64,000 nucleotides of DNA from an uncultured Poribacteria bacterium (GTDB taxonomy: Bacteria; Poribacteria; WGA-4E; WGA-3G), in assembly GCA_958296135.2 (NCBI GenBank), contig CATQHZ020000001.1, forward strand, positions 2,080,001 to 2,144,000. The letters are read 5' to 3'. Positions 1 through 64,000 of the stretch are shown here, one piece after another (position 1 is the stretch's first letter; every line of letters begins with the position of its first letter). The translations under genes and the position numbers were made by a program. The notes under the pieces are model-generated. The model saw only the letters and a list, made by a program, of their open reading frames with translations. It did no database searches and was not told where the DNA came from.

Positions 1-742
1 AAGGGTGGCACTAGCACTGCTCGCTTTTGTCATCCCCTATCTGCTGTTTGTTGGTGCCCACAAAGTGAAGTTTACACGGCACCTGCTGATTCTCTATCCG
101 GTGTTGATGGTGCTGGCGGCGGCAATGTTATCCCAAATCAACCTTCGTAGTTTGAGCTCGCCAGAGCTCAGGCGAGCTCGCCTTATAGCGCACCTGGTGA
201 CTCCCATAGTCACGCTTTTGAAAAGCACGCTTACTAGGAAGATAGTCGCGCGCTTCCTCATTGGGGCAGTCGCGCTTTATTCCTTAGTCTATACCGTCGC
301 GTTCGCATCCATTTTGTTGACACAACCGACGCGGGACGAGGTATCCGCGTGGATAGCTGCCAACATCCCTTACGAAGAGGATATTTCCTGCGCGCCGGAA
401 ATCTTGTTTAACTGGCTACTCCCTGAATTTGACCGGGAATTGACGCATGACGAAGAGGCAGAGTGGGCACTCATTCTCATGCCCAACGCCGAGGTGTTCC
501 AAAAATACCTGCCGACAGAAGAGACTCCCGGTCCCGATGCCTCCGATTGGTATCCTCTGGAAGAAGTTGCGTTGGAGGAGACGTTAGCCTTTTATGAACT
601 TGTTCACAATCGTTATGAATTGCAGAAAATCTTTCGCCGTAACCCGCGGTTCCTAGGTATCCCTATTTCCGACAAGGGCGCGCCTTTTCCGATGCGCGCC
701 CTTGCGCATCCGGAGATTCGCCTCTATCGTCGCCGCGAATAA
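1..742 (+). CDS. C-terminal part of a membrane glycosyltransferase (ArnT/PMT, GT-C-like); 5' end outside the window
   Basis: TM helices, KFTRHLLILYP motif resembling the RY-L-P motif of GT-C proteins, soluble C-terminal tail ending HPEIRLY; ORF runs off the window start. Confidence 0.55.
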   Translation, partial: RVALALLAFVIPYLLFVGAHKVKFTRHLLILYPVLMVLAAAMLSQINLRSLSSPELRRARLIAHLVTPIVTLLKSTLTRKIVARFLIGAVALYSLVYTVAFASILLTQPTRDEVSAWIAANIPYEEDISCAPEILFNWLLPEFDRELTHDEEAEWALILMPNAEVFQKYLPTEETPGPDASDWYPLEEVALEETLAFYELVHNRYELQKIFRRNPRFLGIPISDKGAPFPMRALAHPEIRLYRRRE

Positions 743-768
743 GCAGGGACACTGCATGAAAACCGCGA

Positions 769-1470
769 CTACATGAGCGACAGAGAAAAATGCATCTTTT
801 GGACAGGGACTATCGCCGCTAAAATCTGATGAAGCACCTCCGCCGGAATCGTGTCAGCATCTATGATCCTGATGAACTCCTGCGGGTAATAATCGATGAG
901 CGGCTCGGTTTCACGCTTGTAAACATCCCACCGATATCGGACTACCGCTTCCTCTGCATCGTCAAGGCGGTGCTCTTTAGCGGCACGCCCGCGGATACGT
1001 TGGAACATCACCTCTTGGTTCTCGCAAACCATGTAGATGATTTTCAACACGTTAATATCGGAGTCAATCAACGCAGCCTGCGCAACGTTGCGCGGGATAC
1101 CGTCCAGAATAAGCAGGTCGCGGGCCGGATCGTAGGTACGTTCTGCCACCTGCGCCGCCACGTAGTCGCGCCATATCTGCACCGTAATCTCATCCGGCAC
1201 CAAATCGCCGAGGGTGGCATATTTGTGAAAGATTTGCCCTAAGTGGGAATCGGTGTCTAGTTGACGAAACATTTCCCCACTGGAGAGATGATACATGCCG
1301 GGAATTCGTGCCAGCAGCTCACCTTGGGTGCCTTTGCCGACCCCGGGGGGGCCGACAAGCAGGACGGATTGATACTTTTGCGTCGCGTCAACTTTTAAGG
1401 GTGCGGAGTGACAAACTCCGCTGACATGGGGCTCCGTTGCCCCGTGTGGTAGATTCGTATCAGTTCTCAT
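769..1470 (-). CDS. adk: Adenylate kinase (short-LID type); true start uncertain
   Basis: P-loop GPPGVGKGTQ, HLSSGEMFR, GDLVPD, LDGIPRNVAQA, RLDD. Confidence 0.9.
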   Translation of the reverse strand: MRTDTNLPHGATEPHVSGVCHSAPLKVDATQKYQSVLLVGPPGVGKGTQGELLARIPGMYHLSSGEMFRQLDTDSHLGQIFHKYATLGDLVPDEITVQIWRDYVAAQVAERTYDPARDLLILDGIPRNVAQAALIDSDINVLKIIYMVCENQEVMFQRIRGRAAKEHRLDDAEEAVVRYRWDVYKRETEPLIDYYPQEFIRIIDADTIPAEVLHQILAAIVPVQKMHFSLSLM

Positions 1471-1526
1471 TCTTTTGCTGAGGATACGGGGTTTTCACAA
1501 TAAACCCCGCCGATATGCTGCTCCTG

Positions 1527-2561
1527 TTACTTTCCGAGAAGATGTTCAAGGATGTAGAAATCCAAGCCTTCATAGTCTCGCGATGCGATGAACGCCTGAG
1601 CCACCTCCCGGTCATAAGTTCGCACTTTCTCTAGGAGATTCAGGAAGGTGCGCCGGCTGCTCAAGAGATGTTTGGTTGATAGTTCGCGCGGTTGCGTTCG
1701 CATCACTTTAACGTCTAGTCCGACAAACTCGCCGTTTCTGCCATATCCGTTTTCCTCAAGGACGCGGACCTGGTTAAACGCGCGCCGCAGATTTACGGAG
1801 CCGAACGCTTTGTCCTGGTCGAATTTGAGGCCATTCTGGTCATTTAGGTGCACGCTCCAGAGCTTCTTGTGGTAGAGTGCGTACCCCATTTCGTCGGACG
1901 GTTCTAACCCAGCGAGGATAGCGTGCGCGCTTTCGATTAAGCCGCCGACGCGCCCCGGGTCCGCGCTTGCATACGCCAACCCGATGGCGTGCCCGATTGT
2001 CGGGATGTAGGCGATGTCCATCGGTTCATTCGGCTTCGGTTCAATCAGGATGCGAATTTCTGCGTCGTATGCCAGCAGCGCGTTGATTGCATCGAGGATG
2101 TATCCCACCGCACCGGATGAACTCTTTGATTCACGGATGTAGGTGCCTTCGCGGGCGAGCCACAAGACGATGTTTTTGCACCCGATTTCGTTGGCAATGT
2201 CCACGCACCGTTTTGAACGTTCTAGCGCATAGGCACGCTCTGTAGCGGCATTGGCGGTGTAGGCACCATCAAGCGTCTGTGGCGATTCCCACAACCGCGG
2301 CGCGACTACCTCCGGTGTCAATCCGTGATTATCCAACTGTGCTTTGACAGTTTTCGTCCGAGACATCAACTGCGCGTGCGTTTTGTCGTCAATATCTGGG
2401 ACAATATCATCATCGTGAAATTGAATTCCGACAAAACCGAGGCCGCGGTAGAATCCAACCTTCTCATCAAAATCGAACGCCTCTCGCACGGATGGGCCAA
2501 AAGGGTCTGCGCCCTCGTGTATATTCCAGGGGCCAAAAGAGAAACGGTATTCTGTCGCCAT
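1527..2561 (-). CDS. xylA: Xylose isomerase (class I-like)
   Basis: DPFG, FHDDD, WLAREG, EPKPNEP, HLNDQ..KFDQD metal and substrate motifs. Confidence 0.85.
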   Translation of the reverse strand: MATEYRFSFGPWNIHEGADPFGPSVREAFDFDEKVGFYRGLGFVGIQFHDDDIVPDIDDKTHAQLMSRTKTVKAQLDNHGLTPEVVAPRLWESPQTLDGAYTANAATERAYALERSKRCVDIANEIGCKNIVLWLAREGTYIRESKSSSGAVGYILDAINALLAYDAEIRILIEPKPNEPMDIAYIPTIGHAIGLAYASADPGRVGGLIESAHAILAGLEPSDEMGYALYHKKLWSVHLNDQNGLKFDQDKAFGSVNLRRAFNQVRVLEENGYGRNGEFVGLDVKVMRTQPRELSTKHLLSSRRTFLNLLEKVRTYDREVAQAFIASRDYEGLDFYILEHLLGK

Positions 2562-2647
2562 TTTTTCTCCTATTTTTCTAGTGTGGGGTTTCTGCGCTGC
2601 GGACGCGAACTACCCGTTTTTCGACAAAATGCTTGACTTTTCTATTT

Positions 2648-2676
2648 AGTATAGTGTATTATTTAAAAAATGTCAA
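2648..2676 (-). promoter_or_regulatory. Sigma70 promoter for xylA-adk
   Basis: Minus strand TTGACA-17 bp-TATACT. Confidence 0.75.
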
Positions 2677-2707
2677 GTTTTTTTCCTTTCGTTTACTGCA
2701 AAAGAAT

Positions 2708-2736
2708 TTGCATTCCGAGGCTTTTTGTGTTATCAT
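2708..2736 (+). promoter_or_regulatory. Sigma70 promoter with extended -10, leaderless to ATG 2744
   Basis: TTGCAT-17 bp-TATCAT with TGn; ATG 7 nt downstream. Confidence 0.65.
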
Positions 2737-2743
2737 ATACAAT

Positions 2744-2990
2744 ATGAACACTCATTCTCCAACAAATCGGGACACGAAGTCTCAAGCTTACAGCGATGCA
2801 ACGATTCCCAGTTATTTGGTAGCTGCTCCGAGCCGCGACCCGAAAATAGCAGAATGGCAGCGCATCACCCGCCAATTCTAGCAAAATCTTCGCTCTGAGT
2901 TTATTTTCTCGGACTCCGTTGTGGGTGAAATATCATTCGGCGGATGAAGCAAGGCGTGAAATTCGTCGCTTTGCCGGAAGGCCGCGTAGA
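2744..2990 (+). pseudogene. Degraded PIN-domain (VapC-like) toxin
   Basis: YSDATIPSYLVAAPSRDPKIAEWQRITRQF*QNLRSEFIFSDSVVGEISFG resembles the PIN N-terminus (ETTIPSYL.ARPSRD....QQITREWW...S..V..EIS.G); TAG in place of the expected Trp, then the frame is lost. Confidence 0.65.
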
Positions 2991-3129
2991 GCCGCCGGAA
3001 AATGCTGACGATTAAGTTATGCCGTTGAGGAGGATGTCCGCCTCTGTTCCGTCGTCAACACCGAATTAATGTATCAACCCCGTAGCGCGGGAGTGCAAGC
3101 TTCCGCGCTTCTTAACCCAGGTCAGAAAG

Positions 3130-6100
3130 ATGCTATTTTCAATTCACGCTTTGCGCGCCTGCAAGTCGTTCGTTTTTTACCTCTGCCTACTCTGTTCAGG
3201 GTTGCTGACACTGAACACAGTTAGCACAGCAGCACCGCTTGTCACCCAGCAAACCTTCCCCTTTGACAATGTCTACCGGATAGAGTTCAATTTGGCGGTG
3301 CGAGGACACATTGAACTGGTAGCCACGGATAGCAACGCGGTCCGCGTCATGCTCACAAAGCGTCTGTTGGGAGATACCGCATCATCCGACAATGCGTATC
3401 TGGAGAGCATTGCTTTGGCCGGCACACGTGAGGATGGAACACTTCAGTTGGAGGCACATCTACCGAACGACGCGCGCCTCCAAAGCACACCTGAGTTAGA
3501 AAATCGGCTTCAGTTGGACTGCGCGATTGAAACGCCGCCGGATGTCTCGGTTAAACTCCAGACGAAAGATGGGGATATCCGCCTCCGGCGCATCCGCGGT
3601 AAGATAGAGGTTGCCACTGGCACCGGAGATGTGCAATTAGATGAAACGCAAGGGAACTATAACGTCGCCGTAACGAAGGGAAACGTCTCTGGCAAAATTC
3701 TGCTGACTCGAGGACAGAATGAGATAAAAACTCTGGACGGCTCCGTTGAACTCGCTGTGCTTGATACGGTTGCAGCCCCGATGGATATGATTGCACAAGG
3801 CGGCGGCATCCAATTGCAACTGCCCCGCGATTACGCCGCCGACGTGGAATTTGAGAGCGAAAAGGAACAAGTTATTATCAGCCTTCCAGCACAAATTGAA
3901 GACGGTTCGCGGATGTTGAATCTGCTTGCAGGCACAGCAGTCCTGAACGAAGGCGGGCCGCTCCTCCGCTTGACGGCCACCGATACAATTGCAATTCTAC
4001 CGACAGGAGGGACACCTGAAGACGCTGCTTCTCCTGCCGATATTTTTCTCCAGGCTGTCCCGGAAACCGTGCAACCTCCCGTCGTTGATGGCAATCTCTC
4101 TGAAAAAGTGTGGATGTCCGCCGCTGCACTCTCGCCTTTTCAGAGTGCTGATGGCAGCGAAACGCCAGAAAACTTGACAGAAGCATTTTTGATGTGGGAC
4201 GAGAAAAACCTCTATATCGGCGTGAAGGCGTTTTTCCTCCCTGGGCAGATTCCCCGTATCTCGCAAACGCAACAGGATTCGCCAATCTGGGAGGATGAAG
4301 CGGTTGAAATTCTGCTCGACCCGAGTCCACACACCGAGGATTACTATCACCTCGTCGTTAACCCTATCGGCGCGCGGTTCGACCAGGGGGTTCATACCGC
4401 CGGCCCTCCTCGTCTTCGGTTTGCCCCGCCTGACGTTCAACGCCCTACGGAAGAAAATGCCGCGAAAACGTTCAGAGCGGATAGCAAATGGGATTCAAAT
4501 GCCACAATCGCAACGCGCATCCACGCGACGTTTTGGAGTCTTGAAATGGCTATGCCGCTAGCGCGTTTGCAAAACGCGTCTACCGGAGAAACCAAAGAGC
4601 CCTGGTTATTTAACATGCACCGAAAGGCACAAGGCAACACAGGCAGCTTGGAAAATCTCAATCTCACGACGCGGCGAGAATACAGTTACTGGATGCCGAC
4701 TGGCGATGCTGAATACCCGTGGTGGCCGCATTCTCCCGAAGCGATGGGCGCGCTAAAGCTAATAACGGTTCAAGAACAACCTGCCGAAACCTTTGCATCC
4801 GAGGAGAAACTGGAGGTAACCGCTGTTGAAGTTGAGGGAAACACCACGATTCCCACCGACGTTGTGCTGAAGCATCTCCCCATTGCACCCGGCGATGTCG
4901 TCACAAACGCGCAGCTCTCTTGGCTGATTGCTGAACTGAATCACCGGGATTGGTTTCAGGAAGTACAGCTGGAGACTGTTGCAGCAGCACTCCCCCCACA
5001 ACTGCCGATGGAGGCACCTCGGGTCGAAAAAGTGAAGGTGCGTCTCCGCGTAACAGAAGCTCCCATTCGGTTTGCGCGCAACATTGAGATTAAGGGAGAA
5101 CGAAGTTTTCCCGCGCAATTCATCAAAGAGTGGTTTGACTTGGCACCCGGCTACCTCGCCGTGGCGGAGGTTGCGTTGAAACAGCAGCTCATCGCCGATT
5201 TTTATTGGAATCGCGGCTACGAATTCGCCACCGTCACACATCAATTTGACAACGATACGCTTCAGTTCTCGATTAACGAAGGTTCGCTAGACGAAATCCG
5301 TTTCAGGGGAAACAGGCGCATATCCGACGCGGAACTTGCATCGGTACTTGACTTAAAAACCGATGACGTTTATTATCAACTTCTCGGGCAGACGATGATA
5401 GATCGGATGCGCGCGAGGCTCAGCCGCCATGTAGATTTCAAAGCTGTCCGCGCTTGGCGCGTGCAACGGGAAGGCGGAAAAAATGTCATGATTGTTGAGA
5501 TTGAGGAGCAACCTGTCGTGAAACCCGACGTTTTTCCAATCGTCGGATTTAACCGCGTCCACGGCATTGTGCTCGGTGCAGGTGGTGCCCTCTCTACCCG
5601 TATCGCTGGCGAAGAACAACGACTCTTCGGTTTACTGGGCGGCGGATTTGCCAGTCGGATCTGGAATTATCAGACAGGCTTTGAAAAACGCTTCTCTCGC
5701 CTATACGATTTTGCTCTCGGCGGCGGTTACTACAAACTCACGGATGTCAATTACAACAACACGCTCCTCCCTACCCAAGTCAGTTTGAGCTCCGCCTTTT
5801 ATGGCACCGACGTTGAAAACTATTATCAACGGCAAGGGTATCACACTTGGATAGCGCGAGCATTCGGGACATCAGCGCAGCTGCGGTTTGAATTTACGCA
5901 GGAATCGCACGACAACCTCACCAAATCCACAGATTGGAGTTACCTTAACAGAAACCGTATCAAGCGTGGCAATTCACGGATTGAACGCGGACGCTTGCGA
6001 AAAATCTCTCTGAACTACGCATTTGATACGCGAGACCGGACGTTAACGAAGGAACGCAATTTTCAGACGGTGTCTTGGCCGAATGAACGCACTCGGCGCG

Positions 6101-6672
6101 GTTGGCGCGGAAAAGTCATTTTTGAAACGGCAGGACAGAGCCTTGGGGGCGATTATGCCTTCAACTTCTACCAATTTGAACTGGCACGGTATACACCGCT
6201 TCTCGGGCCGCACCATTTGAACATCCGAATCGCAGGGGATTTTTCGGATGCGGCTCTACCGCGACAGCATCTCCTCTATCTCGGCGGCGGGGCTACACTA
6301 CGCGGCTACCCTTTCAATGCATTCGCTGGCGATAACCGACTCCTGCTCAACGTTGAATATCGTTTTATGCAAGAAACGAGAATCGCTGTAGCAATTGAGA
6401 ATGCCCTGGATGTCGTCCTCGGGTGGGCCTTCAGCTGCTTCCTTGATACCGGGCAGGTGTGGTGGTTTGATGAAACACTTTTTGCCGATTTTTCCATTCG
6501 CGACCGGCTAAAAACTTCAATCGGCGTGGGGTTTGTCCTCTTCGCCCACCAGTTCGGACAGAGGCCGCAGAGTCTTGCTGTTGAGATTGCAGTACCCATT
6601 CGGGATATTGCGAGTTGGAGTTCATTCCAACAGAATCGGCAAATCCTCTGGCGGCTGGAGCGAATGTTTTAA
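3130..6672 (+). CDS. Omp85/BamA-superfamily outer membrane protein with N-terminal DUF4097-like beta-repeat and CBM9-like domains, POTRA domains and C-terminal barrel
   Basis: Signal peptide; repeats such as LQTKDGDI, VATGTGDV, IKTLDGSV; CBM9-like PVVDGNLSEKVW, WDEKNLYIG, EAVEILLDP; POTRA-like VEVEGNTTI and IRFRGNRRI; LRGY motif; terminal Phe. Confidence 0.8.
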   Translation: MLFSIHALRACKSFVFYLCLLCSGLLTLNTVSTAAPLVTQQTFPFDNVYRIEFNLAVRGHIELVATDSNAVRVMLTKRLLGDTASSDNAYLESIALAGTREDGTLQLEAHLPNDARLQSTPELENRLQLDCAIETPPDVSVKLQTKDGDIRLRRIRGKIEVATGTGDVQLDETQGNYNVAVTKGNVSGKILLTRGQNEIKTLDGSVELAVLDTVAAPMDMIAQGGGIQLQLPRDYAADVEFESEKEQVIISLPAQIEDGSRMLNLLAGTAVLNEGGPLLRLTATDTIAILPTGGTPEDAASPADIFLQAVPETVQPPVVDGNLSEKVWMSAAALSPFQSADGSETPENLTEAFLMWDEKNLYIGVKAFFLPGQIPRISQTQQDSPIWEDEAVEILLDPSPHTEDYYHLVVNPIGARFDQGVHTAGPPRLRFAPPDVQRPTEENAAKTFRADSKWDSNATIATRIHATFWSLEMAMPLARLQNASTGETKEPWLFNMHRKAQGNTGSLENLNLTTRREYSYWMPTGDAEYPWWPHSPEAMGALKLITVQEQPAETFASEEKLEVTAVEVEGNTTIPTDVVLKHLPIAPGDVVTNAQLSWLIAELNHRDWFQEVQLETVAAALPPQLPMEAPRVEKVKVRLRVTEAPIRFARNIEIKGERSFPAQFIKEWFDLAPGYLAVAEVALKQQLIADFYWNRGYEFATVTHQFDNDTLQFSINEGSLDEIRFRGNRRISDAELASVLDLKTDDVYYQLLGQTMIDRMRARLSRHVDFKAVRAWRVQREGGKNVMIVEIEEQPVVKPDVFPIVGFNRVHGIVLGAGGALSTRIAGEEQRLFGLLGGGFASRIWNYQTGFEKRFSRLYDFALGGGYYKLTDVNYNNTLLPTQVSLSSAFYGTDVENYYQRQGYHTWIARAFGTSAQLRFEFTQESHDNLTKSTDWSYLNRNRIKRGNSRIERGRLRKISLNYAFDTRDRTLTKERNFQTVSWPNERTRRGWRGKVIFETAGQSLGGDYAFNFYQFELARYTPLLGPHHLNIRIAGDFSDAALPRQHLLYLGGGATLRGYPFNAFAGDNRLLLNVEYRFMQETRIAVAIENALDVVLGWAFSCFLDTGQVWWFDETLFADFSIRDRLKTSIGVGFVLFAHQFGQRPQSLAVEIAVPIRDIASWSSFQQNRQILWRLERMF

Positions 6673-6776
6673 ATTGAAAATGATGCAAAGGAACGCAGCA
6701 TGCAACAACGGCGCATGCGACTCTACGTTAAGAGACAGGATTGCACAGAAAACGTAAACGAACGCCTCGCGACAAT

Positions 6777-7859
6777 ATGAAAAAAATGAAAACAACACCA
6801 CTCTATGATATCCATCGTCAACTCGGCGCGACTTTCGCTGAAATGCGTGAAGGTTGGAATTTAGCCGCGCACTTCACCGATGCGGTGTCCGAACACCACG
6901 CCGTGAGAGCGCGCGTCGGAATCGCCGGTCTTTCGCACCGCGGCAGGCTGCGGTTAACCGGCGAAGACCGGGCGAAATTCCTACACCGCATCATTTCCAA
7001 CGATGTGGAAGGACTTGCAGCCGGGCAAGGAAATTATGCCACGCTTTTGACGCACCGTGGTAAAATTATCGCCGATATGCATGTCTATGTCCGCGAAGAG
7101 GCACTCTATCTGGAAACAGCACCGGAAACGACAGAAATCCTTTTCAAGGAGTTAGACAAATATATCATCGCTGATGACGTGGTGCTCGAAGATGTAACAG
7201 CGGAAATCGGTGCTATCGGCATTTATGGCCCGCAGTCGCCACATATCGTCCAGTCCGTAGCGTGCTTGCAAAGCGCGCCTGCCGGCATTCATGAGAACTG
7301 CGCTTGTGAAGTGGATGGGCGGCGGGTAATGTGCGCTCGGACAGATGAAACCGGCGAAGTAGGCTATAAACTTTATACCGCAGCCGACTCCCTAGAATGG
7401 CTGTGGGAACGGTTAATCGCGAATGACGTGAGCCCAGTCGGCTTGGACGCGCTAGAATCGCTCCGCATTGAGGCTGGTACGCCGAAATATGGCGCGGAGT
7501 TAACCGATGCGGTTATTCCGCTGGAGGCGGAATTGGAGCATGCCATCGATTTTGAGAAGGGATGCTACATCGGCCAGGAGATCGTCGCGCGAATGAAATA
7601 CCGCGGGCATCCAAATCGGCTGCTGCGCGGGATTGAAATTGATGCCGCGCAGCAGCCGCAACAGAATGCACCGGTATTCAGCGGCGATAAAAAGGTTGGC
7701 TGGATTACGAGTGCTGTCTATTCGCCGACGCTGGAAAAACAGATTGCCCTCGGCTATGTGCGGATGGCAGTCACAGAGGCTGGCAGTCGCGTCCAGCTCG
7801 AGACTTCGGAAGGACGCGTCAACGGCACAATTCGGCTTTTGCCATTTTATACCAAATAG
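6777..7859 (+). CDS. Folate-binding GcvT/YgfZ family aminomethyltransferase-like protein
   Basis: KTTPLY N-terminus, LRIEAG, KGCYIGQE (YgfZ signature), C-terminal GcvT domain; ATG 6777 or 6786. Confidence 0.9.
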   Translation: MKKMKTTPLYDIHRQLGATFAEMREGWNLAAHFTDAVSEHHAVRARVGIAGLSHRGRLRLTGEDRAKFLHRIISNDVEGLAAGQGNYATLLTHRGKIIADMHVYVREEALYLETAPETTEILFKELDKYIIADDVVLEDVTAEIGAIGIYGPQSPHIVQSVACLQSAPAGIHENCACEVDGRRVMCARTDETGEVGYKLYTAADSLEWLWERLIANDVSPVGLDALESLRIEAGTPKYGAELTDAVIPLEAELEHAIDFEKGCYIGQEIVARMKYRGHPNRLLRGIEIDAAQQPQQNAPVFSGDKKVGWITSAVYSPTLEKQIALGYVRMAVTEAGSRVQLETSEGRVNGTIRLLPFYTK

Positions 7860-7906
7860 GACAGACGCAGATACCCGGTAGACGCGGTTTGAAATAGCAC
7901 CTACCA

Positions 7907-7929
7907 GAACCATTTCGCGAAATCCTGTC
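7907..7929 (+). promoter_or_regulatory. Putative ECF-sigma promoter upstream of tatT
   Basis: GAAC-16 bp-GTC; the same motif recurs at 14162, 14246 and 43627. Confidence 0.5.
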
Positions 7930-7955
7930 CCTAACAAAAGGAGAAATTTTTCTAC

Positions 7956-8894
7956 ATGAGACAAAACCTGTTGAGAATCCATATTTTCGTGTTACTCCTC
8001 CTGCCGATTTTGCTCGGCGGATGTAGTCTCACGAAGTTGACAGTCGGCCGGACCGTTATTGTCTATTCGCAGGCAGGTGCGGCACTCCAAAGAGAGGCAG
8101 ATCTGACGCTGATCGAAGCAAGCGTCAGAGGCAATCTTAAGACGTTTGAGGGGATGCTGGAGATTGTGCCAGAAAACCCTACCCTCTTAATAATGACTTC
8201 CCGCGCTTTTTCATCTTACGCAGGCTTTGTCGAAGATAAGATGGAAGACGCTGAGATAACCGGCGACAGTGCCACCGCGGCGGATCTGCGCGCGCGGGCG
8301 ATTGACTATTATGGCCGCTCGCGACGCTACGCGCTCAAGGTCCTCGCGCAATCCAACAAGAGCTTCAATGAGGCATCGACTGTAGAGAATGCCGTGTTTG
8401 AAAGCGCGCTTCGGAAACTCAAGAAGAAGCACGTTGAGCCGCTGTTTTGGACAGCTTATGCATGGGCACGCGGCATTAGCCTCCAGAAGGATGATGCGAT
8501 GCAGGTAATTGACTTGCCACGGGTAGAGATGATGATGCGACGGGTGCTTGAATTAGACGAAACTTTCTATTACGGTGGTGCGCATTTGTTCTTCACCGTC
8601 TATTACGGCGACCGGGCAGCCTCAATTGGGGGAAACCCCGAGAAGGCAATGGAGCATATCAAGCACGTGGATAGGATTAATCAGGACCGGTTCCTGCTCA
8701 GCAAATTCTATCTCGCTCGCTACTATGCCTACCCGAAACAGAACGCCAAACTCTACAAGGATACGTTACAGGCAGTGCTTGACGCGCCGATGGACGTTTA
8801 CCCCGGACACGAAGCCGCAACAGCGATAGCCAAATCGCGCGCGAAACGCTGGCTGGCGCAGGCGGATATGCTTTTTGACACGGAAGCCCAATAA
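7956..8894 (+). CDS. TRAP-associated TPR lipoprotein (TatT component of TPAT transporters)
   Basis: Lipobox LLGGC; LFWTAYAW; ELDETFYYGGAHLF; GGNPEKA; directly upstream of a DctP. Confidence 0.8.
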   Translation: MRQNLLRIHIFVLLLLPILLGGCSLTKLTVGRTVIVYSQAGAALQREADLTLIEASVRGNLKTFEGMLEIVPENPTLLIMTSRAFSSYAGFVEDKMEDAEITGDSATAADLRARAIDYYGRSRRYALKVLAQSNKSFNEASTVENAVFESALRKLKKKHVEPLFWTAYAWARGISLQKDDAMQVIDLPRVEMMMRRVLELDETFYYGGAHLFFTVYYGDRAASIGGNPEKAMEHIKHVDRINQDRFLLSKFYLARYYAYPKQNAKLYKDTLQAVLDAPMDVYPGHEAATAIAKSRAKRWLAQADMLFDTEAQ

Positions 8895-8957
8895 GGAAAA
8901 GAACCTATTCCTTTAAAACCCCGTTAGGGGTGCAATGTTTATAGGGAGGAACCGATA

Positions 8958-9992
8958 ATGATGCAACAGATTTTCCCGCGCAAAGGCGTATTGACACTTT
9001 CTCTCCTGCTCATGTTGGGAGTACTATGCTTCGCAGGCCAGCAGGCCGCAGCGGACGCAATTAAACTCGCCACGCTCGCGCCGAAAGGTTCTTCGTGGAT
9101 GAATAGTTTCACCGCGATGGAGAAGGAACTCGCCGCCAAAACGGATGGGGCCCTCAAAATTCGCTTCTACCCGAACGGCGTGCAAGGCGACGAACTAGAT
9201 GTTATCCGCAAGATGCGCGCCGGGCTACTCCACGCAGGCGCGATGACTGCCACCGGCCTCGGCGAAATCCACAAAGAGGTGCTGATTTTGCAACTGCCCC
9301 GGATGTTCAAAACATACGCGGAACTCGACTACGTTCGAGACGCACTCCGCGCGGAACTCGACCTGGCATTCGCGGCCGCCGGTTATATCCTGCTCGGCTG
9401 GGGCGACATCGGGTACTATTACATGTTCAGCAGCCAGCCGATTGACACCCTGACCGCGCTCCGCGCGCCGAGTGTCAAAATGTGGGCACGTAGCAGCGAT
9501 AGAATCGGACTGGAATTTACCAAAACCGCGGGAATCGTGAACGTGCCGAAAGAGGTGTCGCAAGTCCTGTCGGCCCTTTATTCCGGGCAGGTGAACGCCG
9601 TGACTACCTCGCCGTACGCGTGCATCGCACTGCAGTGGTACCCGAAACTCAAATACATGACAGCACTGCCAGTGAACATTGGTGTCGGCGCGACGGTAAT
9701 TACAAAAGAGAAATTCGACCAATTATCCCCGGAACAGCAGCAGATTCTGCGCGAGACTTCTGCCAAGCATCACGCCGAGTTAATCCAAAAAATTCGGAAC
9801 GATAACGCAACAGCAATTGAAGCCCTGCAGAAAAAGGCCGGCATTAAAATAGTTGAATTTGACGATGCAGCCCGGGAAGAGTTGGACAAAATCGCCGAGG
9901 AAACCCATAACGCGCTCGTCGATGAGATTTACTCGCAGACGCTTCTCGACAAGATTAACGCGCTTTTGCGTGAATATCGGGCGAAGAATTAG
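8958..9992 (+). CDS. dctP: TRAP transporter substrate-binding protein (DctP/TatP)
   Basis: IKLATLAPKGSSW, YPNGVQGDE..VIRKMR.G, LLGWGD.G. Confidence 0.9.
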   Translation: MMQQIFPRKGVLTLSLLLMLGVLCFAGQQAAADAIKLATLAPKGSSWMNSFTAMEKELAAKTDGALKIRFYPNGVQGDELDVIRKMRAGLLHAGAMTATGLGEIHKEVLILQLPRMFKTYAELDYVRDALRAELDLAFAAAGYILLGWGDIGYYYMFSSQPIDTLTALRAPSVKMWARSSDRIGLEFTKTAGIVNVPKEVSQVLSALYSGQVNAVTTSPYACIALQWYPKLKYMTALPVNIGVGATVITKEKFDQLSPEQQQILRETSAKHHAELIQKIRNDNATAIEALQKKAGIKIVEFDDAAREELDKIAEETHNALVDEIYSQTLLDKINALLREYRAKN

Positions 9993-10011
9993 CATGACTC
10001 GCGCACAGAAT

Positions 10012-10053
10012 CCGGGAGGCGCGGTTGCAAACCGCGCCTCCCGGGTCTTTTTT
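10012..10053 (+). terminator. REP-derived hairpin plus T-run, probable intrinsic terminator between convergent genes
   Basis: CCGGGAGGCGCGGTT-GCA-AACCGCGCCTCCCGG followed by GTCTTTTTT. Confidence 0.7.
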
Positions 10054-10401
10054 CTACGGCTCTACTGGCGGATGCTTCATGTCAAACGTTTTGCTTCGAT
10101 TTTCCAAGAGTTCCCGAAAGCCGATGAGGAACGGATCGGGTTCGCGCTGCCGGTCCCGCCATACCTCCAGATCGCGTTCCTTCACGCGTTGAAGGTATGC
10201 CGTCATCTCCTCCTTGTTGGCGAGGAAGTAGAGAATGGCAGCATGGATTTCATCCAAGGTCAGGTTTGGGTAGCGTTTCCGAATGTGGCCTATGTCCGCC
10301 CCTTGGAGATAATCATCCAGCACATGCTCTATTCCGAGGCAATGTCCCTTCATTTTGATGGTGTTTTCATCAATAAAGTCAAAGTAGTTTCTCACATCCA
10401 T
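10054..10401 (-). CDS. DUF433 family protein (antitoxin-like)
   Basis: IKMKGHCLGIEHVL...YPNLTLDEIHAAILYF. Confidence 0.8.
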   Translation of the reverse strand: MDVRNYFDFIDENTIKMKGHCLGIEHVLDDYLQGADIGHIRKRYPNLTLDEIHAAILYFLANKEEMTAYLQRVKERDLEVWRDRQREPDPFLIGFRELLENRSKTFDMKHPPVEP

Positions 10402-10556
10402 TTTCTTCTCCTTGCCAAAATCCCCGGATCTGGCGTTCCGCGCTCTGGCACTCCTTCGTCGCCCATTAACCGCACTTCCATTCCTGGGTGCAAATCCTCA
10501 AATTGCTGCTGAATTGCGCGTGCGAGGTGTTCATCCATTAGAAATCGCGGTATCAT
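10392..10556 (-). pseudogene. Truncated DUF5615-type PIN toxin (54 aa, absent from the ORF track)
   Basis: MIPRFLMDEHLARAIQQQFEDLHPGMEVRLMGDEGVPERGTPDPGILA; ATGA-coupled to the upstream DUF433; lacks the C-terminal half. Confidence 0.75.
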
Positions 10557-10921
10557 AAAGGCTCCAGTGGCTCAAGGCGGCGTTTTCCCTCGGCAATCAG
10601 TTTCTGGCGGTATTTCTCCAAACGTTGCCGCAGCTCAACTATTCTGGGTGAAGCCCCCTCAGTTGCCAACCACTTCTGATAAGCCTCCTCGCGGTATTGC
10701 CGCACCCGCAGCAGATATGCCTCCGCTTCCTCAGGGTTCGCCTCATAGTAGAGAAGAACAGCGTGGATTTTCTCCAGATTCAAGGTGGGGAAGCGATACA
10801 GAAGTTCTTCCGGGCTCTTATACCGCAGATACTCCTCCAACACGTCATCAATATAGATGCGGTGTCCCTTGATGCGGATTTGGGTGTCATTGATGAACTC
10901 AAAATAGTCTCGTAGCTCCAT
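10553..10921 (-). CDS. DUF433 family protein (antitoxin-like)
   Basis: RBS AAGGAG before ATG 10921; IRIKGHRIYIDDVL...FPTLNLEKIHAVLLYY. Confidence 0.85.
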   Translation of the reverse strand: MELRDYFEFINDTQIRIKGHRIYIDDVLEEYLRYKSPEELLYRFPTLNLEKIHAVLLYYEANPEEAEAYLLRVRQYREEAYQKWLATEGASPRIVELRQRLEKYRQKLIAEGKRRLEPLEPL

Positions 10922-11000
10922 GTGTTGACTCCTTTTTCGGGATAATGCAATTTTACAGCAAAACCTCAAAAAATCAAGAAAATCGCAATTCAGATTTAGG

Positions 11001-11029
11001 TTGACTTTTCGCGCCAAATGCCGTTTAAT
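11001..11029 (+). promoter_or_regulatory. Sigma70 promoter, probably leaderless to ATG 11036
   Basis: TTGACT-17 bp-TTTAAT, ATG 6 nt later, no RBS. Confidence 0.6.
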
Positions 11030-11035
11030 AACGCT

Positions 11036-12427
11036 ATGCCTAGGACCCGTTCACTCCTACTCAAAAACCTGCTAAGCCTTACGCCGCTCAGCATCCTCGG
11101 ACGCGCAGGAACGCTCCTGATTTATGCCCTTCTCGCCAAATGGTTCGGGGCGACAGGAGGCACCGATTTTATCTACTACTATTGGAGCATCGCTACCTTC
11201 CTGATCGAACTGCTCAGTGCTGCCTCCGCCTATTCTGTCCTCGTTCCCTTGTTGGCAGAGGCCAGAAGCAAAAGCGAAGGAGAAGCGCGACGATGCGTCC
11301 AAGCTGTCTTCGCCCTCTATCTGACGGTAATGCCGGGGAGCTGCTGTCTCTTAATAGGCATTGCGTGGGGCGCGTCGCAGTGGTTTTTCCCGAACACGGC
11401 ACTCTCGCCTTCCGCAGAAATCTGCATCGTTGCCGGCTTCACCTGCTTCGTGAGTATCTCCGCAATTCGGTGGGTTTTGAAGGCAATTTTGGATACATAT
11501 CAGGCGTTTCACTTACCGGCGATTACACAGGGCGTGCGCGCGCTCCTCGTCATCGCCACAATTTACATCGGCAAGCCGTATCTGTCGCTGGTTAGCATTC
11601 CGCTCGCGCTGATTCTCGGCGAACTCCTCCAAGTGGTTATCCTATTTCGACGATGCTGCGCTATCTTGAATCTACAAGCGCGACACCTACTTCATCCGGC
11701 GCAAATCAGCACGCATTGGCGGGAAACACCACAAATGCAGCAGTTTCTACGTCAATGTCTCCTGATGATGGGCGCGGCGATTTCAGATGGGCTAAACCCC
11801 ATCGTTGACAGAGGGATGGGCAGTTCACTTGGAGCAAGTTCAATCTCAAAGTTAGATTACGCGCTCCGTTTGTGCGCTATTCCAGAGACACTCACCGGGG
11901 TGACGCTACCGGTGCTACTGTCGCACTGGGCAAAACTTGCCGCTGGGAAACAGCCAGAACTAGCAATCCATCCGCACCAAAAAGGCGACAAAAAGGTGGA
12001 ACCTCTACAACAAAGTGTCTGGCGAGGTGTTGTCGCCATCGCTATCCTGATGGGGCCTTTCTTGCTCGGATTCTATGTTTTCCGGGAGCCCATCGTCAAT
12101 CTGTTGTATGGACACGGGGAATTGTCGGAGGCAGGGTTAAGGCACATCGCGGCGCTGCTCGGCATCTATCTCATCGGGATGCTCCCGCGTCTGATAAGCC
12201 GGTTGCTCATCCGCGCGCACCTGGCGCGACAAAACCACGCGATTGTCCTTTCAGCAACCTTGATTAGGTTGGTGCTGAATCCGTTGCTCAACTGGGTTTT
12301 CATGCAATTTTGGGGGCTTGCGGGGATACCCTGGTCAACGGCGTTATTGTCCTATCCGATTTGTGCATTCATCGCAGTCGCGTTTTTCAGCGGTTCATCA
12401 AACCGATTGCATTCCCTAGTTCGGTAG
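11036..12427 (+). CDS. MurJ/MviN-like MOP flippase
   Basis: About 12-14 TM segments; LAKWFGA...D, VLVPLL, IVDRGMGS.LG..SIS.LDYA.RL..IP. Confidence 0.8.
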   Translation: MPRTRSLLLKNLLSLTPLSILGRAGTLLIYALLAKWFGATGGTDFIYYYWSIATFLIELLSAASAYSVLVPLLAEARSKSEGEARRCVQAVFALYLTVMPGSCCLLIGIAWGASQWFFPNTALSPSAEICIVAGFTCFVSISAIRWVLKAILDTYQAFHLPAITQGVRALLVIATIYIGKPYLSLVSIPLALILGELLQVVILFRRCCAILNLQARHLLHPAQISTHWRETPQMQQFLRQCLLMMGAAISDGLNPIVDRGMGSSLGASSISKLDYALRLCAIPETLTGVTLPVLLSHWAKLAAGKQPELAIHPHQKGDKKVEPLQQSVWRGVVAIAILMGPFLLGFYVFREPIVNLLYGHGELSEAGLRHIAALLGIYLIGMLPRLISRLLIRAHLARQNHAIVLSATLIRLVLNPLLNWVFMQFWGLAGIPWSTALLSYPICAFIAVAFFSGSSNRLHSLVR

Positions 12428-12461
12428 GGTTGCGAGCCCGAAGAACAGCGGTGATTTAGTC

Positions 12462-14072
12462 TCAGGCGGCTCTCGTCTTCCTATACCGAAAAAAAGTCCA
12501 CACCCCCGATACCACTAACAGCACCAACAGAACTATCAACCCGATATTGACGTAATAGCGCGCCCGATTCAATTCCCACAGGCGTTCGTTTGCTTCTAAC
12601 GCGGCAGGCGTGCCTTTTTGCGCCTTCGCTTTCACCTGCTCCCAATACCTTTTTGCGAGTTCAGGCTGCCCGTGTTGCTCCGCAAGCTTCGCCGTGACAA
12701 CCAGATAGGTGACATCTTGGACATCCACCTTTTGAAGCGCATCGGCAAAGGAACTGAACAACAAAACCGTCAGACCGGAAGAGAGCTGCGGAAAATCGGT
12801 GGTGAGCTCAATCCCGTTCTGGAAAGCAGTGACAGCACGCTGGAGCTCACCCTGGTCAAACGCAATTTGTGACATCTCAAACCACGTCTTCTTTTCAAGC
12901 ACGAGAGGTTGTTCAATAGCGGTGTAGCCATCAAAAAGGAACGTCGCCGTACCGTAGTGCAGCTCGCCGAGTTTCACACTCAGCGTGTAAGTTTCGCCAA
13001 GTACTAACACATTCGGTCCCTTCCATTCGTCAAAGCGATAGGTGCCATTTTCACCGACTACCTGCTCGTAACCCGTTCCGTTAATCGTGACGCGCGCGCC
13101 AGCCACCGATTCACCGGGCGTTCCCGTGACAGTGCCGAAGATGGAGATAGGCTCTAACGCCCAACCGATATGGACAGCTTCGCCTAATTCTAACTGCAAC
13201 TCCGCAGTCTTGACAGATGGGATAAGATACCCCGCCTTCTTCACGACGACGGTGGAGGTTCCCGCTACCAGATTCTCGGTAATCAGTCTCGGTGTGCTCC
13301 CTACTTCTTCGTCGTTGAGAAAAATTTGCGCTCTTTCCGGAAATGTGGTAATCTTAATAGCAGGGGCGAGTTTGAGCAGTGCCGCTTTAACGTCCCCCGT
13401 TGGCGCGAGAATGCCTTTAGCGAAATCGGGGGCGGTGCGCAGCAGCTCATAAATTTCAATGATGCTGAGCCGACGGTTGTCGTTTGTATCGGTTGCATCC
13501 GTGGCAAGCGCGTCTCGGATTTGCTGAATGAGCGCGCCCTTGTTAGTGACAGCCGCGGATTGAATGGCGTTCAGCGCGGCATCGCCGAGCGTCTCGCGAT
13601 TCGCGTAGTAAGCATTCAGATTCGTATCGTCCGTGTAACCGTCAACGATAACCACAGCCTGAGCGATGCCAGACGCTTTGAACCACTGATTGAGGCCCCG
13701 GTCTTCAATGCTAGTGTCGTCTTGTGTCATCAAGTGCATGATGTTCATGCCGCGCGGTTTCGTAACGCCGCCGTGGTAGAGAAAGATAAGCGTTCCTTGT
13801 TCCTGCATGTTCGCACCGATTTCTTGGAGGACGGACTGGATTTCCGTGCTAACTGCGCGTTCGCCTTCAAGACGATGCACCTGCTCACTCGGCACTTTCC
13901 CTCGGTTGACGAGCAGTTCGGTGAGAGCATTCAGCGATTCGTGTGCGCGCGCATCAGGCGTAGCATCCACGATGAGCCAATGCGTCTCGGCATCGACAAG
14001 GGCAGCAGGCACCGTCGGCACGCACGCGATGAGAATAAAAACAGTTATCAGAATGATGTTAGAGTTTGACAT
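12462..14072 (-). CDS. Exported, membrane-anchored protein with degenerate caspase-like, PEGA, carboxypeptidase-regulatory-like and TPR-like regions
   Basis: Signal peptide; IFLYHGG; VVIVDGY; DTNDNRRLSIIEIYELL; PEGA TTFPERAQIFLNDEEVGSTP; C-terminal TM plus basic tail. Confidence 0.6.
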   Translation of the reverse strand: MSNSNIILITVFILIACVPTVPAALVDAETHWLIVDATPDARAHESLNALTELLVNRGKVPSEQVHRLEGERAVSTEIQSVLQEIGANMQEQGTLIFLYHGGVTKPRGMNIMHLMTQDDTSIEDRGLNQWFKASGIAQAVVIVDGYTDDTNLNAYYANRETLGDAALNAIQSAAVTNKGALIQQIRDALATDATDTNDNRRLSIIEIYELLRTAPDFAKGILAPTGDVKAALLKLAPAIKITTFPERAQIFLNDEEVGSTPRLITENLVAGTSTVVVKKAGYLIPSVKTAELQLELGEAVHIGWALEPISIFGTVTGTPGESVAGARVTINGTGYEQVVGENGTYRFDEWKGPNVLVLGETYTLSVKLGELHYGTATFLFDGYTAIEQPLVLEKKTWFEMSQIAFDQGELQRAVTAFQNGIELTTDFPQLSSGLTVLLFSSFADALQKVDVQDVTYLVVTAKLAEQHGQPELAKRYWEQVKAKAQKGTPAALEANERLWELNRARYYVNIGLIVLLVLLVVSGVWTFFRYRKTRAA

Positions 14073-14161
14073 TTTCCTAAATTCCTAGAACCTTTTTCTG
14101 TTGCAGCAATTTTCCAATAAGTTTAACATAAATTCAACATCATTGCCAGAAAAAACACTCT

Positions 14162-14269
14162 AAACTTTTATCGCGAAACTGCGTCAAAATAAATGTAATT
14201 AGCAAGGGCGTCTGTGCGCGACATTTCCCTGAACAAAAATTTACGGAACTTTTCGCGTAGACAGCTGTC
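14162..14269 (+). promoter_or_regulatory. Two tandem ECF-like promoters upstream of the tolC operon
   Basis: AAACTTTT..GTCAAAA (14162-14185) and GAACTTTT..GTCAAAA (14246-14269), 17-bp spacing. Confidence 0.5.
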
Positions 14270-14385
14270 AAAAATGTGAGGGTTTACCCGCGGTGCCATT
14301 TCGTTGAACGCCGCTGTAGGTAGCACTCACCGGACAAATTTTCGTTTTTTTACTATCCTTTTTAGTCCTAACGGACTCTATATAA

Positions 14386-14446
14386 TACCAAATGACGTTA
14401 ACTCCTCTTGTTACGCACTAGGCGTATCCTTATCGGTAATTTGGTA
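14386..14446. mobile_element. 61-bp MITE-like element with TACCAAAT TIRs and TAA flanks
   Basis: TAA|TACCAAATGA...TAATTTGGTA|TAA; same termini at 37840-37908. Confidence 0.6.
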
Positions 14447-14467
14447 TAAGCGTGCAAGGAGAACTTA

Positions 14468-15799
14468 ATGATTCAATGGCAGACTAGGTTCGTTTTTATC
14501 CTCATTGTTCAGGTTCTAGCGATTTCTTGCGTTTCGGCACAAGAACCGGCCGACCTTGACTTATCGCAACCGCTGACGCTTGAACAATGTATCCAAATCG
14601 GGTTGGAGAAATCGACGCAGATGCGGAATGCGCGGTTGAATCTCGCCATCCAAGAACTTCGGGTGAAAAACGCGCGGGCCCGCTATTTCCCGCAAATTTT
14701 CGCCACCGGCAACTACGATTTTTCCGACCGGGTTGACTTCGGCTTTGAACCCGAAAACTACGATTTAGGGCTGCGGGGACAATACACCCTCTGGGATAAC
14801 GGGCAACGTGAGGGAAGTTTCGCGCAGGCGAAAACGCGGCGGAACGCCACTGAAAGCCGCAACGAGGAAATTAAACAAAACTTGATTTTCCAAATCACGG
14901 AAGGCTACTACAACGTCCTCAAACGGCAGGAACTAGTCAGCGTCAGTGAAGAGATTCTGGCGCGGTCGCGGGATAACACCCAACGGACGCAGGATTTCGT
15001 GGAAGCCGGCTCGCTCATCCCAGCGGATGTCGCCAGTGCACAAGTGCGCGAGGCTAACGACAGGTTATCACTCTTGAACAACCAGAATTCACTGCAAATC
15101 GCGCAGGCAACGCTGCCGCAACTTGTCGGGTTAGACCCGGGGGTGTTGCTGACTGTCGTCGTAGATGCGTCGTATCCGCTGTATCTGGAACGCGGCACAA
15201 TCGAGCGCATGGAGATGCCCCTTGAAGAGGCCATCCAGATAGCCCTTGACAATCGGCCTGAATTTCAGGAAATCCAAGAGCAGCTGAAGGAGCAGGAGTG
15301 GACGCTCACCCTCTCAAGATTGCAGCGGTGGCCCCGGCTCAATGCCGATGTAGACTACAACGTGAACCTTGACGATTACCTGCGTGAACGTGAGAATTTC
15401 TCGGATTTCCGGAGTTGGAGCGTCGGCGCATCGCTGAACTTCACGCTCTTTGATGGCGGAGTTATCAGCAACCAGGTGAAAGAGGTTAAACTGCAACTGG
15501 AGCAAACTCGCGAGAATGCGAGCGCCCTCGAGCGTTCTGTCGCCTTGGACGTGCGGCAATCCTACCTGAACCTGAAACGGAGTGAAGCCGAACTTGACAT
15601 CTTCAAGACACAAGTCTTCAACGCAAAGCTGAGCCTGGATGTCATCCAAGGACGCTTTGAAGTGGACAAAGCCATTCTGCTGGAATTGCTTGAGGCGCAG
15701 ACAGATTACGCGCAGGCATTGACAAATCAGGTAAACGCTTTCTACGACTACAAAATCGCGCAAACCCGCTTACAAGATGCAATGGGAGTGTTGCAATAA
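14468..15799 (+). CDS. TolC family outer membrane efflux protein
   Basis: LTLEQCIQIGL, two OEP repeats, YDYKIA..RL..AMG. Confidence 0.9.
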   Translation: MIQWQTRFVFILIVQVLAISCVSAQEPADLDLSQPLTLEQCIQIGLEKSTQMRNARLNLAIQELRVKNARARYFPQIFATGNYDFSDRVDFGFEPENYDLGLRGQYTLWDNGQREGSFAQAKTRRNATESRNEEIKQNLIFQITEGYYNVLKRQELVSVSEEILARSRDNTQRTQDFVEAGSLIPADVASAQVREANDRLSLLNNQNSLQIAQATLPQLVGLDPGVLLTVVVDASYPLYLERGTIERMEMPLEEAIQIALDNRPEFQEIQEQLKEQEWTLTLSRLQRWPRLNADVDYNVNLDDYLRERENFSDFRSWSVGASLNFTLFDGGVISNQVKEVKLQLEQTRENASALERSVALDVRQSYLNLKRSEAELDIFKTQVFNAKLSLDVIQGRFEVDKAILLELLEAQTDYAQALTNQVNAFYDYKIAQTRLQDAMGVLQ

Positions 15800-15801
15800 T
15801 C

Positions 15802-17784
15802 ATGAAGAACCGGAAAAAATGGATTATCATCGGTGTCGTCGCCCTTGTTGTTATCGCCGCCGTAGCGATTGGCGCGACGCGCATCAATCTCACAATCGGA
15901 AAACAGGCGAAGAAAGACGAGGATAAGCGCGAGGTAGTACGGCGCGGCAAATTCCTCGTCAAAGTCCGAGAGTCCGGCCACCTCCGCTCCTTCATTGAGG
16001 TAGATGTCCGCTCCAACGTTGAGGGCGAAATCCTTGAAATTCTCATTGAAGAGGGAGAAGTTGTGGGAGCCGGGCAGCCGCTCCTCAAAATCGATGAGGA
16101 ACAGATTTTAGAGGAAAAAAAACAAGCTGAGGAGAACCTGAAAGCAAGCATCGCGCAGCTTGAACAGGCGAAACTCCGCATTAAAATCACCGAAAAAGAG
16201 CAAGCGAGTAGTCTCCTGCAGGCGGAAAATTCTGTCGCGAGGACAGAAGCAAATTTGGCATCCTTTATTGCAAATAAGCAGCAACGGATAGCCGACGCGG
16301 AGACGCAAGTCGCCACAACGCAGAACTCGCTCAATCTGGATGAAATCGACAAACGGCAGGCGGACATCTCCCTCGCGCAAGCCAAGTTGACGCTGGAACG
16401 CACCGAAGCCACCCAGAAGTCTGCAAAAATTGCGTTTGAGACAGCCGAATCTGAATCCAATCGGAACAAGGGGCTGTTTGAGAAAAACTTGATTTCCAAA
16501 CAAGCACTTGAAGAATCGCAAAGGCAGCTCGCCAACGCGACTTCGCAATATGAAACATCCCAGAAAGAGGTTGAATCGCAAAAGGAAACGATTAAATCCC
16601 AAGAGGAGAATATCAAAGCTAGGGAGCAAGCCATCGAAAGCCGAAAGGCGACGCTGGCACTCCGCAAAAAGAACGTGATAACGCTGGAAGCGTCACAAGC
16701 AGCAGAGGAAAAGCGGCTCCAGGCCGATGTAGAAGATGCACGCACCCGCCTTCAAAAAATCGAAGACACAACCGAAGAAGAGAAAGAACTGACTCGACAC
16801 GCCAAGGTGAGCGCAGAAGCGAACCGCCTCCGCTTTGAAAGTCAACTCAAGTCGCAACAGGAACGACACGAATGGACAACGGTTATTGCGCCGATGTCCG
16901 GCACCATCACGCGCCTTGTTGTGGAAGAGGGGGAGATCATCACATCGGGACGTTCCGCCTTCTCGCGCGGCGAGGCAATCATGCGCATCGCCGACCTCAC
17001 GCAGATGATTGTCCGAACCCAAATTAACCAGGTCGAAATCAGCAAGATAGAGGTAGGGCAGCGCGCGGAAATCACCGTTGACAGCCATCCGAATCGCGTC
17101 TTTGAAGGCAGAGTCAGCGAGATTTCACCGAGTGCAACACCGCGAGGACAAAACAGCCAAGACGGAGTCATCCGATTTGAGGTGGATATTGAAGTGTTAG
17201 GTTCGCCGCCAGAACTCCGGCCCGGCATGTCCGCCGACGTAGACATCATCGTGTTTGAAGAATCCGATATTCTGCAACTGCCGATAGCCGCTGTGATGAA
17301 TCCGGAGATTGTCACCGTTGCAGCGAACTTAACGCCAGAGCAGCTCGGACAGTTTCAGAAGGGGCAGAAACTCAAAATTCGGAACCTCATCGGCAAGGAA
17401 TTCCCCGGCAGCGTCGGCCAGCTGTCATCTGACAACCCCGATGGCAGTCTCGAAATTCTGCTTGACGGTTCACCGAAAGGCTTGCGCACCGGCCCGACTG
17501 AGATTATCATCGTCATCTCTGATGACAAGCAGCTCAGCGGCATCGAAGCGCAAGTGAAAAGCGAGCGGCAGTTTTTTGTCATGCTAGACACAGGCAAAGA
17601 CCTCGGTGAGAAAAAAGAGGGAACAAAGGGTGTCAAAACCCACATCAAAGTCAGGCAGCGTAACATCACGCACTTTGAAATCACCGAAGGTTTGAAAGAA
17701 GGCGACCGGGTTTTCGTGCCCTCAATGATGGAATTAACGAAGGGTGCCGGTGGAGACAATAGCGACTCTGACGACTTTAAATAG
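15802..17784 (+). CDS. MacA/HlyD-like membrane fusion protein with very long coiled coil
   Basis: N-terminal TM, lipoyl halves VEGEILEILIEEGEVV and APMSGTI, LRPGMSADV, EITEGLKEGD. Confidence 0.9.
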   Translation: MKNRKKWIIIGVVALVVIAAVAIGATRINLTIGKQAKKDEDKREVVRRGKFLVKVRESGHLRSFIEVDVRSNVEGEILEILIEEGEVVGAGQPLLKIDEEQILEEKKQAEENLKASIAQLEQAKLRIKITEKEQASSLLQAENSVARTEANLASFIANKQQRIADAETQVATTQNSLNLDEIDKRQADISLAQAKLTLERTEATQKSAKIAFETAESESNRNKGLFEKNLISKQALEESQRQLANATSQYETSQKEVESQKETIKSQEENIKAREQAIESRKATLALRKKNVITLEASQAAEEKRLQADVEDARTRLQKIEDTTEEEKELTRHAKVSAEANRLRFESQLKSQQERHEWTTVIAPMSGTITRLVVEEGEIITSGRSAFSRGEAIMRIADLTQMIVRTQINQVEISKIEVGQRAEITVDSHPNRVFEGRVSEISPSATPRGQNSQDGVIRFEVDIEVLGSPPELRPGMSADVDIIVFEESDILQLPIAAVMNPEIVTVAANLTPEQLGQFQKGQKLKIRNLIGKEFPGSVGQLSSDNPDGSLEILLDGSPKGLRTGPTEIIIVISDDKQLSGIEAQVKSERQFFVMLDTGKDLGEKKEGTKGVKTHIKVRQRNITHFEITEGLKEGDRVFVPSMMELTKGAGGDNSDSDDFK

Positions 17785-17850
17785 CGCGCGTTGCGCTGTT
17801 CCGCCGCGCTCACCGGCAACACAATAAACTCAAACAGAGGTGCCATACTT

Positions 17851-18555
17851 ATGTTAATTGATGTCAGAAACCTAACCAAAGTCTACCAGATGGGCGATGT
17901 GCAGGTGCACGCGTTGCGAGGCGTGTCCTTTACCGTTACATCGGGGGAGTTCATCGCCATTATGGGTCCCTCCGGTTCCGGGAAATCCACGATGATGGAT
18001 ATCCTCGGATGCCTTGCAACACCCACGTCCGGCGAATACTATCTTGAAGACGAAGAAGTGGGTAAACTTTCCGATAACCGGCTAGCGGATATTCGGAACA
18101 AGAAAATCGGTTTCGTGTTTCAGTCGTTCAACCTTTTACCACGGACGAGCGCGCTTCACAACGTGGAATTGCCCCTCATTTACTCCGGCCTCGGCAGGAA
18201 GGAGCGGAAACGGCGTGCTTATGAATCGCTGGAGGCAGTCGGCCTGGCAGACCGGATAACTCACAAATCCACGGAGCTCTCCGGTGGACAAATTCAGCGG
18301 GTGGCCATCGCGCGCGCGCTGGTGAATAGCCCCTCGATGATCTTCGCAGACGAGCCTACCGGAAACTTGGATACCCGGTCTGGTAACGAAATCATGGCGA
18401 TTTTCGACCGGCTCAACAAAGATGGGAATACCATCATCATGGTAACGCACGAACCCGAAGTAGCTGAACATGCACAGCGCGTCCTCCACATTCGGGACGG
18501 CTTAATTGAACGCGACGTGAGGCAGAACGGAAATGGTGCGCAAAACGCTGAATAA
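17851..18555 (+). CDS. ABC transporter ATP-binding protein (MacB/LolD-like)
   Basis: [28 protein letters not shown]; RBS GAGG before ATG 17851. Confidence 0.95.
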
Positions 18556-20452
18556 TCACACACGTCGCACAGTAGGAGAGCTCTCCCGGTCCCGCCACCT
18601 CTCTCTCCTCGCCATCTTCTGTTTCACTACCTGCGCTGCGCACGCGCAGATAAAGTGGGATGCAGCGAAGTTTATGCCGTTGTCGGAAGTGAAACCCGGT
18701 ATGAAAGGGAAAGGCTACACGGTATTCTCTGGCATAACGGTGGAGGCATTCGATTTTGAAGTCGTCGGTATCCAGTACAACCGCTACCCGCGCTTGCATG
18801 TGATATGGGCGAAAGGCTTAAGCGACAATTTCAAAACGACCGGCTCCGCTGGCGGAATGAGCGGGAGTCCCACCTATATTGACGGAAGGCTCATGGGTGC
18901 CCTCGCGCGGAGTTACCGCGATCAGCGTGCACACGGAAACCTTTTCGGGATAACCCCCATTGAATTGATGGTGAGAGTTACCGAACACGGCATGCTGCCC
19001 AATTTAGGGTATCGCGGCACCCAAATTTTCGAGTTGGGCACAGAAGTTGTGACAGAAGGAATTGATACCGTCCCGTCCCTCTTCGGTGTCGGCATACCGC
19101 CCTCTTTTGAGCGGCAGCCGGTAGCAGCGTTGCTCCCGGCACCTTTTCCTTCGGAAGGGAACTCAGAACGGCTGGAGATGCCTGTCTCCATCCCCGGCAT
19201 TGATTCCAAGACGATGCGGTATTACCGAACACTCTTCGACCGGTTGAACCTCGTCCCTGTTGAAGCGGCAAGTGGCGGCAGCCCTATGAAAACATCGCCT
19301 GTTGAAGCCGGACAGACAATCGGTGTTGCATCTGCACGCGGCGATTTTTCCGCCTTCGGCTTCGGAACCATCACCTATGTTGATGGAAACGAACTCCTCG
19401 CTTACGGACACGCTAGGGATGGAGAAGGTAACGTCAACCTACCCCTTTCCGGTGGGTATGTTCATTTTATCGTGCCCGGCCGCTACCGCTCTTACAAAGT
19501 TGCCTCCGCCACGCAGCCTATCGGCACCTTAGTCCAAGACCGGGATGCAGCCATCGCCGGCACTATTGGGCAGCATCCGAGCTATATCCCCGTTACTCTC
19601 AACGTGGAAACGAGCAATGGCAGACAATATGCCCTTTTCTATGAAGTAATTCGGCATCGCGGGTTTTCCGCGCTCTATACGGAAATGGGGACAGCTTATC
19701 TCTTGGAGGCACTTGAATTTGCTTCCAACGACTACACTCTCAATATCGGTGCCACCCTCACTTTAGAAAACCATCCTGAACTCATCAAGCATGAAATTGT
19801 GCGTCAAAACGTCTATTCCTTCAGCGGTTCACCTCGGACAGCAGTGCGAGAGACACTCCGAACGCCGCTGTTACAGTTGCTTGATAATTCCCACGCCACG
19901 GTAGCGATAGAGAAAATTGATGTCGCGCTCAAGCTGGCGGATAAACGGCGGACAGCAGTCGTAGAGCGTCTCCGGATTAACAAACACTCCTACCGCCCAG
20001 GCGAAACCGTTGAAGTGGAGGTAACCGTGCGGCCCTACCTTGAAAAACCGGTAACGCTGACAGAAACCCTCACCGTTCCAAAGAACACACCAGACGGGCT
20101 CATCACGCTTCTAGCGATGAGCGCGACAACACACGAAAGATGGCAACGTTCACGTGCCCCGCTAAACTTTCGCCCGAAAAACGTCAATCAACTTGTCGAA
20201 CTCCTGCAACAACGGCAGAGCAACACCGACATCATCTTGGCGTTGTTCGTCCGGCAGCCGGGGTTGACGGTTCAAGGTGAGGAATTCGCCGATTTGCCGC
20301 CCTCGGTGATGGCCGTCATGAAGCCGACTACACAGATAGGCGACAGCGGCTGGACGCTCGGGGCAAGTTTACAGCATGAGAACATTCCTACCGAGTACGT
20401 GATTTTCGGAAGCGGCTCCATTGAATTCGCTGTGTATCGGCACGCGCGGTAG
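18533..20452 (+). CDS. SpoIVB-like peptidase S55 family protein
   Basis: [21 protein letters not shown] catalytic Ser motif, [14 protein letters not shown]. Confidence 0.85.
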
Positions 20453-20459
20453 GCCCACA

Positions 20460-21428
20460 ATGCATCACGTCACAATCACCACGCCTGCCCGGCTCCACTT
20501 TTCACTCATCGATCTGAACGGCGCGTTAGGCCGGATTGATGGCGGGTTCGGGGTGGCAATTGAACAACCGAATTTCTGCATCGTCGCCGAACGGGCAACA
20601 GGCATCCACGTGGCAGATTCTGTGTATCGTGAACGCGCTTGTCACGTTCTGGCACGCCTCCAAGAAACTTATTCGTTTCCCGGTATCTCGCTCAAATTCA
20701 CCGCGGAAATCCCCTCGCACAGTGGATTCGGCTCAGGCACACAACTCTCCCTGGGCATCGCGCAGGCAGTGAACCTCCTATATGGGCTCGGGTTAAGTGT
20801 GCTTGACTTGGCGCACGCTGTTGGGCGCGGCGGCACCTCCGGCATCGGTGTTGCCGCGTTCAATACCGGCGGCTTCATCGTTGATGGCGGACACCGCTAC
20901 CCGGAGCAGAAGTCATCCTTCCTCCCCTCTTCCGCTGTCGGCGACATCTCTCCCCCGCCGATTTTACTACGGCACCCGTTCCCCGCGTGGCCGCTCCTCA
21001 TTGCCATGCCGAACTGCTCCCGGATTTACGGCGAAGCAGAACTTGAACTCTTTCGGACGCTGTGCCCGCAACCAGAATCGGTTGCGCCGCAACTCTCACA
21101 CATTCTCCTGCTCCAACTCTTACCAACTATTCTCGAACAGGATATGCGCGGCTTCGGCGAGGCGTTAAATCAAATTCAGACATTTGGATGGAAACGGGTG
21201 GAAATTGACGCGCAGGGACCGGAACTGCAACAGACGCTTGACTTCCTACAGCACAACGGTGCGCTAGGCGCGGGCGTTAGCAGCTGGGGGCCTGCAATCT
21301 GCGCAGTCAGCCAAGACATTGAAGAGTTGAAACGGAAGACAGCGGCATTCCTAGAAAGGCTTCCGAACGGTGGGAGCTGCTTTGTCACGCGCGCGAATAA
21401 CGTTGGTGCGCAAATTGTTTCTGAATAA
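20460..21428 (+). CDS. Beta-ribofuranosylaminobenzene 5'-phosphate (RFAP) synthase, GHMP-kinase fold
   Basis: TPARLHFSLIDLNG..GRIDGG.G, P.HSGFGSGTQ, GRGGTSGIG..AF..GGFIVDGGH, SSWGP. Confidence 0.85.
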   Translation: MHHVTITTPARLHFSLIDLNGALGRIDGGFGVAIEQPNFCIVAERATGIHVADSVYRERACHVLARLQETYSFPGISLKFTAEIPSHSGFGSGTQLSLGIAQAVNLLYGLGLSVLDLAHAVGRGGTSGIGVAAFNTGGFIVDGGHRYPEQKSSFLPSSAVGDISPPPILLRHPFPAWPLLIAMPNCSRIYGEAELELFRTLCPQPESVAPQLSHILLLQLLPTILEQDMRGFGEALNQIQTFGWKRVEIDAQGPELQQTLDFLQHNGALGAGVSSWGPAICAVSQDIEELKRKTAAFLERLPNGGSCFVTRANNVGAQIVSE

Positions 21429-21430
21429 TA

Positions 21431-21462
21431 AAAAAAGGGCGGGCCCGATGGCCCGCCCTTTT
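21431..21462. terminator. Bidirectional intrinsic terminator
   Basis: AAAAAAGGGCGGGCC-CGAT-GGCCCGCCCTTTT between convergent genes. Confidence 0.85.
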
Positions 21463-21472
21463 CGTTAGGGGG

Positions 21473-22075
21473 TTATGCGTAATACGGGTTGTCCCCCGCA
21501 CCGTGGTCGGTAGTGTCGATCACGTGCTTAATTTCTGGAAAGGCTTCCAGAATCATCGCTTCGATGCCGTGTTTGAGGGTGACGTTCGCCATGCCACAGC
21601 CTTGGCATCCGCCGGCCATCTCAATGTAAACAGCATCGTCATCGACGTTCAGGAGTTCCACCTGTCCGCCATGTGCGGCGACAGCAGGGTTAATCCGTTC
21701 ATCGATCAGCTTCTGAATCTGTTGCGCTTTCGGATTATCCCATGTCGGGGTGTTAGGGTTCTCGATTTGGAACCCGCTTGCGTTCAAGTCGTCCACGTAG
21801 TCAATGACTGCGCCCCCGAGGTCTGCCGCACTTGCCGCGTCAACAAGGACGTTAAAATGTTGACATTCAACCACAAGGTCGCCCTCTTCAGCCTCGGTGG
21901 CTAAGCCGAGGCTGTATTGGAATGCGGTAGCGGTTCTGCCTTGGATGCTAATGCGCAGGCCTTCAATGTCAACCTCTTCGTTTTGTATGACCGCGTGAAC
22001 CTTCTCTTGCGCAGCCTCTGTCACAGTGAGCAAAGGGGCTTCGGTGCCCGTGAACTTCTTCAAGAAATTCTTCAT
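21473..22075 (-). CDS. nfuA: Fe-S biogenesis protein NfuA (degenerate A-type domain plus Nfu domain)
   Basis: A-type carrier N-domain lacking the conserved Cys; INPAVAAHGG, GGCQGC, DTTDH..GDNPYY; start ATG 22075. Confidence 0.9.
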   Translation of the reverse strand: MKNFLKKFTGTEAPLLTVTEAAQEKVHAVIQNEEVDIEGLRISIQGRTATAFQYSLGLATEAEEGDLVVECQHFNVLVDAASAADLGGAVIDYVDDLNASGFQIENPNTPTWDNPKAQQIQKLIDERINPAVAAHGGQVELLNVDDDAVYIEMAGGCQGCGMANVTLKHGIEAMILEAFPEIKHVIDTTDHGAGDNPYYA

Positions 22076-22097
22076 AGTCGCCTTCCGTCCCCCGCGC

Positions 22098-23063
22098 CTA
22101 GGCGGCGGGCCGGTTTCTCCCTTGTTGCTGCGAACGCAGTTCTCCCATCTCGTTATAAAGCGTTCGCAATTGTTCGATGGCGCAGATTTCCAACTGCCGG
22201 ATGCGTTCACGTGTTACATCCAGGGCATCTCCTATCTCTCGGAGTGTCTTCCGTTCTCCATCGTCCAGCCCGTAGCGCATCTTCAGCACGGTCTGCTCAC
22301 GTTCCGGCAGCTTACTGAGAAATTCGGCTACCAGATCGGCGTTAATCATTTCGGCGATCGGGCCGGCTTCCTCGCCAACGGCCGGGTCTTCGACCAGATC
22401 TCCCAGGGTCGCCGAGGCACGCCCGCTGCCCAGCGGCATATCCATCGACATGGTGTCCGCGTTAAAGGCCAGGATTTCGTCCACCTGCTCCACAGTCACG
22501 TCTAATGCCTCAGCGATTTCCTCGCGCGTCGGCTCCCGTTGCAACTTCTGACACAGCATCGCATACACCGAATCGAACTTGTTCATCTTCGACACGATAT
22601 AGGACGGTAGGCGGATCGACCGGGAGAAGTTCTCAAGCGCACGCATAATCGCCTGCTTGATCCACCAGATCGCGTAGGTGCTGAACTTAAACCCCCGTCG
22701 ATAATCGAATTTATCAGCCGCCCGAATCAACCCCAGATTCCCCTCTTGAATCAGGTCTTCCAAGGGAACGTTGCGGCCTTGAAACTTGATGGCGATGGAA
22801 ACCACGAGCCGCAGATTCGCCTCCACGAGCTCGTCGCGGGCATCCATATCCCCAGCCTCAATCCGCTTCGCCAATTCTACTTCTTCCTCGCGGGTGAGTA
22901 GACGATGCCCCGCAACACGCTGGAGCCAACTCGTTAAAGCACTCCGATCGCCGCCAGCGGCATAACTCTCAACCAGCTCCGTGTCGTCTAGCGGATAAGT
23001 ATCCTTGATGTAGGGAACGACACTTCCAAAATATTCCGTTTCGCCGGAAAACTCCGTTTCCAT
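22098..23063 (-). CDS. Sigma-70 family (RpoD/RpoS-like, lacking region 1.1) sigma factor
   Basis: [52 protein letters not shown]. Confidence 0.92.
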
Positions 23064-23338
23064 TCTTCTCCTCTCCTTTATGATAAAATTTTGACCAAAT
23101 AAACACGAATATTAATAATACCTCATTCTTAAACGTTTTGTCAAGCAAATTGTTTAAAATAATCGACATTTCGCGCCAATAGAGGCAACTTCTATAGTAT
23201 TTTAACAAAAATTTCCAAAAAATGCAAGTTAAAAATGAAAAATTGCGGATATTGTTGCAATAGCGTCTTTTTCGCGCGCGTTTCAAGCCGAAAAAATCGG
23301 TGAGGCGCTGATTCCCGCGCATTGCGGCATTTTTGGAC

Positions 23339-23367
23339 TTGCATTCTATTGCACATCGCGGTATACT
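23339..23367 (+). promoter_or_regulatory. Sigma70 promoter overlapped by an inverted repeat
   Basis: TTGCAT-17 bp-TATACT; TCTATTGCA (23345-53) is inverted at TGCAATAGA (23383-91). Confidence 0.65.
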
Positions 23368-23403
23368 TTCAAAAAACGCGAATGCAATAGATACTCATTC
23401 ACA

Positions 23404-25434
23404 ATGACTCCTCCTCCTGCTCATCAACCCCGGCGTTCTTCCTCCGCCGTCCATAACGCGCCAACTGCCGGCCTCACTATCCGAAGCGTCCTCATCGGCA
23501 TGATAGCGGTGATATGCCAATGTCTCGCCACGCCTTACAACGATTTTCTCGTCGGTGGAACCTACCTCGCCGGGAACCACCTCCCCATCGCCGTTGTCTT
23601 CGTGATGCTGGTGTTCGTGCTCAGCGTCAATGTGATGCTGAAGATGGCGAAACCGGGAACAGAACTCCAAAGCACAGAACTCCTCGTGATTTGGGGCATG
23701 ATGCTCGTCGCATCAGGCATCCCCTCCTCAGGATTGATGCGGTATCTTATCCCTCTCTCCATCAGTCCATTCTACTTCGCAACAGCGGAGAACGAATGGG
23801 CAACGCTTTTTCATCAGCATCTGCCAGAATGGATGGTAGTCCGCGACACAAAAGCGGTTTTCTACTTCTACGAACGGTTGCCCGATGGCCATAGCATTCC
23901 GTGGATGGCATGGATAAAACCCATCATCGCGTGGAGCGGCTTTGTCCTAATTTTCTATCTGATTACTATCTGCTGGACCGCGCTTCTCCGCAAGCAGTGG
24001 ATAGAGCACGAACGGTTCACCTTCCCGCTTGTCCAACTGCCCATGGAGATGTTTCAGCCGCCCTCAGGCCGCTCCCTCTTCAACCGCTTCTTTAAATCGC
24101 CGCTGATGTGGGGCGGTTTCGCGATTCCTGTCATCTTGCACGGCTTGAAGGGGCTGCACCTTTATTTTCCAGCCCTCCCAAATCCGCCTGTTTACTTTCC
24201 AATCGCCGCATTCTTCACGGAAAAACCGCTCTCCGCCTTGACATGGTGGCCCTCCGTGAATCTCTTCATTTTCCCATCGATCGTCGCCATTGTCTACCTC
24301 TTGACACTTGAGATTTCGTTCAGTTTTTGGTTCTTCTTCCTCCTCGGAAAAATGGAGACGGTGCTTATCTACGCCACCGGCTCAAAAGTGAACCAGTGGA
24401 ATTTCCACCAAAACCAACAGATGGGCGCGCTGCTCGTCTTTATCGGATTTATCCTCTGGATTGGCAAACGGCACTTTGGGCGCGCATTCGCTACGATTGC
24501 CGGGCGAAGTCTACAGAAAACTCGCAAGGGACAGGCCCTCGCCCTACGGGACAACCGAAACCGAACCGACGATGCCAACGAACCCTTACCTTACGTTTGG
24601 GCCGTGGGCGGCTTCACTATCGGAAGTCTCTTGTTCGTCCTGAGCTGCCACCTCGCAGGCATGAGTGTATGGGTAGCAGTTTTCATGCTCGCGATTTTCC
24701 TCGCGTTGACGACAGTGGGAACGTGGATGGTTGCCAACGGCGGCTTGCTGTTTATTATCTATTCCTTCCTCCCCGGCGAATACCTGATGACGCTGTTCGG
24801 GAGTGCCCGCGTGAACGCACCAAGCTGGACGCTCGTCGCCTACGAACGAGTGCTGATGTTCGACATGCGCGAAATCCTCATGCCCAGCGTGATGAACAAT
24901 TTCAAACTCGCCGAACCGATGCGGCTCAAACAACGGCCGTTTCTGCTCGCCATGGGCATCGCAATCGTCTTGGCAATAGGCGTATCCTACTATGCCTCTC
25001 TCAACTTGGCATACACGCACGGCGCAGTCAACCTACAGCACTGGACTTACATGATTTCCACGACAGTCCCGTTTAACCGACTCACCAGCATTCTGCAGCA
25101 TCCCACCGGCATTGAAGTGGAGCGGCTCGGTTCGTTTATCTTCGGCGGGGCCGCCATGTTCGGCATGCTCTGGATGCGCCACCATTACCTCTGGTGGAAA
25201 CTGCATCCTATCGGCTCCCTGCTGATAACTAGTTACGCAACCTACTGCTTTTGGGGCTCGTTTTTCATCGGCTGGTTCCTCAAATACACGGTTCTGAAGT
25301 TCGGCGGCGTTGCGCAGTATCGCAAACTGCGTCCGCTCGTTTTAGGCGTGGTGCTAGGCGAATGCTTCATCGGCGGTATCTGGATACTCGTCGGGTTAAT
25401 AACAGGGATTGGGTATCGGTTGTTGCCCGGCTAA
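23404..25434 (+). CDS. Polytopic membrane protein, DUF6785/DUF6784-like (putative transporter)
   Basis: About 16 TMs; LLRKQWIEHERFTFPLVQLP; WWKLHPIG; KFGG..YRK.RP..LG...GE. Confidence 0.7.
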   Translation: MTPPPAHQPRRSSSAVHNAPTAGLTIRSVLIGMIAVICQCLATPYNDFLVGGTYLAGNHLPIAVVFVMLVFVLSVNVMLKMAKPGTELQSTELLVIWGMMLVASGIPSSGLMRYLIPLSISPFYFATAENEWATLFHQHLPEWMVVRDTKAVFYFYERLPDGHSIPWMAWIKPIIAWSGFVLIFYLITICWTALLRKQWIEHERFTFPLVQLPMEMFQPPSGRSLFNRFFKSPLMWGGFAIPVILHGLKGLHLYFPALPNPPVYFPIAAFFTEKPLSALTWWPSVNLFIFPSIVAIVYLLTLEISFSFWFFFLLGKMETVLIYATGSKVNQWNFHQNQQMGALLVFIGFILWIGKRHFGRAFATIAGRSLQKTRKGQALALRDNRNRTDDANEPLPYVWAVGGFTIGSLLFVLSCHLAGMSVWVAVFMLAIFLALTTVGTWMVANGGLLFIIYSFLPGEYLMTLFGSARVNAPSWTLVAYERVLMFDMREILMPSVMNNFKLAEPMRLKQRPFLLAMGIAIVLAIGVSYYASLNLAYTHGAVNLQHWTYMISTTVPFNRLTSILQHPTGIEVERLGSFIFGGAAMFGMLWMRHHYLWWKLHPIGSLLITSYATYCFWGSFFIGWFLKYTVLKFGGVAQYRKLRPLVLGVVLGECFIGGIWILVGLITGIGYRLLPG

Positions 25435-25607
25435 ATTGAAAACAGATTTTTCGTCACTGGCTGCACTCTTCTTGCACGAGAACATGTAGACTACATGAAT
25501 GTCGCTATAGATATGAGATAGAGCCAAAGGGAAAACCTTTTTTTGGGTATTGTTTAATGAAACCGAGGTGTCTTTGTAAGGGAGAACCTCATAATTGAGA
25601 AGCAAGT

Positions 25608-26354
25608 ATGAGAACCTTGGACCTCCGAACGATTCTCGGCGCGTTCCTCATCTTCTGCGTGATTGCCAGCGGTTTCAGTCTCTGGTATCACTATGAGATG
25701 AGAAAACTTGATGCCGAACACAAAGCGTCCTACCAGCGTCTAGAACAGCGGGAGGCAGTACCTATCCCCGCGTCAACCGACGTGACAACCGACGCTACCG
25801 AAAGCGCGCTTCCAATTGAAGACCGCGCGCACTTCGGGGACACGCCCGATGTGTTCCCAACAACAACCGATACAGGGATGCCTGAAGACACAGTTGCCGA
25901 CGAAACCCAGGCCGTTTCAGACATCCCCAGAGAAACAGTCGAAGACATTCCAGTCTCACCCCATGGATTCGGGCCGTATCCAGAATTGCCTGAAGGTTGG
26001 GGGCCGGAGACCTGGAACAATTTGTCTGCGAACCATGAACTGATGAAACGCGTCCGGATAAAACTTCTCTCCCAGGGCGTAAACGCCGTAGGGACAGCGA
26101 TGGAAAACGGCTTGGTATATCCGACTATCAAAGGTGTCGCCTATGTGAAATGGAAGTCGTCCCTCAGGCCAACCGGCATTGTCAGATATATAAGCCATTT
26201 TATAGGGCATCCGGATGATAGTATCCGGCTGGATGCCATCATAGCTGAGAAGGGGAGCACCTTTACCGAAGCGGACGTTCCATCAGACATAGAATTGGTT
26301 CGTTACGAAGAGGGAATTGATCCTTACGAATTTTTAGATTTGCCAAGGAGGTAA
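25608..26354 (+). CDS. Hypothetical membrane-anchored acidic protein
   Basis: N-terminal TM, T/D/E-rich linker, VSPHGFGPYPELP, C-terminal EGIDPYEFL. Confidence 0.7.
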   Translation: MRTLDLRTILGAFLIFCVIASGFSLWYHYEMRKLDAEHKASYQRLEQREAVPIPASTDVTTDATESALPIEDRAHFGDTPDVFPTTTDTGMPEDTVADETQAVSDIPRETVEDIPVSPHGFGPYPELPEGWGPETWNNLSANHELMKRVRIKLLSQGVNAVGTAMENGLVYPTIKGVAYVKWKSSLRPTGIVRYISHFIGHPDDSIRLDAIIAEKGSTFTEADVPSDIELVRYEEGIDPYEFLDLPRR

Positions 26355-26681
26355 ACCGTGCTCAGAAGAATATTGGCCTTTGCCCTTAATTCTTGCACTG
26401 CTTGGAGGGACATCCCTTTGGGCGGTGGTGCGAGGAAGGGAAAGAGGCAGAAATTACAACCGCTATCTACAGAAGCGTAGCGGGCACGCGAATTGGGCGA
26501 GATGTATAGGTAAAGATGAGGAAGACAGAGTCATCGTTAAGTAAAGCGGCAATCAAGCGCAGTCACTGAAGCACAGAAACGTTGTCCTGCTGCTTCAATG
26601 ACTTTTTTTGCGCAAAAAAAAACTTGCACTATTCCTCGCAATTATGCTAAAATAAATCAAAACCTGAAAGCAACACGTGAA

Positions 26682-28232
26682 ATGAAATACTTCACCTATT
26701 CCGGAAATCAACTCATCAACGCGAAACTGCCCGATACGTCCGAGGTGTACTACGCCAAGCCGCCGCTGCCGGGCATCAAGCGCGCAGCACTCAGCGAACA
26801 GACGCAACGCGCCTTTGAAAACCCACTCGGCATGCCGCCCTTGCGCGAACTTGTCAACGGTAATTCAAAAGTGCTCATCTTGTTTGACGACAACTGCCAA
26901 CCGTTTCCGGCAACCAAAAAGCCCGATATGCGTCAAATCATGATTGAGACGCTACTGAAGATGCTCTACGCATACGGCGTTGAGAAAAAAAATATCCAAC
27001 TCATGTGTGCCGTTGCGCTGCACCGCAAGATGAAGCCGCACGAACTGGCATATATGCTCGGCAAAAACATCATGGACGAGTTCTATCCGCACCAACTCCG
27101 AAATTTTGATGCCGAGGATGCCGAAAATATCGCCCGCGTCGGGAAAACCGAAAAAAACGAAATCGTTGAGACTGACAAAGCGGTGCTAGCGTGCGATTTG
27201 GTGATTTACGTTGACACCATCCAAATTCCACTCAACGGTGGACATAAATCCGTAGCCGTTGGGCTCGGCACTTATAGCTCCATCGCGCCGCACCACTCGC
27301 CGCACATGACAGCGGAGAGCCCGCACGTGATGCAACCCGACGGTTCACACATGCACGCCTGCATCGAACGGATGAGCCGCCTCATTCAGAAAGAGACACC
27401 CATTTTAGTGCTAGAGGCAGCGATGAACGGCGCGCTCTATCCATTTCATCTGCGCTACGTCGGAAAACCGAACAGTCAGTGCAACCTCGCGGAGAGATTG
27501 CTGAAAGTCTTCACACCGGCAACTTTGTCGCTTTTACCGGAGACGTTGCGGTATCAGATACTCAAAAGTGTGCGCACCGATTATGAACCGATGGCGGTAA
27601 ACGCCGGTGACATCGACGAAGTCCATCCGAAAACGTTGGCGTTAATGAAGGAGCAGTTGGCGATAGACATCCCGCGCCAATTCAGCACCCTCGTGTTCGG
27701 GCTCCCCGATATGAGCCCCTACGCTGTCGACGCGCGCATCAACCCAGTGCTTGTCGTCAGCGACATCTTAGGCTATGTGTTCAACTGGTTCTATAACAAG
27801 CCGATTCTCAAAAAGGGCGGCGTTGTCATCATCATGAACCCAACCTACGAAGTGTTCCACGAGGAATATCACGTCGCCTACAAGCAGTTTTACGACGAAG
27901 TCCTCGCCGAGACGACAGAGCCGTTTGAAATGCAACAGAAGTTTCAGGAGAAGTATGCCACAGACCCGCACCTAATCGACTGTTATCGGAATCGGTTCGC
28001 GCATCACGGTTTTCATCCGTTCACCGTCTGGTATTGGGCGACATATCCACTGAAATATCTCTCCAAGGTTATCTTGGTGGGCCCGAAAGAGCCGCGCGTC
28101 GCGCAGCGATTAGGTGTGGAGTGGGCGAAAAATTTAGACGATGCGCTAGCAATGGCTCGCGAAATCTCTGGCGAAGACGATGTCGTCGCATTAACGATGC
28201 CGCCGTTTTTCTACGCGAATGTCACAGGGTAA
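26682..28232 (+). CDS. Lactate racemase (LarA/DUF2088)-like protein
   Basis: ENPLGMPPLRELV, ILFDD, ALHRKM, GGHKS; promoter TTGCAC..TGcTAAAAT at 26624-26653 favours ATG 26682. Confidence 0.75.
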   Translation: MKYFTYSGNQLINAKLPDTSEVYYAKPPLPGIKRAALSEQTQRAFENPLGMPPLRELVNGNSKVLILFDDNCQPFPATKKPDMRQIMIETLLKMLYAYGVEKKNIQLMCAVALHRKMKPHELAYMLGKNIMDEFYPHQLRNFDAEDAENIARVGKTEKNEIVETDKAVLACDLVIYVDTIQIPLNGGHKSVAVGLGTYSSIAPHHSPHMTAESPHVMQPDGSHMHACIERMSRLIQKETPILVLEAAMNGALYPFHLRYVGKPNSQCNLAERLLKVFTPATLSLLPETLRYQILKSVRTDYEPMAVNAGDIDEVHPKTLALMKEQLAIDIPRQFSTLVFGLPDMSPYAVDARINPVLVVSDILGYVFNWFYNKPILKKGGVVIIMNPTYEVFHEEYHVAYKQFYDEVLAETTEPFEMQQKFQEKYATDPHLIDCYRNRFAHHGFHPFTVWYWATYPLKYLSKVILVGPKEPRVAQRLGVEWAKNLDDALAMAREISGEDDVVALTMPPFFYANVTG

Positions 28233-28244
28233 CCGGAGACTCCA

Positions 28245-28439
28245 ATGATTAAAGATTCCAACATCGTCGAAGATATCCGGCGTATCCGGCACAAAATTTC
28301 GGCGAAATTTGACTATTTGCAAATGTGTCAAGACCGCGGGTTGCGCAAAAAGGACAAGCAGTCTTGCAGCGCAAATAAAGAAATCGCGCCGCCTATTGCA
28401 GCGACATCCAAACCGCTGACACAGACTCCAGAAACTTGA
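28245..28439 (+). CDS. Small hypothetical protein, orphan antitoxin-like
   Basis: RBS GGAG; D.NIVEDIRRIRHKIS..F pattern resembles small partners of PIN toxins. Confidence 0.45.
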   Translation: MIKDSNIVEDIRRIRHKISAKFDYLQMCQDRGLRKKDKQSCSANKEIAPPIAATSKPLTQTPET

Positions 28440-28454
28440 TAGCTGAGGAGGCTC

Positions 28455-29477
28455 ATGAAAGACACCGACATTTTAATCCCCACGAGCACCATCGGCAGCT
28501 ACGCACCGCCGAGTTGGCTCTGCGTCACATTGGAGGCAATCGGCCGGAGAGAACTCGGCGAAACCGATATTAACGAAACCTTCAACGACGCAGTCCGCAT
28601 CGCCATCACCGACCAGGAGCGTGCCGGCGTGGACATCATCACGGAAGGCGAAATGCGCCGGCAGGATTTCGTGATTGGGTTCTACGATCAACTCACCGGT
28701 TTAGAGCAGCTGCCTGCACCCAGAACGCAAGGCCCGGATGGACACGATCAGCGCGGTAAATGGCTCCCCACTGTGCCACTCGCCGCGCCCGATGGACTCG
28801 GCATCGTCGCAGAGTTTGAATTCGCGAAAACTGAAGCGACGAAACCGCTCAAGGTGACATGCCCCGGCCCGTTTACCCTCTCCGGGCGCATCCAGACTGG
28901 CGGCATTTACAAAGAACGCCTTGAGGTGGCTTACGCGTGTGCAGATATTATCAACGCCGAACTCCGACAACTCGCAGCAGCAGGCGCGGAATTTATCCAA
29001 CTTGACGAACCCTCTTACGCTGTCTATCCCGACCGGCCGCAGGAGTTCGTGAAGCTGTTTAACCACACGGTAAAAGGAGTTGCAGCGAAGATAGGCGTGC
29101 ATATCTGTTTCGGAAACTATCGCGGTAGAGCCGTGGGGAAACGTTCCTATCGTCCGTTGTTTCCGCATATCCTTGACGCGAATTTCGACCAGGTCGCGCT
29201 AGAATTTGCGAACCGGGAACTTGCAGAAATTGAGTTGTGGAGCGAGTTTCCAAACGATAAAGAGCTCGCCGCCGGGCTCATTGATGTCAAAAACTACTAC
29301 GTCGAGACACCGGAAGATGTCGCAGCACTGCTCCGCCGAACCCTCAAGCATGTCCGCCCTGAGAAACTCTCCATTACGCCGGACTGCGGGTTTAGCCAAA
29401 CTGCACGGTGGGCAGCCGTGGCGAAACTGAAGGCGATGGTAGCCGGCACAGAAATCGTCCGGCGTGAGTTAATGTAA
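28455..29477 (+). CDS. Cobalamin-independent methionine synthase II family (MetE C-terminal-like, short form)
   Basis: GSY..P, QE.AGVDIITEGE.RR, IQLDEP, Zn ligands HICFG, E and PDCG. Confidence 0.88.
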   Translation: MKDTDILIPTSTIGSYAPPSWLCVTLEAIGRRELGETDINETFNDAVRIAITDQERAGVDIITEGEMRRQDFVIGFYDQLTGLEQLPAPRTQGPDGHDQRGKWLPTVPLAAPDGLGIVAEFEFAKTEATKPLKVTCPGPFTLSGRIQTGGIYKERLEVAYACADIINAELRQLAAAGAEFIQLDEPSYAVYPDRPQEFVKLFNHTVKGVAAKIGVHICFGNYRGRAVGKRSYRPLFPHILDANFDQVALEFANRELAEIELWSEFPNDKELAAGLIDVKNYYVETPEDVAALLRRTLKHVRPEKLSITPDCGFSQTARWAAVAKLKAMVAGTEIVRRELM

Positions 29478-29486
29478 ACTCCAATT

Positions 29487-29572
29487 TCCGTAGGGCGAGG
29501 GCCGTTACACCGAAACGCTGGCATCTGTGCCGATTTTCCTGCAGAGATGTCCACTGCCCTCGCCATACCGTG
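29487..29572 (+). repeat. CCGTAGGGCGAGGG-type palindromic repeat (REP family 2, long form)
   Basis: GGCGAGGGC...GCCCTCGCC stem; close copy at 32957-33040. Confidence 0.75.
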
Positions 29573-29592
29573 GTATCAGAAAAGGAAAACCG

Positions 29593-31158
29593 ATGAAAAA
29601 TAAAATACCGACACCGGAAGAAATTCAGAAAGATCTTCAAGACTTCGTGAATCGGAAGTACGGCGGAACGGTCCAATTAGGCAACCTCGCCGCCGCCGCG
29701 CAGGCACCGTCACCAGAATCAACCGAAGATGTCCCGTCGCCGAAGAAGACGTTCGATTTGAAGTTCGACCTCAAACCGAAGGAGATCAAGAAATACTTGG
29801 ACCGGTATGTAATCAAGCAGGCGGACGCGAAGAAGGCACTCGCCATCGCTGTCTGCGACCACTACAACCACGTCCGAGAATGCCACGAGAACCCCGATGC
29901 CGCCGATGCCGATTATTCCAAGCAGAACATCGTCATGCTCGGTCCGACTGGGGTTGGCAAGACATATCTCATCCGCCACATCGCCAAGTTAATCGGCGTG
30001 CCGTTTGTCAAAGCCGATGCAACCCGATTCAGCGAAACAGGATACGTCGGCGCGAACGTCGATGACCTGATTCGCGAACTCGTCACGCAGGCGGATGATA
30101 ACCTTGAATTGGCGCAATATGGGATTGTCTATCTGGATGAAGCCGATAAAATCGCCACGCCGCCTAACATCATCGGCCGTGATGTGAGCGGCCGCGGCGT
30201 GCAGACTGGGCTACTGAAATTAATGGAGGAGACCGAGGTAGACCTGCGCGCCAGCCACGATGTCGCCTCACAAATGCGGGCGGCGATGGAATTTCAGCAG
30301 CGCGGCAAGGTAGAAAAAGAGGTCATCAACACCCGACACATCCTCTTTATCATCAGCGGTGCTTTCACCGGCATGGAGAAGAGCATCAAAAAACGGATGC
30401 ATCAGAGCCGAATCGGGTTCAGTGCGAACGTCGTCAGCCAAACCGAAGACGCGGGCCACTATTTTCAGCACGTTACCCCGAAGGATTTCATTGACTACGG
30501 ATTTGAGCCCGAGTTTATCGGACGGCTGCCGGTGCACGTTATCTGCAGCGAATTGGAAGTGGAAGATCTTTTCCACATTTTGAAGCACTCGGAAGGCTCC
30601 ATTATTCGGCAGTATGAGCAAGCGTTTCAGGCGTATGGTATCACGGTGATGTTTGCGGATAGCGGGCTGCACCGCATCGCTGAAAAGGCGATTGAGCAGA
30701 AAACCGGCGCGCGGGCCCTGATGACCGTTTGTGAAAAGGCATTGCGGGACTACAAGTTTGAGTTGCCATCCACCGGCATGCAGGAGTTCGTCGTCACCGC
30801 CGATGTTATCGATACACCGCAGGCGGAGTTGCAGCGGATAACCGAAGATGGCACCTACAACCGCAACATTGTGATGCACGAGCAAATCCGCCGGTATGAA
30901 GCGCGTTTCCATGCCGAACACCAACTGCAAATTCGGTTCAATGACGATGCCACTGCGCTGCTCTGCGAACGCGCCATCGCGAACGAACAGACGGTTCACC
31001 AACTCTGCGATGCACTGCTGGAGAGTTATCAGCACGGATTGAATCTCATCAAGCAGAATACGGGGCAATCGGTGTTCACTTTTCCAAAAGCAGTCGTGGA
31101 AAATCCAGACACGGTGCTGGAAGAGTGGATCCGCAAGTCTTACACCAAAAAACGTTAA
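29593..31158 (+). CDS. ClpX-like AAA+ unfoldase lacking the Zn-finger domain
   Basis: GPTGVGKT, GYVG pore loop, YLDEADK, RDVSG.GVQ..LLK, IGF loop, PEFIGRLP, TGARAL. Confidence 0.85.
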   Translation: MKNKIPTPEEIQKDLQDFVNRKYGGTVQLGNLAAAAQAPSPESTEDVPSPKKTFDLKFDLKPKEIKKYLDRYVIKQADAKKALAIAVCDHYNHVRECHENPDAADADYSKQNIVMLGPTGVGKTYLIRHIAKLIGVPFVKADATRFSETGYVGANVDDLIRELVTQADDNLELAQYGIVYLDEADKIATPPNIIGRDVSGRGVQTGLLKLMEETEVDLRASHDVASQMRAAMEFQQRGKVEKEVINTRHILFIISGAFTGMEKSIKKRMHQSRIGFSANVVSQTEDAGHYFQHVTPKDFIDYGFEPEFIGRLPVHVICSELEVEDLFHILKHSEGSIIRQYEQAFQAYGITVMFADSGLHRIAEKAIEQKTGARALMTVCEKALRDYKFELPSTGMQEFVVTADVIDTPQAELQRITEDGTYNRNIVMHEQIRRYEARFHAEHQLQIRFNDDATALLCERAIANEQTVHQLCDALLESYQHGLNLIKQNTGQSVFTFPKAVVENPDTVLEEWIRKSYTKKR

Positions 31159-31161
31159 TCT

Positions 31162-31238
31162 CAGTCCTTACGCAAATGTTAGAAACTCGGAGACGCGCTT
31201 ACAACGCGCACTACCGAGTCACTGTCGCGTAAGTCCTA
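31162..31238. mobile_element. 77-bp MITE-like element enclosing a REP hairpin
   Basis: Imperfect TIRs CAGTCCTTACGC / GCGTAAGTCCTA; internal CTCGG-AGACGCGCTTACAACGCGCACTA-CCGAG. Confidence 0.5.
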
Positions 31239-31256
31239 ACGAATAGGAAATAAATC

Positions 31257-31991
31257 ATGCACACTGAAAAGGGGAGACCGGCACGGCCAGAACCATTGGA
31301 CATCCGCGAGGCTGGCGCGCCTATTGATGGAGAACCGCAAGTCAGTAACAAGCGATTGTTCTGCCAACTCCACGTCTTTTCTGGCTGCAGAGACCCTGGA
31401 GTTCTCTCCAAGTCACTAGAGGCAACCGGGATGAACACGGTGCTCTACGAAGAGCTCAATCATCCCTCAAGTATCGGCGTTCTCTTCATGGCAGAGGAGA
31501 CAACTACGCTCATAACAGAGATGCGTTCCGCCTTGACATCAATAGCGTTCTCGAAACTGACATACCGTCCGGAAATGACGATGATTGGGCGCACCTACGC
31601 CACCGGGCGAGAACCAGACCTGGAGCAGTGGCTCATCAACAAGCCGCTCCAGAACGCGCTCAACCCGGATTGCCCATGGGCGATTTGGTACCCGTTGCGG
31701 CGGAAACCCGAGTTTTACCGGCTTGAGCCGCGCGAGCGGGGCCGAATTTTGGGCGAACACGCAAGGCTCGGACGGAATTATGCCGCTGGCGGCTACGCCA
31801 GTGACATCCGCTTGGCATGCTTCGGATTGGACCCGAACGACAACGAGTTCGTCATCGGCTTGGTGGGCGCGGAGTTGTACCCGTTATCGCGCCTCATCCA
31901 AGACATGCGCCAAACGGAACAGACAACAAAGTATATTGAATCGCTAGGGCCTTTTTTTGTCGGGAAGGTTCGGCAGCGTTTTACCCCGTAG
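31257..31991 (+). CDS. Chlorite dismutase / coproheme decarboxylase (HemQ/ChdC) family protein
   Basis: WYPLRRKPEFY.L...ER..IL.EH (proximal His), FGLD.ND.EF, GPFFVG. Confidence 0.8.
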   Translation: MHTEKGRPARPEPLDIREAGAPIDGEPQVSNKRLFCQLHVFSGCRDPGVLSKSLEATGMNTVLYEELNHPSSIGVLFMAEETTTLITEMRSALTSIAFSKLTYRPEMTMIGRTYATGREPDLEQWLINKPLQNALNPDCPWAIWYPLRRKPEFYRLEPRERGRILGEHARLGRNYAAGGYASDIRLACFGLDPNDNEFVIGLVGAELYPLSRLIQDMRQTEQTTKYIESLGPFFVGKVRQRFTP

Positions 31992-32149
31992 GCGCGCCCA
32001 CATGAAACTTTAGTAATTAATCGGTTCATTGCCGGAATGCACCCACGCCCGATGACTATAGGAGCGGATTTCTATCTCCGCCCATCGACATCGGAAAAAA
32101 TGACCCGGTTATTTCTTTACTCGCGACGCTTCGATTTACTAAACGCAGT

Positions 32150-32875
32150 ATGAAAAACATCATCGCCGTTTGCACAAAAGAGCTCTACACCTATTTTGTG
32201 TCACCTATCGCCTATTTCGTCTGCTTCGTCTACACAGCGATTTCGGGCTTCATCTTTTCTATCCTGCTCCTCAGCACGAGCAACTATGGCGGTTCCGGGG
32301 CTGACGTGATGAATACGCTCTTCGGCAATATGGCAGTCATCCTGCTCTTCTTCACACCGGTGCTGACGATGAAACTGTTCGCCGAGGAACGGAAATCCGG
32401 CACGATTGAGCTCCTCCTCACTTCACCGATTACCGACGGACAGGTGGTGCTCGGCAAGTTCTTCGCCTGTTGGACGCTGCTGCTCATGATGCTCGGTTTA
32501 ACACTATTTTTCCCGTTCTTGGCGCGACGCTTCGGACCCGTGGACACAGGACCGCTGCTGAGTGGATACTTGGGGCTACTCCTCATCGGTTCCGCTTTTC
32601 TGTCGTTAGGGTTGCTGATGTCGTCCATGAGCAAAAACCAACTCGTCGCGGCACTAACCAGTTTCGGACTGCTCATAACACTCTGGGTGATAGGCGCGCT
32701 CTCTAACCGTGCTGGCGAAATCGGCAAATTCCTGAGTTATCTGTCTCTGCCAGAGCACTACTACGATTTCGCGCGTGGAGTCATCGTTCTCAAACACGTT
32801 GTCTACTACGTGAGCTTTACGTGCGTTTGTCTGTTCGCGACGTTCAAGTCTGTTGAATCATCCAAGTGGAGATAA
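32150..32875 (+). CDS. ABC-2 permease, GldF-like
   Basis: KELYTYFVSPIAY, LTMKLFAEERKSGTIELLLTSP, VVLGKF. Confidence 0.9.
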   Translation: MKNIIAVCTKELYTYFVSPIAYFVCFVYTAISGFIFSILLLSTSNYGGSGADVMNTLFGNMAVILLFFTPVLTMKLFAEERKSGTIELLLTSPITDGQVVLGKFFACWTLLLMMLGLTLFFPFLARRFGPVDTGPLLSGYLGLLLIGSAFLSLGLLMSSMSKNQLVAALTSFGLLITLWVIGALSNRAGEIGKFLSYLSLPEHYYDFARGVIVLKHVVYYVSFTCVCLFATFKSVESSKWR

Positions 32876-33114
32876 CCACTTCACCATAGGGCGAGGGCCC
32901 GGCGAGCGCGAATCGCCGAGGGTGCCCCTCGCCATGCCGGGGAGATAACCACTTTACCGTAGGGCGAGGGCCGTTACGCCGAAAGGTTGTCATCTCTGCC
33001 GCCTCGCTGCAGAGATGTCCACTGTCCCTCGCTATACCATGGAGATAACCATTTCACCGTAGGGAGAGGGCCCGGCGCGCGCGAATCGCCGAGGGTGCCC
33101 CTCGCCATGCCGGG
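32868..33114 (+). repeat. Three-unit A-B-A tandem array of REP family 2
   Basis: Units start GGAGATAACCA at 32868, 32941 and 33041; units 1 and 3 are nearly identical; unit 2 matches 29487-29572. Confidence 0.85.
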
Positions 33115-33127
33115 GTTGTCCTAAAAT

Positions 33128-34693
33128 ATGTCCAGCAAAAACATTACAGCCCCGCTTTTCGGGCTGCTTGCACTGATTTTCGGTTTCGTCGCGCTCGCCA
33201 GTTTTTTTCTCGGCGCGAGGCCCGCCTTTGCAGTTTGCCTGCTCCTCTGCATCGCGTCGCTAGGCATTTTCGCTCGGTTGCGGTTCGCCGATTTTGTGAA
33301 CTTCTTTGTCAGCCGTCAAGCGCGTTACGGTGCGAACGTCGCGATGAGCATCCTCGGCGTTATCGGAATCGCCGTTTTCGTCAACGTCATTGTCGCGCAG
33401 CGATTTGATAAACGCGCAGATTTAACGACGCTCCAACTCTACACGCTCTCGGAGCAAACGAAGAATGTCCTCAACACCGTCGATAAGGAGATTCAGGTGA
33501 CAGCGTTTTTCAGCGACAGCGATAACAGCCAACTCGCCCGCGAGGCAGCGCGCGCCAAAGAGATGTTAGCACTCTACGCAAACGAATCCGAGGCCATCAC
33601 CGTCGCCTTTGTCAATCCGTATATTGACCGGCTCCTTGTCGATAAATACGGTATCCAAAGGGATGGAACGACTGTTTTTGAGAGCGGCGACCGGACTGAA
33701 AAGGTTAGCACCGTGGACGAACAGAAATTCACCAGCGCGATTCTCAAACTCATCCGGAATCAGACCAAAAAGGTCTATTTCCTCACAGGACACGAAGAAC
33801 GGGGCATCGACGACCGGACACCCATCGGCTATAGTGAGGTAAAAGCGGAATTGGAGAATCAGAATTATGCCGCGCGGTTATTTTCGCCGCTCATTCAACC
33901 GAGCATCCCCGCGGACTGCGCTATGCTCGTCATCGCCGGACCGAAGGCACCGCTGACGCGAGAGGAATTGAAAATGATCTCCGAATACCTTGCGCGCAAT
34001 GGAAAATTGCTCCTATTGCTTGAGCCCTCAACTGACGATGCAAACCAGCGGCTCGTTCAATTGATGCGGCGGTGGGGAATCGAGGTAAGAAACGATTTAG
34101 TAGTAGATCTCGTCCATTCTGGCACTTCCGGGCCGACTGCGCCGTTCCCAGAATTTGCGCAGCACGAGATTACGCGTGCGCTGCAAGGCGTAGGCATTCC
34201 GTTCCTCGGCACCCGTTCTGTCACGCCGGCCGCGGAAATTCCAGAGAGACTTAAGGTTAAATCCTTGGCAAAAACAGTCGGCGAAACGCGTGTCAGTTGG
34301 GGTGAAACGGAACTCAATCGCGTTGAGCTCACCCCTCGCGCCTATACTCCCGGTGTGGATACGCCGCCGCCGGTATCTATCGCCGTAGCCGTTGAACAAA
34401 CCGAAGACACGAACCAAAACACGCGTATCGTTGTCTTCGGGGATTCAGATTTCGCCTCAAACACCTTTTTCAGAACCGCAAATCGGGAGTTGTTTGTCGC
34501 AACAATCAACTGGCTCACCCTAGAGGCTGACCTCGTCGCTATCAGCCCGATCGATTTGCAGCAACAAGCACTGCGCCAATTGAGCGCGCAAGAAGCAGGG
34601 CTGGTGCAGATACTCTCCGTCTTTTTGATCCCAGTGGCAGTGTTTATCGCCGGGATAATCGTTTGGTGGCAACGCCGAGGGGGAACCGCGTGA
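33128..34693 (+). CDS. GldG-like ABC auxiliary component
   Basis: RADLT..QLYTLS.QT..VL, KVYFLTGHEE, LVIAGP, VVFGDSDF, C-terminal TM. Confidence 0.88.
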   Translation: MSSKNITAPLFGLLALIFGFVALASFFLGARPAFAVCLLLCIASLGIFARLRFADFVNFFVSRQARYGANVAMSILGVIGIAVFVNVIVAQRFDKRADLTTLQLYTLSEQTKNVLNTVDKEIQVTAFFSDSDNSQLAREAARAKEMLALYANESEAITVAFVNPYIDRLLVDKYGIQRDGTTVFESGDRTEKVSTVDEQKFTSAILKLIRNQTKKVYFLTGHEERGIDDRTPIGYSEVKAELENQNYAARLFSPLIQPSIPADCAMLVIAGPKAPLTREELKMISEYLARNGKLLLLLEPSTDDANQRLVQLMRRWGIEVRNDLVVDLVHSGTSGPTAPFPEFAQHEITRALQGVGIPFLGTRSVTPAAEIPERLKVKSLAKTVGETRVSWGETELNRVELTPRAYTPGVDTPPPVSIAVAVEQTEDTNQNTRIVVFGDSDFASNTFFRTANRELFVATINWLTLEADLVAISPIDLQQQALRQLSAQEAGLVQILSVFLIPVAVFIAGIIVWWQRRGGTA

Positions 34694-36537
34694 ACTTCCG
34701 AACGACGCTTATCATCATTATCGTGCTAGCAGGCACCGCGGGGGCTTACTTCCTTTTCTTTCAGGAATCAGGCAAGCAGGCATCTGTAGACGAAAAGCCA
34801 CGCATTCATGAGGTTTACGGCTTAGCCCCAGAAAACGTTCGGCAAATAAGCCTCTCGTTCGCCGAGGCGGCGTATCAGCCGTTGACGCTGGTGAAAAGCG
34901 ACGAAGGCGAATGGCAGCTAACCGAACCGTTTGCTGCAGATGCAAGCAGCGAAAAAGTCTCCGAAATCTTAGACAACCTACTCAACAAACGCGTCAAGCA
35001 GACGCTTGAGGTAACAGCACTCGCGCCGTATGGACTGGATGCACCGAGTATCACGGTGGCACTGTGGACAACAGAACCGGAACGTAAGGACAGATTGCTA
35101 TATCTGTCCGCCACCGATGCTACTGCTACCTTCCTCATCGGCAAAAAGGCGATTAACTTTTCTCTCTACGCCAAAGAGGCATCGGAACCACACATCTTCC
35201 TAATCGAATCTAGCACGCTCGATGATCTGGCGAAGTCACCGACAGATCTGCGTTCCCGGAAGGTTATTCAGTTTAACCCAGAGAGGATATCTGAAATTCG
35301 GTTAGTGAAAGGGACAAGCACTACACCTAAAGAGATTCGGTGTGAGAAAATAGGGGATACGTGGACAATGACGCATCCTCTCTCTGTTAAAGCAGACACG
35401 CAAGAAATTGAGCTGCTACTCTCCGCGCTCGGTTCATTTCAGGTATCAACATTTGAGGCTGATTGGACTGGCGAGGCATCCGCACCAGACTTAGAAAAAT
35501 ATGGGTTGCATTCTCCCCGCTTATCGGTTATACTGAAAAACGAAAAGGGAACGCTTGGGCTCCACATCGGCACCGGAACTTATGTGACACCCGCGCACCG
35601 AAATGCTGTCTATACAGTTGCCAACGACATCTATGCGCAGCTCAACAAATCCGTTTTCGATTTGCGCGATAAACGGGTGCTTGACTTTCAGCGCACAGCA
35701 ACAAACCGAATTGAGATTGAATACCCGAAGCACAGCGCGAGACAAGTTTCCCGAGCGCAACGGAAAACGGAAGGAAACGCAAAGATTGTCTGTGTCAAGA
35801 ATTTTGACGATACCTGGGACTTAAAAACCCCAATCCAGACGAAGGCTGACGCGCAGGCAATCGATGACCTGGTTTTCGGAGCGGATTCACTCAAAGCGAT
35901 CGAATTTGTCACCGCTCCTGCCCCAGATTTGGCACGCTACGGATTGGATTCCCCCGCGATGCAGGTTGCGTTCACACAACTGGGTGAAGAAAACCCTGCC
36001 CTGCTGCTCATCGGAAATCGGAAAGGCGACGCTGCCTACGTCAAATCGGGAGATTCATCCCAGGTCTCGCTTGTCAAACACGCACTCATTGATAACCTCG
36101 CGACCGGGGTTGCGTGGCTGCGCGATAAGCAGATTCTTCATTTTGGGATTGACGATGTCAACCGGTTTGCGTTAAAATATGACGATGTCTCGCTGACATG
36201 CCAACGCCTCGGCACGAATTGGCGGCTAACAGTGCCGGTGAAAGAAGACGCAAACAATGCTGAAATCAACGCCATCATCTACGAACTTGACGATTTGAAA
36301 GTTGAGGAATTTTTATCGGACGCGCTAGATACCACGATAACAGGGCTCAATCCACCACAGATACAGATTACCCTCGGCTTAAGGAGTGGGAACGGATATG
36401 TCTTGCAAATTGGCAAAGCGGACGCGTCCGGGCGTTTCTATGCACGCTTGCAACACGAACCGAACGTAACTTTTTTGCTAGACAGCGCGTTAATTCCAAA
36501 GTTGAGAACGACGCTTGAAATGCTGCGGACTCCGTAA
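34690..36537 (+). CDS. DUF4340 repeat protein
   Basis: GTG overlaps the gldG stop; repeats of W.L..P....AD, YGL..P and DLRDK. Confidence 0.85.
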   Translation: MNFRTTLIIIIVLAGTAGAYFLFFQESGKQASVDEKPRIHEVYGLAPENVRQISLSFAEAAYQPLTLVKSDEGEWQLTEPFAADASSEKVSEILDNLLNKRVKQTLEVTALAPYGLDAPSITVALWTTEPERKDRLLYLSATDATATFLIGKKAINFSLYAKEASEPHIFLIESSTLDDLAKSPTDLRSRKVIQFNPERISEIRLVKGTSTTPKEIRCEKIGDTWTMTHPLSVKADTQEIELLLSALGSFQVSTFEADWTGEASAPDLEKYGLHSPRLSVILKNEKGTLGLHIGTGTYVTPAHRNAVYTVANDIYAQLNKSVFDLRDKRVLDFQRTATNRIEIEYPKHSARQVSRAQRKTEGNAKIVCVKNFDDTWDLKTPIQTKADAQAIDDLVFGADSLKAIEFVTAPAPDLARYGLDSPAMQVAFTQLGEENPALLLIGNRKGDAAYVKSGDSSQVSLVKHALIDNLATGVAWLRDKQILHFGIDDVNRFALKYDDVSLTCQRLGTNWRLTVPVKEDANNAEINAIIYELDDLKVEEFLSDALDTTITGLNPPQIQITLGLRSGNGYVLQIGKADASGRFYARLQHEPNVTFLLDSALIPKLRTTLEMLRTP

Positions 36538-36598
36538 TCTTCCGCGGCGCGCTCATCTCCGGTAGGCACGCTTGGTAAGCGCGCACCACACATAAGAA

Positions 36599-37798
36599 AT
36601 GCATACCTACATTATTGCAATCGCCTATTTTTTCTTTTTACTTGAATTGCTGATGATCGGCGGTTCTTTTCTGTATTCGCGGCGGGAACGGAAAACAGCG
36701 CGGCCCGCCTGGACACCAAAGGTCGCCATCATCGCGCCGCACTATGGGTGGGATGACGACACAGCCGAGCATATCAAAGGGCTCCTCCATCAGGATTACG
36801 CGGGCGAGCACGACATCTTCTTTGTAACCCACCGAAAAGGTGAAGCAGAGTATGATATCTCCTATCCACCTCTCCAGAAGATTGCGGAAAACGTGCCCAA
36901 TGCACACCTCCTATTAGCACCGAACATTATCGACAATAGCCTCCCCCGTTCGCAAAAGGTGCAGAACCTGATGACGGTGATAGAAACGCTACCCGACGAT
37001 GTAGAAATCATCGCGTTTGTCGATGCTGACGTGGCTATTCGCGAGGATTGGTTGACGCTACTTGTCGCACCGCTGCAAGAAAAGGAAATCGGCGCGACCG
37101 TGGGCGGCAGGTTCTACGCACCACAGACGTGGAATTTCGCCTCGCTAGTGGAGGCAATCTGGGTAAATTTCCAGATGGGCTTGCAAGGAGACCACCGACT
37201 CTCCATGGTGTGGGGTGGTTCTAACGCCTTCCGCAGCGAGATGCTTGAGAAAGCGCAGATTCTGAAACGCTGGGAGAACGCGACGATTGAAGATCTGAAT
37301 ACCACCCGCGCAGTCAGAGACATGAACCTCAAGGTGCATTTCGTGCCGGATTGCGTCGCCATCACCCACACAGCGAACCGCACATGGCATCAGATAGTCG
37401 AATTTACGAACCGCCAGATGATTATGACGCTCCACATGGGACTTTGGGCACAATGGCTTGCGAGCCTCACGATTTTTCTCCCTAAAGCGGTGCTGGTTTT
37501 CGGCACGATGCCGTTTCTATTTCATCGGACAGAACTTCTGCCCGTTGCGTTCATCCCATTCCTTGAGGCAGTCAGTTACCGGCTCTTCTGTCTGAACTTG
37601 CCGCGCTGGCTGCGGGATATGCCGAAGATGCAGGACACTATTCGGATTAGCTCCTACGTCACGTCTTTCTCGATGTGCCTCGCGGGGATTAACGCGCTGT
37701 ATGCCATCTTCCAACGCAAGATAATCTGGGGTGGCGTGCGGTATGAGATCCTCTCCGCCACAACGTGTCGGGTCTTAGGAGTGGTGAAGAAAAAATAG
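36599..37798 (+). CDS. GT2/GT21-like membrane glycosyltransferase (ceramide glucosyltransferase/HpnI-like)
   Basis: SQKVQNL, FVDAD (DXD), WGGS, ED, C-terminal I.WGGVRY. Confidence 0.8.
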   Translation: MHTYIIAIAYFFFLLELLMIGGSFLYSRRERKTARPAWTPKVAIIAPHYGWDDDTAEHIKGLLHQDYAGEHDIFFVTHRKGEAEYDISYPPLQKIAENVPNAHLLLAPNIIDNSLPRSQKVQNLMTVIETLPDDVEIIAFVDADVAIREDWLTLLVAPLQEKEIGATVGGRFYAPQTWNFASLVEAIWVNFQMGLQGDHRLSMVWGGSNAFRSEMLEKAQILKRWENATIEDLNTTRAVRDMNLKVHFVPDCVAITHTANRTWHQIVEFTNRQMIMTLHMGLWAQWLASLTIFLPKAVLVFGTMPFLFHRTELLPVAFIPFLEAVSYRLFCLNLPRWLRDMPKMQDTIRISSYVTSFSMCLAGINALYAIFQRKIIWGGVRYEILSATTCRVLGVVKKK

Positions 37799-37811
37799 TC
37801 TCAATCGTTAT

Positions 37812-37840
37812 TTGCTTTTTTTGGCAAAATGTGGTATAAT
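37812..37840 (+). promoter_or_regulatory. Sigma70 promoter upstream of msrB
   Basis: TTGCTT-17 bp-TATAAT with TGn extension. Confidence 0.75.
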
Positions 37841-37908
37841 ACCAAATGAACCTGGGTCATTTCGGGCGCGCCTGCCACCCAGGTCAGACAGATCAACTTA
37901 ATTTGGTA
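37840..37908. mobile_element. 69-bp MITE-like element inserted in a TATAAT box
   Basis: TAA|TACCAAATGA...TAATTTGGTA|TAA; internal hairpin ACCTGGGT/ACCCAGGT. Confidence 0.6.
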
Positions 37909-37976
37909 TAATACCTGTATCGACAAACTAAGGAGCCGGTCGCCCGTGCGTGACTGGTTCGTCAGGGGAATCAGAA

Positions 37977-38390
37977 ATGGGTGAAGAAAAAGTGATTAAA
38001 TCGGACGAAGTGTGGAGACAGCAACTCACGCCTGAAGAATATAAGGTAACCCGGAAGAAAGGGACAGAGCGCGCCTTCACCGGGAAATACCACGATTGTA
38101 AAGAGCAGGGCACTTATCACTGCGTTTGTTGTGGAAGTCCGCTCTTTACTTCGGATGCGAAATACGATTCGGGAACCGGCTGGCCCAGCTTCTGGGAGGC
38201 CGTTTCTGCCGAAAACGTTGAGACTAAGCGCGACCTGAGCATCTTTTTCATGCCGCGCACCGAAGTCGTCTGTAGCCGCTGTGATGCGCACCTCGGCCAT
38301 GTTTTCAACGACGGCCCACAGCCAACCGGGAAACGCTACTGCATGAACTCGGCGGCACTCACGCTCGTCAAAGCAAAGGATAATACCTAA
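37977..38390 (+). CDS. msrB: Peptide methionine (R)-sulfoxide reductase
   Basis: GTERAFTG, CxxC pairs, GWPSF, HLGHVF.DGP.PTG.RYCMNS. Confidence 0.95.
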
Positions 38391-38475
38391 TCAAATAGGA
38401 TGGGTGAATCCGGGTTGCGCGCTTTCTAACCGCGCAACCTGTGGAACGCTTACCCTATTCAAGAGAGGATAATTG

Positions 38476-39696
38476 ATGGCACTACGAAGTCGAATCTCGT
38501 CACGGTTCCTCGTCAATGAACTTGCCACCGCCATCTCGGAGGATTGGCGGACCTCGCGCAAGTTCATGCAATACCAACTGGCGAAAGAGAGTTTTAACCT
38601 GCGCCACCCGTTCGGCGCAAAGCACGGCAGAGGCGATGCATTGCAACTCGTCAGCCTCCGCATTACGGACATGTGTAACCTCCGCTGCCACTCCTGTGGG
38701 CAATGGGGTGACAACGGTTACCTCCTGGGGCAATCGCTCAAAGACCTGAAAGCGCGCGAAGTCCCCGTTGAAACCTATAAAAACCTCGTGGACCAGATCG
38801 TCGACCTCGGCTGGTCCCCCGTCTGGTATATCTGGGGCGGCGAACCGATGCTTTACCCCGGCCTCATCGAACTGATGCACTACATCAAGGATAAGGGGAT
38901 GCCGATTTCCCTCGTGAGTAACGCCACCAACATCGCTAAACGCGCGGACGATATTTTGGAAACCTGCAAAATTGTCTACCTCAGCGTTGACGGCCCAAAC
39001 GAGGAAATCCACAACACGCAGCGCCCCGGCGTTTCCGCGAAATATGACAACTTCAAAGATGTCAAAGCCGCCCTTGAAACGCTGAACGCGGCGAAGGAAC
39101 GCCAGCAACTCGCCTTCCCTTATATCATCCCGCTTAGCTGCGTAACGATGTATAACATTGATGTCGTGGTGGATCTCTACAAATTCACCAGTCAATACGC
39201 CGACGCACAGATTTTTTACCTGACATGGTGGATCGACTCGCAATCCGCGCAAGAACACACGGAGGACTTTGAGAACCGGTTCGGATTCAAACCACAGACG
39301 CACTACGGATGGATAGGCACCTGGAAAGATTTCGACCACGGCTTAATCCTGGATAAGTTTGCGGAAATGGAGAGCCTCTCCGAAAAGCAGAAACGGTGCC
39401 CGCCGGTGATGATGCCGAGGCTCAACACGCGCGGCGAAATCCAACGTTACTACACAGACCATCAGCAAACCTTCGGGTATAACCAGTGCGTCAGCATCTA
39501 TATGACGATGGAGATCGATAGTAACGGCGACGTGAGCCTCTGCCGCGATTACCACGACTACATCATCGGCAATATCAAAACCGATGCAGTCGCCGATATG
39601 TGGAATAACCAGAAAGCCATGAAGTTCCGCCAGTCCATCAGCGAAGACGGCCCCATGCCAGTCTGCCGCCGTTGCTGCGGGTTGATGGGATTTTAA
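38476..39696 (+). CDS. Radical SAM protein with C-terminal SPASM/twitch domain
   Basis: CNLRCHSC, WGGEP, SVDG, C-x-IDSNGDVSLC...GNI...CRRCC. Confidence 0.9.
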   Translation: MALRSRISSRFLVNELATAISEDWRTSRKFMQYQLAKESFNLRHPFGAKHGRGDALQLVSLRITDMCNLRCHSCGQWGDNGYLLGQSLKDLKAREVPVETYKNLVDQIVDLGWSPVWYIWGGEPMLYPGLIELMHYIKDKGMPISLVSNATNIAKRADDILETCKIVYLSVDGPNEEIHNTQRPGVSAKYDNFKDVKAALETLNAAKERQQLAFPYIIPLSCVTMYNIDVVVDLYKFTSQYADAQIFYLTWWIDSQSAQEHTEDFENRFGFKPQTHYGWIGTWKDFDHGLILDKFAEMESLSEKQKRCPPVMMPRLNTRGEIQRYYTDHQQTFGYNQCVSIYMTMEIDSNGDVSLCRDYHDYIIGNIKTDAVADMWNNQKAMKFRQSISEDGPMPVCRRCCGLMGF

Positions 39697-39787
39697 GCCC
39701 ATCATTCACCGTAGGGCTCGGTGCAGTGGCGAGAACCATAAGAGAATCTAGCAGAACCTACCCTAATCTAGCAGTGTGCATTTTGAC

Positions 39788-39816
39788 TTGCATTTCGCTT
39801 GGACTTATGGTATAAT
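39788..39816 (+). promoter_or_regulatory. Strong sigma70 promoter for tnpB
   Basis: TTGCAT-17 bp-TATAAT with TGn. Confidence 0.85.
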
Positions 39817-39819
39817 ATA

Positions 39820-39919
39820 GTTACCGTTGGGAGGTGAGACCTACTAAGCGCGGCATCCCGCCGTGTCTCTCACCTCCACCTTACCTTAGTAGGAAGGAAA
39901 AACAACGGCGAACGGTGAC
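39820..39919 (+). ncRNA. Structured pseudoknotted 5' leader of tnpB
   Basis: Stems 39830-39/39868-77 (10 bp), 39840-48/39885-93 (9 bp, crossing), 39849-54/39860-65, closing 39820-28/39911-19. Confidence 0.65.
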
Positions 39920-39923
39920 GCCT

Positions 39924-41168
39924 ATGGCATTGAAAACGCATTTAATGGCGTTGGACCCGAATAATAAGCAGGCGACGCTGCTTGCAAAGCACTGCGGCTA
40001 TGCCCGCGTGGCACGTAACCATGCGCTCTCGGAATTCAAGGCGGCACTCGATCGCGATGAATTCCTATCCGATATGGACTTGCGCAAAAGATTCAACGCC
40101 GTGAAAGATGAACGCTACCCGTGGTGTCGCGAGCTCAGTCAAAATGCATCGAAGAATGGGATTTGCACGCTCGGTGATGCAGTGAAACGCTGGGTCTCTA
40201 AACAGAACCGCTTCCCGCGCTATAAGCACCGATCTGGTAGGAGTTCCTACCAAGCTGACAATGGCGCAGGCACGGTGAAGGTGGAGAAAAAGCGTGTCAA
40301 CCTCCCGAAGATTGGCTGGGTTCGCCTGCGCGAGAAGTTGCGTTGGCGTGGCGAGATTCGGCGGTGTGTCGTCTCAAAACGTGCAGGCAGGTGGTTTCTA
40401 TCGGTTCTCGTGAAGGTGGTTTCCGACAGTGCGCCACGTGTGCGTTCTGAGGCGGGTCCTATGCGGGTAGTTGGTGTTGATGTAGGTATCAAAACCCTAG
40501 CCGTGACATCCGATGGTGTTGAGTTTGAAAACCCGAAGGCACTCTACCGCTATCTACGGAAGTTGCGGCGTGCGCAGCGTCAGCTCTCTCGTTCGGTTTA
40601 CCGAAGCAGAAACTGGTATCGGAAGCAGTTCCGCGTACAGAAGATTCACTATCGTATCTGCTGTCTGCGTGAGGATGCACATCATAAGGCAAGCACGGCG
40701 ATTGTGAAGGCGGCTGACGTTCTCGGCATCGAGAGTCTTCGTGTGGCGGGCTTGTTGAAAAACCGCCGTCTTGCAAAGGCGTTGAGCGATGCGTCATTGA
40801 GCGGTTTCTTGACGATGCTTCGGTATAAGGCAGAGGCACGTGGTGTTGAGATTATCGAAGCACCGTCGAACTTCCCATCATCGAAGACGTGCAGTGCTTG
40901 CGGGAATAAAAAGAAAAAGTTGTCCCTCTCGGAGCGGACATATCACTGCGAGGCATGTGGCGTGGTCATCGACCGCGACTTGAATGCAGCGTATAACTTA
41001 AGAACCCTCGCCGCTAGCTTGACGGAGAGGCAAAACGGCTGCGGAGCGACTATAAGCCCTCAGAGTAGGCACACCTCGTGTGTCTCGGAGGCACGCCGCG
41101 TTGAAACAGCAACTACGACAGATAAGAGGACAGGTCAGATTCGGATAGATTTGTCCAGACTATCATAA
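39924..41168 (+). CDS. tnpB: RNA-guided endonuclease TnpB (IS607-associated type)
   Basis: LDPNNKQATLLAKHCG.AR; RuvC triad GVDVG, IESL, DRDLNAA intact; Zn ribbon CSAC..CEAC. Confidence 0.93.
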   Translation: MALKTHLMALDPNNKQATLLAKHCGYARVARNHALSEFKAALDRDEFLSDMDLRKRFNAVKDERYPWCRELSQNASKNGICTLGDAVKRWVSKQNRFPRYKHRSGRSSYQADNGAGTVKVEKKRVNLPKIGWVRLREKLRWRGEIRRCVVSKRAGRWFLSVLVKVVSDSAPRVRSEAGPMRVVGVDVGIKTLAVTSDGVEFENPKALYRYLRKLRRAQRQLSRSVYRSRNWYRKQFRVQKIHYRICCLREDAHHKASTAIVKAADVLGIESLRVAGLLKNRRLAKALSDASLSGFLTMLRYKAEARGVEIIEAPSNFPSSKTCSACGNKKKKLSLSERTYHCEACGVVIDRDLNAAYNLRTLAASLTERQNGCGATISPQSRHTSCVSEARRVETATTTDKRTGQIRIDLSRLS

Positions 41169-41182
41169 GTTCTAGGGAGCGG
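41005..41182 (+). ncRNA. Predicted TnpB omegaRNA scaffold overlapping the tnpB 3' end
   Basis: Lies at the right end; stems covary with 42495-42650. Confidence 0.75.
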
Positions 41183-41224
41183 CGAGATATCCATATCCGC
41201 CTATCTAATCAGAAGGAAGAATTA

Positions 41225-42088
41225 ATGAAAATTGGATTACGTATTCCCGGCACAGCCCGTCAATTGCCGTTCGCCGATTTCTGTCGGTGGTGCGCCGATA
41301 ACGGGTTTGAAGCCGTTGACATTGGAGAAACCACGCCCGAAATTGTCAAAACCGCGCGAGATGCCGGGCTCGCCATCGGCACCGCAGATTTGCCGGGAGT
41401 GAGAGAGCTCCTCAGTCCCAAAAAGTCAAAACAGAAAGCAGGAGCTTCCGCTGCGAAAGCCGCTATCCAAGCCGCCGCAGACAACGACGTGCGCATCATG
41501 TTCTGCGTCTTTGTCCCGGAGGATGCCAGCCTCGGCCGCGCCAAAAACTTCGAGATTTGGAAGCAGACTCTCCCGCCGATCGCCGAGTTCGCCGCGGAGA
41601 ACGGTGTCACTATCGCCGTGGAGGGATGGCCGGGCCCTGCGCCTGCCTATCCGGCCCTCGGCTGCACACCGGAGATGTGGCGCGCGATGTTCGCCGAATG
41701 CGATTCCCCAGGGCTGGGACTCAACTACGATCCCTCGCACCTCGTCCGCATCGGGATTGACTACCTGCGCGCCCTGCACGAATTCGCGCCCTACGTCAAA
41801 CACGTCCACGGCAAGGACACCGTCTTTGACGAAGAAGCACTCTATCTGCACGGCAATCTCGGACCGAGTTTCGGCAACGCCCGCGGCTTCGGCGAAGACT
41901 GGTGGCGGTACACGATTCCCGGTGATGGCATTGTGGATTGGCTGAAAGTCGTGCAACGCTTGGAAGACGAAGGTTTTGACGGCATCGTCAGCGTTGAACT
42001 TGAAGATTATCGCTATTGGCGCACGTGGGAGTCAGAGTCTGATGGACTCCGCCGTTCCCGCGAATTCCTCGCGCAGTATGTGCGATAA
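41225..42088 (+). CDS. Sugar phosphate isomerase/epimerase (xylose-isomerase-like TIM barrel)
   Basis: IAVEG, NYDPSHL, HVHGKD, PGDG.VDW, SVELE. Confidence 0.9.
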   Translation: MKIGLRIPGTARQLPFADFCRWCADNGFEAVDIGETTPEIVKTARDAGLAIGTADLPGVRELLSPKKSKQKAGASAAKAAIQAAADNDVRIMFCVFVPEDASLGRAKNFEIWKQTLPPIAEFAAENGVTIAVEGWPGPAPAYPALGCTPEMWRAMFAECDSPGLGLNYDPSHLVRIGIDYLRALHEFAPYVKHVHGKDTVFDEEALYLHGNLGPSFGNARGFGEDWWRYTIPGDGIVDWLKVVQRLEDEGFDGIVSVELEDYRYWRTWESESDGLRRSREFLAQYVR

Positions 42089-42105
42089 GCCGCATTTTCA
42101 TCAAA

Positions 42106-42167
42106 CCGGTAGGCGCGGTTTGCAACCGCGCCCCCATGCTAGCGCGCTTACAAAGCGCGCCTACCGG
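42106..42167. repeat. Inverted doublet of REP family 1
   Basis: CCGGTAGGCGCGGTTTGCAACCGCGCC ... GCGCGCTTACAAAGCGCGCCTACCGG. Confidence 0.85.
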
Positions 42168-42279
42168 AATTACCGATTTAAACCACACTACCAAGGAGGA
42201 GAGTGCTAGAGCCCGAAAATCCGAGTAAATCGATTGAATTCTCGGTAAGTCTCGTTAATTCGTAACATATCTGATTTAA

Positions 42280-42487
42280 GTAGTTTTATCTCTCAGATGA
42301 GAGGATGGCGAACGGAGCGTGAAGAACGTTTCCTGCTGCACGATACCAAGAGGCATGTGTAATGTCCTAACCCCCCGTGTGAAGCGGATTAAGAGTCGGC
42401 GGTGCGCAGGCATCACTGACGGTGGAGGGAGCTGTAAGTCCGACGCGATTCCCGAAAGGATTGTCTCGCTGCAGTATCTAAGACTAC
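42280..42487 (+). ncRNA. Unidentified ~210-nt multi-stem RNA
   Basis: Closing stem GTAGTTTTA/TAAGACTAC, GATAC/GTATC, GAGGC/GTCTC and several hairpins with GCAG, GAAA and GTGAA loops. Confidence 0.5.
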
Positions 42488-42494
42488 AAAACCA

Positions 42495-42650
42495 ACGTCG
42501 CGGCTGGTTTGACCGAGACGTAAAACGCCTGTGGAGCTCGCGTAAGACCTCGTAGTATTCGCATTTCGGTGCGTTTCGGAGGCGGTAAGTGATGAAGCAG
42601 GAACTTAGAAGTCTCGACTTATCTCGATATGTTGAGACTTCGGGGAACAG
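42495..42650 (+). ncRNA. Orphan TnpB omegaRNA scaffold
   Basis: ACGCCTGTGGAG..GTAAGACC..TGAAGCAGGAA pattern; aligns with 41005-41114. Confidence 0.75.
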
Positions 42651-42658
42651 AAAACACC

Positions 42659-43552
42659 ATGAACGGAGAATGTCTTGCGCATCTACTCACAGAAGAAGAA
42701 CGGACCCGTTTTGAAGAGCAGGGATACCTCTACGTGCCGAATGCCCTCTCCCCAGATGTGGTTGAGCAGTTAACGCACGCCGTGGATACCCTGCACAACA
42801 AGGCACTCGCCAACGGCAGAGCCACGCCCGGCAGTCCCTGGGGCTGGTCAGATTTTTTAAGAGAAGACGACGCGCTCCTAAATCTCGTCGACTGGCCGCG
42901 GACGTTGCCCAAGGTCTGGGGCATTTTGGGGTGGAATATCTATCTCTACCACGCGCACATGCACGTCAAACCGCCCGCGCCACCCGATGCGAAAGAAGGG
43001 GAGGGCTGGCTGGAGTGGCATCAAGACAGCGGCCGCGTCAACGTTGAACTGGAAACCAACCCGCGCCCACGCTTGTCGCTGAAGGTGGCATATTTCCTCA
43101 CGGATGTCTCTGAACCGGGGCGCGGCAATTTTTATATTCGTCCCGGCAGTCACCTCGCGGATATGGCGGTGCCAGAGGACGAAATCAGCCGCGACCCGCG
43201 CGAGCAGACCGCGGACGATGTCCCTGACGATGCGATGCCGGTCTGTGTGGAGCCGGGGACCGCCGTGCTGTTCGACAGACGGCTCTGGCATTCGCGCAGT
43301 CCGAACCATTCGCAGCTGACGCGGAAGGCACTCTTCTACGGCTATGGGTATCGGTGGATCCGTCAGAAAGACGAGATGACGGTGGAACCCCTTTATGAAC
43401 GGTGCGATCCGATTCGTCGGCAGCTGCTCGGTGCCGCTGTGCGGAACAACGGCCGTTATGTTCCTTCGGAAGAGGATGTGCCGCTGCGCGGATGGCTCGT
43501 TGAGCAATTCGGCGAGAAACCGGCGTATGCGATGGGGCCGCGGCATGCTTAG
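42659..43552 (+). CDS. Phytanoyl-CoA dioxygenase (PhyH) family Fe(II)/2OG oxygenase
   Basis: FEEQGYL, WHQD (HxD), LWH, RKAL. Confidence 0.9.
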   Translation: MNGECLAHLLTEEERTRFEEQGYLYVPNALSPDVVEQLTHAVDTLHNKALANGRATPGSPWGWSDFLREDDALLNLVDWPRTLPKVWGILGWNIYLYHAHMHVKPPAPPDAKEGEGWLEWHQDSGRVNVELETNPRPRLSLKVAYFLTDVSEPGRGNFYIRPGSHLADMAVPEDEISRDPREQTADDVPDDAMPVCVEPGTAVLFDRRLWHSRSPNHSQLTRKALFYGYGYRWIRQKDEMTVEPLYERCDPIRRQLLGAAVRNNGRYVPSEEDVPLRGWLVEQFGEKPAYAMGPRHA

Positions 43553-44001
43553 AGAATGATGGGCGGACTTCCATAGCTGAATAGGAAGTTCCGCCTACCC
43601 GATATGAGAAATTTCTGCGTTTTTCTGAACCTTTTCACGAAATCTTGTCCTCATTAAAAGAGAAATTTGATCCAACTTCGATTTGCGGATAGATCTACTT
43701 GATTCCCAATATTACATTTTGGATTTTACTTATAAATGATGATCCGGCGAAGTCTAGGCATTCGGAGTATCGTTTATTAGGGCGTTAAAGCAGCAGGCAA
43801 GTAGAGGCTTTCTCTAGTTCAATTCCAGGGGCGCGCATCGGCCGTCAATGGGCCGGTCGGAGTGCTAACAAGCAGGCCGCCGACGGCCCCCATTCTATTC
43901 CACGATAAAGAAGTTTCAAAATGGAAATGTGTTTCTCTCCCCAATGCGCCGCGGTGGACCAACTCCCGCCGGGGTTAGGGAGGTTCATCCAGACGCTTCT
44001 C

Positions 44002-44787
44002 TTAGAAGGGTCTGGTTCTCTTAAGTTCCTCTCGTTCCCGTAGAATTCCTTCCCATTCGACGGCCAGTTCGCGTCTGACGATTTTGTAGGCTTCGCGGGC
44101 ATCAAGGAGTTTCTGGTGGTCCCGATGAATCTCTTCGGGTGTCGTTGTATTGATGTACTGGGATAGCTCCTTAAAAAAGTCATCGACATCTTCCGCCGAG
44201 TGGGTTTTCAAGGCTTCTTGACGCGCAAATTCCAGTTGTTCGGGTGACAGTAATGCCCATGTCTTGAGCATGAGCGCGATTTCGTCCTCGCTGTCGGCGA
44301 GACTGGCCATGGTATTGGCACTGCTTTTGTCGTAATATGCATTCTCCCTTTCGTGGAGTGCCTGTCTCCGAATGAGCCAGTCTTTAATCTCCTCGGGGAT
44401 GTCCTCGGCATCTCTAATCTCTTCGGCTGTCCAGCCATAGAGGATGCCCCAGTAGTTTTTCTGTGGCACGTCGGTGTCGTCGTAGAGGTCGAGGGTTTCC
44501 GGTTCTTCAACAGTTTCGGTTTCTGTCTCGTCAACCGTTTCTGTCTCGTCAACCGTTTCTATCTCGAAAACCGTCTCCGTCGTGTTCTTGAGTGCTTGTC
44601 GGCGCTCGTATTCGGCTTCGGCTTCGGCTTTTTCTTGCCGCTTTCTGACTTCGACTTCTTGTTCGATTTCCTTGTCTAGACGTGGCCTCGTGACAAATCC
44701 CACGTAAAGATTGGCTGTGATACCCCCTATGATACTGCCGATTATGAGGGTGCGTATCATGGGCCGTTTCCAGAGGTTGCGAATCAT
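44002..44787 (-). CDS. Hypothetical membrane-anchored acidic coiled-coil protein with ETVDET repeat
   Basis: N-terminal TM, 18-bp tandem repeat near 44519-44558; promoter TTGACA-17-TAAAAT at 44931-44903. Confidence 0.7.
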   Translation of the reverse strand: MIRNLWKRPMIRTLIIGSIIGGITANLYVGFVTRPRLDKEIEQEVEVRKRQEKAEAEAEYERRQALKNTTETVFEIETVDETETVDETETETVEEPETLDLYDDTDVPQKNYWGILYGWTAEEIRDAEDIPEEIKDWLIRRQALHERENAYYDKSSANTMASLADSEDEIALMLKTWALLSPEQLEFARQEALKTHSAEDVDDFFKELSQYINTTTPEEIHRDHQKLLDAREAYKIVRRELAVEWEGILREREELKRTRPF

Positions 44788-45003
44788 GATTCTATTTCCT
44801 ATTGTTTTGGTAACATCAGGCTCTTGCTAGCAGTGAGCGGTGATGTTCCACAGGTTTGTGTCAGGGGTTGAAAATGCTTGATAAATTCACTCACATTACC
44901 ACATTTTAACGTCAATCCGCGCCTTTGTCAAGAAACACGCGAGAACGTTAAATGGGTTAAGTTACCTATATTTTTAACCAACACACATCAACCTGATTTG
45001 GTA

Positions 45004-45750
45004 TTAAACCACCGGCTTCCGATTAGAAACGTAAGGCGGCTCCAGCATCAACTTCTGGTCTTCCGAAGTCATCATCTCGCGGAGTTCATCGTCATAACGC
45101 CCCTGGCCCCACGAAGCATGCCCCGGCGAATACTTGTAGAGAATCGAACGCCGCTGATGCGCCGCCGTCCACGGCAACGTGCCGTGCGTTAATGCCTCCG
45201 TGAAGATAACTGCATCCCCTGCATTCTGTGGCACAGGCACCATGCAAGTTTTGTTATCCTTCACTGGCCGGAACTCCCGCGGGCACGGATAGTTGCTCTT
45301 ATGGCTGCCGGGGATACAACAGAACCCACCATCGCCTTCCTGCATATCGGTAAGTGCCCACGAGACGACTGTCAAGCCGTTATACATTCTTCCGTTGCGG
45401 AAGACGTAGTATTGGGCCGGGTCATACGGTGTGCCGCCGCCGTGTAGCGTGCCGCCGGGGTTGCCATCCTGCATGAGGATGCCGTAGACGTGGTCCAGCC
45501 GGAATTTCGGCCCAACTATCTCGGCGAGGAATGGCATGAGGCGCGGATGGTTGAGGAGCCGCCGAAAGGCATCGTTATCCCAATTCAGAAACCCGCCGAA
45601 CCGTTGCGAATGGATGCTCTCATCCTTCGGGGCATTATACGCTTGCTCGTCAATGAGGGTGTTCAGTTCCTCAAGTTCTTCGGCGGACAAGACGTTTTCA
45701 ACGTTGATATATCCCCACAGGTCAAATAGATATTTCTCTTCAGCGTTCAT
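45004..45750 (-). CDS. Phytanoyl-CoA dioxygenase (PhyH) family protein
   Basis: FDLWGY, FRLDH, LHGG, IPGSHK, EALTHGT, RRS. Confidence 0.85.
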   Translation of the reverse strand: MNAEEKYLFDLWGYINVENVLSAEELEELNTLIDEQAYNAPKDESIHSQRFGGFLNWDNDAFRRLLNHPRLMPFLAEIVGPKFRLDHVYGILMQDGNPGGTLHGGGTPYDPAQYYVFRNGRMYNGLTVVSWALTDMQEGDGGFCCIPGSHKSNYPCPREFRPVKDNKTCMVPVPQNAGDAVIFTEALTHGTLPWTAAHQRRSILYKYSPGHASWGQGRYDDELREMMTSEDQKLMLEPPYVSNRKPVV

Positions 45751-45813
45751 TCTATCACCTCATTTGAGGCGCGGTTGCAAACCGCGCTTACCGGAAAAGG
45801 AAACACGCGGGTT

Positions 45814-46137
45814 CTACTGATGCGCCGAACGCGAGGTAGGCACAAGCCGAGTGACAACAATCTTCTCCCGGTCCAGCAGCTCGCCGACGCGGGGCGAGAT
45901 TTCGTTGAGCCACCGTTCGTCCTCGTAAACCGCTGCATAAAGCCGCTCACGCTGTGCCTCGCTCTCAAACCGACGAATCCAGACGTAAAGGTCGTCCTCT
46001 TCTTCGCCGATGAAACTGCCAATCACTACCATCCCTTTGGAAATCTGGTAAGGGATGACCGTTTCCTCCATGTATTTCACCCAGTTGTCGCGTTGTCCGG
46101 GTTTCGTGCGGTATTGCCGTAATTCAAAGAAAGCCAT
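45814..46137 (-). CDS. NIPSNAP family protein
   Basis: FELRQY..KPG, YVWIR.F, RL.PT..S. Confidence 0.85.
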   Translation of the reverse strand: MAFFELRQYRTKPGQRDNWVKYMEETVIPYQISKGMVVIGSFIGEEEDDLYVWIRRFESEAQRERLYAAVYEDERWLNEISPRVGELLDREKIVVTRLVPTSRSAHQ

Positions 46138-46288
46138 AAAAATCTCCTAGAAACATTAAGGACCTAACGTTCCTTTATCGGTATGGGTGCTTTTCACATT
46201 GAAAAGCGTCCGGGTGCGCTATGCGTTCTGCCAGATGGACAGCTATAGAAATCTGTCCTTACACGCCTGGACTTGGAAAAGCATGAAA

Positions 46289-49200
46289 CTATAGCCGATT
46301 ATAGCCGTAGCCTTTTCCCGTAATTTCAAAAAGAGCGGCCGCGGCTTGGAAGTGAATTTCCGCGTCCGAATCTTCAAGAACGGACTCAAGCAGCGGTACT
46401 GCACTCGCATTTTTCGCATCGCCGAGGGCCTTGATGGCATCAAGCCGGAAGCCTCTCGTGATTTGCGCTTCATGCAACGCGGTGAGTTTTGCTATAAGTG
46501 CGGCTGTCGCTTTGTCCGTTCCGATTTTTCCAAGCGCTCGCGAGGCATCTCTGCGGATTTCGACGTGATTGTCATCGTTGTTCATCGCTTCAATAAGCAC
46601 ATCAGTAGTTGCAACGTCAGCCAATTCACCGAGGCCCTGCGTAGCGGCGCGCCGGACATCTTTATTCTCTTCGGTTTCCCCACTCATAATCTGAATCAGG
46701 TCAGCTGTCAGCGCGGCAAAGCCGCCTTGCCCAATGCTGAGCGCGGTGGCTTTGCGGATATCGACATCCGGATCTGCCAACCGCTGTTTGATGAGTGTGA
46801 CATCCATCGCCTCTTTGCCTGCTTTGCTTCGGCTTAAAGCCACCATGGCGGCGTTGCGAACCTGATGGTTCTCCCATTCATCGGCGGCGCGTTCCGCCAT
46901 TTTCGAGGCAACCACTGCGGGCAAGTTTAATTTTTTCGCTGCGTTGACGAAAACCTCCCAACTCCAGTTCCGCTTCAATTCATCAACGCCGCTCGCTCGC
47001 CGGTTTGCCGCATCTTCAAGTGCGACGATATATTCGGTGTTGTCAACGAGCCGTTTGCCAACTGCTTCTGCAGCAAGAGGGCCCCCAATTTCGCCGAGAG
47101 CTGTCGCCGCTTTGGTGCGCGCCGATGCCTTTGCCAATGCATCCGTGCTGGCATCCAACGCTATCCGCTTGTCTTCGAGGATAGCAACCAGATGGGGGAC
47201 TGCCGTTTCGCTCGCAAGTTTCCCCAGGGCGACGATGGCATTGTTGGCGATGTCCCCGATGCGGATATTTAATGCCCGAATGAGCACTGCCTCAGCGGTT
47301 TTATCACCAATGTTACCTAGTGCGGCAGCGGCAGCGGCTCGGACATCATCCGCCTCTAACGGGTTCTCAACCATGTCACTGAGTTTCGAGACAGCTTTCG
47401 CGTCCTTAAGTGTGCCGAGAGCGGCTGCAGCTCGCAAGCGAATCTCTGCATTTTCATTTTTAAGCGCGGCCAGCAGAGGCACTGCAGCGCGTTCATCTTT
47501 CAGCGCGCCGAGCGAAGCCGCCGCGGCCGCCCGAATAGATTTCATCTCATCCCGGTTTTCAAGAACGGCAATTAAGGGTTCAACCGTCCGCCGCTCCTTA
47601 AAACCGCCAAGTGAGCCCGCCGCCCGTTTTCGGACAACATAACTCGGATGTTTCAATTCCTCTAACATGGCATCAACGGCAGGTTTTTTATGAAGGCTCC
47701 CGATTACATGCACGAGTGCCCATCGCACCCACTCGTCATCTGCAGACTTGAGCGCGTCCATCGCGAACCCCGATGTCGCCTCATTGCCATCTTTAATTAA
47801 TGCACCTAGCACCTCATTTTGCACGGCTAGGACTTCATAGCCATCGTCGAAACTGCCCAACCCCTTCTTGACAATATCAACGAGGCCTTTATCGCCTGCT
47901 TGTATCTCTCGGAGTGCCTTCGCGGCTTCAAAACGGGTGGTTTCATACTTGTCGCTTTTCAGCACATCTAACAGCGGTGCTACCACCTTCTGCCCTTTGA
48001 TTTTGCCGAGTGCGATTGCTGATTCTTGCCGAACCACACCCTGTTTGTCTTTTTTCAGCGCGGTAACCAGCGGCGCGATGACAGCATCCCCATTGACTTC
48101 GCCTAATGCCCATGCAGCACTGCGCCGAACGGTTGCGCGTTCATCATCTTCCAATGCACCAATCAAGGATTCAACAACCGTCGCCTTTTTCGCGACCAGG
48201 GGCTCGTCCCTACCAATGATGCCGAGTGTTCGCGCGACTTCGCTTCGCACGAGACTCGGAAAAGGCTTTAACTCACCCCACGTCCGATAGTTGGCACGTG
48301 GGTAATCCGCTGTCCACAGAACTTTCAAGGAGTCAACCTGAGCTCGGAGCGCGTCAAGCGTTTTATACTCGCGCTTCATGTGTCGCTGGAAATCGGAGAT
48401 TTCATCAAATCGCGTCGACAAAACCCAGAGGAGCACGGGAATGGTTGCATCTGTCTCAATTCGGCTCAACACTTTCACGGCATTCGCCCGGATGACAGGG
48501 CTGGTTTCGTCGCTCAGCATCAGCAGGAGCATCGGTTGCGTAGCGTTCGCAGGTTTGAGCTGCCACAGCGCGGCAATCGCTGCCGAGCGCACCGTTTCGC
48601 GTCGCTGCTTGTCCATTGAGATGACAATCAATTTTTGCACAGTCTCTTCCGTCGCTACACCGATGTTTCCGAGTGCCTCTGCCGCGTTGGTAACTGTCGT
48701 ATCGTCATAAGTCAGAGCATTTGTCAGTGAGACAACAGCCCGATTGTTTTCGCCTCGTGCCCGCATATTTCCCAGTCCCGTCGCCGCGAGTGCCTTGACT
48801 TCCTTGTGAGCATCGTTATCCAACGCCTCGATCAGTGGTGCTATCGCGCGCCTATCGCCAAGAGTGCCGAGTGCTTCTGCAACCTTTATCCGTATCGCAT
48901 CGGTGTCATTTTTGAGGGCATCCTGCATGGCTGGGACAGCCACGCCGCGCATCGCAACGAGTGCCGCTAATGCCTCGGCTTTCAAATCTTCATCCGCTAA
49001 CAGTTCTATCAGCGGACGAACTCCCGCCTCAGCCTTAAGGTGCCCTAGCGTCTGAATCGCCGCGGCCTGCGCGCTAATCCGATACTTTTTCATCCACGAA
49101 TCGTCAATATAGGCACTCGCGATGTATCGGTATTCGCTAGCAGTCCCAGTACCCTCGTCAGGAATCAGGTTTCGCGCACCTGTCTCCAGCACCTCAAGCA

Positions 49201-50161
49201 ACGGGGCAACCGCTGCATCCCCGATGCGGTTGAGCGAATCTATCGCTGCCGCTTTTACATAACTGTTTGAATCGGCGAGGAGCCGGACGAGCTCGGGAAC
49301 AGCACTCTCGGCTTGGCGAGCACCGAGGAGTTTGACTGCGTGCATCCGAACCTGCGCACTGTTGTTTTTCAGTGCCATTTGCAGTGCTTGGGAAGTTCGG
49401 CCCAGGTGCTCCGAACCTATGAGTTGCTCAAGCGCGGCAACGGCTCGATATGCAACAGCCGATGCCTCATCTGTTTTGGCGAGCACCGACTCAAAGACCG
49501 GAATGAGTTCCGCGTTCCGCATTGCGCCGAGGTAGCGGACAGCCTCTTTTCGGATGCCCGCGTCTGTATGTTGCGCCGCCTGAGTCAGCAGCTCCGTGAC
49601 CGGTTTTTCATCACCTAGTTTCGCGGCGAGTTGCGCAACTGTGGCGCGTGCAGCCGGTTGATAGCACTTTTCCGCCTCTAACAATGCGATAACTACTATA
49701 GAATCGGCGTGTGCAATCAATTCGGGGAGAAGCTCGGCGCGTTTTTCCACCGCCCCAGCGAGAGACGCAGCGAAGGTCCCAGAAATAGAATTCCGCGAAC
49801 GGATGAGCCGTTCCTGCCGGTCAAGTTCGTCAGAATCCGGGTCTTCCTGCAGAGAGATAGTGAGGATGTCGGCGTTCACTGTCTGAAGGTGCGCTACCGA
49901 TTGCGCGATGGCTTTGTGCCAACTGGCCGCGTCGGTACTTGTGCGCAGTGTAAGGAACGTACCCACAAGCTGCGCTTCCTGATTCGCGGCATCGTTCGTC
50001 GCTGCCTTTTGAATGGCTGTTTGTGCTGTCGCGTAATCGCCGCCGGCAATCGCGCCTCGCGCCTCAAGAATGTCCTTATCCTCTTTTTCGCCACACCCGA
50101 TGAGAGCCGCAATCGCTACGGCGAGGGTGAGACGTATACAAATTATCGCGTATTTTTTCAT
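46289..50161 (-). CDS. Large HEAT/PBS-lyase repeat lipoprotein
   Basis: Lipobox LIGC after MKKY; more than 20 VR..AA.ALG repeats. Confidence 0.88.
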   Translation of the reverse strand: MKKYAIICIRLTLAVAIAALIGCGEKEDKDILEARGAIAGGDYATAQTAIQKAATNDAANQEAQLVGTFLTLRTSTDAASWHKAIAQSVAHLQTVNADILTISLQEDPDSDELDRQERLIRSRNSISGTFAASLAGAVEKRAELLPELIAHADSIVVIALLEAEKCYQPAARATVAQLAAKLGDEKPVTELLTQAAQHTDAGIRKEAVRYLGAMRNAELIPVFESVLAKTDEASAVAYRAVAALEQLIGSEHLGRTSQALQMALKNNSAQVRMHAVKLLGARQAESAVPELVRLLADSNSYVKAAAIDSLNRIGDAAVAPLLEVLETGARNLIPDEGTGTASEYRYIASAYIDDSWMKKYRISAQAAAIQTLGHLKAEAGVRPLIELLADEDLKAEALAALVAMRGVAVPAMQDALKNDTDAIRIKVAEALGTLGDRRAIAPLIEALDNDAHKEVKALAATGLGNMRARGENNRAVVSLTNALTYDDTTVTNAAEALGNIGVATEETVQKLIVISMDKQRRETVRSAAIAALWQLKPANATQPMLLLMLSDETSPVIRANAVKVLSRIETDATIPVLLWVLSTRFDEISDFQRHMKREYKTLDALRAQVDSLKVLWTADYPRANYRTWGELKPFPSLVRSEVARTLGIIGRDEPLVAKKATVVESLIGALEDDERATVRRSAAWALGEVNGDAVIAPLVTALKKDKQGVVRQESAIALGKIKGQKVVAPLLDVLKSDKYETTRFEAAKALREIQAGDKGLVDIVKKGLGSFDDGYEVLAVQNEVLGALIKDGNEATSGFAMDALKSADDEWVRWALVHVIGSLHKKPAVDAMLEELKHPSYVVRKRAAGSLGGFKERRTVEPLIAVLENRDEMKSIRAAAAASLGALKDERAAVPLLAALKNENAEIRLRAAAALGTLKDAKAVSKLSDMVENPLEADDVRAAAAAALGNIGDKTAEAVLIRALNIRIGDIANNAIVALGKLASETAVPHLVAILEDKRIALDASTDALAKASARTKAATALGEIGGPLAAEAVGKRLVDNTEYIVALEDAANRRASGVDELKRNWSWEVFVNAAKKLNLPAVVASKMAERAADEWENHQVRNAAMVALSRSKAGKEAMDVTLIKQRLADPDVDIRKATALSIGQGGFAALTADLIQIMSGETEENKDVRRAATQGLGELADVATTDVLIEAMNNDDNHVEIRRDASRALGKIGTDKATAALIAKLTALHEAQITRGFRLDAIKALGDAKNASAVPLLESVLEDSDAEIHFQAAAALFEITGKGYGYNRL

Positions 50162-50238
50162 AGAATGTAGCCGCAACACCGCTTCGGAAAGAATGTCGCC
50201 TCCTTCTTCGTTGTTACCAGGGCATCCGGGAGCGTAGT

Positions 50239-53200
50239 CTACCCTGCAATTACCAATTTCGTCAGGTCAGCTACGGCATAGATGCGTCTCGCAATGCGGT
50301 TTAGCAACGCCAACCGGTTCGCGCGCAAATCGGGTTCCTTTGCCATAACCAGAACATCGTCAAAAAACCGATCGATTGCCGGCTGTAGTTCCGCTAGATG
50401 TGTGAGCAGTTGTGAAGCATCGTTCTGCTCAAAGTGTGGTTCCGCGGCGAAGATACATGCGTGCAGGCTTTTCTCCGCGTCGTCTATCAACAGCGTTTCA
50501 TCCACATCCATCGGCGGTGTCTCCGGCAAGATTCGCAACACCCGATTGAGCGCATTATACACCACTTCAAAGTTTGAAGTCAACCGAAAACTTGCCACTG
50601 CATCGGCGCGTTCAAAAATGTTAGGCACCTCTATCTCGCCCACCGCCAGCACTGCCGCCGCGACATCGGGCGCGTAGCCGTGTGTCTGAAGGATGCCGCG
50701 CCTGCCTAGAAAGCGTTCCTTGATAAAACCGAGCACGCTTGTTTCCGTATCCGCAGCCAAATCAATCGCATAAAGCGACAGTGCCTTTTTGACGACAGCA
50801 TCCAATGAGAGCGTCAGCTGCCTGTCTTGAAGGATGCGAAGCGTGCCGAGGGCGTGCCGCCGTAAGGAATACGGGTCCTGCGAACCAGTCGGGCGTTCCT
50901 CAATGCCGAAGTATCCGACGATAGTATCTAATTTGTCCGCAATGGACAGCAAGGCCCCTCCCTCTGTCTCCGGCGGGGGGGTATCCGCGCCAAGGGGTTG
51001 GTAGTGTTCGGCAATAGCGGTGGCAACAGGTTCTGCTTCGCCAGCGTTTTGCGCGTAGTATCTGCCCATAACCCCTTGCAACGTGGGAAATTCAATCACG
51101 AGTTGCGTTGTCAAGTCCGCCTTGCAAAGCCATGCGGCGCGCTCGGCATCGCGACATGTCGTCTCCTCAACTTGTAGCTCTTCACCGATGAACTGAACTA
51201 ACGCTTTGAGCCTTTCTGTCTTTTCTAGCAACGAACCGAGTTTTGCATGGAAAACAACCGCGTCTAACCGTTCCACTTTATCGGCGAGGCTACTCTTCTG
51301 GTCTTCACGATAGAAGAACTCTGCATCGTTGAGGCGTGCCCGCAAGACGCGTTCATTTCCGTGACGGACACCGTCAAAATTCCCATCTGTTCCGTTGGAA
51401 ACCGTAATGAACGCCGCTGCGAGTTCCGTGTCGTTTTTCCACATCGGGAAATAGCGTTGATGCTTCTTCATCGCCGTGATTAATACTTCAGGCGGCAGTG
51501 CTAAGTGCGACTCGCTAAAACTGCCCACGAGCGGCTGTGGGTTTTCTACCAAATAGGTTACCGTGTCTAGCAATTCAGTATCCAATTTTGGCAAGCATCC
51601 CTCAGATGCTAAAATGCCCGTGACTTGGGCGGCAATCGTATCGCGCCGTTCCTCCGGGTTTACGATGACATTCGCGTCTCGCAGCTGCGCGGCGTAGGTT
51701 TCTAGCGAAGCGGCGGCCAACGTTATCGGTTCGGGGTGCAGCGAGCGATGTCCATAGGTGAGTCGTCCGGCGGCCAACGCACCATAATTGCACTCCACAA
51801 CTTCTTCTCCAAGGAGTGCCACAAGCCATCGGATAGGACGTGCAAACCGCTTCCGTTTTGATTCCGCCTCTGAAAACCAGCGCATTGTTTTCAGGAAGCG
51901 AAGTTTCTCAAGCCATCCCGACAGGAGAGTTTTCAATACTTCTCGCGTTGGTAATCCCTCTTCTTGTTTGGAAGTGGCGACGTATTCGCCGCGCGGCGTT
52001 TCAACGATACGCAGCGCGGCGAGTGCAACGCCTTGCGTCTTCGCGAAACCGATTGCCGCCTTCGTCGGTTCGCCGTTTTCATCGTAAGCGATACGTTTCG
52101 GCGGGCCGACTACCTCCGTCTCCTTGCGCTCTTGGAGCGTAGCGATACCTTTTACGGAGAGTGTAATGCGGCGTGGCGTGCCAAAGGTTTTCACCTCGTC
52201 AAATCCTATTCGGTGCTCTGTCAGCGCGTCTTCTGCCATGAGCCGCAGCTGTTCAAGTGCCGGCGGGACGTAACTTGCCGGTATCTCTTCCGTGCCGATT
52301 TCAAATAGGAGCTCTGTCGTATCATCGGTAGGTATGACAAAATCGGAACCAGCGGACCCTCCTACTGGGGCGGGCTTTCCTACCGCAGGAGACTCATCCC
52401 ATTTTCCAAGGAGCGGATGCTCCATCTCTTCGCGTTGTTTGACATAAGCGCGCGCTATTCGCTGTGCAAGCCGCCGCACCCGTTCAATGTAACTCACGCG
52501 CTCAGTAACGCTGATGACACCGCGTGCATCCAGCATGTTGAACGTGTGCGAACACTTCAGCACATAATCTGCCGCGGGTAGCACTAATCCCGCGTTTAAA
52601 CAGGCGTATGTCTCCTTTTCGTAAGTGCTGAACAACTGAAAAAGCATGTCCACATCGGCGCGCTCAAAGTTGTAGATAGAGTGTTCCACCTCGCTTTGCC
52701 GATAGACATCGCCGTAATTGACATGTTCGTTCCATCGGATGTCAAAGAAGTTGTCCACATCCTGCAAATAGAGTGCGATGCGCTCAAGGCCGTAGGTAAT
52801 CTCGGCGCAAATCGGATCGAGTTCAATGCTCCCCATCTGCTGGAAATAGGTGAACTGCGTCACCTCCGCGCCGTTCCACCACACCTCCCATCCGAGTCCA
52901 GAGGCACCGAGCGTCGGCGATTCCCAGTCATCTTCGACGAAACGGATATCGTTCTGGCGCGGCGAGATGCCGAGGTGATAGAGGCTCTCAAGATAGAGCG
53001 GTAGCACATTCTCCGGCGCGGGCTTCAGGATTACCTGATATTGGTAATACGCCCCGAGCCGGAAGGGGTTTTCAGCGTATCGGCCATCGGTCGGCCGCCG
53101 CACGGGCTCTACGTACGCGACTTGCCACGGTTCTGGCCCGAGGCAGCGCAGAAAGGTGGCCGGATTAAAGGTGCCGGCACCCACTTCAACGTCGTAAGGT

Positions 53201-53268
53201 TGCTGGATAACGCATCCGTAATCCGCCCAAAATTTTTCTAATGTTAAAATAATTTCTTGGAAAGTCAT
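50239..53268 (-). CDS. glyQS: Glycine--tRNA ligase, fused alpha+beta subunits
   Basis: Alpha: [33 protein letters not shown]; beta: [32 protein letters not shown]; single ORF. Confidence 0.95.
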
Positions 53269-53415
53269 TTTTTCGTCGGGCGCAAGCGTTTGATATGCAG
53301 TGTCTGTGCAAGCACGCTTCCCTACGTAACCCGTCATCGTCGTTGACGATGACTATGTTCTTTGGCTAATCTGCTTGCGCGAGTTTTCTCCATGAAAATG
53401 GATTGATTCAGATTC

Positions 53416-53444
53416 ATTGTAGCATAACGGGTATCTTTAATCAA
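53416..53444 (-). promoter_or_regulatory. Sigma70 promoter for glyQS
   Basis: TTGATT-17 bp-TACAAT with TGn. Confidence 0.65.
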
Positions 53445-53476
53445 GAGTTTTTTAAGAACGCTTGCTCAAGCCTAGC

Positions 53477-53881
53477 CTAGTAAGGCCGAATCTCAATGGT
53501 TCCCGTTGAAAACGAGATGTTGATATCAAAACGTTCCAAAAAGTTCAAGCCTAACAACCTTCTCACTATTGACTCGCTAGGTAAATCATGACAGAGGACA
53601 TCAATATCCTCAACAGTTTCACCAATTGCTGTTAATTGACGCACAGTGATGACTTTCGAGAAGATGCGACCGCCACCGGTGGTAATCGGTCTAACCGCCT
53701 TTGGATTTGACAGGTCATATCCTAAGGCCGCAGCGACCTGGGGCGGAATAAGGGTAGTCGAAGCACCCGTGTCTAAACCTACAGCCAGATCTCGGAAGGT
53801 CCCCGCGCTGATGCCATCAACCCGAAGCCGGACGATAATTAACCGAGACAGAGAGATGCGGCTAAACGATATGCATGCCAT
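53477..53881 (-). CDS. Retropepsin-like (clan AA) aspartic protease, copy 2
   Basis: LDTGAS, LLGLNFL. Confidence 0.85.
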   Translation of the reverse strand: MACISFSRISLSRLIIVRLRVDGISAGTFRDLAVGLDTGASTTLIPPQVAAALGYDLSNPKAVRPITTGGGRIFSKVITVRQLTAIGETVEDIDVLCHDLPSESIVRRLLGLNFLERFDINISFSTGTIEIRPY

Positions 53882-54108
53882 TACAATATGTACTCCATCC
53901 CTTCCGGCATCCTGCCGGTATAATGTATCGCCGCGCCACCTTCATAGCGCATAGAGGCATCGTGAATATCATCGCAGGATTCACTATAGGTAGCGACTAT
54001 CCCCGATAGCAACTCTGTATTTTCGCTGTATTCACAATCAACGATAAACAGCCATTTATCGGGGAACTTCAGTTCCATCTCTTCTAGCGTCAGCCGTTCG
54101 TTCGTCAT
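53881..54108 (-). CDS. Small acidic protein coupled to the retropepsin, copy 2
   Basis: RBS AAGGAG; TAATG overlap with the protease; FPDKWLFIVD. Confidence 0.8.
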   Translation of the reverse strand: MTNERLTLEEMELKFPDKWLFIVDCEYSENTELLSGIVATYSESCDDIHDASMRYEGGAAIHYTGRMPEGMEYIL

Positions 54109-54492
54109 CGTTACGTACTCCTTTGAAAAAGGGATAGCCGGGAGTCGCGACTACCGACAGAAGTTGATTATAGGATACCACATTGATGCCAGGATTGTCA
54201 ACCTTCTTTAAACGATTCGCAGAATGAGTTCGTTTGCAAATTTTCGTCCGATGCCGACCTGTCGGAGTTTCCTTTGAACGCAGGCGAGCTTGACCTACGC
54301 GGACGGTGCAGCGACTTTTCACGGTGAGAGGGTTCCTCAAAAACGGAAAACTAAATAGTCCTGACAATTCGCAGAACGAGTTCGTCCGCAGTTTTATGAT
54401 TTTCCCACTCGCATCAGTATGGCTCAAGAACTACCATTTCAGCTAGACGCGCGAGGTGCGAACACTGCTCCGCCCCCCCCTTCGGCACCGCC

Positions 54493-54897
54493 TCAGCGCG
54501 GTCTGGCCTCAATCGTGTTTGTTGAGAACAATATCTCAATGTCAAAACGTTCCAAAAAGTTCAAGCCTAACAGTCCTTTTATCATTGAACTTGCCGGCAA
54601 GTCCAGACATACAACATCAATATCCTCAACAGTTTCACCAATTGCTGTTAATTGACGCACAGTGATGACTTTCAGGGAAATAATCCCATTGCCGGTGAGG
54701 ATTGGCATCATTTTTTTTGGATTTGCTAGGTCGTACCCTAAATCCAAGGCGACTTTTGTCGGAATAGCGGTGAACGTAGCTCCCGTATCTAAACCCACAG
54801 GAAAAGAGCGGGACTCGTTTGCGGTGATGCCGCCGACGTTAACCTGAACCGTAATCAACTGTGATGGATGAAGGCGGTTAAAGGAGATACGCGCCAT
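54493..54897 (-). CDS. Retropepsin-like aspartic protease, copy 1
   Basis: LDTGAT, GLLGLNFL. Confidence 0.85.
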   Translation of the reverse strand: MARISFNRLHPSQLITVQVNVGGITANESRSFPVGLDTGATFTAIPTKVALDLGYDLANPKKMMPILTGNGIISLKVITVRQLTAIGETVEDIDVVCLDLPASSMIKGLLGLNFLERFDIEILFSTNTIEARPR

Positions 54898-55124
54898 TAT
54901 AACAGATACCCCATATCCTCGGGCATTTTACGCGTAGAATATATCGCAAGATGTCCGTTGTAGTGCTTCAAAGCATCTTCAATCTCCGCACTCGATTTGC
55001 TATGCGCTACAACTCGGCCCGCGAGAACTTCAATATTTTCGTCGAATTCACACTCGACGATGAGCAGCCATGCATCTGGGAATCGCGCCTCTATCTCTTC
55101 AATTGTCAGCCGTTCGTTCGTCAT
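54897..55124 (-). CDS. Small acidic protein coupled to the retropepsin, copy 1
   Basis: RBS AAGGAGG; TAATG overlap; FPDAWLLIVE..G.VVAHS. Confidence 0.8.
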   Translation of the reverse strand: MTNERLTIEEIEARFPDAWLLIVECEFDENIEVLAGRVVAHSKSSAEIEDALKHYNGHLAIYSTRKMPEDMGYLL

Positions 55125-55227
55125 CGTTATGTCCTCCTTTGAAAAAGGGATAGCCGGGAGTCGCGACTACCGACAGAAGTTGATTATAGGATACCACATT
55201 GATGCCAAGATTATCAACCTTTTTAAA

Positions 55228-56307
55228 TCAGAATTTCAGTCCCAAACTGACCCGGTGCGCTTGCTGCAGATGCCCAAAATCCGCGTATGCATAGTCCAGA
55301 GAAAGCAGCGTCGCGGCAACATTCAGATGTAGGCCCAACCCAAGCGTCAACCCCTCTTCGTCGTTGCTTCGCTCGGGGCCCAAGCGGAACTTGTAGCCGG
55401 CGCGAATAGCAGCCATCTTCCGATACCAATACTCCATGCCGAGGTTGATGCGCTCGCTATTGTCATTTGGATGGTTGCCATCAAGCGCGACGGTGAGAAA
55501 ATTGCTCCCGCTATCAACCAGATCATAGGCGACACCGAGCCGGAAGTTAGACGGCAACGGAAAATCCACGGTTTCTAACGCCGCCTTGCGCGACGGATTC
55601 GTCGTATCAGGGAACGGACGATAGTCGGCAGTTCTCAAGTCACCAGCCTCTTCGGCACCGGTCTCCAGGGATGGGCCGCTGAAACGCATCTCCGGGCCGA
55701 AGTTGGAGAAAGACATGCCGATGCGCAAACTTCGCCAGCCGGTATGATATAACGTCCCGACATCAATTGCAACGCCGCGCGCGCTTTCCCGATGAATCTG
55801 CTGATGGATGTATTTGGCGTTCACACCGAAAGAGAGCCTCACACCAGATTCTCGTTCATAGAGCTGCCGAGAATACGCCACCGATACCGCTGCATCCCAC
55901 GCAGAAAACCAGAGCCCGGTGCCATCCGGCTTCGCCAGCGTCGTGATTTCCATGTCGGGCACGTTGAGGAAAGTCACGCTTGCGCCGAGTGTCCCGATTT
56001 TTTCTATCGGTGTGGCGAACGCAAGATAGTTGTAGCGGATATCAGCGAGCCAGATTGTGTGCGTGTCCGAAAAGCTGGTCTTCGTGAGTTGGCTGAGCCC
56101 CGCTGGGTTCCAGTAAATCGTAGTCACGTCATTGGCGAGCGCGCCGAATGCGCCGCCTAAACTGTCCACCCGCGCGCCGGGGCCAATCTTCAAAAACTGC
56201 GCACCGGCAGTACCGACGTTGGTTACGGCATGTGCGCGCCTACAAAGCGCGCCTACCGGTAGTGTTAACAAGAGAGTAAATAGGAGAACATAAGTTGTGT
56301 TGCGCAT
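55228..56307 (-). CDS. PorV/PorQ (UPF0164) family outer membrane barrel
   Basis: GTAGAQFLKIG.GAR..LGGAF.A.AND...YWNPAGL, LP..FRLG, DYAYADFG.L...HRVSL..KF; RBS GGAG before ATG 56307. Confidence 0.85.
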   Translation of the reverse strand: MRNTTYVLLFTLLLTLPVGALCRRAHAVTNVGTAGAQFLKIGPGARVDSLGGAFGALANDVTTIYWNPAGLSQLTKTSFSDTHTIWLADIRYNYLAFATPIEKIGTLGASVTFLNVPDMEITTLAKPDGTGLWFSAWDAAVSVAYSRQLYERESGVRLSFGVNAKYIHQQIHRESARGVAIDVGTLYHTGWRSLRIGMSFSNFGPEMRFSGPSLETGAEEAGDLRTADYRPFPDTTNPSRKAALETVDFPLPSNFRLGVAYDLVDSGSNFLTVALDGNHPNDNSERINLGMEYWYRKMAAIRAGYKFRLGPERSNDEEGLTLGLGLHLNVAATLLSLDYAYADFGHLQQAHRVSLGLKF

Positions 56308-56519
56308 GTGCATCTCCACATTTATGAAACAAGTGTGTCTAGGCCCTTCGCACGCCAGCGTTGCATCCAACAAGTTCGTTGGGTGGTAGAAGCGAGCGCG
56401 AGTCTTGCAACCACGGTGAAAGTGATGCAAGCTTGCAACAACGGCGCAAGCAGCGCTGGTAAGAGGATGCAATTGCAAAATGCATGCTTATTACATCCGT
56501 TAGGGCCATACAGAAAAAC

Positions 56520-59500
56520 CTATCGAATGATCGCGAACCTGCCGATTTTGTTGCCGATAACGGTGTTGCTTTCATCGCGTGCCTCAACGTGATAGATATA
56601 GATGCCGCTCGCGAGAGCCTGATTGTGAAGGTTCAGCAGCGAAAACTCCGCCGTGCCGCCCCTGTCGCCTTGTGCCAACCGGTCTTCCGGACTGAACAGC
56701 CCTGTGCTTTCGTGCTCAATCGAGCGGACTAACTCACCCGCCAACGTATAGATGCGAATGGTGCAGCGCGGCGGCAGGTGCGTGAAGAAGATTTTATCCG
56801 TGCCTTCCGCCGTGACTGCCCGGTTTGTAACAAAATAAGGATTCGGCACGACGCGGATTTTCCCTAAATCTGCCTCAATGTCTCGCGCGATGAGCGTCTC
56901 GCCTCGCGTCGTAATGAGAAACTCATCGCCATCTTGCGGCGCGCTGACACCCCCCATTTCAACGTGGAAGACATCGCCCGCAGAGATTTCCTGACTCGGG
57001 TCCTTGATGAAGACATACCCGCCACGGATGAAAATCCGAAAATAGGCCGGCGTATCTTCACGGCTATATTCATCACGCCAGCCAGAGCCTGTCAGAATCG
57101 CATAACCGTCGGCACGCTGATCGTTGAATTGGATGTCCTCGCCGGTATCTTCGTCTACCACTTTGACGTGCATGTCGTCAATAAACGTGATCGAATAGGT
57201 ATGCGGCCGGTAATAAGTCGCCCAGTAAATGTTCGGCCAGGTATTCTCACCGACACCGGGCGATTGAATATCGACAGACCAGCCTGTCACAGCACCTTCG
57301 ACAAGTTTCACATCGTGAATCGGGTTTTCGGTGGGACTGCCGTAGGACACGTCAACTCCTTTTATCTTCAAAACGATTCCATCAAACATCGGTGAGAGCA
57401 CCTCAACGGCTGCGCCGTCGTCTGGCTCATACCAGGCAAACGTTTGATTCTCCACCACCTTCTGATTCGTCGTCGTATTAACGATGTCGTAAGTCGGCGG
57501 CTGATAGCCGGGGCCTGTGATATACGCGCCAGGGCCAGTCTGCTTCGCCCCGCGCCAGACGATTTTGTACTGATGCCCAGTAACCTCTTTCGACGCGAGC
57601 ACCATTGGCTCTACGCTGACAGTGCCAATTCCGTGATGTTCCAATTCAACAGATGCTTCGCGATACCCTGCAGGTTGCGCGCGCGGCACGACAGAGACCA
57701 TCGTCTCGATCTGGCTGCTCTCCATCGCTACCAGTCCGGTTGTCGGGTTACCGGTGTCAAAGGAGGTGACAGCGTAGGTGTATCGGAGCCCATTCGTCAG
57801 CCCTTCGTCCGTATAGAAATTCTTGATACCCGCGTCCTCCCCGAGTGCCATTGAAGGCGTTGAAACGACGCGGAAAATATCGCCGGCGACCGGCGGCCCT
57901 GAGGGGCCATCCGTAATTGTCACATATAACCCGCCGAAGTATATCGGTTCGCCGGAACGATAAGTGCCATCGGGATATGCCTCACCGGTATCAAAATCCT
58001 TGATGACAGCGTATCCGCCGCCATCATTCGGAAATTCGGCGTTATATGCCATCACTTCCCACAGCGTTGTGTTAATCACCTCAAAGGCCGTGCTAGAATT
58101 GAATTTGATGACGTAAATCGCGCTTTTGAAGAAATCAGCGAAGTAAGGTTCGTCACCCATGCTCGCGATGGTAGAGTCTGACAATTTCCCGACATGCGCC
58201 ACGGTGAAGAAATTGCCGGTCGCGCTCGGTTTGTCAAACTCCGCCAGCATTTTCCAATCTGCCACGGGTTCGCCAGTGGATTCGGCGTAGGAGGTATCCC
58301 GTCTATAAATGCGATACCCCTCAAAAATTTTCTCCGAATCCGTGACATCAACATATTCCTCAATGCTTTTGCTGACTCCGTTATCAACCCAAAGCCCCTC
58401 ACTCTCCCAGACAAGGGTAACCTGTCTATCGGCAGGATACGCGGTGACTCGCGGCGACGGCGGCGGTGCCGGTGCGACGTAATCATCGTCATACAACCGC
58501 TGCGCCCAATCCGAAGATGCTTGCAATCCCGCGAGTCCTTCGCCGATGGCTACCGTGATGACAACCGTGAACGACTGCCCTGGTGCAAGTGATTCCACCG
58601 GACCGTAAGACTGAATGAACCGCTGGTCATCGTAATTTGCAGGCAGTGCATCGACGCCGGGGGTGCTAATCAAAGCATACATCTCCGCATCTGTCGTCGG
58701 ATCTGTGGAAATAGTAATCCGTTTGTGCGCCGCAAAAGGGATTTTCGCCCCAGTATCCTGCATATAGGCATCTAGCACGCGCAAACCGATGTAACCAGGC
58801 GCAGAGGCGTTGGAGAATCCGTAGGAGAGGTAGCGGTTCGGGTGCGCTTCGGGACTCAGTGAATCGGGAGTCTGGTCCAGCGCGACGAAGTCATCGGCGG
58901 AGTAACTCGCAGTGCCGGTTTCGTTGCTAGAGATATCCACATCATACCGGAACGCCATGAACAGAGATTCCAGCGTGTCGTTCCCAACATTCGTAACCTT
59001 ATATTCTAAAATAAAGAAATCGTAGAGCGGCGCGTAACTCCACTGGAAACCGCGAACCTCAATATCCAACCCAAGCACTAATCCCTTATTTGCCTCTGGG
59101 TTCATATCGGTGCATTTGAACATAACCGCTTGGCTCGTCGGTGTCCCTTTCGTGGTGGTGCCGGGTTTATCCGAGATGACTTCAGGCACATCGTCTGTCG
59201 GCCAGAGCTCGGATTGCCCGCTATCTGATACCGAGACACCTACCTCGCCGCCCTTCTTCGCACCGAGCCAGATATCTCCTTCATAGAGATAGGAATCGTT
59301 TGTGCCAGCGGGCCACCATCCTGATGGATTCGAGGTAGGGCTGCTCGGAAACCCGATGACCGCGGTGTTGTAAACAGCGGAAGACAAGTTGCCAACATCA
59401 AGGGCCTTCCAATCCACGGCGGCGACTGCCGATAAACTGATAAAAACGAAGAACGCGGAGCTCAGTGCGCGCTTGCAACGCGCGCCTACCGAAAAAAAGA

Positions 59501-59543
59501 CACTTCGGCGGTTTCCGCGATGTGCCTGATATAAAAATTTCAT
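56520..59543 (-). CDS. Large secreted protein with T9SS-CTD-like C-terminus
   Basis: Signal peptide; FN3-like PPSP.V..YP.D.QV.L.W, FEGYRIYR, NG..YTYAVTSFD; IRVVPNPY..IFFTHLP..CTIRIYT..GELV..LASGIY.YHV. Confidence 0.8.
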   Translation of the reverse strand: MKFLYQAHRGNRRSVFFSVGARCKRALSSAFFVFISLSAVAAVDWKALDVGNLSSAVYNTAVIGFPSSPTSNPSGWWPAGTNDSYLYEGDIWLGAKKGGEVGVSVSDSGQSELWPTDDVPEVISDKPGTTTKGTPTSQAVMFKCTDMNPEANKGLVLGLDIEVRGFQWSYAPLYDFFILEYKVTNVGNDTLESLFMAFRYDVDISSNETGTASYSADDFVALDQTPDSLSPEAHPNRYLSYGFSNASAPGYIGLRVLDAYMQDTGAKIPFAAHKRITISTDPTTDAEMYALISTPGVDALPANYDDQRFIQSYGPVESLAPGQSFTVVITVAIGEGLAGLQASSDWAQRLYDDDYVAPAPPPSPRVTAYPADRQVTLVWESEGLWVDNGVSKSIEEYVDVTDSEKIFEGYRIYRRDTSYAESTGEPVADWKMLAEFDKPSATGNFFTVAHVGKLSDSTIASMGDEPYFADFFKSAIYVIKFNSSTAFEVINTTLWEVMAYNAEFPNDGGGYAVIKDFDTGEAYPDGTYRSGEPIYFGGLYVTITDGPSGPPVAGDIFRVVSTPSMALGEDAGIKNFYTDEGLTNGLRYTYAVTSFDTGNPTTGLVAMESSQIETMVSVVPRAQPAGYREASVELEHHGIGTVSVEPMVLASKEVTGHQYKIVWRGAKQTGPGAYITGPGYQPPTYDIVNTTTNQKVVENQTFAWYEPDDGAAVEVLSPMFDGIVLKIKGVDVSYGSPTENPIHDVKLVEGAVTGWSVDIQSPGVGENTWPNIYWATYYRPHTYSITFIDDMHVKVVDEDTGEDIQFNDQRADGYAILTGSGWRDEYSREDTPAYFRIFIRGGYVFIKDPSQEISAGDVFHVEMGGVSAPQDGDEFLITTRGETLIARDIEADLGKIRVVPNPYFVTNRAVTAEGTDKIFFTHLPPRCTIRIYTLAGELVRSIEHESTGLFSPEDRLAQGDRGGTAEFSLLNLHNQALASGIYIYHVEARDESNTVIGNKIGRFAIIR

Positions 59544-59554
59544 GTATCCTCCTT

Positions 59555-61339
59555 TCACCGAGTCTCCGTGAGCTCGAAAATCCGGTATCGCTGCGTCTTG
59601 CCCTGCCCGAGCTCCACCTCGCCTTCAAGAAACAGCGGGTAATCATGCGCTGTGTGCGCTGTCTCCTTGACAGAAAAGAGATACGGAATCGCGCCTGCTT
59701 CCCGTGCTTTCTTTGCATCGCTGACGAAATCGCGCGGTGCTTCCCTATGCTTGTTGAAAATCTGATAAGTCGACCGGTCGGCGTAATACATCAAATCGAA
59801 GTGCGCGCCGACGCGCTCATCGTCCAGAAAAAAGCAGGCGTTTTCCGGCATCTCACGCTGGAGCCGAGGGCCGGTTGTCTCATACAACGGAACCTTGCTA
59901 TTTCGTGCCGTGACGCTGTAGGCGGAATTGACATAGCCCCACGCATAAAACACCGAAATCATCAGAGCCATCGCGCGAAGGCCGCGCCACACCCACTCTT
60001 GCGATTTCCTCGCGCGAAGCAGTAAATAGCTGCCAGCGAGCATCGCGAGCAGCACACCAAAACTGATGAGTTGCACGATAATCCAGAAGTTTGTCTGAAC
60101 GAACGGCGCGAACGCGTTGAGCTCATCAAATTGATCTCGACTCCCTACCAAGGAACGCCCACCTGGGATGACAGTAATCGCGAGCATCGCCGCACCCCAG
60201 ATAGCGGTGTAAAGCCAGTCTTTCTTTTTCCACGCCCAACTAATGACGGCCGCGAGGCATATAAGCAGCGGCGGCACGGCAATCATCGTCGCCGATGGCG
60301 TTTTTGTCTGTGCCAGCGTGTGCGGCACAATCACACCGATGCCCCACGCGAGCACGAAAAGTTCGGGGAGCCGTCGGTTTTTAAAAAGCACGATTATCAG
60401 ACACAGCACCGCTGCGAGGAGTGCCGCATAAAACAGCGGATAAAACAGAATCATGTAGTCAAACAGCGGTCTGTCCCATGTCGCGCCCCAACTTTCGACA
60501 TCGGTGTTGAGATGGTCCAACACCCGTTTGTGCTCCCACAAAAATTCGTTTGGATAACGGATGAGACAGTAGATAACCCACGGTGCCACCGTCGCGATTC
60601 CCGACAGGAGCAGGATGCCAATGTCTCCAATCCGAATCCGACGTGCTGTTTCCGTAGGCGCGTTTTGTAAGCGCGCACGTTGGGCGAACCACACCACAAA
60701 CGCAATCCCGAACGTGATCAGCGCGAGATAACTTTTTGATAGATAGGCGATGCCCATCGCTACGCCCGATAAGCTGTAAGTCCATCGTTTCCCTGTCCGA
60801 ATAGCGCAGAGCAGCAGCCAGCACGAAACCTGCACCCAGAGGAGCAGCGCGATGTCAATGTGATCTGAATAGCGGTACCCGTGAACCGATTCAAACAGAA
60901 ACGGGTTGAAGGCGTGCAGAAATGCGGCGATTAACCCGGCGCGTTTGTCAAACAGTTCTGAAGCAATGCGAAACGTCAGCCACACCGTAATGACGAGGCT
61001 TATTGCAGAGGGCAGCCGTAGCGCGAACGTGTTGATACCGAAAATAAAGTGCGACAGACAGATCGTCCACATCGCGACAGGCGGTTTATGCAGCCAGATG
61101 TGGTTATCGCCCCAACTTTTGTAGTTGTAGGGTAACCAAGGTTCATCGTAAAGCGTAAATTTAAGCGGATGTTTCGTCAAATTCCGAGCGACAACAGCGT
61201 GGAATCCTTCGTCCCAATAGGTTATCCCGCTATGGCCAAGGTGTCGTAGCACCAATGCCCCTGAGGTTATCAGGATGCCGATTAGGATAAGGTTGGGTAT
61301 GGTGGCTGCGCTTCGCAAGCGCGCGATGTCAAGATTCAT
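59555..61339 (-). CDS. ArnT/PMT (GT39/GT83-like) membrane glycosyltransferase
   Basis: WDEG.H..VA.N, HKPP, RLPSA, many TMs. Confidence 0.85.
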   Translation of the reverse strand: MNLDIARLRSAATIPNLILIGILITSGALVLRHLGHSGITYWDEGFHAVVARNLTKHPLKFTLYDEPWLPYNYKSWGDNHIWLHKPPVAMWTICLSHFIFGINTFALRLPSAISLVITVWLTFRIASELFDKRAGLIAAFLHAFNPFLFESVHGYRYSDHIDIALLLWVQVSCWLLLCAIRTGKRWTYSLSGVAMGIAYLSKSYLALITFGIAFVVWFAQRARLQNAPTETARRIRIGDIGILLLSGIATVAPWVIYCLIRYPNEFLWEHKRVLDHLNTDVESWGATWDRPLFDYMILFYPLFYAALLAAVLCLIIVLFKNRRLPELFVLAWGIGVIVPHTLAQTKTPSATMIAVPPLLICLAAVISWAWKKKDWLYTAIWGAAMLAITVIPGGRSLVGSRDQFDELNAFAPFVQTNFWIIVQLISFGVLLAMLAGSYLLLRARKSQEWVWRGLRAMALMISVFYAWGYVNSAYSVTARNSKVPLYETTGPRLQREMPENACFFLDDERVGAHFDLMYYADRSTYQIFNKHREAPRDFVSDAKKAREAGAIPYLFSVKETAHTAHDYPLFLEGEVELGQGKTQRYRIFELTETR

Positions 61340-61362
61340 TATGTGCCGCCCGGCGGTGTGAG

Positions 61363-61521
61363 CTACGCCTTCTGCCGAGCCGCTTGCAGTTTGGCGAATT
61401 CCTCGTCATAGTTATCGTAAACACTCATCTCGGGGCTTTCCCAGTCTTCAACAAAGGAGGCAAAGCGGGCCCGCATCTCTGCCGCCTCTGCTCCGCTAAT
61501 GCCGCAATCCTGCAAATCCGC
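61363..61521 (-). pseudogene. Start-less 3' remnant of a small antitoxin-like gene
   Basis: Open frame ADLQDCGISGAEAAEMRARFASFVEDWESPEMSVYDNYDEEFAKLQAARQKA* with no 5' part. Confidence 0.5.
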
Positions 61522-61870
61522 AGGATGTGCCGACCCCGCGCCGTTGATGCTCCGGGAGGATGTAAATGGATTGAAGTTCGCTCTCCAGCCCCATCCGTTC
61601 CGTCAAATGCCCGGCGATGTAACCGATCATTTTTGTTCCGGCGAATGCGGCGTAAATGACTCGCTGCTCCTTCGCCTTCTGTGGATGATGCTCCTTGCGG
61701 ATGTATGCTTTCCACCTGCGTATTGCTGCATCGCGCGCCATATAGAACGGTTTGTTGAAGGCCACCTCGTAACTCTGGAGCGTTATATCGGTGATGGTTT
61801 CGGCATCGTCGATGCCGACTTCCATGAGGGTGTAATCCATGGGGAATGCCTCGGGGAATGCCTCCTCCAC
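61496..61870 (-). pseudogene. GNAT acetyltransferase truncated after motif A
   Basis: ELQSIYILPEHQRRGVGT, then the similarity ends. Confidence 0.7.
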
Positions 61871-62694
61871 TACACGTCAGAATCTTTGATCTTGTTGTAG
61901 ATGTCGGTGCCCTTGGTGCCTAATTTATCGCGGACTTCGTCCCAATCCTCGCGGTCTTCCTTGCCTTTCTCAAGAACAGGGAATATAACCGATACGGACT
62001 TGCGGGCTTCCCTGACGTGGTAGTCGCATGGGGGTTTTGGGAACAATCTGACAATATCGTCCCTGCGTTCCAACCTATTCTCACCCTTAAAAGATAGTTG
62101 AACATAGCAGCGGTGCTTGCGAAGTTGGAGAGTTAATCGCACGCGTTTGCCTTTGACTGTCTTTCCAATTGCTCCAGCCATGTTAATAGGTACCTGTTTT
62201 CCGGCAAACAGTCCCTGCTTGCGGATTGGTGCCCAGAATTCACTGTATTCAGTACTGGTTTCCCTCTCAACGCGCACATCTAACGTAGGTCTAACGATGT
62301 GTTGAAAGAAACATTCCTTGTGCGAATTCGCTTGCGCTTGAATGAGATACCAGTCGATCTCACTTTCTTCGTTGCGCAGCCTGCACGTTTCGATCATGAG
62401 CCCCTCAAAGTCCTCAGCCACTAGGACAGCCACCGCGGCCTCCTTCAATCGGGCGTAGGCTTCAAGTCTTCCCCAGTGATCCCAATTCGCTTTGCCGAAC
62501 TGGTTTTCAACAACGAGGATGCCGTCTTCGCCGACGGCTACAATGTCTGCCTCGCGCCTTCCGACGTTGGCTTCCCTCTCTACATTTTCAAATGTGCCCA
62601 CGTTGAGCACGTCAAGATTGTCCGCAAGATCGTCTGAGAACTCCTCTTCTGAAGGATAGACATTCAACAGCGGCATCAGTTGTTGCAAGTTCAT
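61870..62694 (-). CDS. DUF4268-containing protein with N-terminal PD-(D/E)xK-like nuclease region
   Basis: ERE..VG...ADIVA......VVENQ....DH.G.L..YA; C-terminal Y.EFW. Confidence 0.7.
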   Translation of the reverse strand: MNLQQLMPLLNVYPSEEEFSDDLADNLDVLNVGTFENVEREANVGRREADIVAVGEDGILVVENQFGKANWDHWGRLEAYARLKEAAVAVLVAEDFEGLMIETCRLRNEESEIDWYLIQAQANSHKECFFQHIVRPTLDVRVERETSTEYSEFWAPIRKQGLFAGKQVPINMAGAIGKTVKGKRVRLTLQLRKHRCYVQLSFKGENRLERRDDIVRLFPKPPCDYHVREARKSVSVIFPVLEKGKEDREDWDEVRDKLGTKGTDIYNKIKDSDV

Positions 62695-62771
62695 TTGGCT
62701 AGACTCCTTATAATGTCAGCGGGCGGATATAGAAATCCGCCCTGACAATCAGCGCGAACCGCCACGGTGGA

Positions 62772-63059
62772 TTAGGTGGAGGTTCCGCGCGCTTGGATTT
62801 CGGTTTGGAATACCTGTGGGTTTCCTGAAACCACCCGTGGTTCAATTTCCACGCGGACAGCATCAAACTCTGCTTTCCTAACGTTCGCGAGTGCAGTGCC
62901 GATGGCCTCTTCCAACGACAGAGCCTCACGATGAAAACTAATTTGCGGTACCCCTGCGATAGTCGCAATCGTCCCATCTTGAAAGATGCTGTAGAGCAGG
63001 TCAGCCTCTGCCTCGTTGGGCTCTTCGGTTAAAATGAGTGTGAATTCGTGCACTTTCAC
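62772..63059 (-). CDS. Small hypothetical protein (antitoxin-like, no toxin partner)
   Basis: RBS GAGAGGA before GTG 63059; EFTLIL..ADLLY...DG......F.REA.SLEEAI..A...V. Confidence 0.55.
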   Translation of the reverse strand: MKVHEFTLILTEEPNEAEADLLYSIFQDGTIATIAGVPQISFHREALSLEEAIGTALANVRKAEFDAVRVEIEPRVVSGNPQVFQTEIQARGTST

Positions 63060-63145
63060 GGTAAGTTCCTCTCTTATGCTTCGTCTGATTTTGTGGGGCT
63101 TCACGCATCCTAATTCCCCTCACTCGTGTCCCGAAACCTGTCAAA

Positions 63146-64000
63146 TTAAAAATCCAGACTCACCCCCACCATAATCAGGCGCGGCGAGCTCCACGATGTC
63201 GGATCGGCGTGTTTCTTGCCGTTCAACGGGATGCCATACCGGTCATACGTCACCGGATCGATCAGGTCATAGAGGTTTTTCGTGTTGAAGACGTTCCGGA
63301 TGTCGGCGAAGAAAGTATACGTCAACCCGCCAATGCGGCTCCGCTTGCTGACGAGCGCGTCAACGTTGTAAGTCGCCGGATACCGCTTGGAGTTCACGTC
63401 AGGTTTGATGGGTGCCCCCGGATTCGGCGTGTAAGGCAAACCGCTGCCATACCGGCCAATCAGGTTTATGCCGGCATCAAACGGCAGCTGGATATCCAAC
63501 GTCGCTGCAACGACATGCCGCTGATCCCAACTTAACGGATGACTCTCTGTCACTTCGGGCTGCTGATAATAGTAGGTGAGGTAGCCGAGACTGCGACTGG
63601 AGCCTTTCCCTTTCGCAACGGAATAGGTGTAACTGAGCGAGCCGGAAACGGGTGCCCGTCCTGTGCGCCACTTGCGGATTGTCACCTCGAACCCTTGCAC
63701 GCGCCCGTAAATGTCGTTAATAAAATAACTGTAATCGTTGGTAATATCAACGTGGACACTACTGACTAACTTATCAATATCCTTGGTAAATCCGGTGAGA
63801 GCTACGGTTAAGTCATCGGTGAATTGCTGCGCGATGCCGACTTCATAAGCGATAGTTCTCTCCGGCTCCAGGTCTGGATTGCCGCGCCTGCGGACCGCGC
63901 CGCGCATATCAAAGCTGAGATTCTCATACAAATCATCGGCGCGCGGCATCTGGTAATAGTGCCCATACGTAAAGTGCAACTTCGCGCGTTCCGTAATCGG
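63146..64000 (-). CDS. TonB-dependent receptor, C-terminal barrel (partial)
   Basis: FTYGHYYQ.P, GNPDLEPERT.AYE.G, WDQRH, SGLPYT, NVFN..N, PR.I..G...F terminal Phe. Confidence 0.9.
   Translation of the reverse strand, partial: PITERAKLHFTYGHYYQMPRADDLYENLSFDMRGAVRRRGNPDLEPERTIAYEVGIAQQFTDDLTVALTGFTKDIDKLVSSVHVDITNDYSYFINDIYGRVQGFEVTIRKWRTGRAPVSGSLSYTYSVAKGKGSSRSLGYLTYYYQQPEVTESHPLSWDQRHVVAATLDIQLPFDAGINLIGRYGSGLPYTPNPGAPIKPDVNSKRYPATYNVDALVSKRSRIGGLTYTFFADIRNVFNTKNLYDLIDPVTYDRYGIPLNGKKHADPTSWSSPRLIMVGVSLDF

Follow-up and report, generated by a model that had tools for sequence, protein, structure and literature searches.

What is the structured sequence that lies between the promoter and the start codon of a transposon-borne tnpB gene in a poribacterial genome, and does it belong to that gene? 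The window analyzed here is a stretch of 64,000 nucleotides from an uncultured Poribacteria bacterium (contig CATQHZ020000001.1), in which an initial annotation had described a pseudoknotted 5′ leader and read it as a translational switch or processing element limiting TnpB. The leader belongs to a previously undescribed family of structured 5′ leader RNAs, ~95–110 nt in length, that is new, widespread, and supported by covariation. The reading of its function toward which we lean is that it may act in cis as a two-state gate on translation initiation, operated by a shift in the register of its closing helix, P0.

In the window, the leader is carried by an insertion element and is preceded by a promoter-like region and followed by tnpB:

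39712..41182, + strand: tnpB-only insertion element carrying the leader, an IS1341-like member of IS200/IS605, delimited by alignment of its copies

39783..39816, + strand: promoter-like region, with −35 candidates TTGACT (39783–88) and TTGCAT (39788–93) and an extended −10, TATAAT (39811–16)

39924..41168, + strand: tnpB, 414 aa, with Pfam matches to OrfB_IS605 (1.6e-21), Cas12f1-like_TNB (6.3e-21), and HTH_OrfB_IS605 (5e-6)

Nine additional full-length copies of the element are present in the same genome, with 88%–95% identity to query positions 13–1483 of the segment 39700–41230. Three of the nine align as two pieces, and the flanks are unrelated from copy to copy. The position of the leader had been described as the place where tnpA normally lies; this is loosely true, the element having tnpB only. 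The left ~218 nt of the element, which include its end, the promoter, and the leader, occur 21 times in this genome, 10 times before the TnpB lineage of the window and 11 times before a second TnpB lineage. The two lineages share only 46% protein identity. The 21 copies fall into three leader variants, among which P1 and P2 differ by compensating changes. These variants are common to both lineages, so that a single variant serves proteins as distant as 46% identity, and the failure of the variants to track the TnpB lineage argues against autoregulation by TnpB. At least eight more tnpB-like loci in this genome (L014, L021–L023, and L026–L029) lie outside the 21 matches of the covariance model. 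A search of a wider set of genome contigs with the TnpB protein returned one distant locus, of 31% identity, which carries no leader.

The strands of the leader in the window are as follows:

39820..39829, + strand: P0a, 5′ strand of the closing helix, from complementarity and covariation; the predicted RNA 5′ end is at ~39822–39824

39830..39839, + strand: P1a, GGAGGTGAGA, from a repeat search

39840..39848, + strand: P2a, 5′ strand of the pseudoknot helix, CCTACTAAG, directly after P1a, from complementarity and covariation

39849..39865, + strand: P3, hairpin CGCGGC-ATCCC-GCCGTG, 6 bp with the loop ATCCC, read from the sequence and supported by covariation

39868..39877, + strand: P1b, TCTCACCTCC, which includes CACCTCC, from complementarity

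39879..39882, + strand: P4a, CCTT, with moderate support

39885..39893, + strand: P2b, 3′ strand of the pseudoknot helix, CTTAGTAGG, inside the P4 loop after the linker AC, from complementarity and covariation

39894..39897, + strand: P4b, AAGG, with moderate support

39903..39908, + strand: proximal copy of the P0 3′ strand, CAACGG; its pairing leaves 15 nt free before the ATG

39911..39919, + strand: distal copy of the P0 3′ strand, AACGGTGAC, which ends 4 nt before the ATG

The pairings proposed in the initial annotation were recovered. The strands of P1 (10 nt, by repeat search) and of P2 (9 nt) are each 100% complementary, P2 crosses P1, and the P3 hairpin is present as described. The closing helix pairs GTTACCGTT (39820–39828) with AACGGTGAC over 9 nt, 89% of them Watson-Crick, the ninth pair being T-G, and the alternative register pairs CCGTTG (39824–39829) with CAACGG over 6 bp. 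The order of the helices, P1-P2-P3-P3′-P1′-P2′, had also been given correctly. The nested part alone folds at −48.7 kcal/mol, compared with a mean of −30.7 (SD 3.7) for dinucleotide shuffles (z = −4.9), and 0 of 200 shuffles were as good. The GTG at 39915–39917 indeed shares its frame with the ATG at 39924. In the copies in which GCTCTATG precedes the start, however, this frame is lost, so that the GTG does not represent a conserved start. A coding reading of the leader, with an ORF running across it from a GTG at 39834, was rejected: copy lengths of 101–108 nt do not change in steps of three, and the copies vary through compensatory pairs.

Conservation of the fold was assessed in 95 matches, 92 of them distinct, aligned to the covariance model. 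In P0, P1, and P3, 91.5% of cells are paired compared with 61.3% in column shuffles, 587 cells are changed on both sides compared with 175, and the covariation score of 0.728 (0.194 when shuffled) was reached by 0 of 500 shuffles; these shuffle statistics overstate independence, because covariance models guided the counting alignments and many of the aligned sequences are copies or close relatives of one another. Sliding the partner strand by one to three columns gave a score of at most 0.096. Among the 92 distinct sequences, changes on both sides were observed for nine of nine pairs in P0, six of six in P3, and six of eight in P1, where 93.9% of cells are paired. RNAalifold recovered P0, P1, and P3 from the same alignment, with a compensatory change in 19 of 19 predicted pairs.

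P2 was counted in a model (R3, with P0, P2, and P3) in which it replaces P1; here both sides vary in 7 of 8 pairs and the paired cells amount to 86.1%, with one sequence class lying one column out of register. Because of this register error, P2 was also tested without an alignment. The mean pairing energy of P2a is −9.5 kcal/mol with the 3′ region of the same sequence and −3.9 kcal/mol with the 3′ regions of sequences carrying a different P2a (6620 combinations). For 77 of the 92 sequences, fewer than 5% of the foreign partners pair as well, and the P2a 8-mers comprise 44 distinct sequences. P4 (4–6 bp) flanks P2b and takes the forms UCCC/GGGA, UAACCU/AGGUUA, UACCC/GGGUA, ACCG/CGGU, CCCG/CGGG, and CACCU/AGGUG. 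It has no consistent alignment columns and was tested by script only: at least 4 bp are formed in 65 of the 78 sequences with a P2 of at least 6 bp (of 92), and 48% of foreign combinations reach this as well, owing to the composition of the two strands, one rich in C and the other in G. The P4 helix is probably real.

The strands are modeled in the order P0a - P1a - P2a - P3 - P1b - P4a - linker - P2b - P4b - A-rich linker - P0b. In this arrangement P0, P1, and P4 would form a three-way junction in which P1 carries the hairpin P3, and P2 (7–9 bp) would connect the P4 loop with the segment that separates P1 from P3. P2b is preceded by a linker of 1–3 nt, mostly AC or A, and followed by one of 0–2 nt, either G or none. 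In H-type pseudoknots, a linker of 1–3 nt can cross the deep groove of a 6–8 bp helix, and as the linkers in the leader are of this classical length, the geometry of its pseudoknot looks feasible. Across the family, P1 has 6–10 bp; P3 has 4–7 bp in 85 of 92 sequences, and its loops vary, with a GNRA tetraloop in 25 of 92. Conserved unpaired or edge bases are few, namely the A that ends P1a (91 of 92), the A that starts the linker before P2b, and a UAAA that directly follows P4b in 31 parsed instances.

How far the leader extends was determined with two covariance models. The first, built from the 21 genome copies, gave 21 matches in their own genome and 12 in 8 of 60 related genomes (61 searched). 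A broader model, built from 19 diverse sequences and applied at E ≤ 0.01, matched 94 of the 112 genomes from the bacterial family; its 523 matches include as many as 28 from a single genome. An order-level sample of four families had matches in 86 of 103 genomes of the first (f1), 5 of 29 of the third (f3), 0 of 11 of f2, and 0 of 7 of f4, and a phylum sample had matches in 80 of 99 (f1) and 4 of 26 (f3) genomes and in 0 of 25 genomes searched from the other seven families; these counts refer to genome samples scored with the stricter filters of Infernal, so that a zero means not found in those searched rather than absent. Four viral contigs contain a conserved 17-mer, but the covariance model, run with filters and without, detects the motif in none of them, which indicates that these 17-mer matches arose by chance. 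The initial annotation had staked its case on conservation of the pairings in homologous leaders; with the homologs now collected, P0, P1, P2, and P3 covary across the family.

No description of a structured 5′ leader of tnpB was found in the literature, a search that covered articles as distinct from the supplementary motif lists of large surveys. A term search of the main text of Weinberg et al. 2017 (PMC5737381) gave nothing on such a leader, and the 224 motifs of its supplement could bear on novelty. The Rfam scan that had been proposed for this locus was run on 39600–41400 and gave 0 matches at E ≤ 10 (Rfam 15). Among 20 diverse loci scanned with Rfam 15 at E ≤ 1, the single RNA returned was HgcC, at the 3′ end of one tnpB (L101:273–384, 28.8 bits and E = 0.01, short of the gathering score of 50). 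With the motif alone, matches were at chance level only (ToxI, HIV-1_SD, microRNA precursors, and plant-virus pseudoknots) and far below the gathering scores; the best was ToxI, with 15.7 bits compared with a gathering score of 50 (E = 0.93), over 15 nt of the window's own variant.

The leader is placed directly after a promoter. In the window, the TATAAT at 39811–39816 is preceded by TG at 39808–39809, as in an extended −10. TTGACT is separated from it by a noncanonical spacing of 22 nt, and the promoter scan instead paired TTGACT with TATGGT at 17 nt (9 of 12 matches); by eye, TTGCAT (39788–39793) lies 17 nt upstream of TATAAT. What had been called a consensus promoter is therefore plausible as a promoter, but with 22 nt between TTGACT and TATAAT it is not a textbook consensus. 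Across the family, a −35/−10 pair with 8 or more of 12 positions matching is present in 82 of 92 members, 71 of which have the end of the −10 located 6–8 nt ahead of the P0a core. From this spacing, the RNA is predicted to start in the first bases of P0. In a strand test that compares G-U with A-C pairs, G-U pairs are in excess in P3 (41 versus 5), P1 (10 versus 1), and P0 (21 versus 11), with no such excess in P2 (11 versus 17) or P4 (4 versus 9).

At the other end, a same-strand ORF of at least 60 aa starts between −14 and +45 from the end of the motif in 77 of 94 distinct instances. The genes that follow the leader are:

40 of 94: TnpB-like ORFs, the remainder class

24 of 94: small membrane proteins of 113–145 aa, with a signal-peptide-like N terminus (MKTIL...), a coiled-coil middle, and a hydrophobic C terminus

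4 of 94: GIY-YIG proteins, three of them also with NUMOD3 repeats

4 of 94: N6_N4 DNA methylases, by Pfam

5 of 94: other ORFs, one with Mrr_cat_2 and ResIII and four without a Pfam match

17 of 94: no ORF of at least 60 aa nearby

The TnpB-like class was assigned as the remainder, and 14 of its 40 ORFs were scanned; OrfB_IS605 was found in 14 of 14 and Cas12f1-like_TNB in 13. Three of the small membrane proteins were scanned and had no Pfam family above the cutoff, and a protein atlas search with one of them gave no match of 0.9 or more. Transposon-end hairpins of the CCCCA...TGGGG type are found upstream of the promoter at the tnpB loci and at none of the other loci inspected. Since the leader also stands before non-transposon genes that lack end hairpins, leader and promoter together are a cassette shared by genes of different kinds, many with products that cut or modify DNA, and not part of the transposition machinery. 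The earlier view of the leader as a device specific to TnpB is not supported, as TnpB shares it with GIY-YIG/NUMOD3 endonucleases, N6_N4 DNA methylases, an Mrr/ResIII enzyme, and ~24 small membrane proteins.

The closing helix distinguishes two states of the leader on paper. The leader carries two tandem copies of the P0 3′ strand, mostly at a period of 5–8 nt, and where P0a changes, each copy changes with it, as in ATCACGT with ACGTGAT-ACGTGAT and CCAGTTT with AAACTGG-AACTGG; in the window, CCGTTG/GTTACCGTT is accompanied by CAACGG-cg-AACGGTGAC. Two sites of at least six contiguous pairs, with at most one G-U, were found in the leader's own tail in 51 of 92 sequences, compared with 1.3% of 6112 foreign tails and 0.8% of shuffled tails. 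When at least five pairs were required, the numbers were 84 of 92, 26%, and 21%. As duplex approximations, which leave out the pseudoknot and tertiary contacts, the mean energies of the two registers are −9.1 kcal/mol (proximal) and −8.75 kcal/mol (distal), and in 46 of 84 leaders the registers differ by no more than 2 kcal/mol. The second register of the closing helix, noted earlier in the window, is thus a near-equal alternative and a feature of the family.

Both copies keep a characteristic distance from the start codon. The motif mostly ends 2–8 nt before the AUG. An AUG was placed in 66 of the 84 leaders with two registers. Among these 66, the end of the distal copy lies 3–8 nt before the AUG in 61 (range −2 to 10), and that of the proximal copy 9–16 nt before it in 65. 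A Shine-Dalgarno-like 5-mer at −17 to −4 is present in only 14 of 75 leaders, and in all 14 it is GGUGA or GUGAU. In the window, the only Shine-Dalgarno-like bases are GGTGA at 39914–39918, within the distal copy and five bases from the ATG; they are complementary to the 3′ end of the genome's 16S rRNA, which has the canonical CACCUCCUUU tail. The distal P0 copy therefore forms a helix that pairs the ribosome-binding region beside the start codon.

The GGUGA and GUGAU words are recognizable as words that occur in P0b strands (GGUGAC in the window and ACGUGAU elsewhere), and may lie there in the individual leaders.

The reading of the leader as a gate follows from its position between the RNA start and the AUG, the closing helix that abuts the AUG, the scarcity of Shine-Dalgarno sequences, and two registers of equal energy. 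A translational gate is the most natural reading for the window copy, where the distal register stops 4 nt short of the ATG and takes in the only bases that resemble a Shine-Dalgarno sequence. With P0a paired to the distal copy, the helix would reach to within 2–8 nt of the AUG and the landing site of the ribosome would be paired. With P0a paired to the proximal copy, the 9–16 nt before the AUG would be single-stranded, with the knotted core and the paired 5′ end left intact. We infer that the leader alternates between the two registers and that translation is controlled by them; tnpB and the other genes downstream would then be held to a low or conditional output. The balance between the registers might be set by folding kinetics, the ribosome, a protein, or a ligand. 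One simple possibility is a kinetic window following transcription, given that the polymerase reaches the proximal copy before the distal one. No difference in register balance was found between gene classes, so the balance does not visibly tune the level of expression. The duplicated strand could also serve some other purpose. Of the switch originally proposed, the structured pseudoknotted leader, the two registers of its closing helix, and the coverage of Shine-Dalgarno-like bases by the distal register stand, and a translational switch is the best current reading, by inference from these features; the framing around TnpB only does not stand.

The favored gate also offers a possible role for the bases upstream of P0. 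In the window, the distal and the proximal register are both at −7.8 kcal/mol when the 5′ end is placed at 39823; with the full upstream strand, the distal register is at −13.8 kcal/mol versus −7.8 for the proximal one, better by 6 kcal/mol. In the tnpB class, the contribution of ten extra upstream bases is −3.3 kcal/mol for the distal register and −1.1 for the proximal register (n = 34, many of them kin), and in the small-protein class it is −0.35 and −0.22 kcal/mol, respectively (n = 20). Because the upstream bases favor the distal, closing register, read-through transcripts would be locked shut. The gain on the distal register would fit silencing of read-through transcripts of transposon-borne copies, a reading that depends on the predicted RNA start, which is uncertain by a base or two.

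Leaders that occlude translation are known from other transposons, among them the stem-loop in the 5′ UTR of IS200 tnpA and the fold-back inhibition of read-through transcripts in IS10 and IS50. Like these, the present leader is a cis structure in the mRNA leader of a transposon that pairs the ribosome-binding region. Those are simple hairpins of one element each, whereas the present leader combines a three-way junction, a pseudoknot, and a duplicated strand, is conserved across a bacterial family, and is also used by non-transposon genes. Pseudoknotted regulators of translation include the SAM-II and preQ1-II riboswitches (H-type), THF-I (a junction with a loop pseudoknot), and the operators of the ribosomal proteins S4 and S15. 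They share with the leader a compact pseudoknot beside the start codon, an A-rich strand after the pseudoknot stem, and a closing helix that decides access to the ribosome-binding site. They differ in that no Rfam model shows similarity to the leader, which is multicopy, precedes heterogeneous genes, and has few conserved unpaired bases. The occluding hairpins of IS200, IS10, and IS50 and these pseudoknotted operators and riboswitches appear to be its nearest functional analogs. The omega RNA (reRNA) of TnpB and HgcC-type RNAs are likewise structured RNAs from the same elements; these lie at the 3′ end of tnpB, which the omega RNA overlaps while adjoining the right end of the element with its guide, whereas the leader is 5′, ends at the start codon, and occurs without tnpB.

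A purely structural role would need no switching. The knotted fold and the paired 5′ end would shield the mRNA, and the leader would be a 5′ stabilizer or expression cassette that travels with its promoter before unrelated genes, as is observed. The predicted RNA start at the first bases of P0a (71 of 82) is what such a role calls for, and 5′ stabilizers are known to protect mRNAs from 5′-end-dependent decay. This explanation leaves two features without a reason, namely the two covarying copies of the P0 3′ strand and the constant abutment of the distal copy on the AUG, and we regard it as rather unlikely in its pure form. Within the gate, the paired 5′ end probably also protects the mRNA from such decay.

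Doubtful to a similar degree, and a shade more so, is a sensor, riboswitch-like or protein-binding, in which the knotted core would be an aptamer for a small molecule or for a protein of the host or mobile element, and binding would select the register of P0. The complexity of the fold, a multistem junction with a pseudoknot conserved through many compensatory changes, is of the kind expected for an aptamer, the near-equal closing registers resemble an expression platform, and the downstream genes are enriched for DNA-acting enzymes. However, very few unpaired bases are conserved, and the helix sequences vary freely. Up to 28 copies per genome, before a heterogeneous set of genes that includes transposon genes, are likewise unexpected of a sensor, as are the confinement of the motif to two families of one phylum among those searched and the failure of leader variants to track the TnpB lineage.

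It is very improbable that the leader is a self-cleaving ribozyme, whether HDV-like or of a new class, acting in 5′-end processing of the mRNA. P1 and P2 cross in the HDV-like order P1-P2-P3-P3′-P1′-P2′, and both helices covary here. HDV-like ribozymes occur at the 5′ ends of some retrotransposon RNAs, a placement at the 5′ end of a mobile-element RNA that the leader shares. These ribozymes have a short P3, a conserved L3 that forms P1.1 with J1/4, and a P4 between P1′ and P2′. In the leader, by contrast, the P3 loops are variable and often GNRA, which leaves no conserved L3 for P1.1, and there is no P1.1 or conserved catalytic C. P2b is embedded in the P4 loop instead of following the P4 hairpin, P1b runs into P4a, P0 is an extra closing helix, P1 has 6–10 bp, and P3 has mostly 4–7 bp. 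With the placement of P4 and the L3/P1.1 contact both different and no Rfam ribozyme model matching even at E ≤ 10, membership of the leader in the HDV-like ribozymes is not supported. The promoter is directly upstream, and the predicted RNA start at the first bases of the motif leaves little or nothing to cleave off, which also speaks against the processing element suggested in the initial annotation.

A signal at the DNA level, either a single-stranded structure of the transposon left end recognized by TnpA or an attC-like recombination site, is hardly credible: the window copy does lie in the left part of an IS200/IS605-type element and the genome has two matches to Y1_Tnp (PF01797), but the motif starts ~108 nt inside the element, unlike the left-end hairpin that TnpA recognizes in IS200/IS605, occurs before non-transposon genes without left-end hairpins, always faces a downstream ORF and follows a promoter, and has G-U pairs in excess over A-C in P3, P1, and P0, and we know of no TnpA-recognized or attC-like site with a pseudoknot of several covarying helices.

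Cas12 descends from TnpB elements, which now serve as genome editors, and to our knowledge, little has been established about how TnpB expression is restrained. The duplicated closing strand suggests a simple, portable two-state setting of translation, and the presence of the leader before nucleases, methylases, and a restriction enzyme hints at shared control of potentially harmful DNA-acting genes in an understudied phylum. The farthest-reaching version, a new class of regulatory RNA in which a bistable register-shift gate has a core that senses a ligand, a protein, or the ribosome and coordinates TnpB, homing endonucleases, DNA methylases, a restriction enzyme, and small membrane proteins across the lineage, is unlikely on present evidence, though not remote. 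With its compact, defined fold and abundant natural compensatory variation, the leader is an easy target for structure determination and reporter work. A minor observation concerns P1b of the window copy, in which CACCTCC is identical over 7 nt to the anti-Shine-Dalgarno core of the genome's own 16S rRNA.

The left end, promoter and leader of the element (window 39712-39929) are 79-94% identical across the leader-bearing loci L011-L013, L015-L020, L024 and L025. A single module of left end, promoter and leader was found with two TnpB lineages, between which protein identity is only 46%, and three leader variants are common to both lineages. The sharing of these variants suggests that the 5′ module has been exchanged modularly between TnpB lineages. 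The left end of the element, 5′ of the promoter, is also the site of an insertion: a miniature palindromic element with inverted repeats at its termini, which is the same in three copies of the transposon in the source genome:

Between the bases equivalent to window ~39770 and ~39771, in element copies L003, L007 and L010: ~89-nt insertion

At several loci, the tnpB behind an intact leader is truncated, with lengths of, for example, 183, 267 and 33-118 aa:

L004:2219-2767, truncated leader-bearing tnpB
L005:1702-2502, truncated leader-bearing tnpB
Several loci of genome G005 (L088, L092, L096), truncated leader-bearing tnpB

At the 3′ end of one tnpB bearing the leader, a match to the Rfam family HgcC was observed (L101:273-384, minus strand; 28.8 bits against a gathering score of 50, E = 0.01). 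This sub-threshold match occupies the place expected for an omega RNA.

Two matches to Y1_Tnp (PF01797) are present in the source genome, and tnpB-only elements might be mobilized in trans by their products:

G000:C1:3734478-3734807 (L136), Y1_Tnp match
G000:C1:4791155-4791397 (L137), Y1_Tnp match

In 24 of the 94 instances examined, which are distinct motif matches sorted by downstream ORF, the leader is followed by a member of a multicopy protein family of small size (113-145 aa). The N terminus resembles a signal peptide, the middle is coiled-coil and the C terminus is hydrophobic; in the three members scanned, no Pfam family scored above cut-off. Examples are:

L062:1600-1956, small protein
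L064:1597-1971, small protein
L042:1599-1994, small protein

At one locus, L109, the motif occurs twice in tandem with 10 nt between the copies, neither of which is followed by an ORF of 60 aa or more:

L109:1501-1599, first motif copy
L109:1609-1708, second motif copy

Window 39879-39893, a stretch spanning P4a through P2b, agrees at 14 of 15 positions with a portion of the model for the ToxI antitoxin RNA (15.7 bits). The match is at chance level (E = 0.93) and confined to the window's leader variant. A Shine-Dalgarno or anti-Shine-Dalgarno likeness of the P1 strands was not found in other leader variants. In the window copy, P1a (39830-39839) resembles a perfect Shine-Dalgarno sequence, GGAGGTGA, and CACCTCC within P1b (39868-39877) is identical to the anti-Shine-Dalgarno core in the 16S rRNA that this genome encodes.

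What the first reader, a model, noticed from the sequence alone, without database searches (positions are those of the whole stretch)
42204..42650. Protein-free IS607/TnpB derivative in which an unknown ~210-nt structured RNA occupies the place of tnpB
Seen: a 447-bp segment has IS607-like junctions (AG|TG...GGAACAG, compared with AG|TG...GAGCGG for the neighbouring tnpB element). Its 3' part is homologous to that element's omegaRNA. The part where tnpA/tnpB would lie shows no recognisable TnpB remnant. It is instead a closed multi-stem domain: GTAGTTTTA(42280-88)/TAAGACTAC(42479-87) stacked on GATAC(42342-46)/GTATC(42474-78), then GAGGC/GTCTC. It also holds hairpins TCTCA/TGAGA, GGAGCGT/ACGTTTCC, GTCGGCGGTGC-GCAG-GCATCACTGAC and a GAAA-capped stem, GTGTAA/GTGAA loops, and a possible CTGT/GCAG pseudoknot. 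Known: IStrons are IS605/IS607 elements that fuse a group I ribozyme to an omegaRNA. Inference: this may be a different RNA-only cargo (ribozyme, riboswitch or RNP scaffold) fused to a guide RNA and serviced in trans by TnpA/TnpB. It is my best candidate for an undescribed system.
Basis: partly seen in the sequence, partly recalled or inferred. Interest (0 to 1): 0.88.

Follow-up and report, generated by a model that had tools for sequence, protein, structure and literature searches.

The report
Gene-less transposon carrying an unknown folded RNA
A 452-base mobile element with no protein gene sits between a gene's ribosome-binding site and its start codon, and it joins a conserved folded RNA of unknown family to a transposon guide RNA, an arrangement so far described only for elements that carry self-splicing introns.

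Summary
The element is 42199-42650 (452 bp), not 42204-42650.

- **Insertion:** orthologous loci in a same-genus and a same-family genome read AAGGAG|AAAACACCATG uninterrupted. The element is therefore a precise, duplication-free insertion between the AGGAG ribosome-binding site and the ATG of a PhyH-like gene. AGGAG is also the published target-adjacent motif (TAM) of IS607 TnpB.
- **Ends:** they match two tnpA(serine recombinase)+tnpB IS607 copies and eight tnpB-only copies in the same genome.
- **3' part:** about 160 nt are homologous to the guide-RNA (omegaRNA/reRNA) region of those tnpB elements.
- **Folded domain:** 42280-42487 is an eight-helix RNA supported by compensatory changes (12 of 50 pairs).
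- **Copies:** the domain has 9 copies here and 22 in one related genome, all in protein-free elements.
- **Family:** it matches no Rfam family, including group I introns. It shows no coding remnant.
- **Distribution:** it was not found in the other 59 of 61 relatives or 149 of 151 phylum genomes searched.

Its function is not shown. My best guess (about 0.4) is an accessory module of the guide RNA transcript. A new ribozyme (an IStron analogue) is not excluded (about 0.15). It is a new variant of a known kind.

The parts
42193..42198 (+). AAGGAG: ribosome-binding site of the downstream gene and target-adjacent motif (TAM), flanking the left end
   Evidence: It is retained in the empty sites of G002 and G004, 8 nt before the ATG. 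All win-type copies have it before the left end. The published TAM of IS607 TnpB is 5'-AGGAG (PMC11061315, passages read).
42199..42650 (+). Whole non-autonomous IS607-type element (452 bp, no ORF conserved among copies, no target duplication)
   Evidence: Precise absence in the orthologous loci. Contigs of two other runs bridge the site. Seven copies of this type are in the genome.
42199..42279 (+). Left end (presumed TnpA-recognised). Homologous to the left ends of the two tnpA+tnpB elements and of eight tnpB-only elements
   Evidence: Alignments (GAGTGCTAGAGCCCGAAAATCCGAG against GAGTGCTAGACCCCGAAAATCCGAG and CGTTCCTAGCCCCCGAAAATCGAG).
42280..42487 (+). Structured RNA domain, closed by helix S1 (42280-88 / 42479-87)
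   Evidence: Covariance model hits: 9 here, 22 in G004. Pair counts are and coordinates. G-U cells outnumber A-C cells 93 to 13 of 900, so the + strand is the one that folds.
42289..42302 (+). Hairpin H1 (TCTC/GAGA)
   Evidence: One pair switches C-G to G-C between lineages.
42314..42333 (+). Hairpin H2 (GGAGCGT/ACGTTTCC)
   Evidence: 100% paired but almost invariant. Six of 7 pairs never vary.
42342..42478 (+). Helix S3 (42342-46 / 42474-78), which closes a five-way junction
   Evidence: Three of 5 pairs have changes on both sides.
42375..42387 (+). Hairpin H3 (CCGT/GCGG), preceded by an invariant C-run
   Evidence: Invariant. Most G004 copies (14 of the 18 rows of alignment A3) carry a 37-40 nt hairpin insert in its loop.
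42395..42420 (+). Long hairpin H4
   Evidence: Four of 10 pairs have changes on both sides. The loop sequence is not conserved.
42424..42444 (+). Invariant GGTGGAGG stretch and small hairpin H5 with a ..GTAAG loop
   Evidence: One pair has changes on both sides.
42445..42469 (+). Helix H6 (GCGA.../...TCGC) with a lineage-specific GAAA-capped tip
   Evidence: The C-G to U-A switch is seen in 12 against 6 sequences. Five of 7 win-type copies carry an 88-260 nt hairpin insert exactly in the GAAA loop.
42490..42650 (+). omegaRNA/reRNA-like part and right end. 42490-42523 is the remnant of the tnpB 3' end (TAA at 42521-23). 42528-42603 is a weak RAGATH-18 match
   Evidence: nhmmer hits to tnpB 3' ends. 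Alignment. RAGATH-18 scores 22.3 bits, E 0.2, below the 44.9 cut-off.
42651..42670 (+). Predicted guide/target: the first 20 nt after the right end, including the ATG at 42659
   Evidence: Inference from the published TnpB mechanism, in which the guide is the flank 3' of the right end (PMC11061315 and 10.1101/2023.11.20.567912, passages read). Not tested.
42659..43552 (+). Downstream PhyH-family gene whose 5' leader is interrupted
   Evidence: Pfam PF05721, E 6.9e-18. It is 90% identical over 902 nt to the G002 orthologue.

Best explanation
**What it is (about 0.9).** A non-autonomous IS607-family transposon, 42199-42650.

**Shown.**
- It is a precise insertion without target duplication, directly after AGGAG and 8 nt before the start codon of a PhyH-like gene.
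- Its two ends are those of a family that also has two tnpA(serine recombinase)+tnpB members and eight tnpB-only members in this genome.
- Its 3' 160 nt are homologous to the guide-RNA region of the tnpB-only members.

**Inferred.**
- TnpA moves it in trans.
- It has no promoter-like site of its own, so it is transcribed as part of the host gene's leader.
- TnpB made elsewhere could load its omegaRNA. The guide would be the first roughly 20 nt of the flank, and the TAM would be the gene's own AGGAG.

**The 208-nt folded domain (42280-42487).**
- It is a conserved RNA on the same strand and, I infer, on the same transcript.
- I think it most likely (about 0.4) works as an accessory module of the guide RNA.
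- In this reading a compact 5' fold insulates, stabilises or helps mature and load the omegaRNA. That RNA is cut out of a host messenger, without the tnpB mRNA context and with ribosomes loading at the displaced ribosome-binding site just upstream.
- This would let a gene-less element compete for TnpB.
- This last step is inference only.
For: - **Insertion:** empty sites in two related genomes, and bridging contigs in two other runs.
- **Ends:** shared with TnpA(serine)+TnpB and TnpB-only elements. Pfam confirms Resolvase+MerR-HTH and OrfB_IS605/TNB.
- **Guide-RNA homology:**
- **TAM:** AGGAG matches the published TAM of IS607 TnpB (review).
- **Promoter:** no sigma-70-like site on the + strand in 41900-42900.
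- **Structure:** 94.7% of 900 cells paired against 32-49% when partners are slid. 12 of 50 pairs change on both sides against 0-2 when slid.
- **Strand:** G-U 93 against A-C 13 of 900 cells.
- **Inserts:** large inserts in other copies sit only in hairpin loops.
- **Short elements:** every left-end-to-right-end pair under 800 bp found in this genome (7 of 7 caught by the motif search) carries the domain. None lacks it.
- **G004:** all 22 copies are 421-645 bp protein-free elements.
- **Core unit:** the same domain plus omegaRNA core occurs with two different sets of ends. The RNA core, not the ends, is therefore the conserved unit.
Against: - No RNA data exist for this organism, so neither transcription nor processing is shown.
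- Seventeen or more tnpB-bearing elements in the same genome have no such domain, so TnpB systems do not need it.
- Three G004 copies share a deletion of H3-H4 and lie at three loci. An intact domain is therefore not required for transposition.
- The domain was found in only 2 of 61 relatives and 2 of 151 phylum genomes.
- The second element type has an omegaRNA core resembling one tnpB subfamily and a right end resembling another. Its fitness as a guide is therefore uncertain.
- The RAGATH-18 match is below threshold (22.3 against 44.9 bits). It is absent at E<=1 in four parent loci.
- The sequences form about three clades, and the alignment was fitted to the model, so the covariation counts are inflated to an unknown degree.
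Confidence: 0.45

Rival explanations
1. The domain is a ribozyme of a class other than group I. It either splices the element out of the leader, rejoining AGGAG to the start region (an IStron analogue), or it cuts itself to set the 5' end of the guide RNA.
For: - The layout (structured RNA at the 5' side, omegaRNA at the 3' end, last base G) parallels IStrons (passages).
- The element lies in sense inside a transcribed leader between the ribosome-binding site and the ATG.
- It has a multi-helix junction with long invariant unpaired stretches.
- ORF-less IStron variants are known (BcISt1 'no ORF').
Against: - There is no match to RF00028, or to any ribozyme family, at E<=10.
- The nested topology shows no P3/P7-type pseudoknot. 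The scan for further covarying pairings gave only alternatives that overlap known helices.
- The 5' flank ends in G, not the U usual at group I 5' splice sites. That rule is recalled, not tested here.
- tnpB-bearing relatives sit at the same kind of site without the domain.
- The right end itself carries an SD-like GGGGAA/AGGAA a few bases from the flank. Splicing is therefore not obviously needed for translation.
- Most G004 copies are intergenic.
Confidence: 0.15
2. The domain acts on the host gene. It would be a cis-regulatory or ligand-sensing leader element, or a fold that restores or tunes translation after the ribosome-binding site has been moved 452 nt away.
For: - 13 of 17 right ends of this family lie 4-12 nt before the start codon of an ORF of at least 101 aa.
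- The domain holds several invariant SD-like (GGAG, GGAGG) and anti-SD-like (TTTCCT, C-run) stretches.
- It is of riboswitch-like size with a five-way junction.
Against: - The same domain occurs in 22 G004 elements that insert after ..GG. Many of these are not next to a start codon.
- It lies 170-370 nt from the start codon.
- There is no Rfam riboswitch match.
- The downstream genes are unrelated, so a common ligand logic is lacking.
Confidence: 0.12
3. The domain has no present function. It is a captured piece of unknown origin that hitch-hikes in one successful deletion derivative and looks conserved because the copies are young.
For: - It is narrowly distributed (2 genomes; none).
- Win-type copies are 90-99% identical.
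- A deletion variant has spread to three loci.
- Folding energy is only modestly better than shuffles.
Against: - Compensatory changes separate the three lineages, which are about 75-80% identical.
- Inserts are confined to loops.
- The domain was retained when the ends were exchanged.
- No protein-free element without it was found.
Confidence: 0.15
4. The conserved pairing reflects a DNA-level role, such as transposase or host-factor binding sites, or a recombination enhancer.
For: It lies next to the left end. The left and right ends of this family are partly inverted repeats (CCCGAA/TTCGGG).
Against: - There is a strong excess of G-U over A-C in the helices (93 against 13), which points to RNA of the + strand.
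- Published work found that about 40 bp of the left end and 60 bp of the right end suffice for IS607-type excision (passage).
- tnpA- and tnpB-bearing relatives lack the domain.
Confidence: 0.05

Closest known systems
IStrons (CdISt1, BcISt1, CboIStron: a group I intron fused to IS605/IS607 with an omegaRNA)
   Same: A structured RNA at the 5' side and the omegaRNA/right end at the 3' side of one IS607-type element. It lies in sense inside transcribed host sequence. ORF-less variants exist.
   Different: - The RNA here is not a group I intron by RF00028, nor by topology.
- It replaces the protein genes instead of preceding them.
- No tnpA- or tnpB-bearing member carries it.
- Splicing is not shown.
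PATE-like protein-free IS200/IS605 derivatives that encode omegaRNAs used in trans
   Same: It has no protein gene, transposon ends shared with autonomous relatives, and an omegaRNA that would need TnpB in trans (passage).
   Different: - IS607 (serine recombinase) ends, not Y1/IS605 palindromic ends.
- An additional 208-nt conserved folded domain makes up nearly half of the element.
IS607 TnpB with RAGATH-18-derived reRNA (e.g. ISFba1; PMC11061315)
   Same: The flank is 5'-AGGAG, the published TAM. The 3' part has the CCUGUGGAG...GAUGAAGCAGGAA signature aligned to RAGATH-18. In the parent elements the guide RNA lies mostly after the tnpB stop.
   Different: - There is no tnpB in the element.
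- The Rfam score is below the family cut-off.
- The extra 5' domain is not part of the published 187-nt scaffold.
MITEs / miniature non-autonomous insertion sequences
   Same: It is short, multi-copy and protein-free, and it depends on a transposase in trans.
   Different: The internal sequence is under structural (RNA) constraint and is kept across two different sets of ends.

Membership tests
IS607-family transposon (non-autonomous member) | Ends shared with an element that encodes a serine-recombinase TnpA (MerR-type HTH + resolvase domain) | tested here: met
   Two 1.85-kb elements have a similar left end and the ...GGAACAG right end. Their first ORF hits PF00239 (E 6e-14) plus MerR/HTH; their second hits OrfB_IS605/TNB.
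IS607-family transposon (non-autonomous member) | Insertion without target-site duplication, leaving the donor site scarless | tested here: met
   The empty sites read AAGGAG|AAAACACC. The occupied site reads AAGGAG[element]AAAACACC.
IS607-family transposon (non-autonomous member) | Mobilisation by TnpA in trans | not testable with these tools
   Only indirect evidence: 7 copies at different loci and presence/absence polymorphism.
TnpB omegaRNA / RAGATH-18-derived reRNA | Match to Rfam RF03064 at or above its gathering score | tested here: not met
   22.3 bits against 44.9, E 0.2 in a 1-kb search. There was no hit at E<=1 in four parent loci, one G004 copy and one d-type copy.
TnpB omegaRNA / RAGATH-18-derived reRNA | Homology to the 3' end/right end of tnpB-bearing elements, ending at the transposon border | tested here: met
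   nhmmer E 3.7e-24 to 9.9e-21 to four tnpB elements with the same right end, and 3.3e-7 to the neighbouring one. Alignment.
TnpB omegaRNA / RAGATH-18-derived reRNA | Cognate TAM next to the left end (5'-AGGAG or GAGGG for IS607 TnpB) | tested here: met
   AAGGAG lies before the left end in the six copies with an intact left end and in the empty sites. The second type follows ..AGGG/..GG. The TAM is from PMC11061315.
TnpB omegaRNA / RAGATH-18-derived reRNA | Binding to TnpB and guiding DNA cleavage | not testable with these tools
   No experiment or RNA data.
IStron / group I intron | Match to the group I intron covariance model (RF00028) | tested here: not met
   No hit at E<=10 in 41900-42900. 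The only hit in the whole genome is an unrelated 11.6-bit match elsewhere. No hit in a G004 copy.
IStron / group I intron | Core topology with a P3/P7 pseudoknot, and U at the 5' splice site | tested here: not met
   The supported helices are fully nested. The scan for extra covarying pairings found none independent of them. The 5' flank ends in G. The topology rule is recalled knowledge.
IStron / group I intron | Self-splicing | not testable with these tools
   No RNA holder was listed for this locus.
Any other Rfam family (ribozymes, riboswitches, group II, HEARO, etc.) | Covariance-model match | tested here: not met
   There were 0 matches at gathering score in the 64-kb window. In the permissive searches only weak matches to unrelated families appeared.
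Decayed coding sequence | Translated similarity to TnpB/TnpA or another protein of the genome; a frame kept among copies | tested here: not met
   tblastx of the element against the genome gave 36 hits in the 5' 300 nt outside the known copies. None was to tnpB and none scored above 30.4 bits, apart from left-end matches. The 78-aa ORF 42319-42555 has no Pfam hit and is broken by the loop inserts and 1-nt indels of other copies.

The most novel reading that the evidence does not exclude
The 208-nt domain is a new class of functional RNA recruited by IS607 elements. It would be a ribozyme that is not a group I intron, and it would either remove the element from the host leader or self-process the guide RNA. 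That would make this a second, independent kind of 'IStron', in which RNA has fully replaced the element's protein genes.
Probability: 0.15. Interest if true: 0.9.

Novelty: new variant of a known kind. Interest (0 to 1): 0.66.

Why it matters
Protein-free transposon derivatives that keep a guide RNA are known, and so are IS607/IS605 elements fused to group I introns. Here the conserved unit of a gene-less element is a guide RNA joined to a folded RNA of no known family, and that unit is kept through an exchange of transposon ends.

If the domain helps a parasitic guide RNA capture TnpB, it shows RNA-level competition among transposons. It would also offer a natural stabilising 5' module for TnpB guide RNAs. 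If it is catalytic, it is a new ribozyme class with a ready biological rationale.

The locus also shows that an AGGAG TAM places these elements exactly between ribosome-binding sites and start codons. My two searches did not find this consequence stated in print.

Tried and rejected
- **Rfam:** nothing at gathering score on the window. Permissive searches on 41900-42900, 39600-41400, six related loci and a G004 copy gave no credible family.
- **Group I intron model over the whole genome:** one unrelated 11.6-bit hit.
- **First pattern scan of genome contigs:** 39 loci, 0 of 39 confirmed by the model. In hindsight the pattern was too narrow, because it would not have matched the G004 copies. 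This scan therefore says little.
- **Two metagenome-contig scans:** 0 loci and 72 loci. All 24 model matches in the 72 loci were the 20-nt motif alone or a 15-bit match.
- **Viral contigs:** 1 locus, not homologous.
- **Plasmids:** no match.
- **RNA evidence:** no RNA holder listed, so expression, ends and splicing could not be examined.
- **Extra or pseudoknot pairings:** only alternatives that reuse strands of supported helices (GGYGA with TCRCT; TTTCC with GGAGG), and no independent support. A possible 4-bp pairing of the H5 loop with the variable junction covaries between G004 and the second type but fails in the window type. I rejected it as unproven.
the GAGGC/GTCTC stem and the CTGT/GCAG pseudoknot are rejected.
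- **Orthologous empty sites for the G004 copies by tblastx:** synteny was found for several, but it was too rearranged to add.
- **Papers:** supplements were not seen. The TAM tables and IStron covariance models in them might bear on the comparison.

Full report
**What is at the site.**

The surroundings are:
- a xylose-isomerase-like TIM-barrel gene ending at 42088;
- a 64-nt palindromic repeat at 42105-42168;
- the element;
- a PhyH-family gene whose likely start is the ATG at 42659.

**Borders and mobility.**

BLAST and nhmmer against the window's own genome found seven copies of the same element type, two divergent copies, and about twenty matches to the 3' part alone. In the copy alignment the shared sequence starts at AAGGAGGAGAGTGCTAG and ends at GGGGAACAG. 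The flanks are unrelated.

The orthologous locus settles the borders:
- a same-genus genome (G002) reads ...AAGGAG|AAAACACCATGAACGG;
- a same-family genome (G004) reads ...AAGGAG|AATTTACCATGAACGG;
- the window reads AAGGAG[42199...42650]AAAACACCATGAACGG.

The element is therefore 452 bp. It was inserted without target duplication, 8 nt before the start codon. The AGGAG on its left is the gene's ribosome-binding site.

There is independent support from two runs labelled sponge metagenome. Single contigs about 91-94% identical to the flanks cover 41702-42134 and 42649-43100 with only 71 nt between them. A second contig covers 41700-42151 and 42649-43100 with 56 nt between (records 16 and 9).

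Its left junction for the tnpB element is about 58 nt off. Eight members of that family share GGG|CTCGGTGCAGTGGCGAGAAC and end ...GGGAGCGG|, which gives about 39717-41182.

**Which transposon family.**

The genome holds about 33 tnpB loci.
- Eight of them share both the right end (...TTTCAGGGAACAG|) and the left end (AGGAG|GACGTTCCTAGCCCCCGAAAATCGAG) with the element. One was checked and encodes an intact 360-aa TnpB.
- Two further 1.85-kb elements have a still closer left end (AAGGAG|TTGAGTGCTAGACCCCGAAAATCCGAG) and the ...AAAGGAACAG| right end. They encode a 208-aa MerR-HTH + resolvase protein followed by a TnpB. That gene pair is the IS607 hallmark.

The element is thus the protein-free member of an IS607 family with autonomous (2), tnpB-only (8) and gene-less (7) forms. 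The true parent is this subfamily, not the neighbouring tnpB element, which is only about 51% identical in protein.

Published work on IS607 TnpBs reports a TAM of 5'-AGGAG in 18 of 22 strains and GAGGG in 4 of 22. It also reports a 187-nt reRNA scaffold built around RAGATH-18 (PMC11061315, passages read; repeated in a 2026 review). The flank here fits that TAM exactly.

**The 3' part.**

42490-42650 aligns with the guide-RNA region of the parent elements (E 3.7e-24 to 9.9e-21; alignment) and more weakly with the neighbour's (E 3.3e-7). 42490-42523 corresponds to the last codons and the TAA of the parent tnpB.

Rfam gives only a sub-threshold RAGATH-18 match at 42528-42603 (22.3 bits against 44.9), and none in the parent loci at E<=1. 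I therefore call it omegaRNA-like by homology and context, not by Rfam membership.

**The folded domain.**

A covariance model built from four insert-free copies found 9 copies in this genome and 22 in G004, a genome of another genus of the same family. It found none in the other 59 of 61 relatives.

A second model found the same two genomes among 151 drawn from the phylum.

All 22 G004 copies lie in 421-645-bp elements. These have the left end GG|GTAAGTTGCAGTGGCGTAAAAT and the right end ...ACAGAGCGG|, which are the ends of the neighbouring-tnpB family. The two divergent copies in this genome have those ends too. The same RNA core therefore travels with two different sets of ends.

On an 18-sequence alignment I counted my eight-helix structure. 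I had dropped the copies with large inserts and the three deletion copies.
- 94.7% of 900 cells are paired, against 32.0-48.8% with partners slid by 1-3 columns.
- 12 of 50 pairs change on both sides, against 0-2 when slid.
- No shuffle of 500 reached the observed value for four of the five measures.
- The count of further pair types was not unusual (333 of 500 shuffles reached it).

Two caveats apply.

The helices in window coordinates are:
- S1: 42280-88 / 42479-87
- H1: 42289-92 / 42299-302
- H2: 42314-20 / 42326-33
- S3: 42342-46 / 42474-78
- H3: 42375-78 / 42384-87
- H4: 42395-405 / 42410-20
- H5: 42424-29 / 42439-44
- H6: 42445-51 / 42463-69

Further points on the domain:
- G-U pairs far outnumber A-C (93 against 13 cells), so the RNA of the + strand, the strand of the omegaRNA, is what folds.
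- In five of the seven copies of the window type, 88-260-nt hairpin inserts sit exactly in the GAAA loop (42453/4). In six of the seven, including those five, an insert also sits in an omegaRNA hairpin loop (42567/8).
- G004 copies carry inserts in the H3 and H4 loops. The helices themselves are spared.
- Folding energy alone is not persuasive (z -0.53 for the element, -1.87 for the domain).

**What the domain is not.**
- No Rfam family matches.
- The group I model does not match, and the helices are fully nested.
- tblastx against the genome shows no coding remnant.
- The only ORF (78 aa) has no Pfam hit and is not kept in other copies.
- No promoter-like or terminator-like site lies in the element on the + strand.
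- It has no other relative in the genome.

**What it most likely does.**

*Shown:*
- It is a mobile, gene-less IS607 element.
- It lies in a host leader in sense orientation.
- It is made of a left end, a conserved folded RNA, an omegaRNA homologue and a right end.

*Inferred:* TnpA and TnpB act on it in trans, and the guide is the start of the PhyH-like gene.

Three observations bear on the domain's function:
- All short elements found in this genome carry it (7 of 7 under 800 bp in the motif search; none without it).
- It is kept across the exchange of ends.
- It is constrained as RNA.

That argues for a role in the element's own RNA biology. My preferred reading (about 0.4) is a 5' accessory module that stabilises, insulates or matures the guide RNA. 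That RNA must be produced from a host messenger, with a live ribosome-binding site just upstream and without the tnpB mRNA context.

The rivals are a non-group-I ribozyme (0.15), a cis-regulator of the host gene (0.12), a functionless passenger (0.15) and a DNA-level role (0.05).

Points against my reading:
- tnpB-bearing relatives do without the domain.
- A deletion variant has spread to three loci in G004.
- No RNA data exist.

**Comparison with what is known, and novelty.**
- Protein-free IS200/605 derivatives that encode omegaRNAs for use in trans are described.
- IStrons fuse group I introns to IS605/IS607 and have ORF-less variants.
- This element works like the former and looks like the latter. 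Its RNA is neither a group I intron nor any curated family, and it stands in place of the genes.

I rate it a new variant of a known kind. The domain itself may be a new RNA class, but it is narrowly distributed and of unknown function.

On literature coverage, I searched the paper library with four term sets. I read passages only, not whole papers or supplements. I found no description of such a domain.

Noticed in passing
G000 C1, 17 right ends of the ...GGAACAG family (window copy ends at 42650): 13 of 17 elements of this IS607 family (gene-less, tnpB-only and autonomous alike) end 4-12 nt before the start codon of an ORF of at least 101 aa. One ends 30 nt before a start codon, and three have none by this criterion. 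With an AGGAG TAM these elements land between ribosome-binding site and start codon, in sense. The right end itself carries an SD-like GGGGAA/AGGAA. I did not find this stated in PMC11061315 (no 'Shine', 'RBS' or 'start codon') or in a library search.
   Followed up: partly
other copies of the element (e.g. G000 C1:825349-825439, 825058-825234) and left ends of three tnpB elements (C1:203xxx, 3122xxx, 4732xxx): A hairpin-rich insert of about 90 nt, bounded by CCGATTTT(T)G(A)CG ... CG(T)CAAAA(A)TCGG, sits in RNA hairpin loops of the element and in left ends of tnpB elements. There are 18 paired copies in the genome, 15 of them 80-99 nt long. It looks like a small nested mobile repeat. Its mover is unknown.
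   Followed up: partly
window 42105-42168: A 64-nt near-perfect palindrome (CCGGTAGGCGCG...CGCGCCTACCGG). Its core GGTAGGCGCG occurs 201 and 234 times on the two strands of the main contig. This stretch has very high summed contig depth in all four runs laid, so it is a REP-like repeat family. Rfam's weak 'MIR7486' hits here (34.5 and 31.6 bits, both strands) are just the palindrome.
   Followed up: partly
window 39717-41182: The neighbouring tnpB element has a left end with two AATCTAGCAG repeats and a TGGTATAAT extended -10-like box before tnpB. Its 444-aa ORF reads through the whole omegaRNA region to within 14 nt of the right end. The ORF of the other subfamily instead stops about 150 nt earlier.
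   Followed up: partly
G000 C1:2911235-2911675 and 3280210-3280650 (minus strand); G004 copies L071-L100: The second element type is chimeric. Its ends are those of the ...GAGCGG tnpB family, but the central omegaRNA scaffold (CCTGTGGAG...GAAGCAGGAA) resembles the ...GGAACAG family more than its own-end family. This suggests recombination within the guide-RNA region.
   Followed up: no
window 42203-42265: A 20-codon frame (GTG ... TAA) starts 4 nt after the AAGGAG and ends 15 nt before the folded domain. Ribosomes loading at the displaced ribosome-binding site might translate it. The autonomous relatives have a similar GTG. Its significance is unknown.
   Followed up: no
G000 contig C2 (143,886 bp): This contig has 36.8% G+C against 54.4% for the main 5.0-Mb contig. 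It may be a plasmid, a phage or contamination of the assembly.
   Followed up: no
G004 loci L097, L098, L099: Three copies at different loci share one deletion that removes the 3' half of H3 and all of H4. A damaged domain can evidently still be transposed.
   Followed up: no
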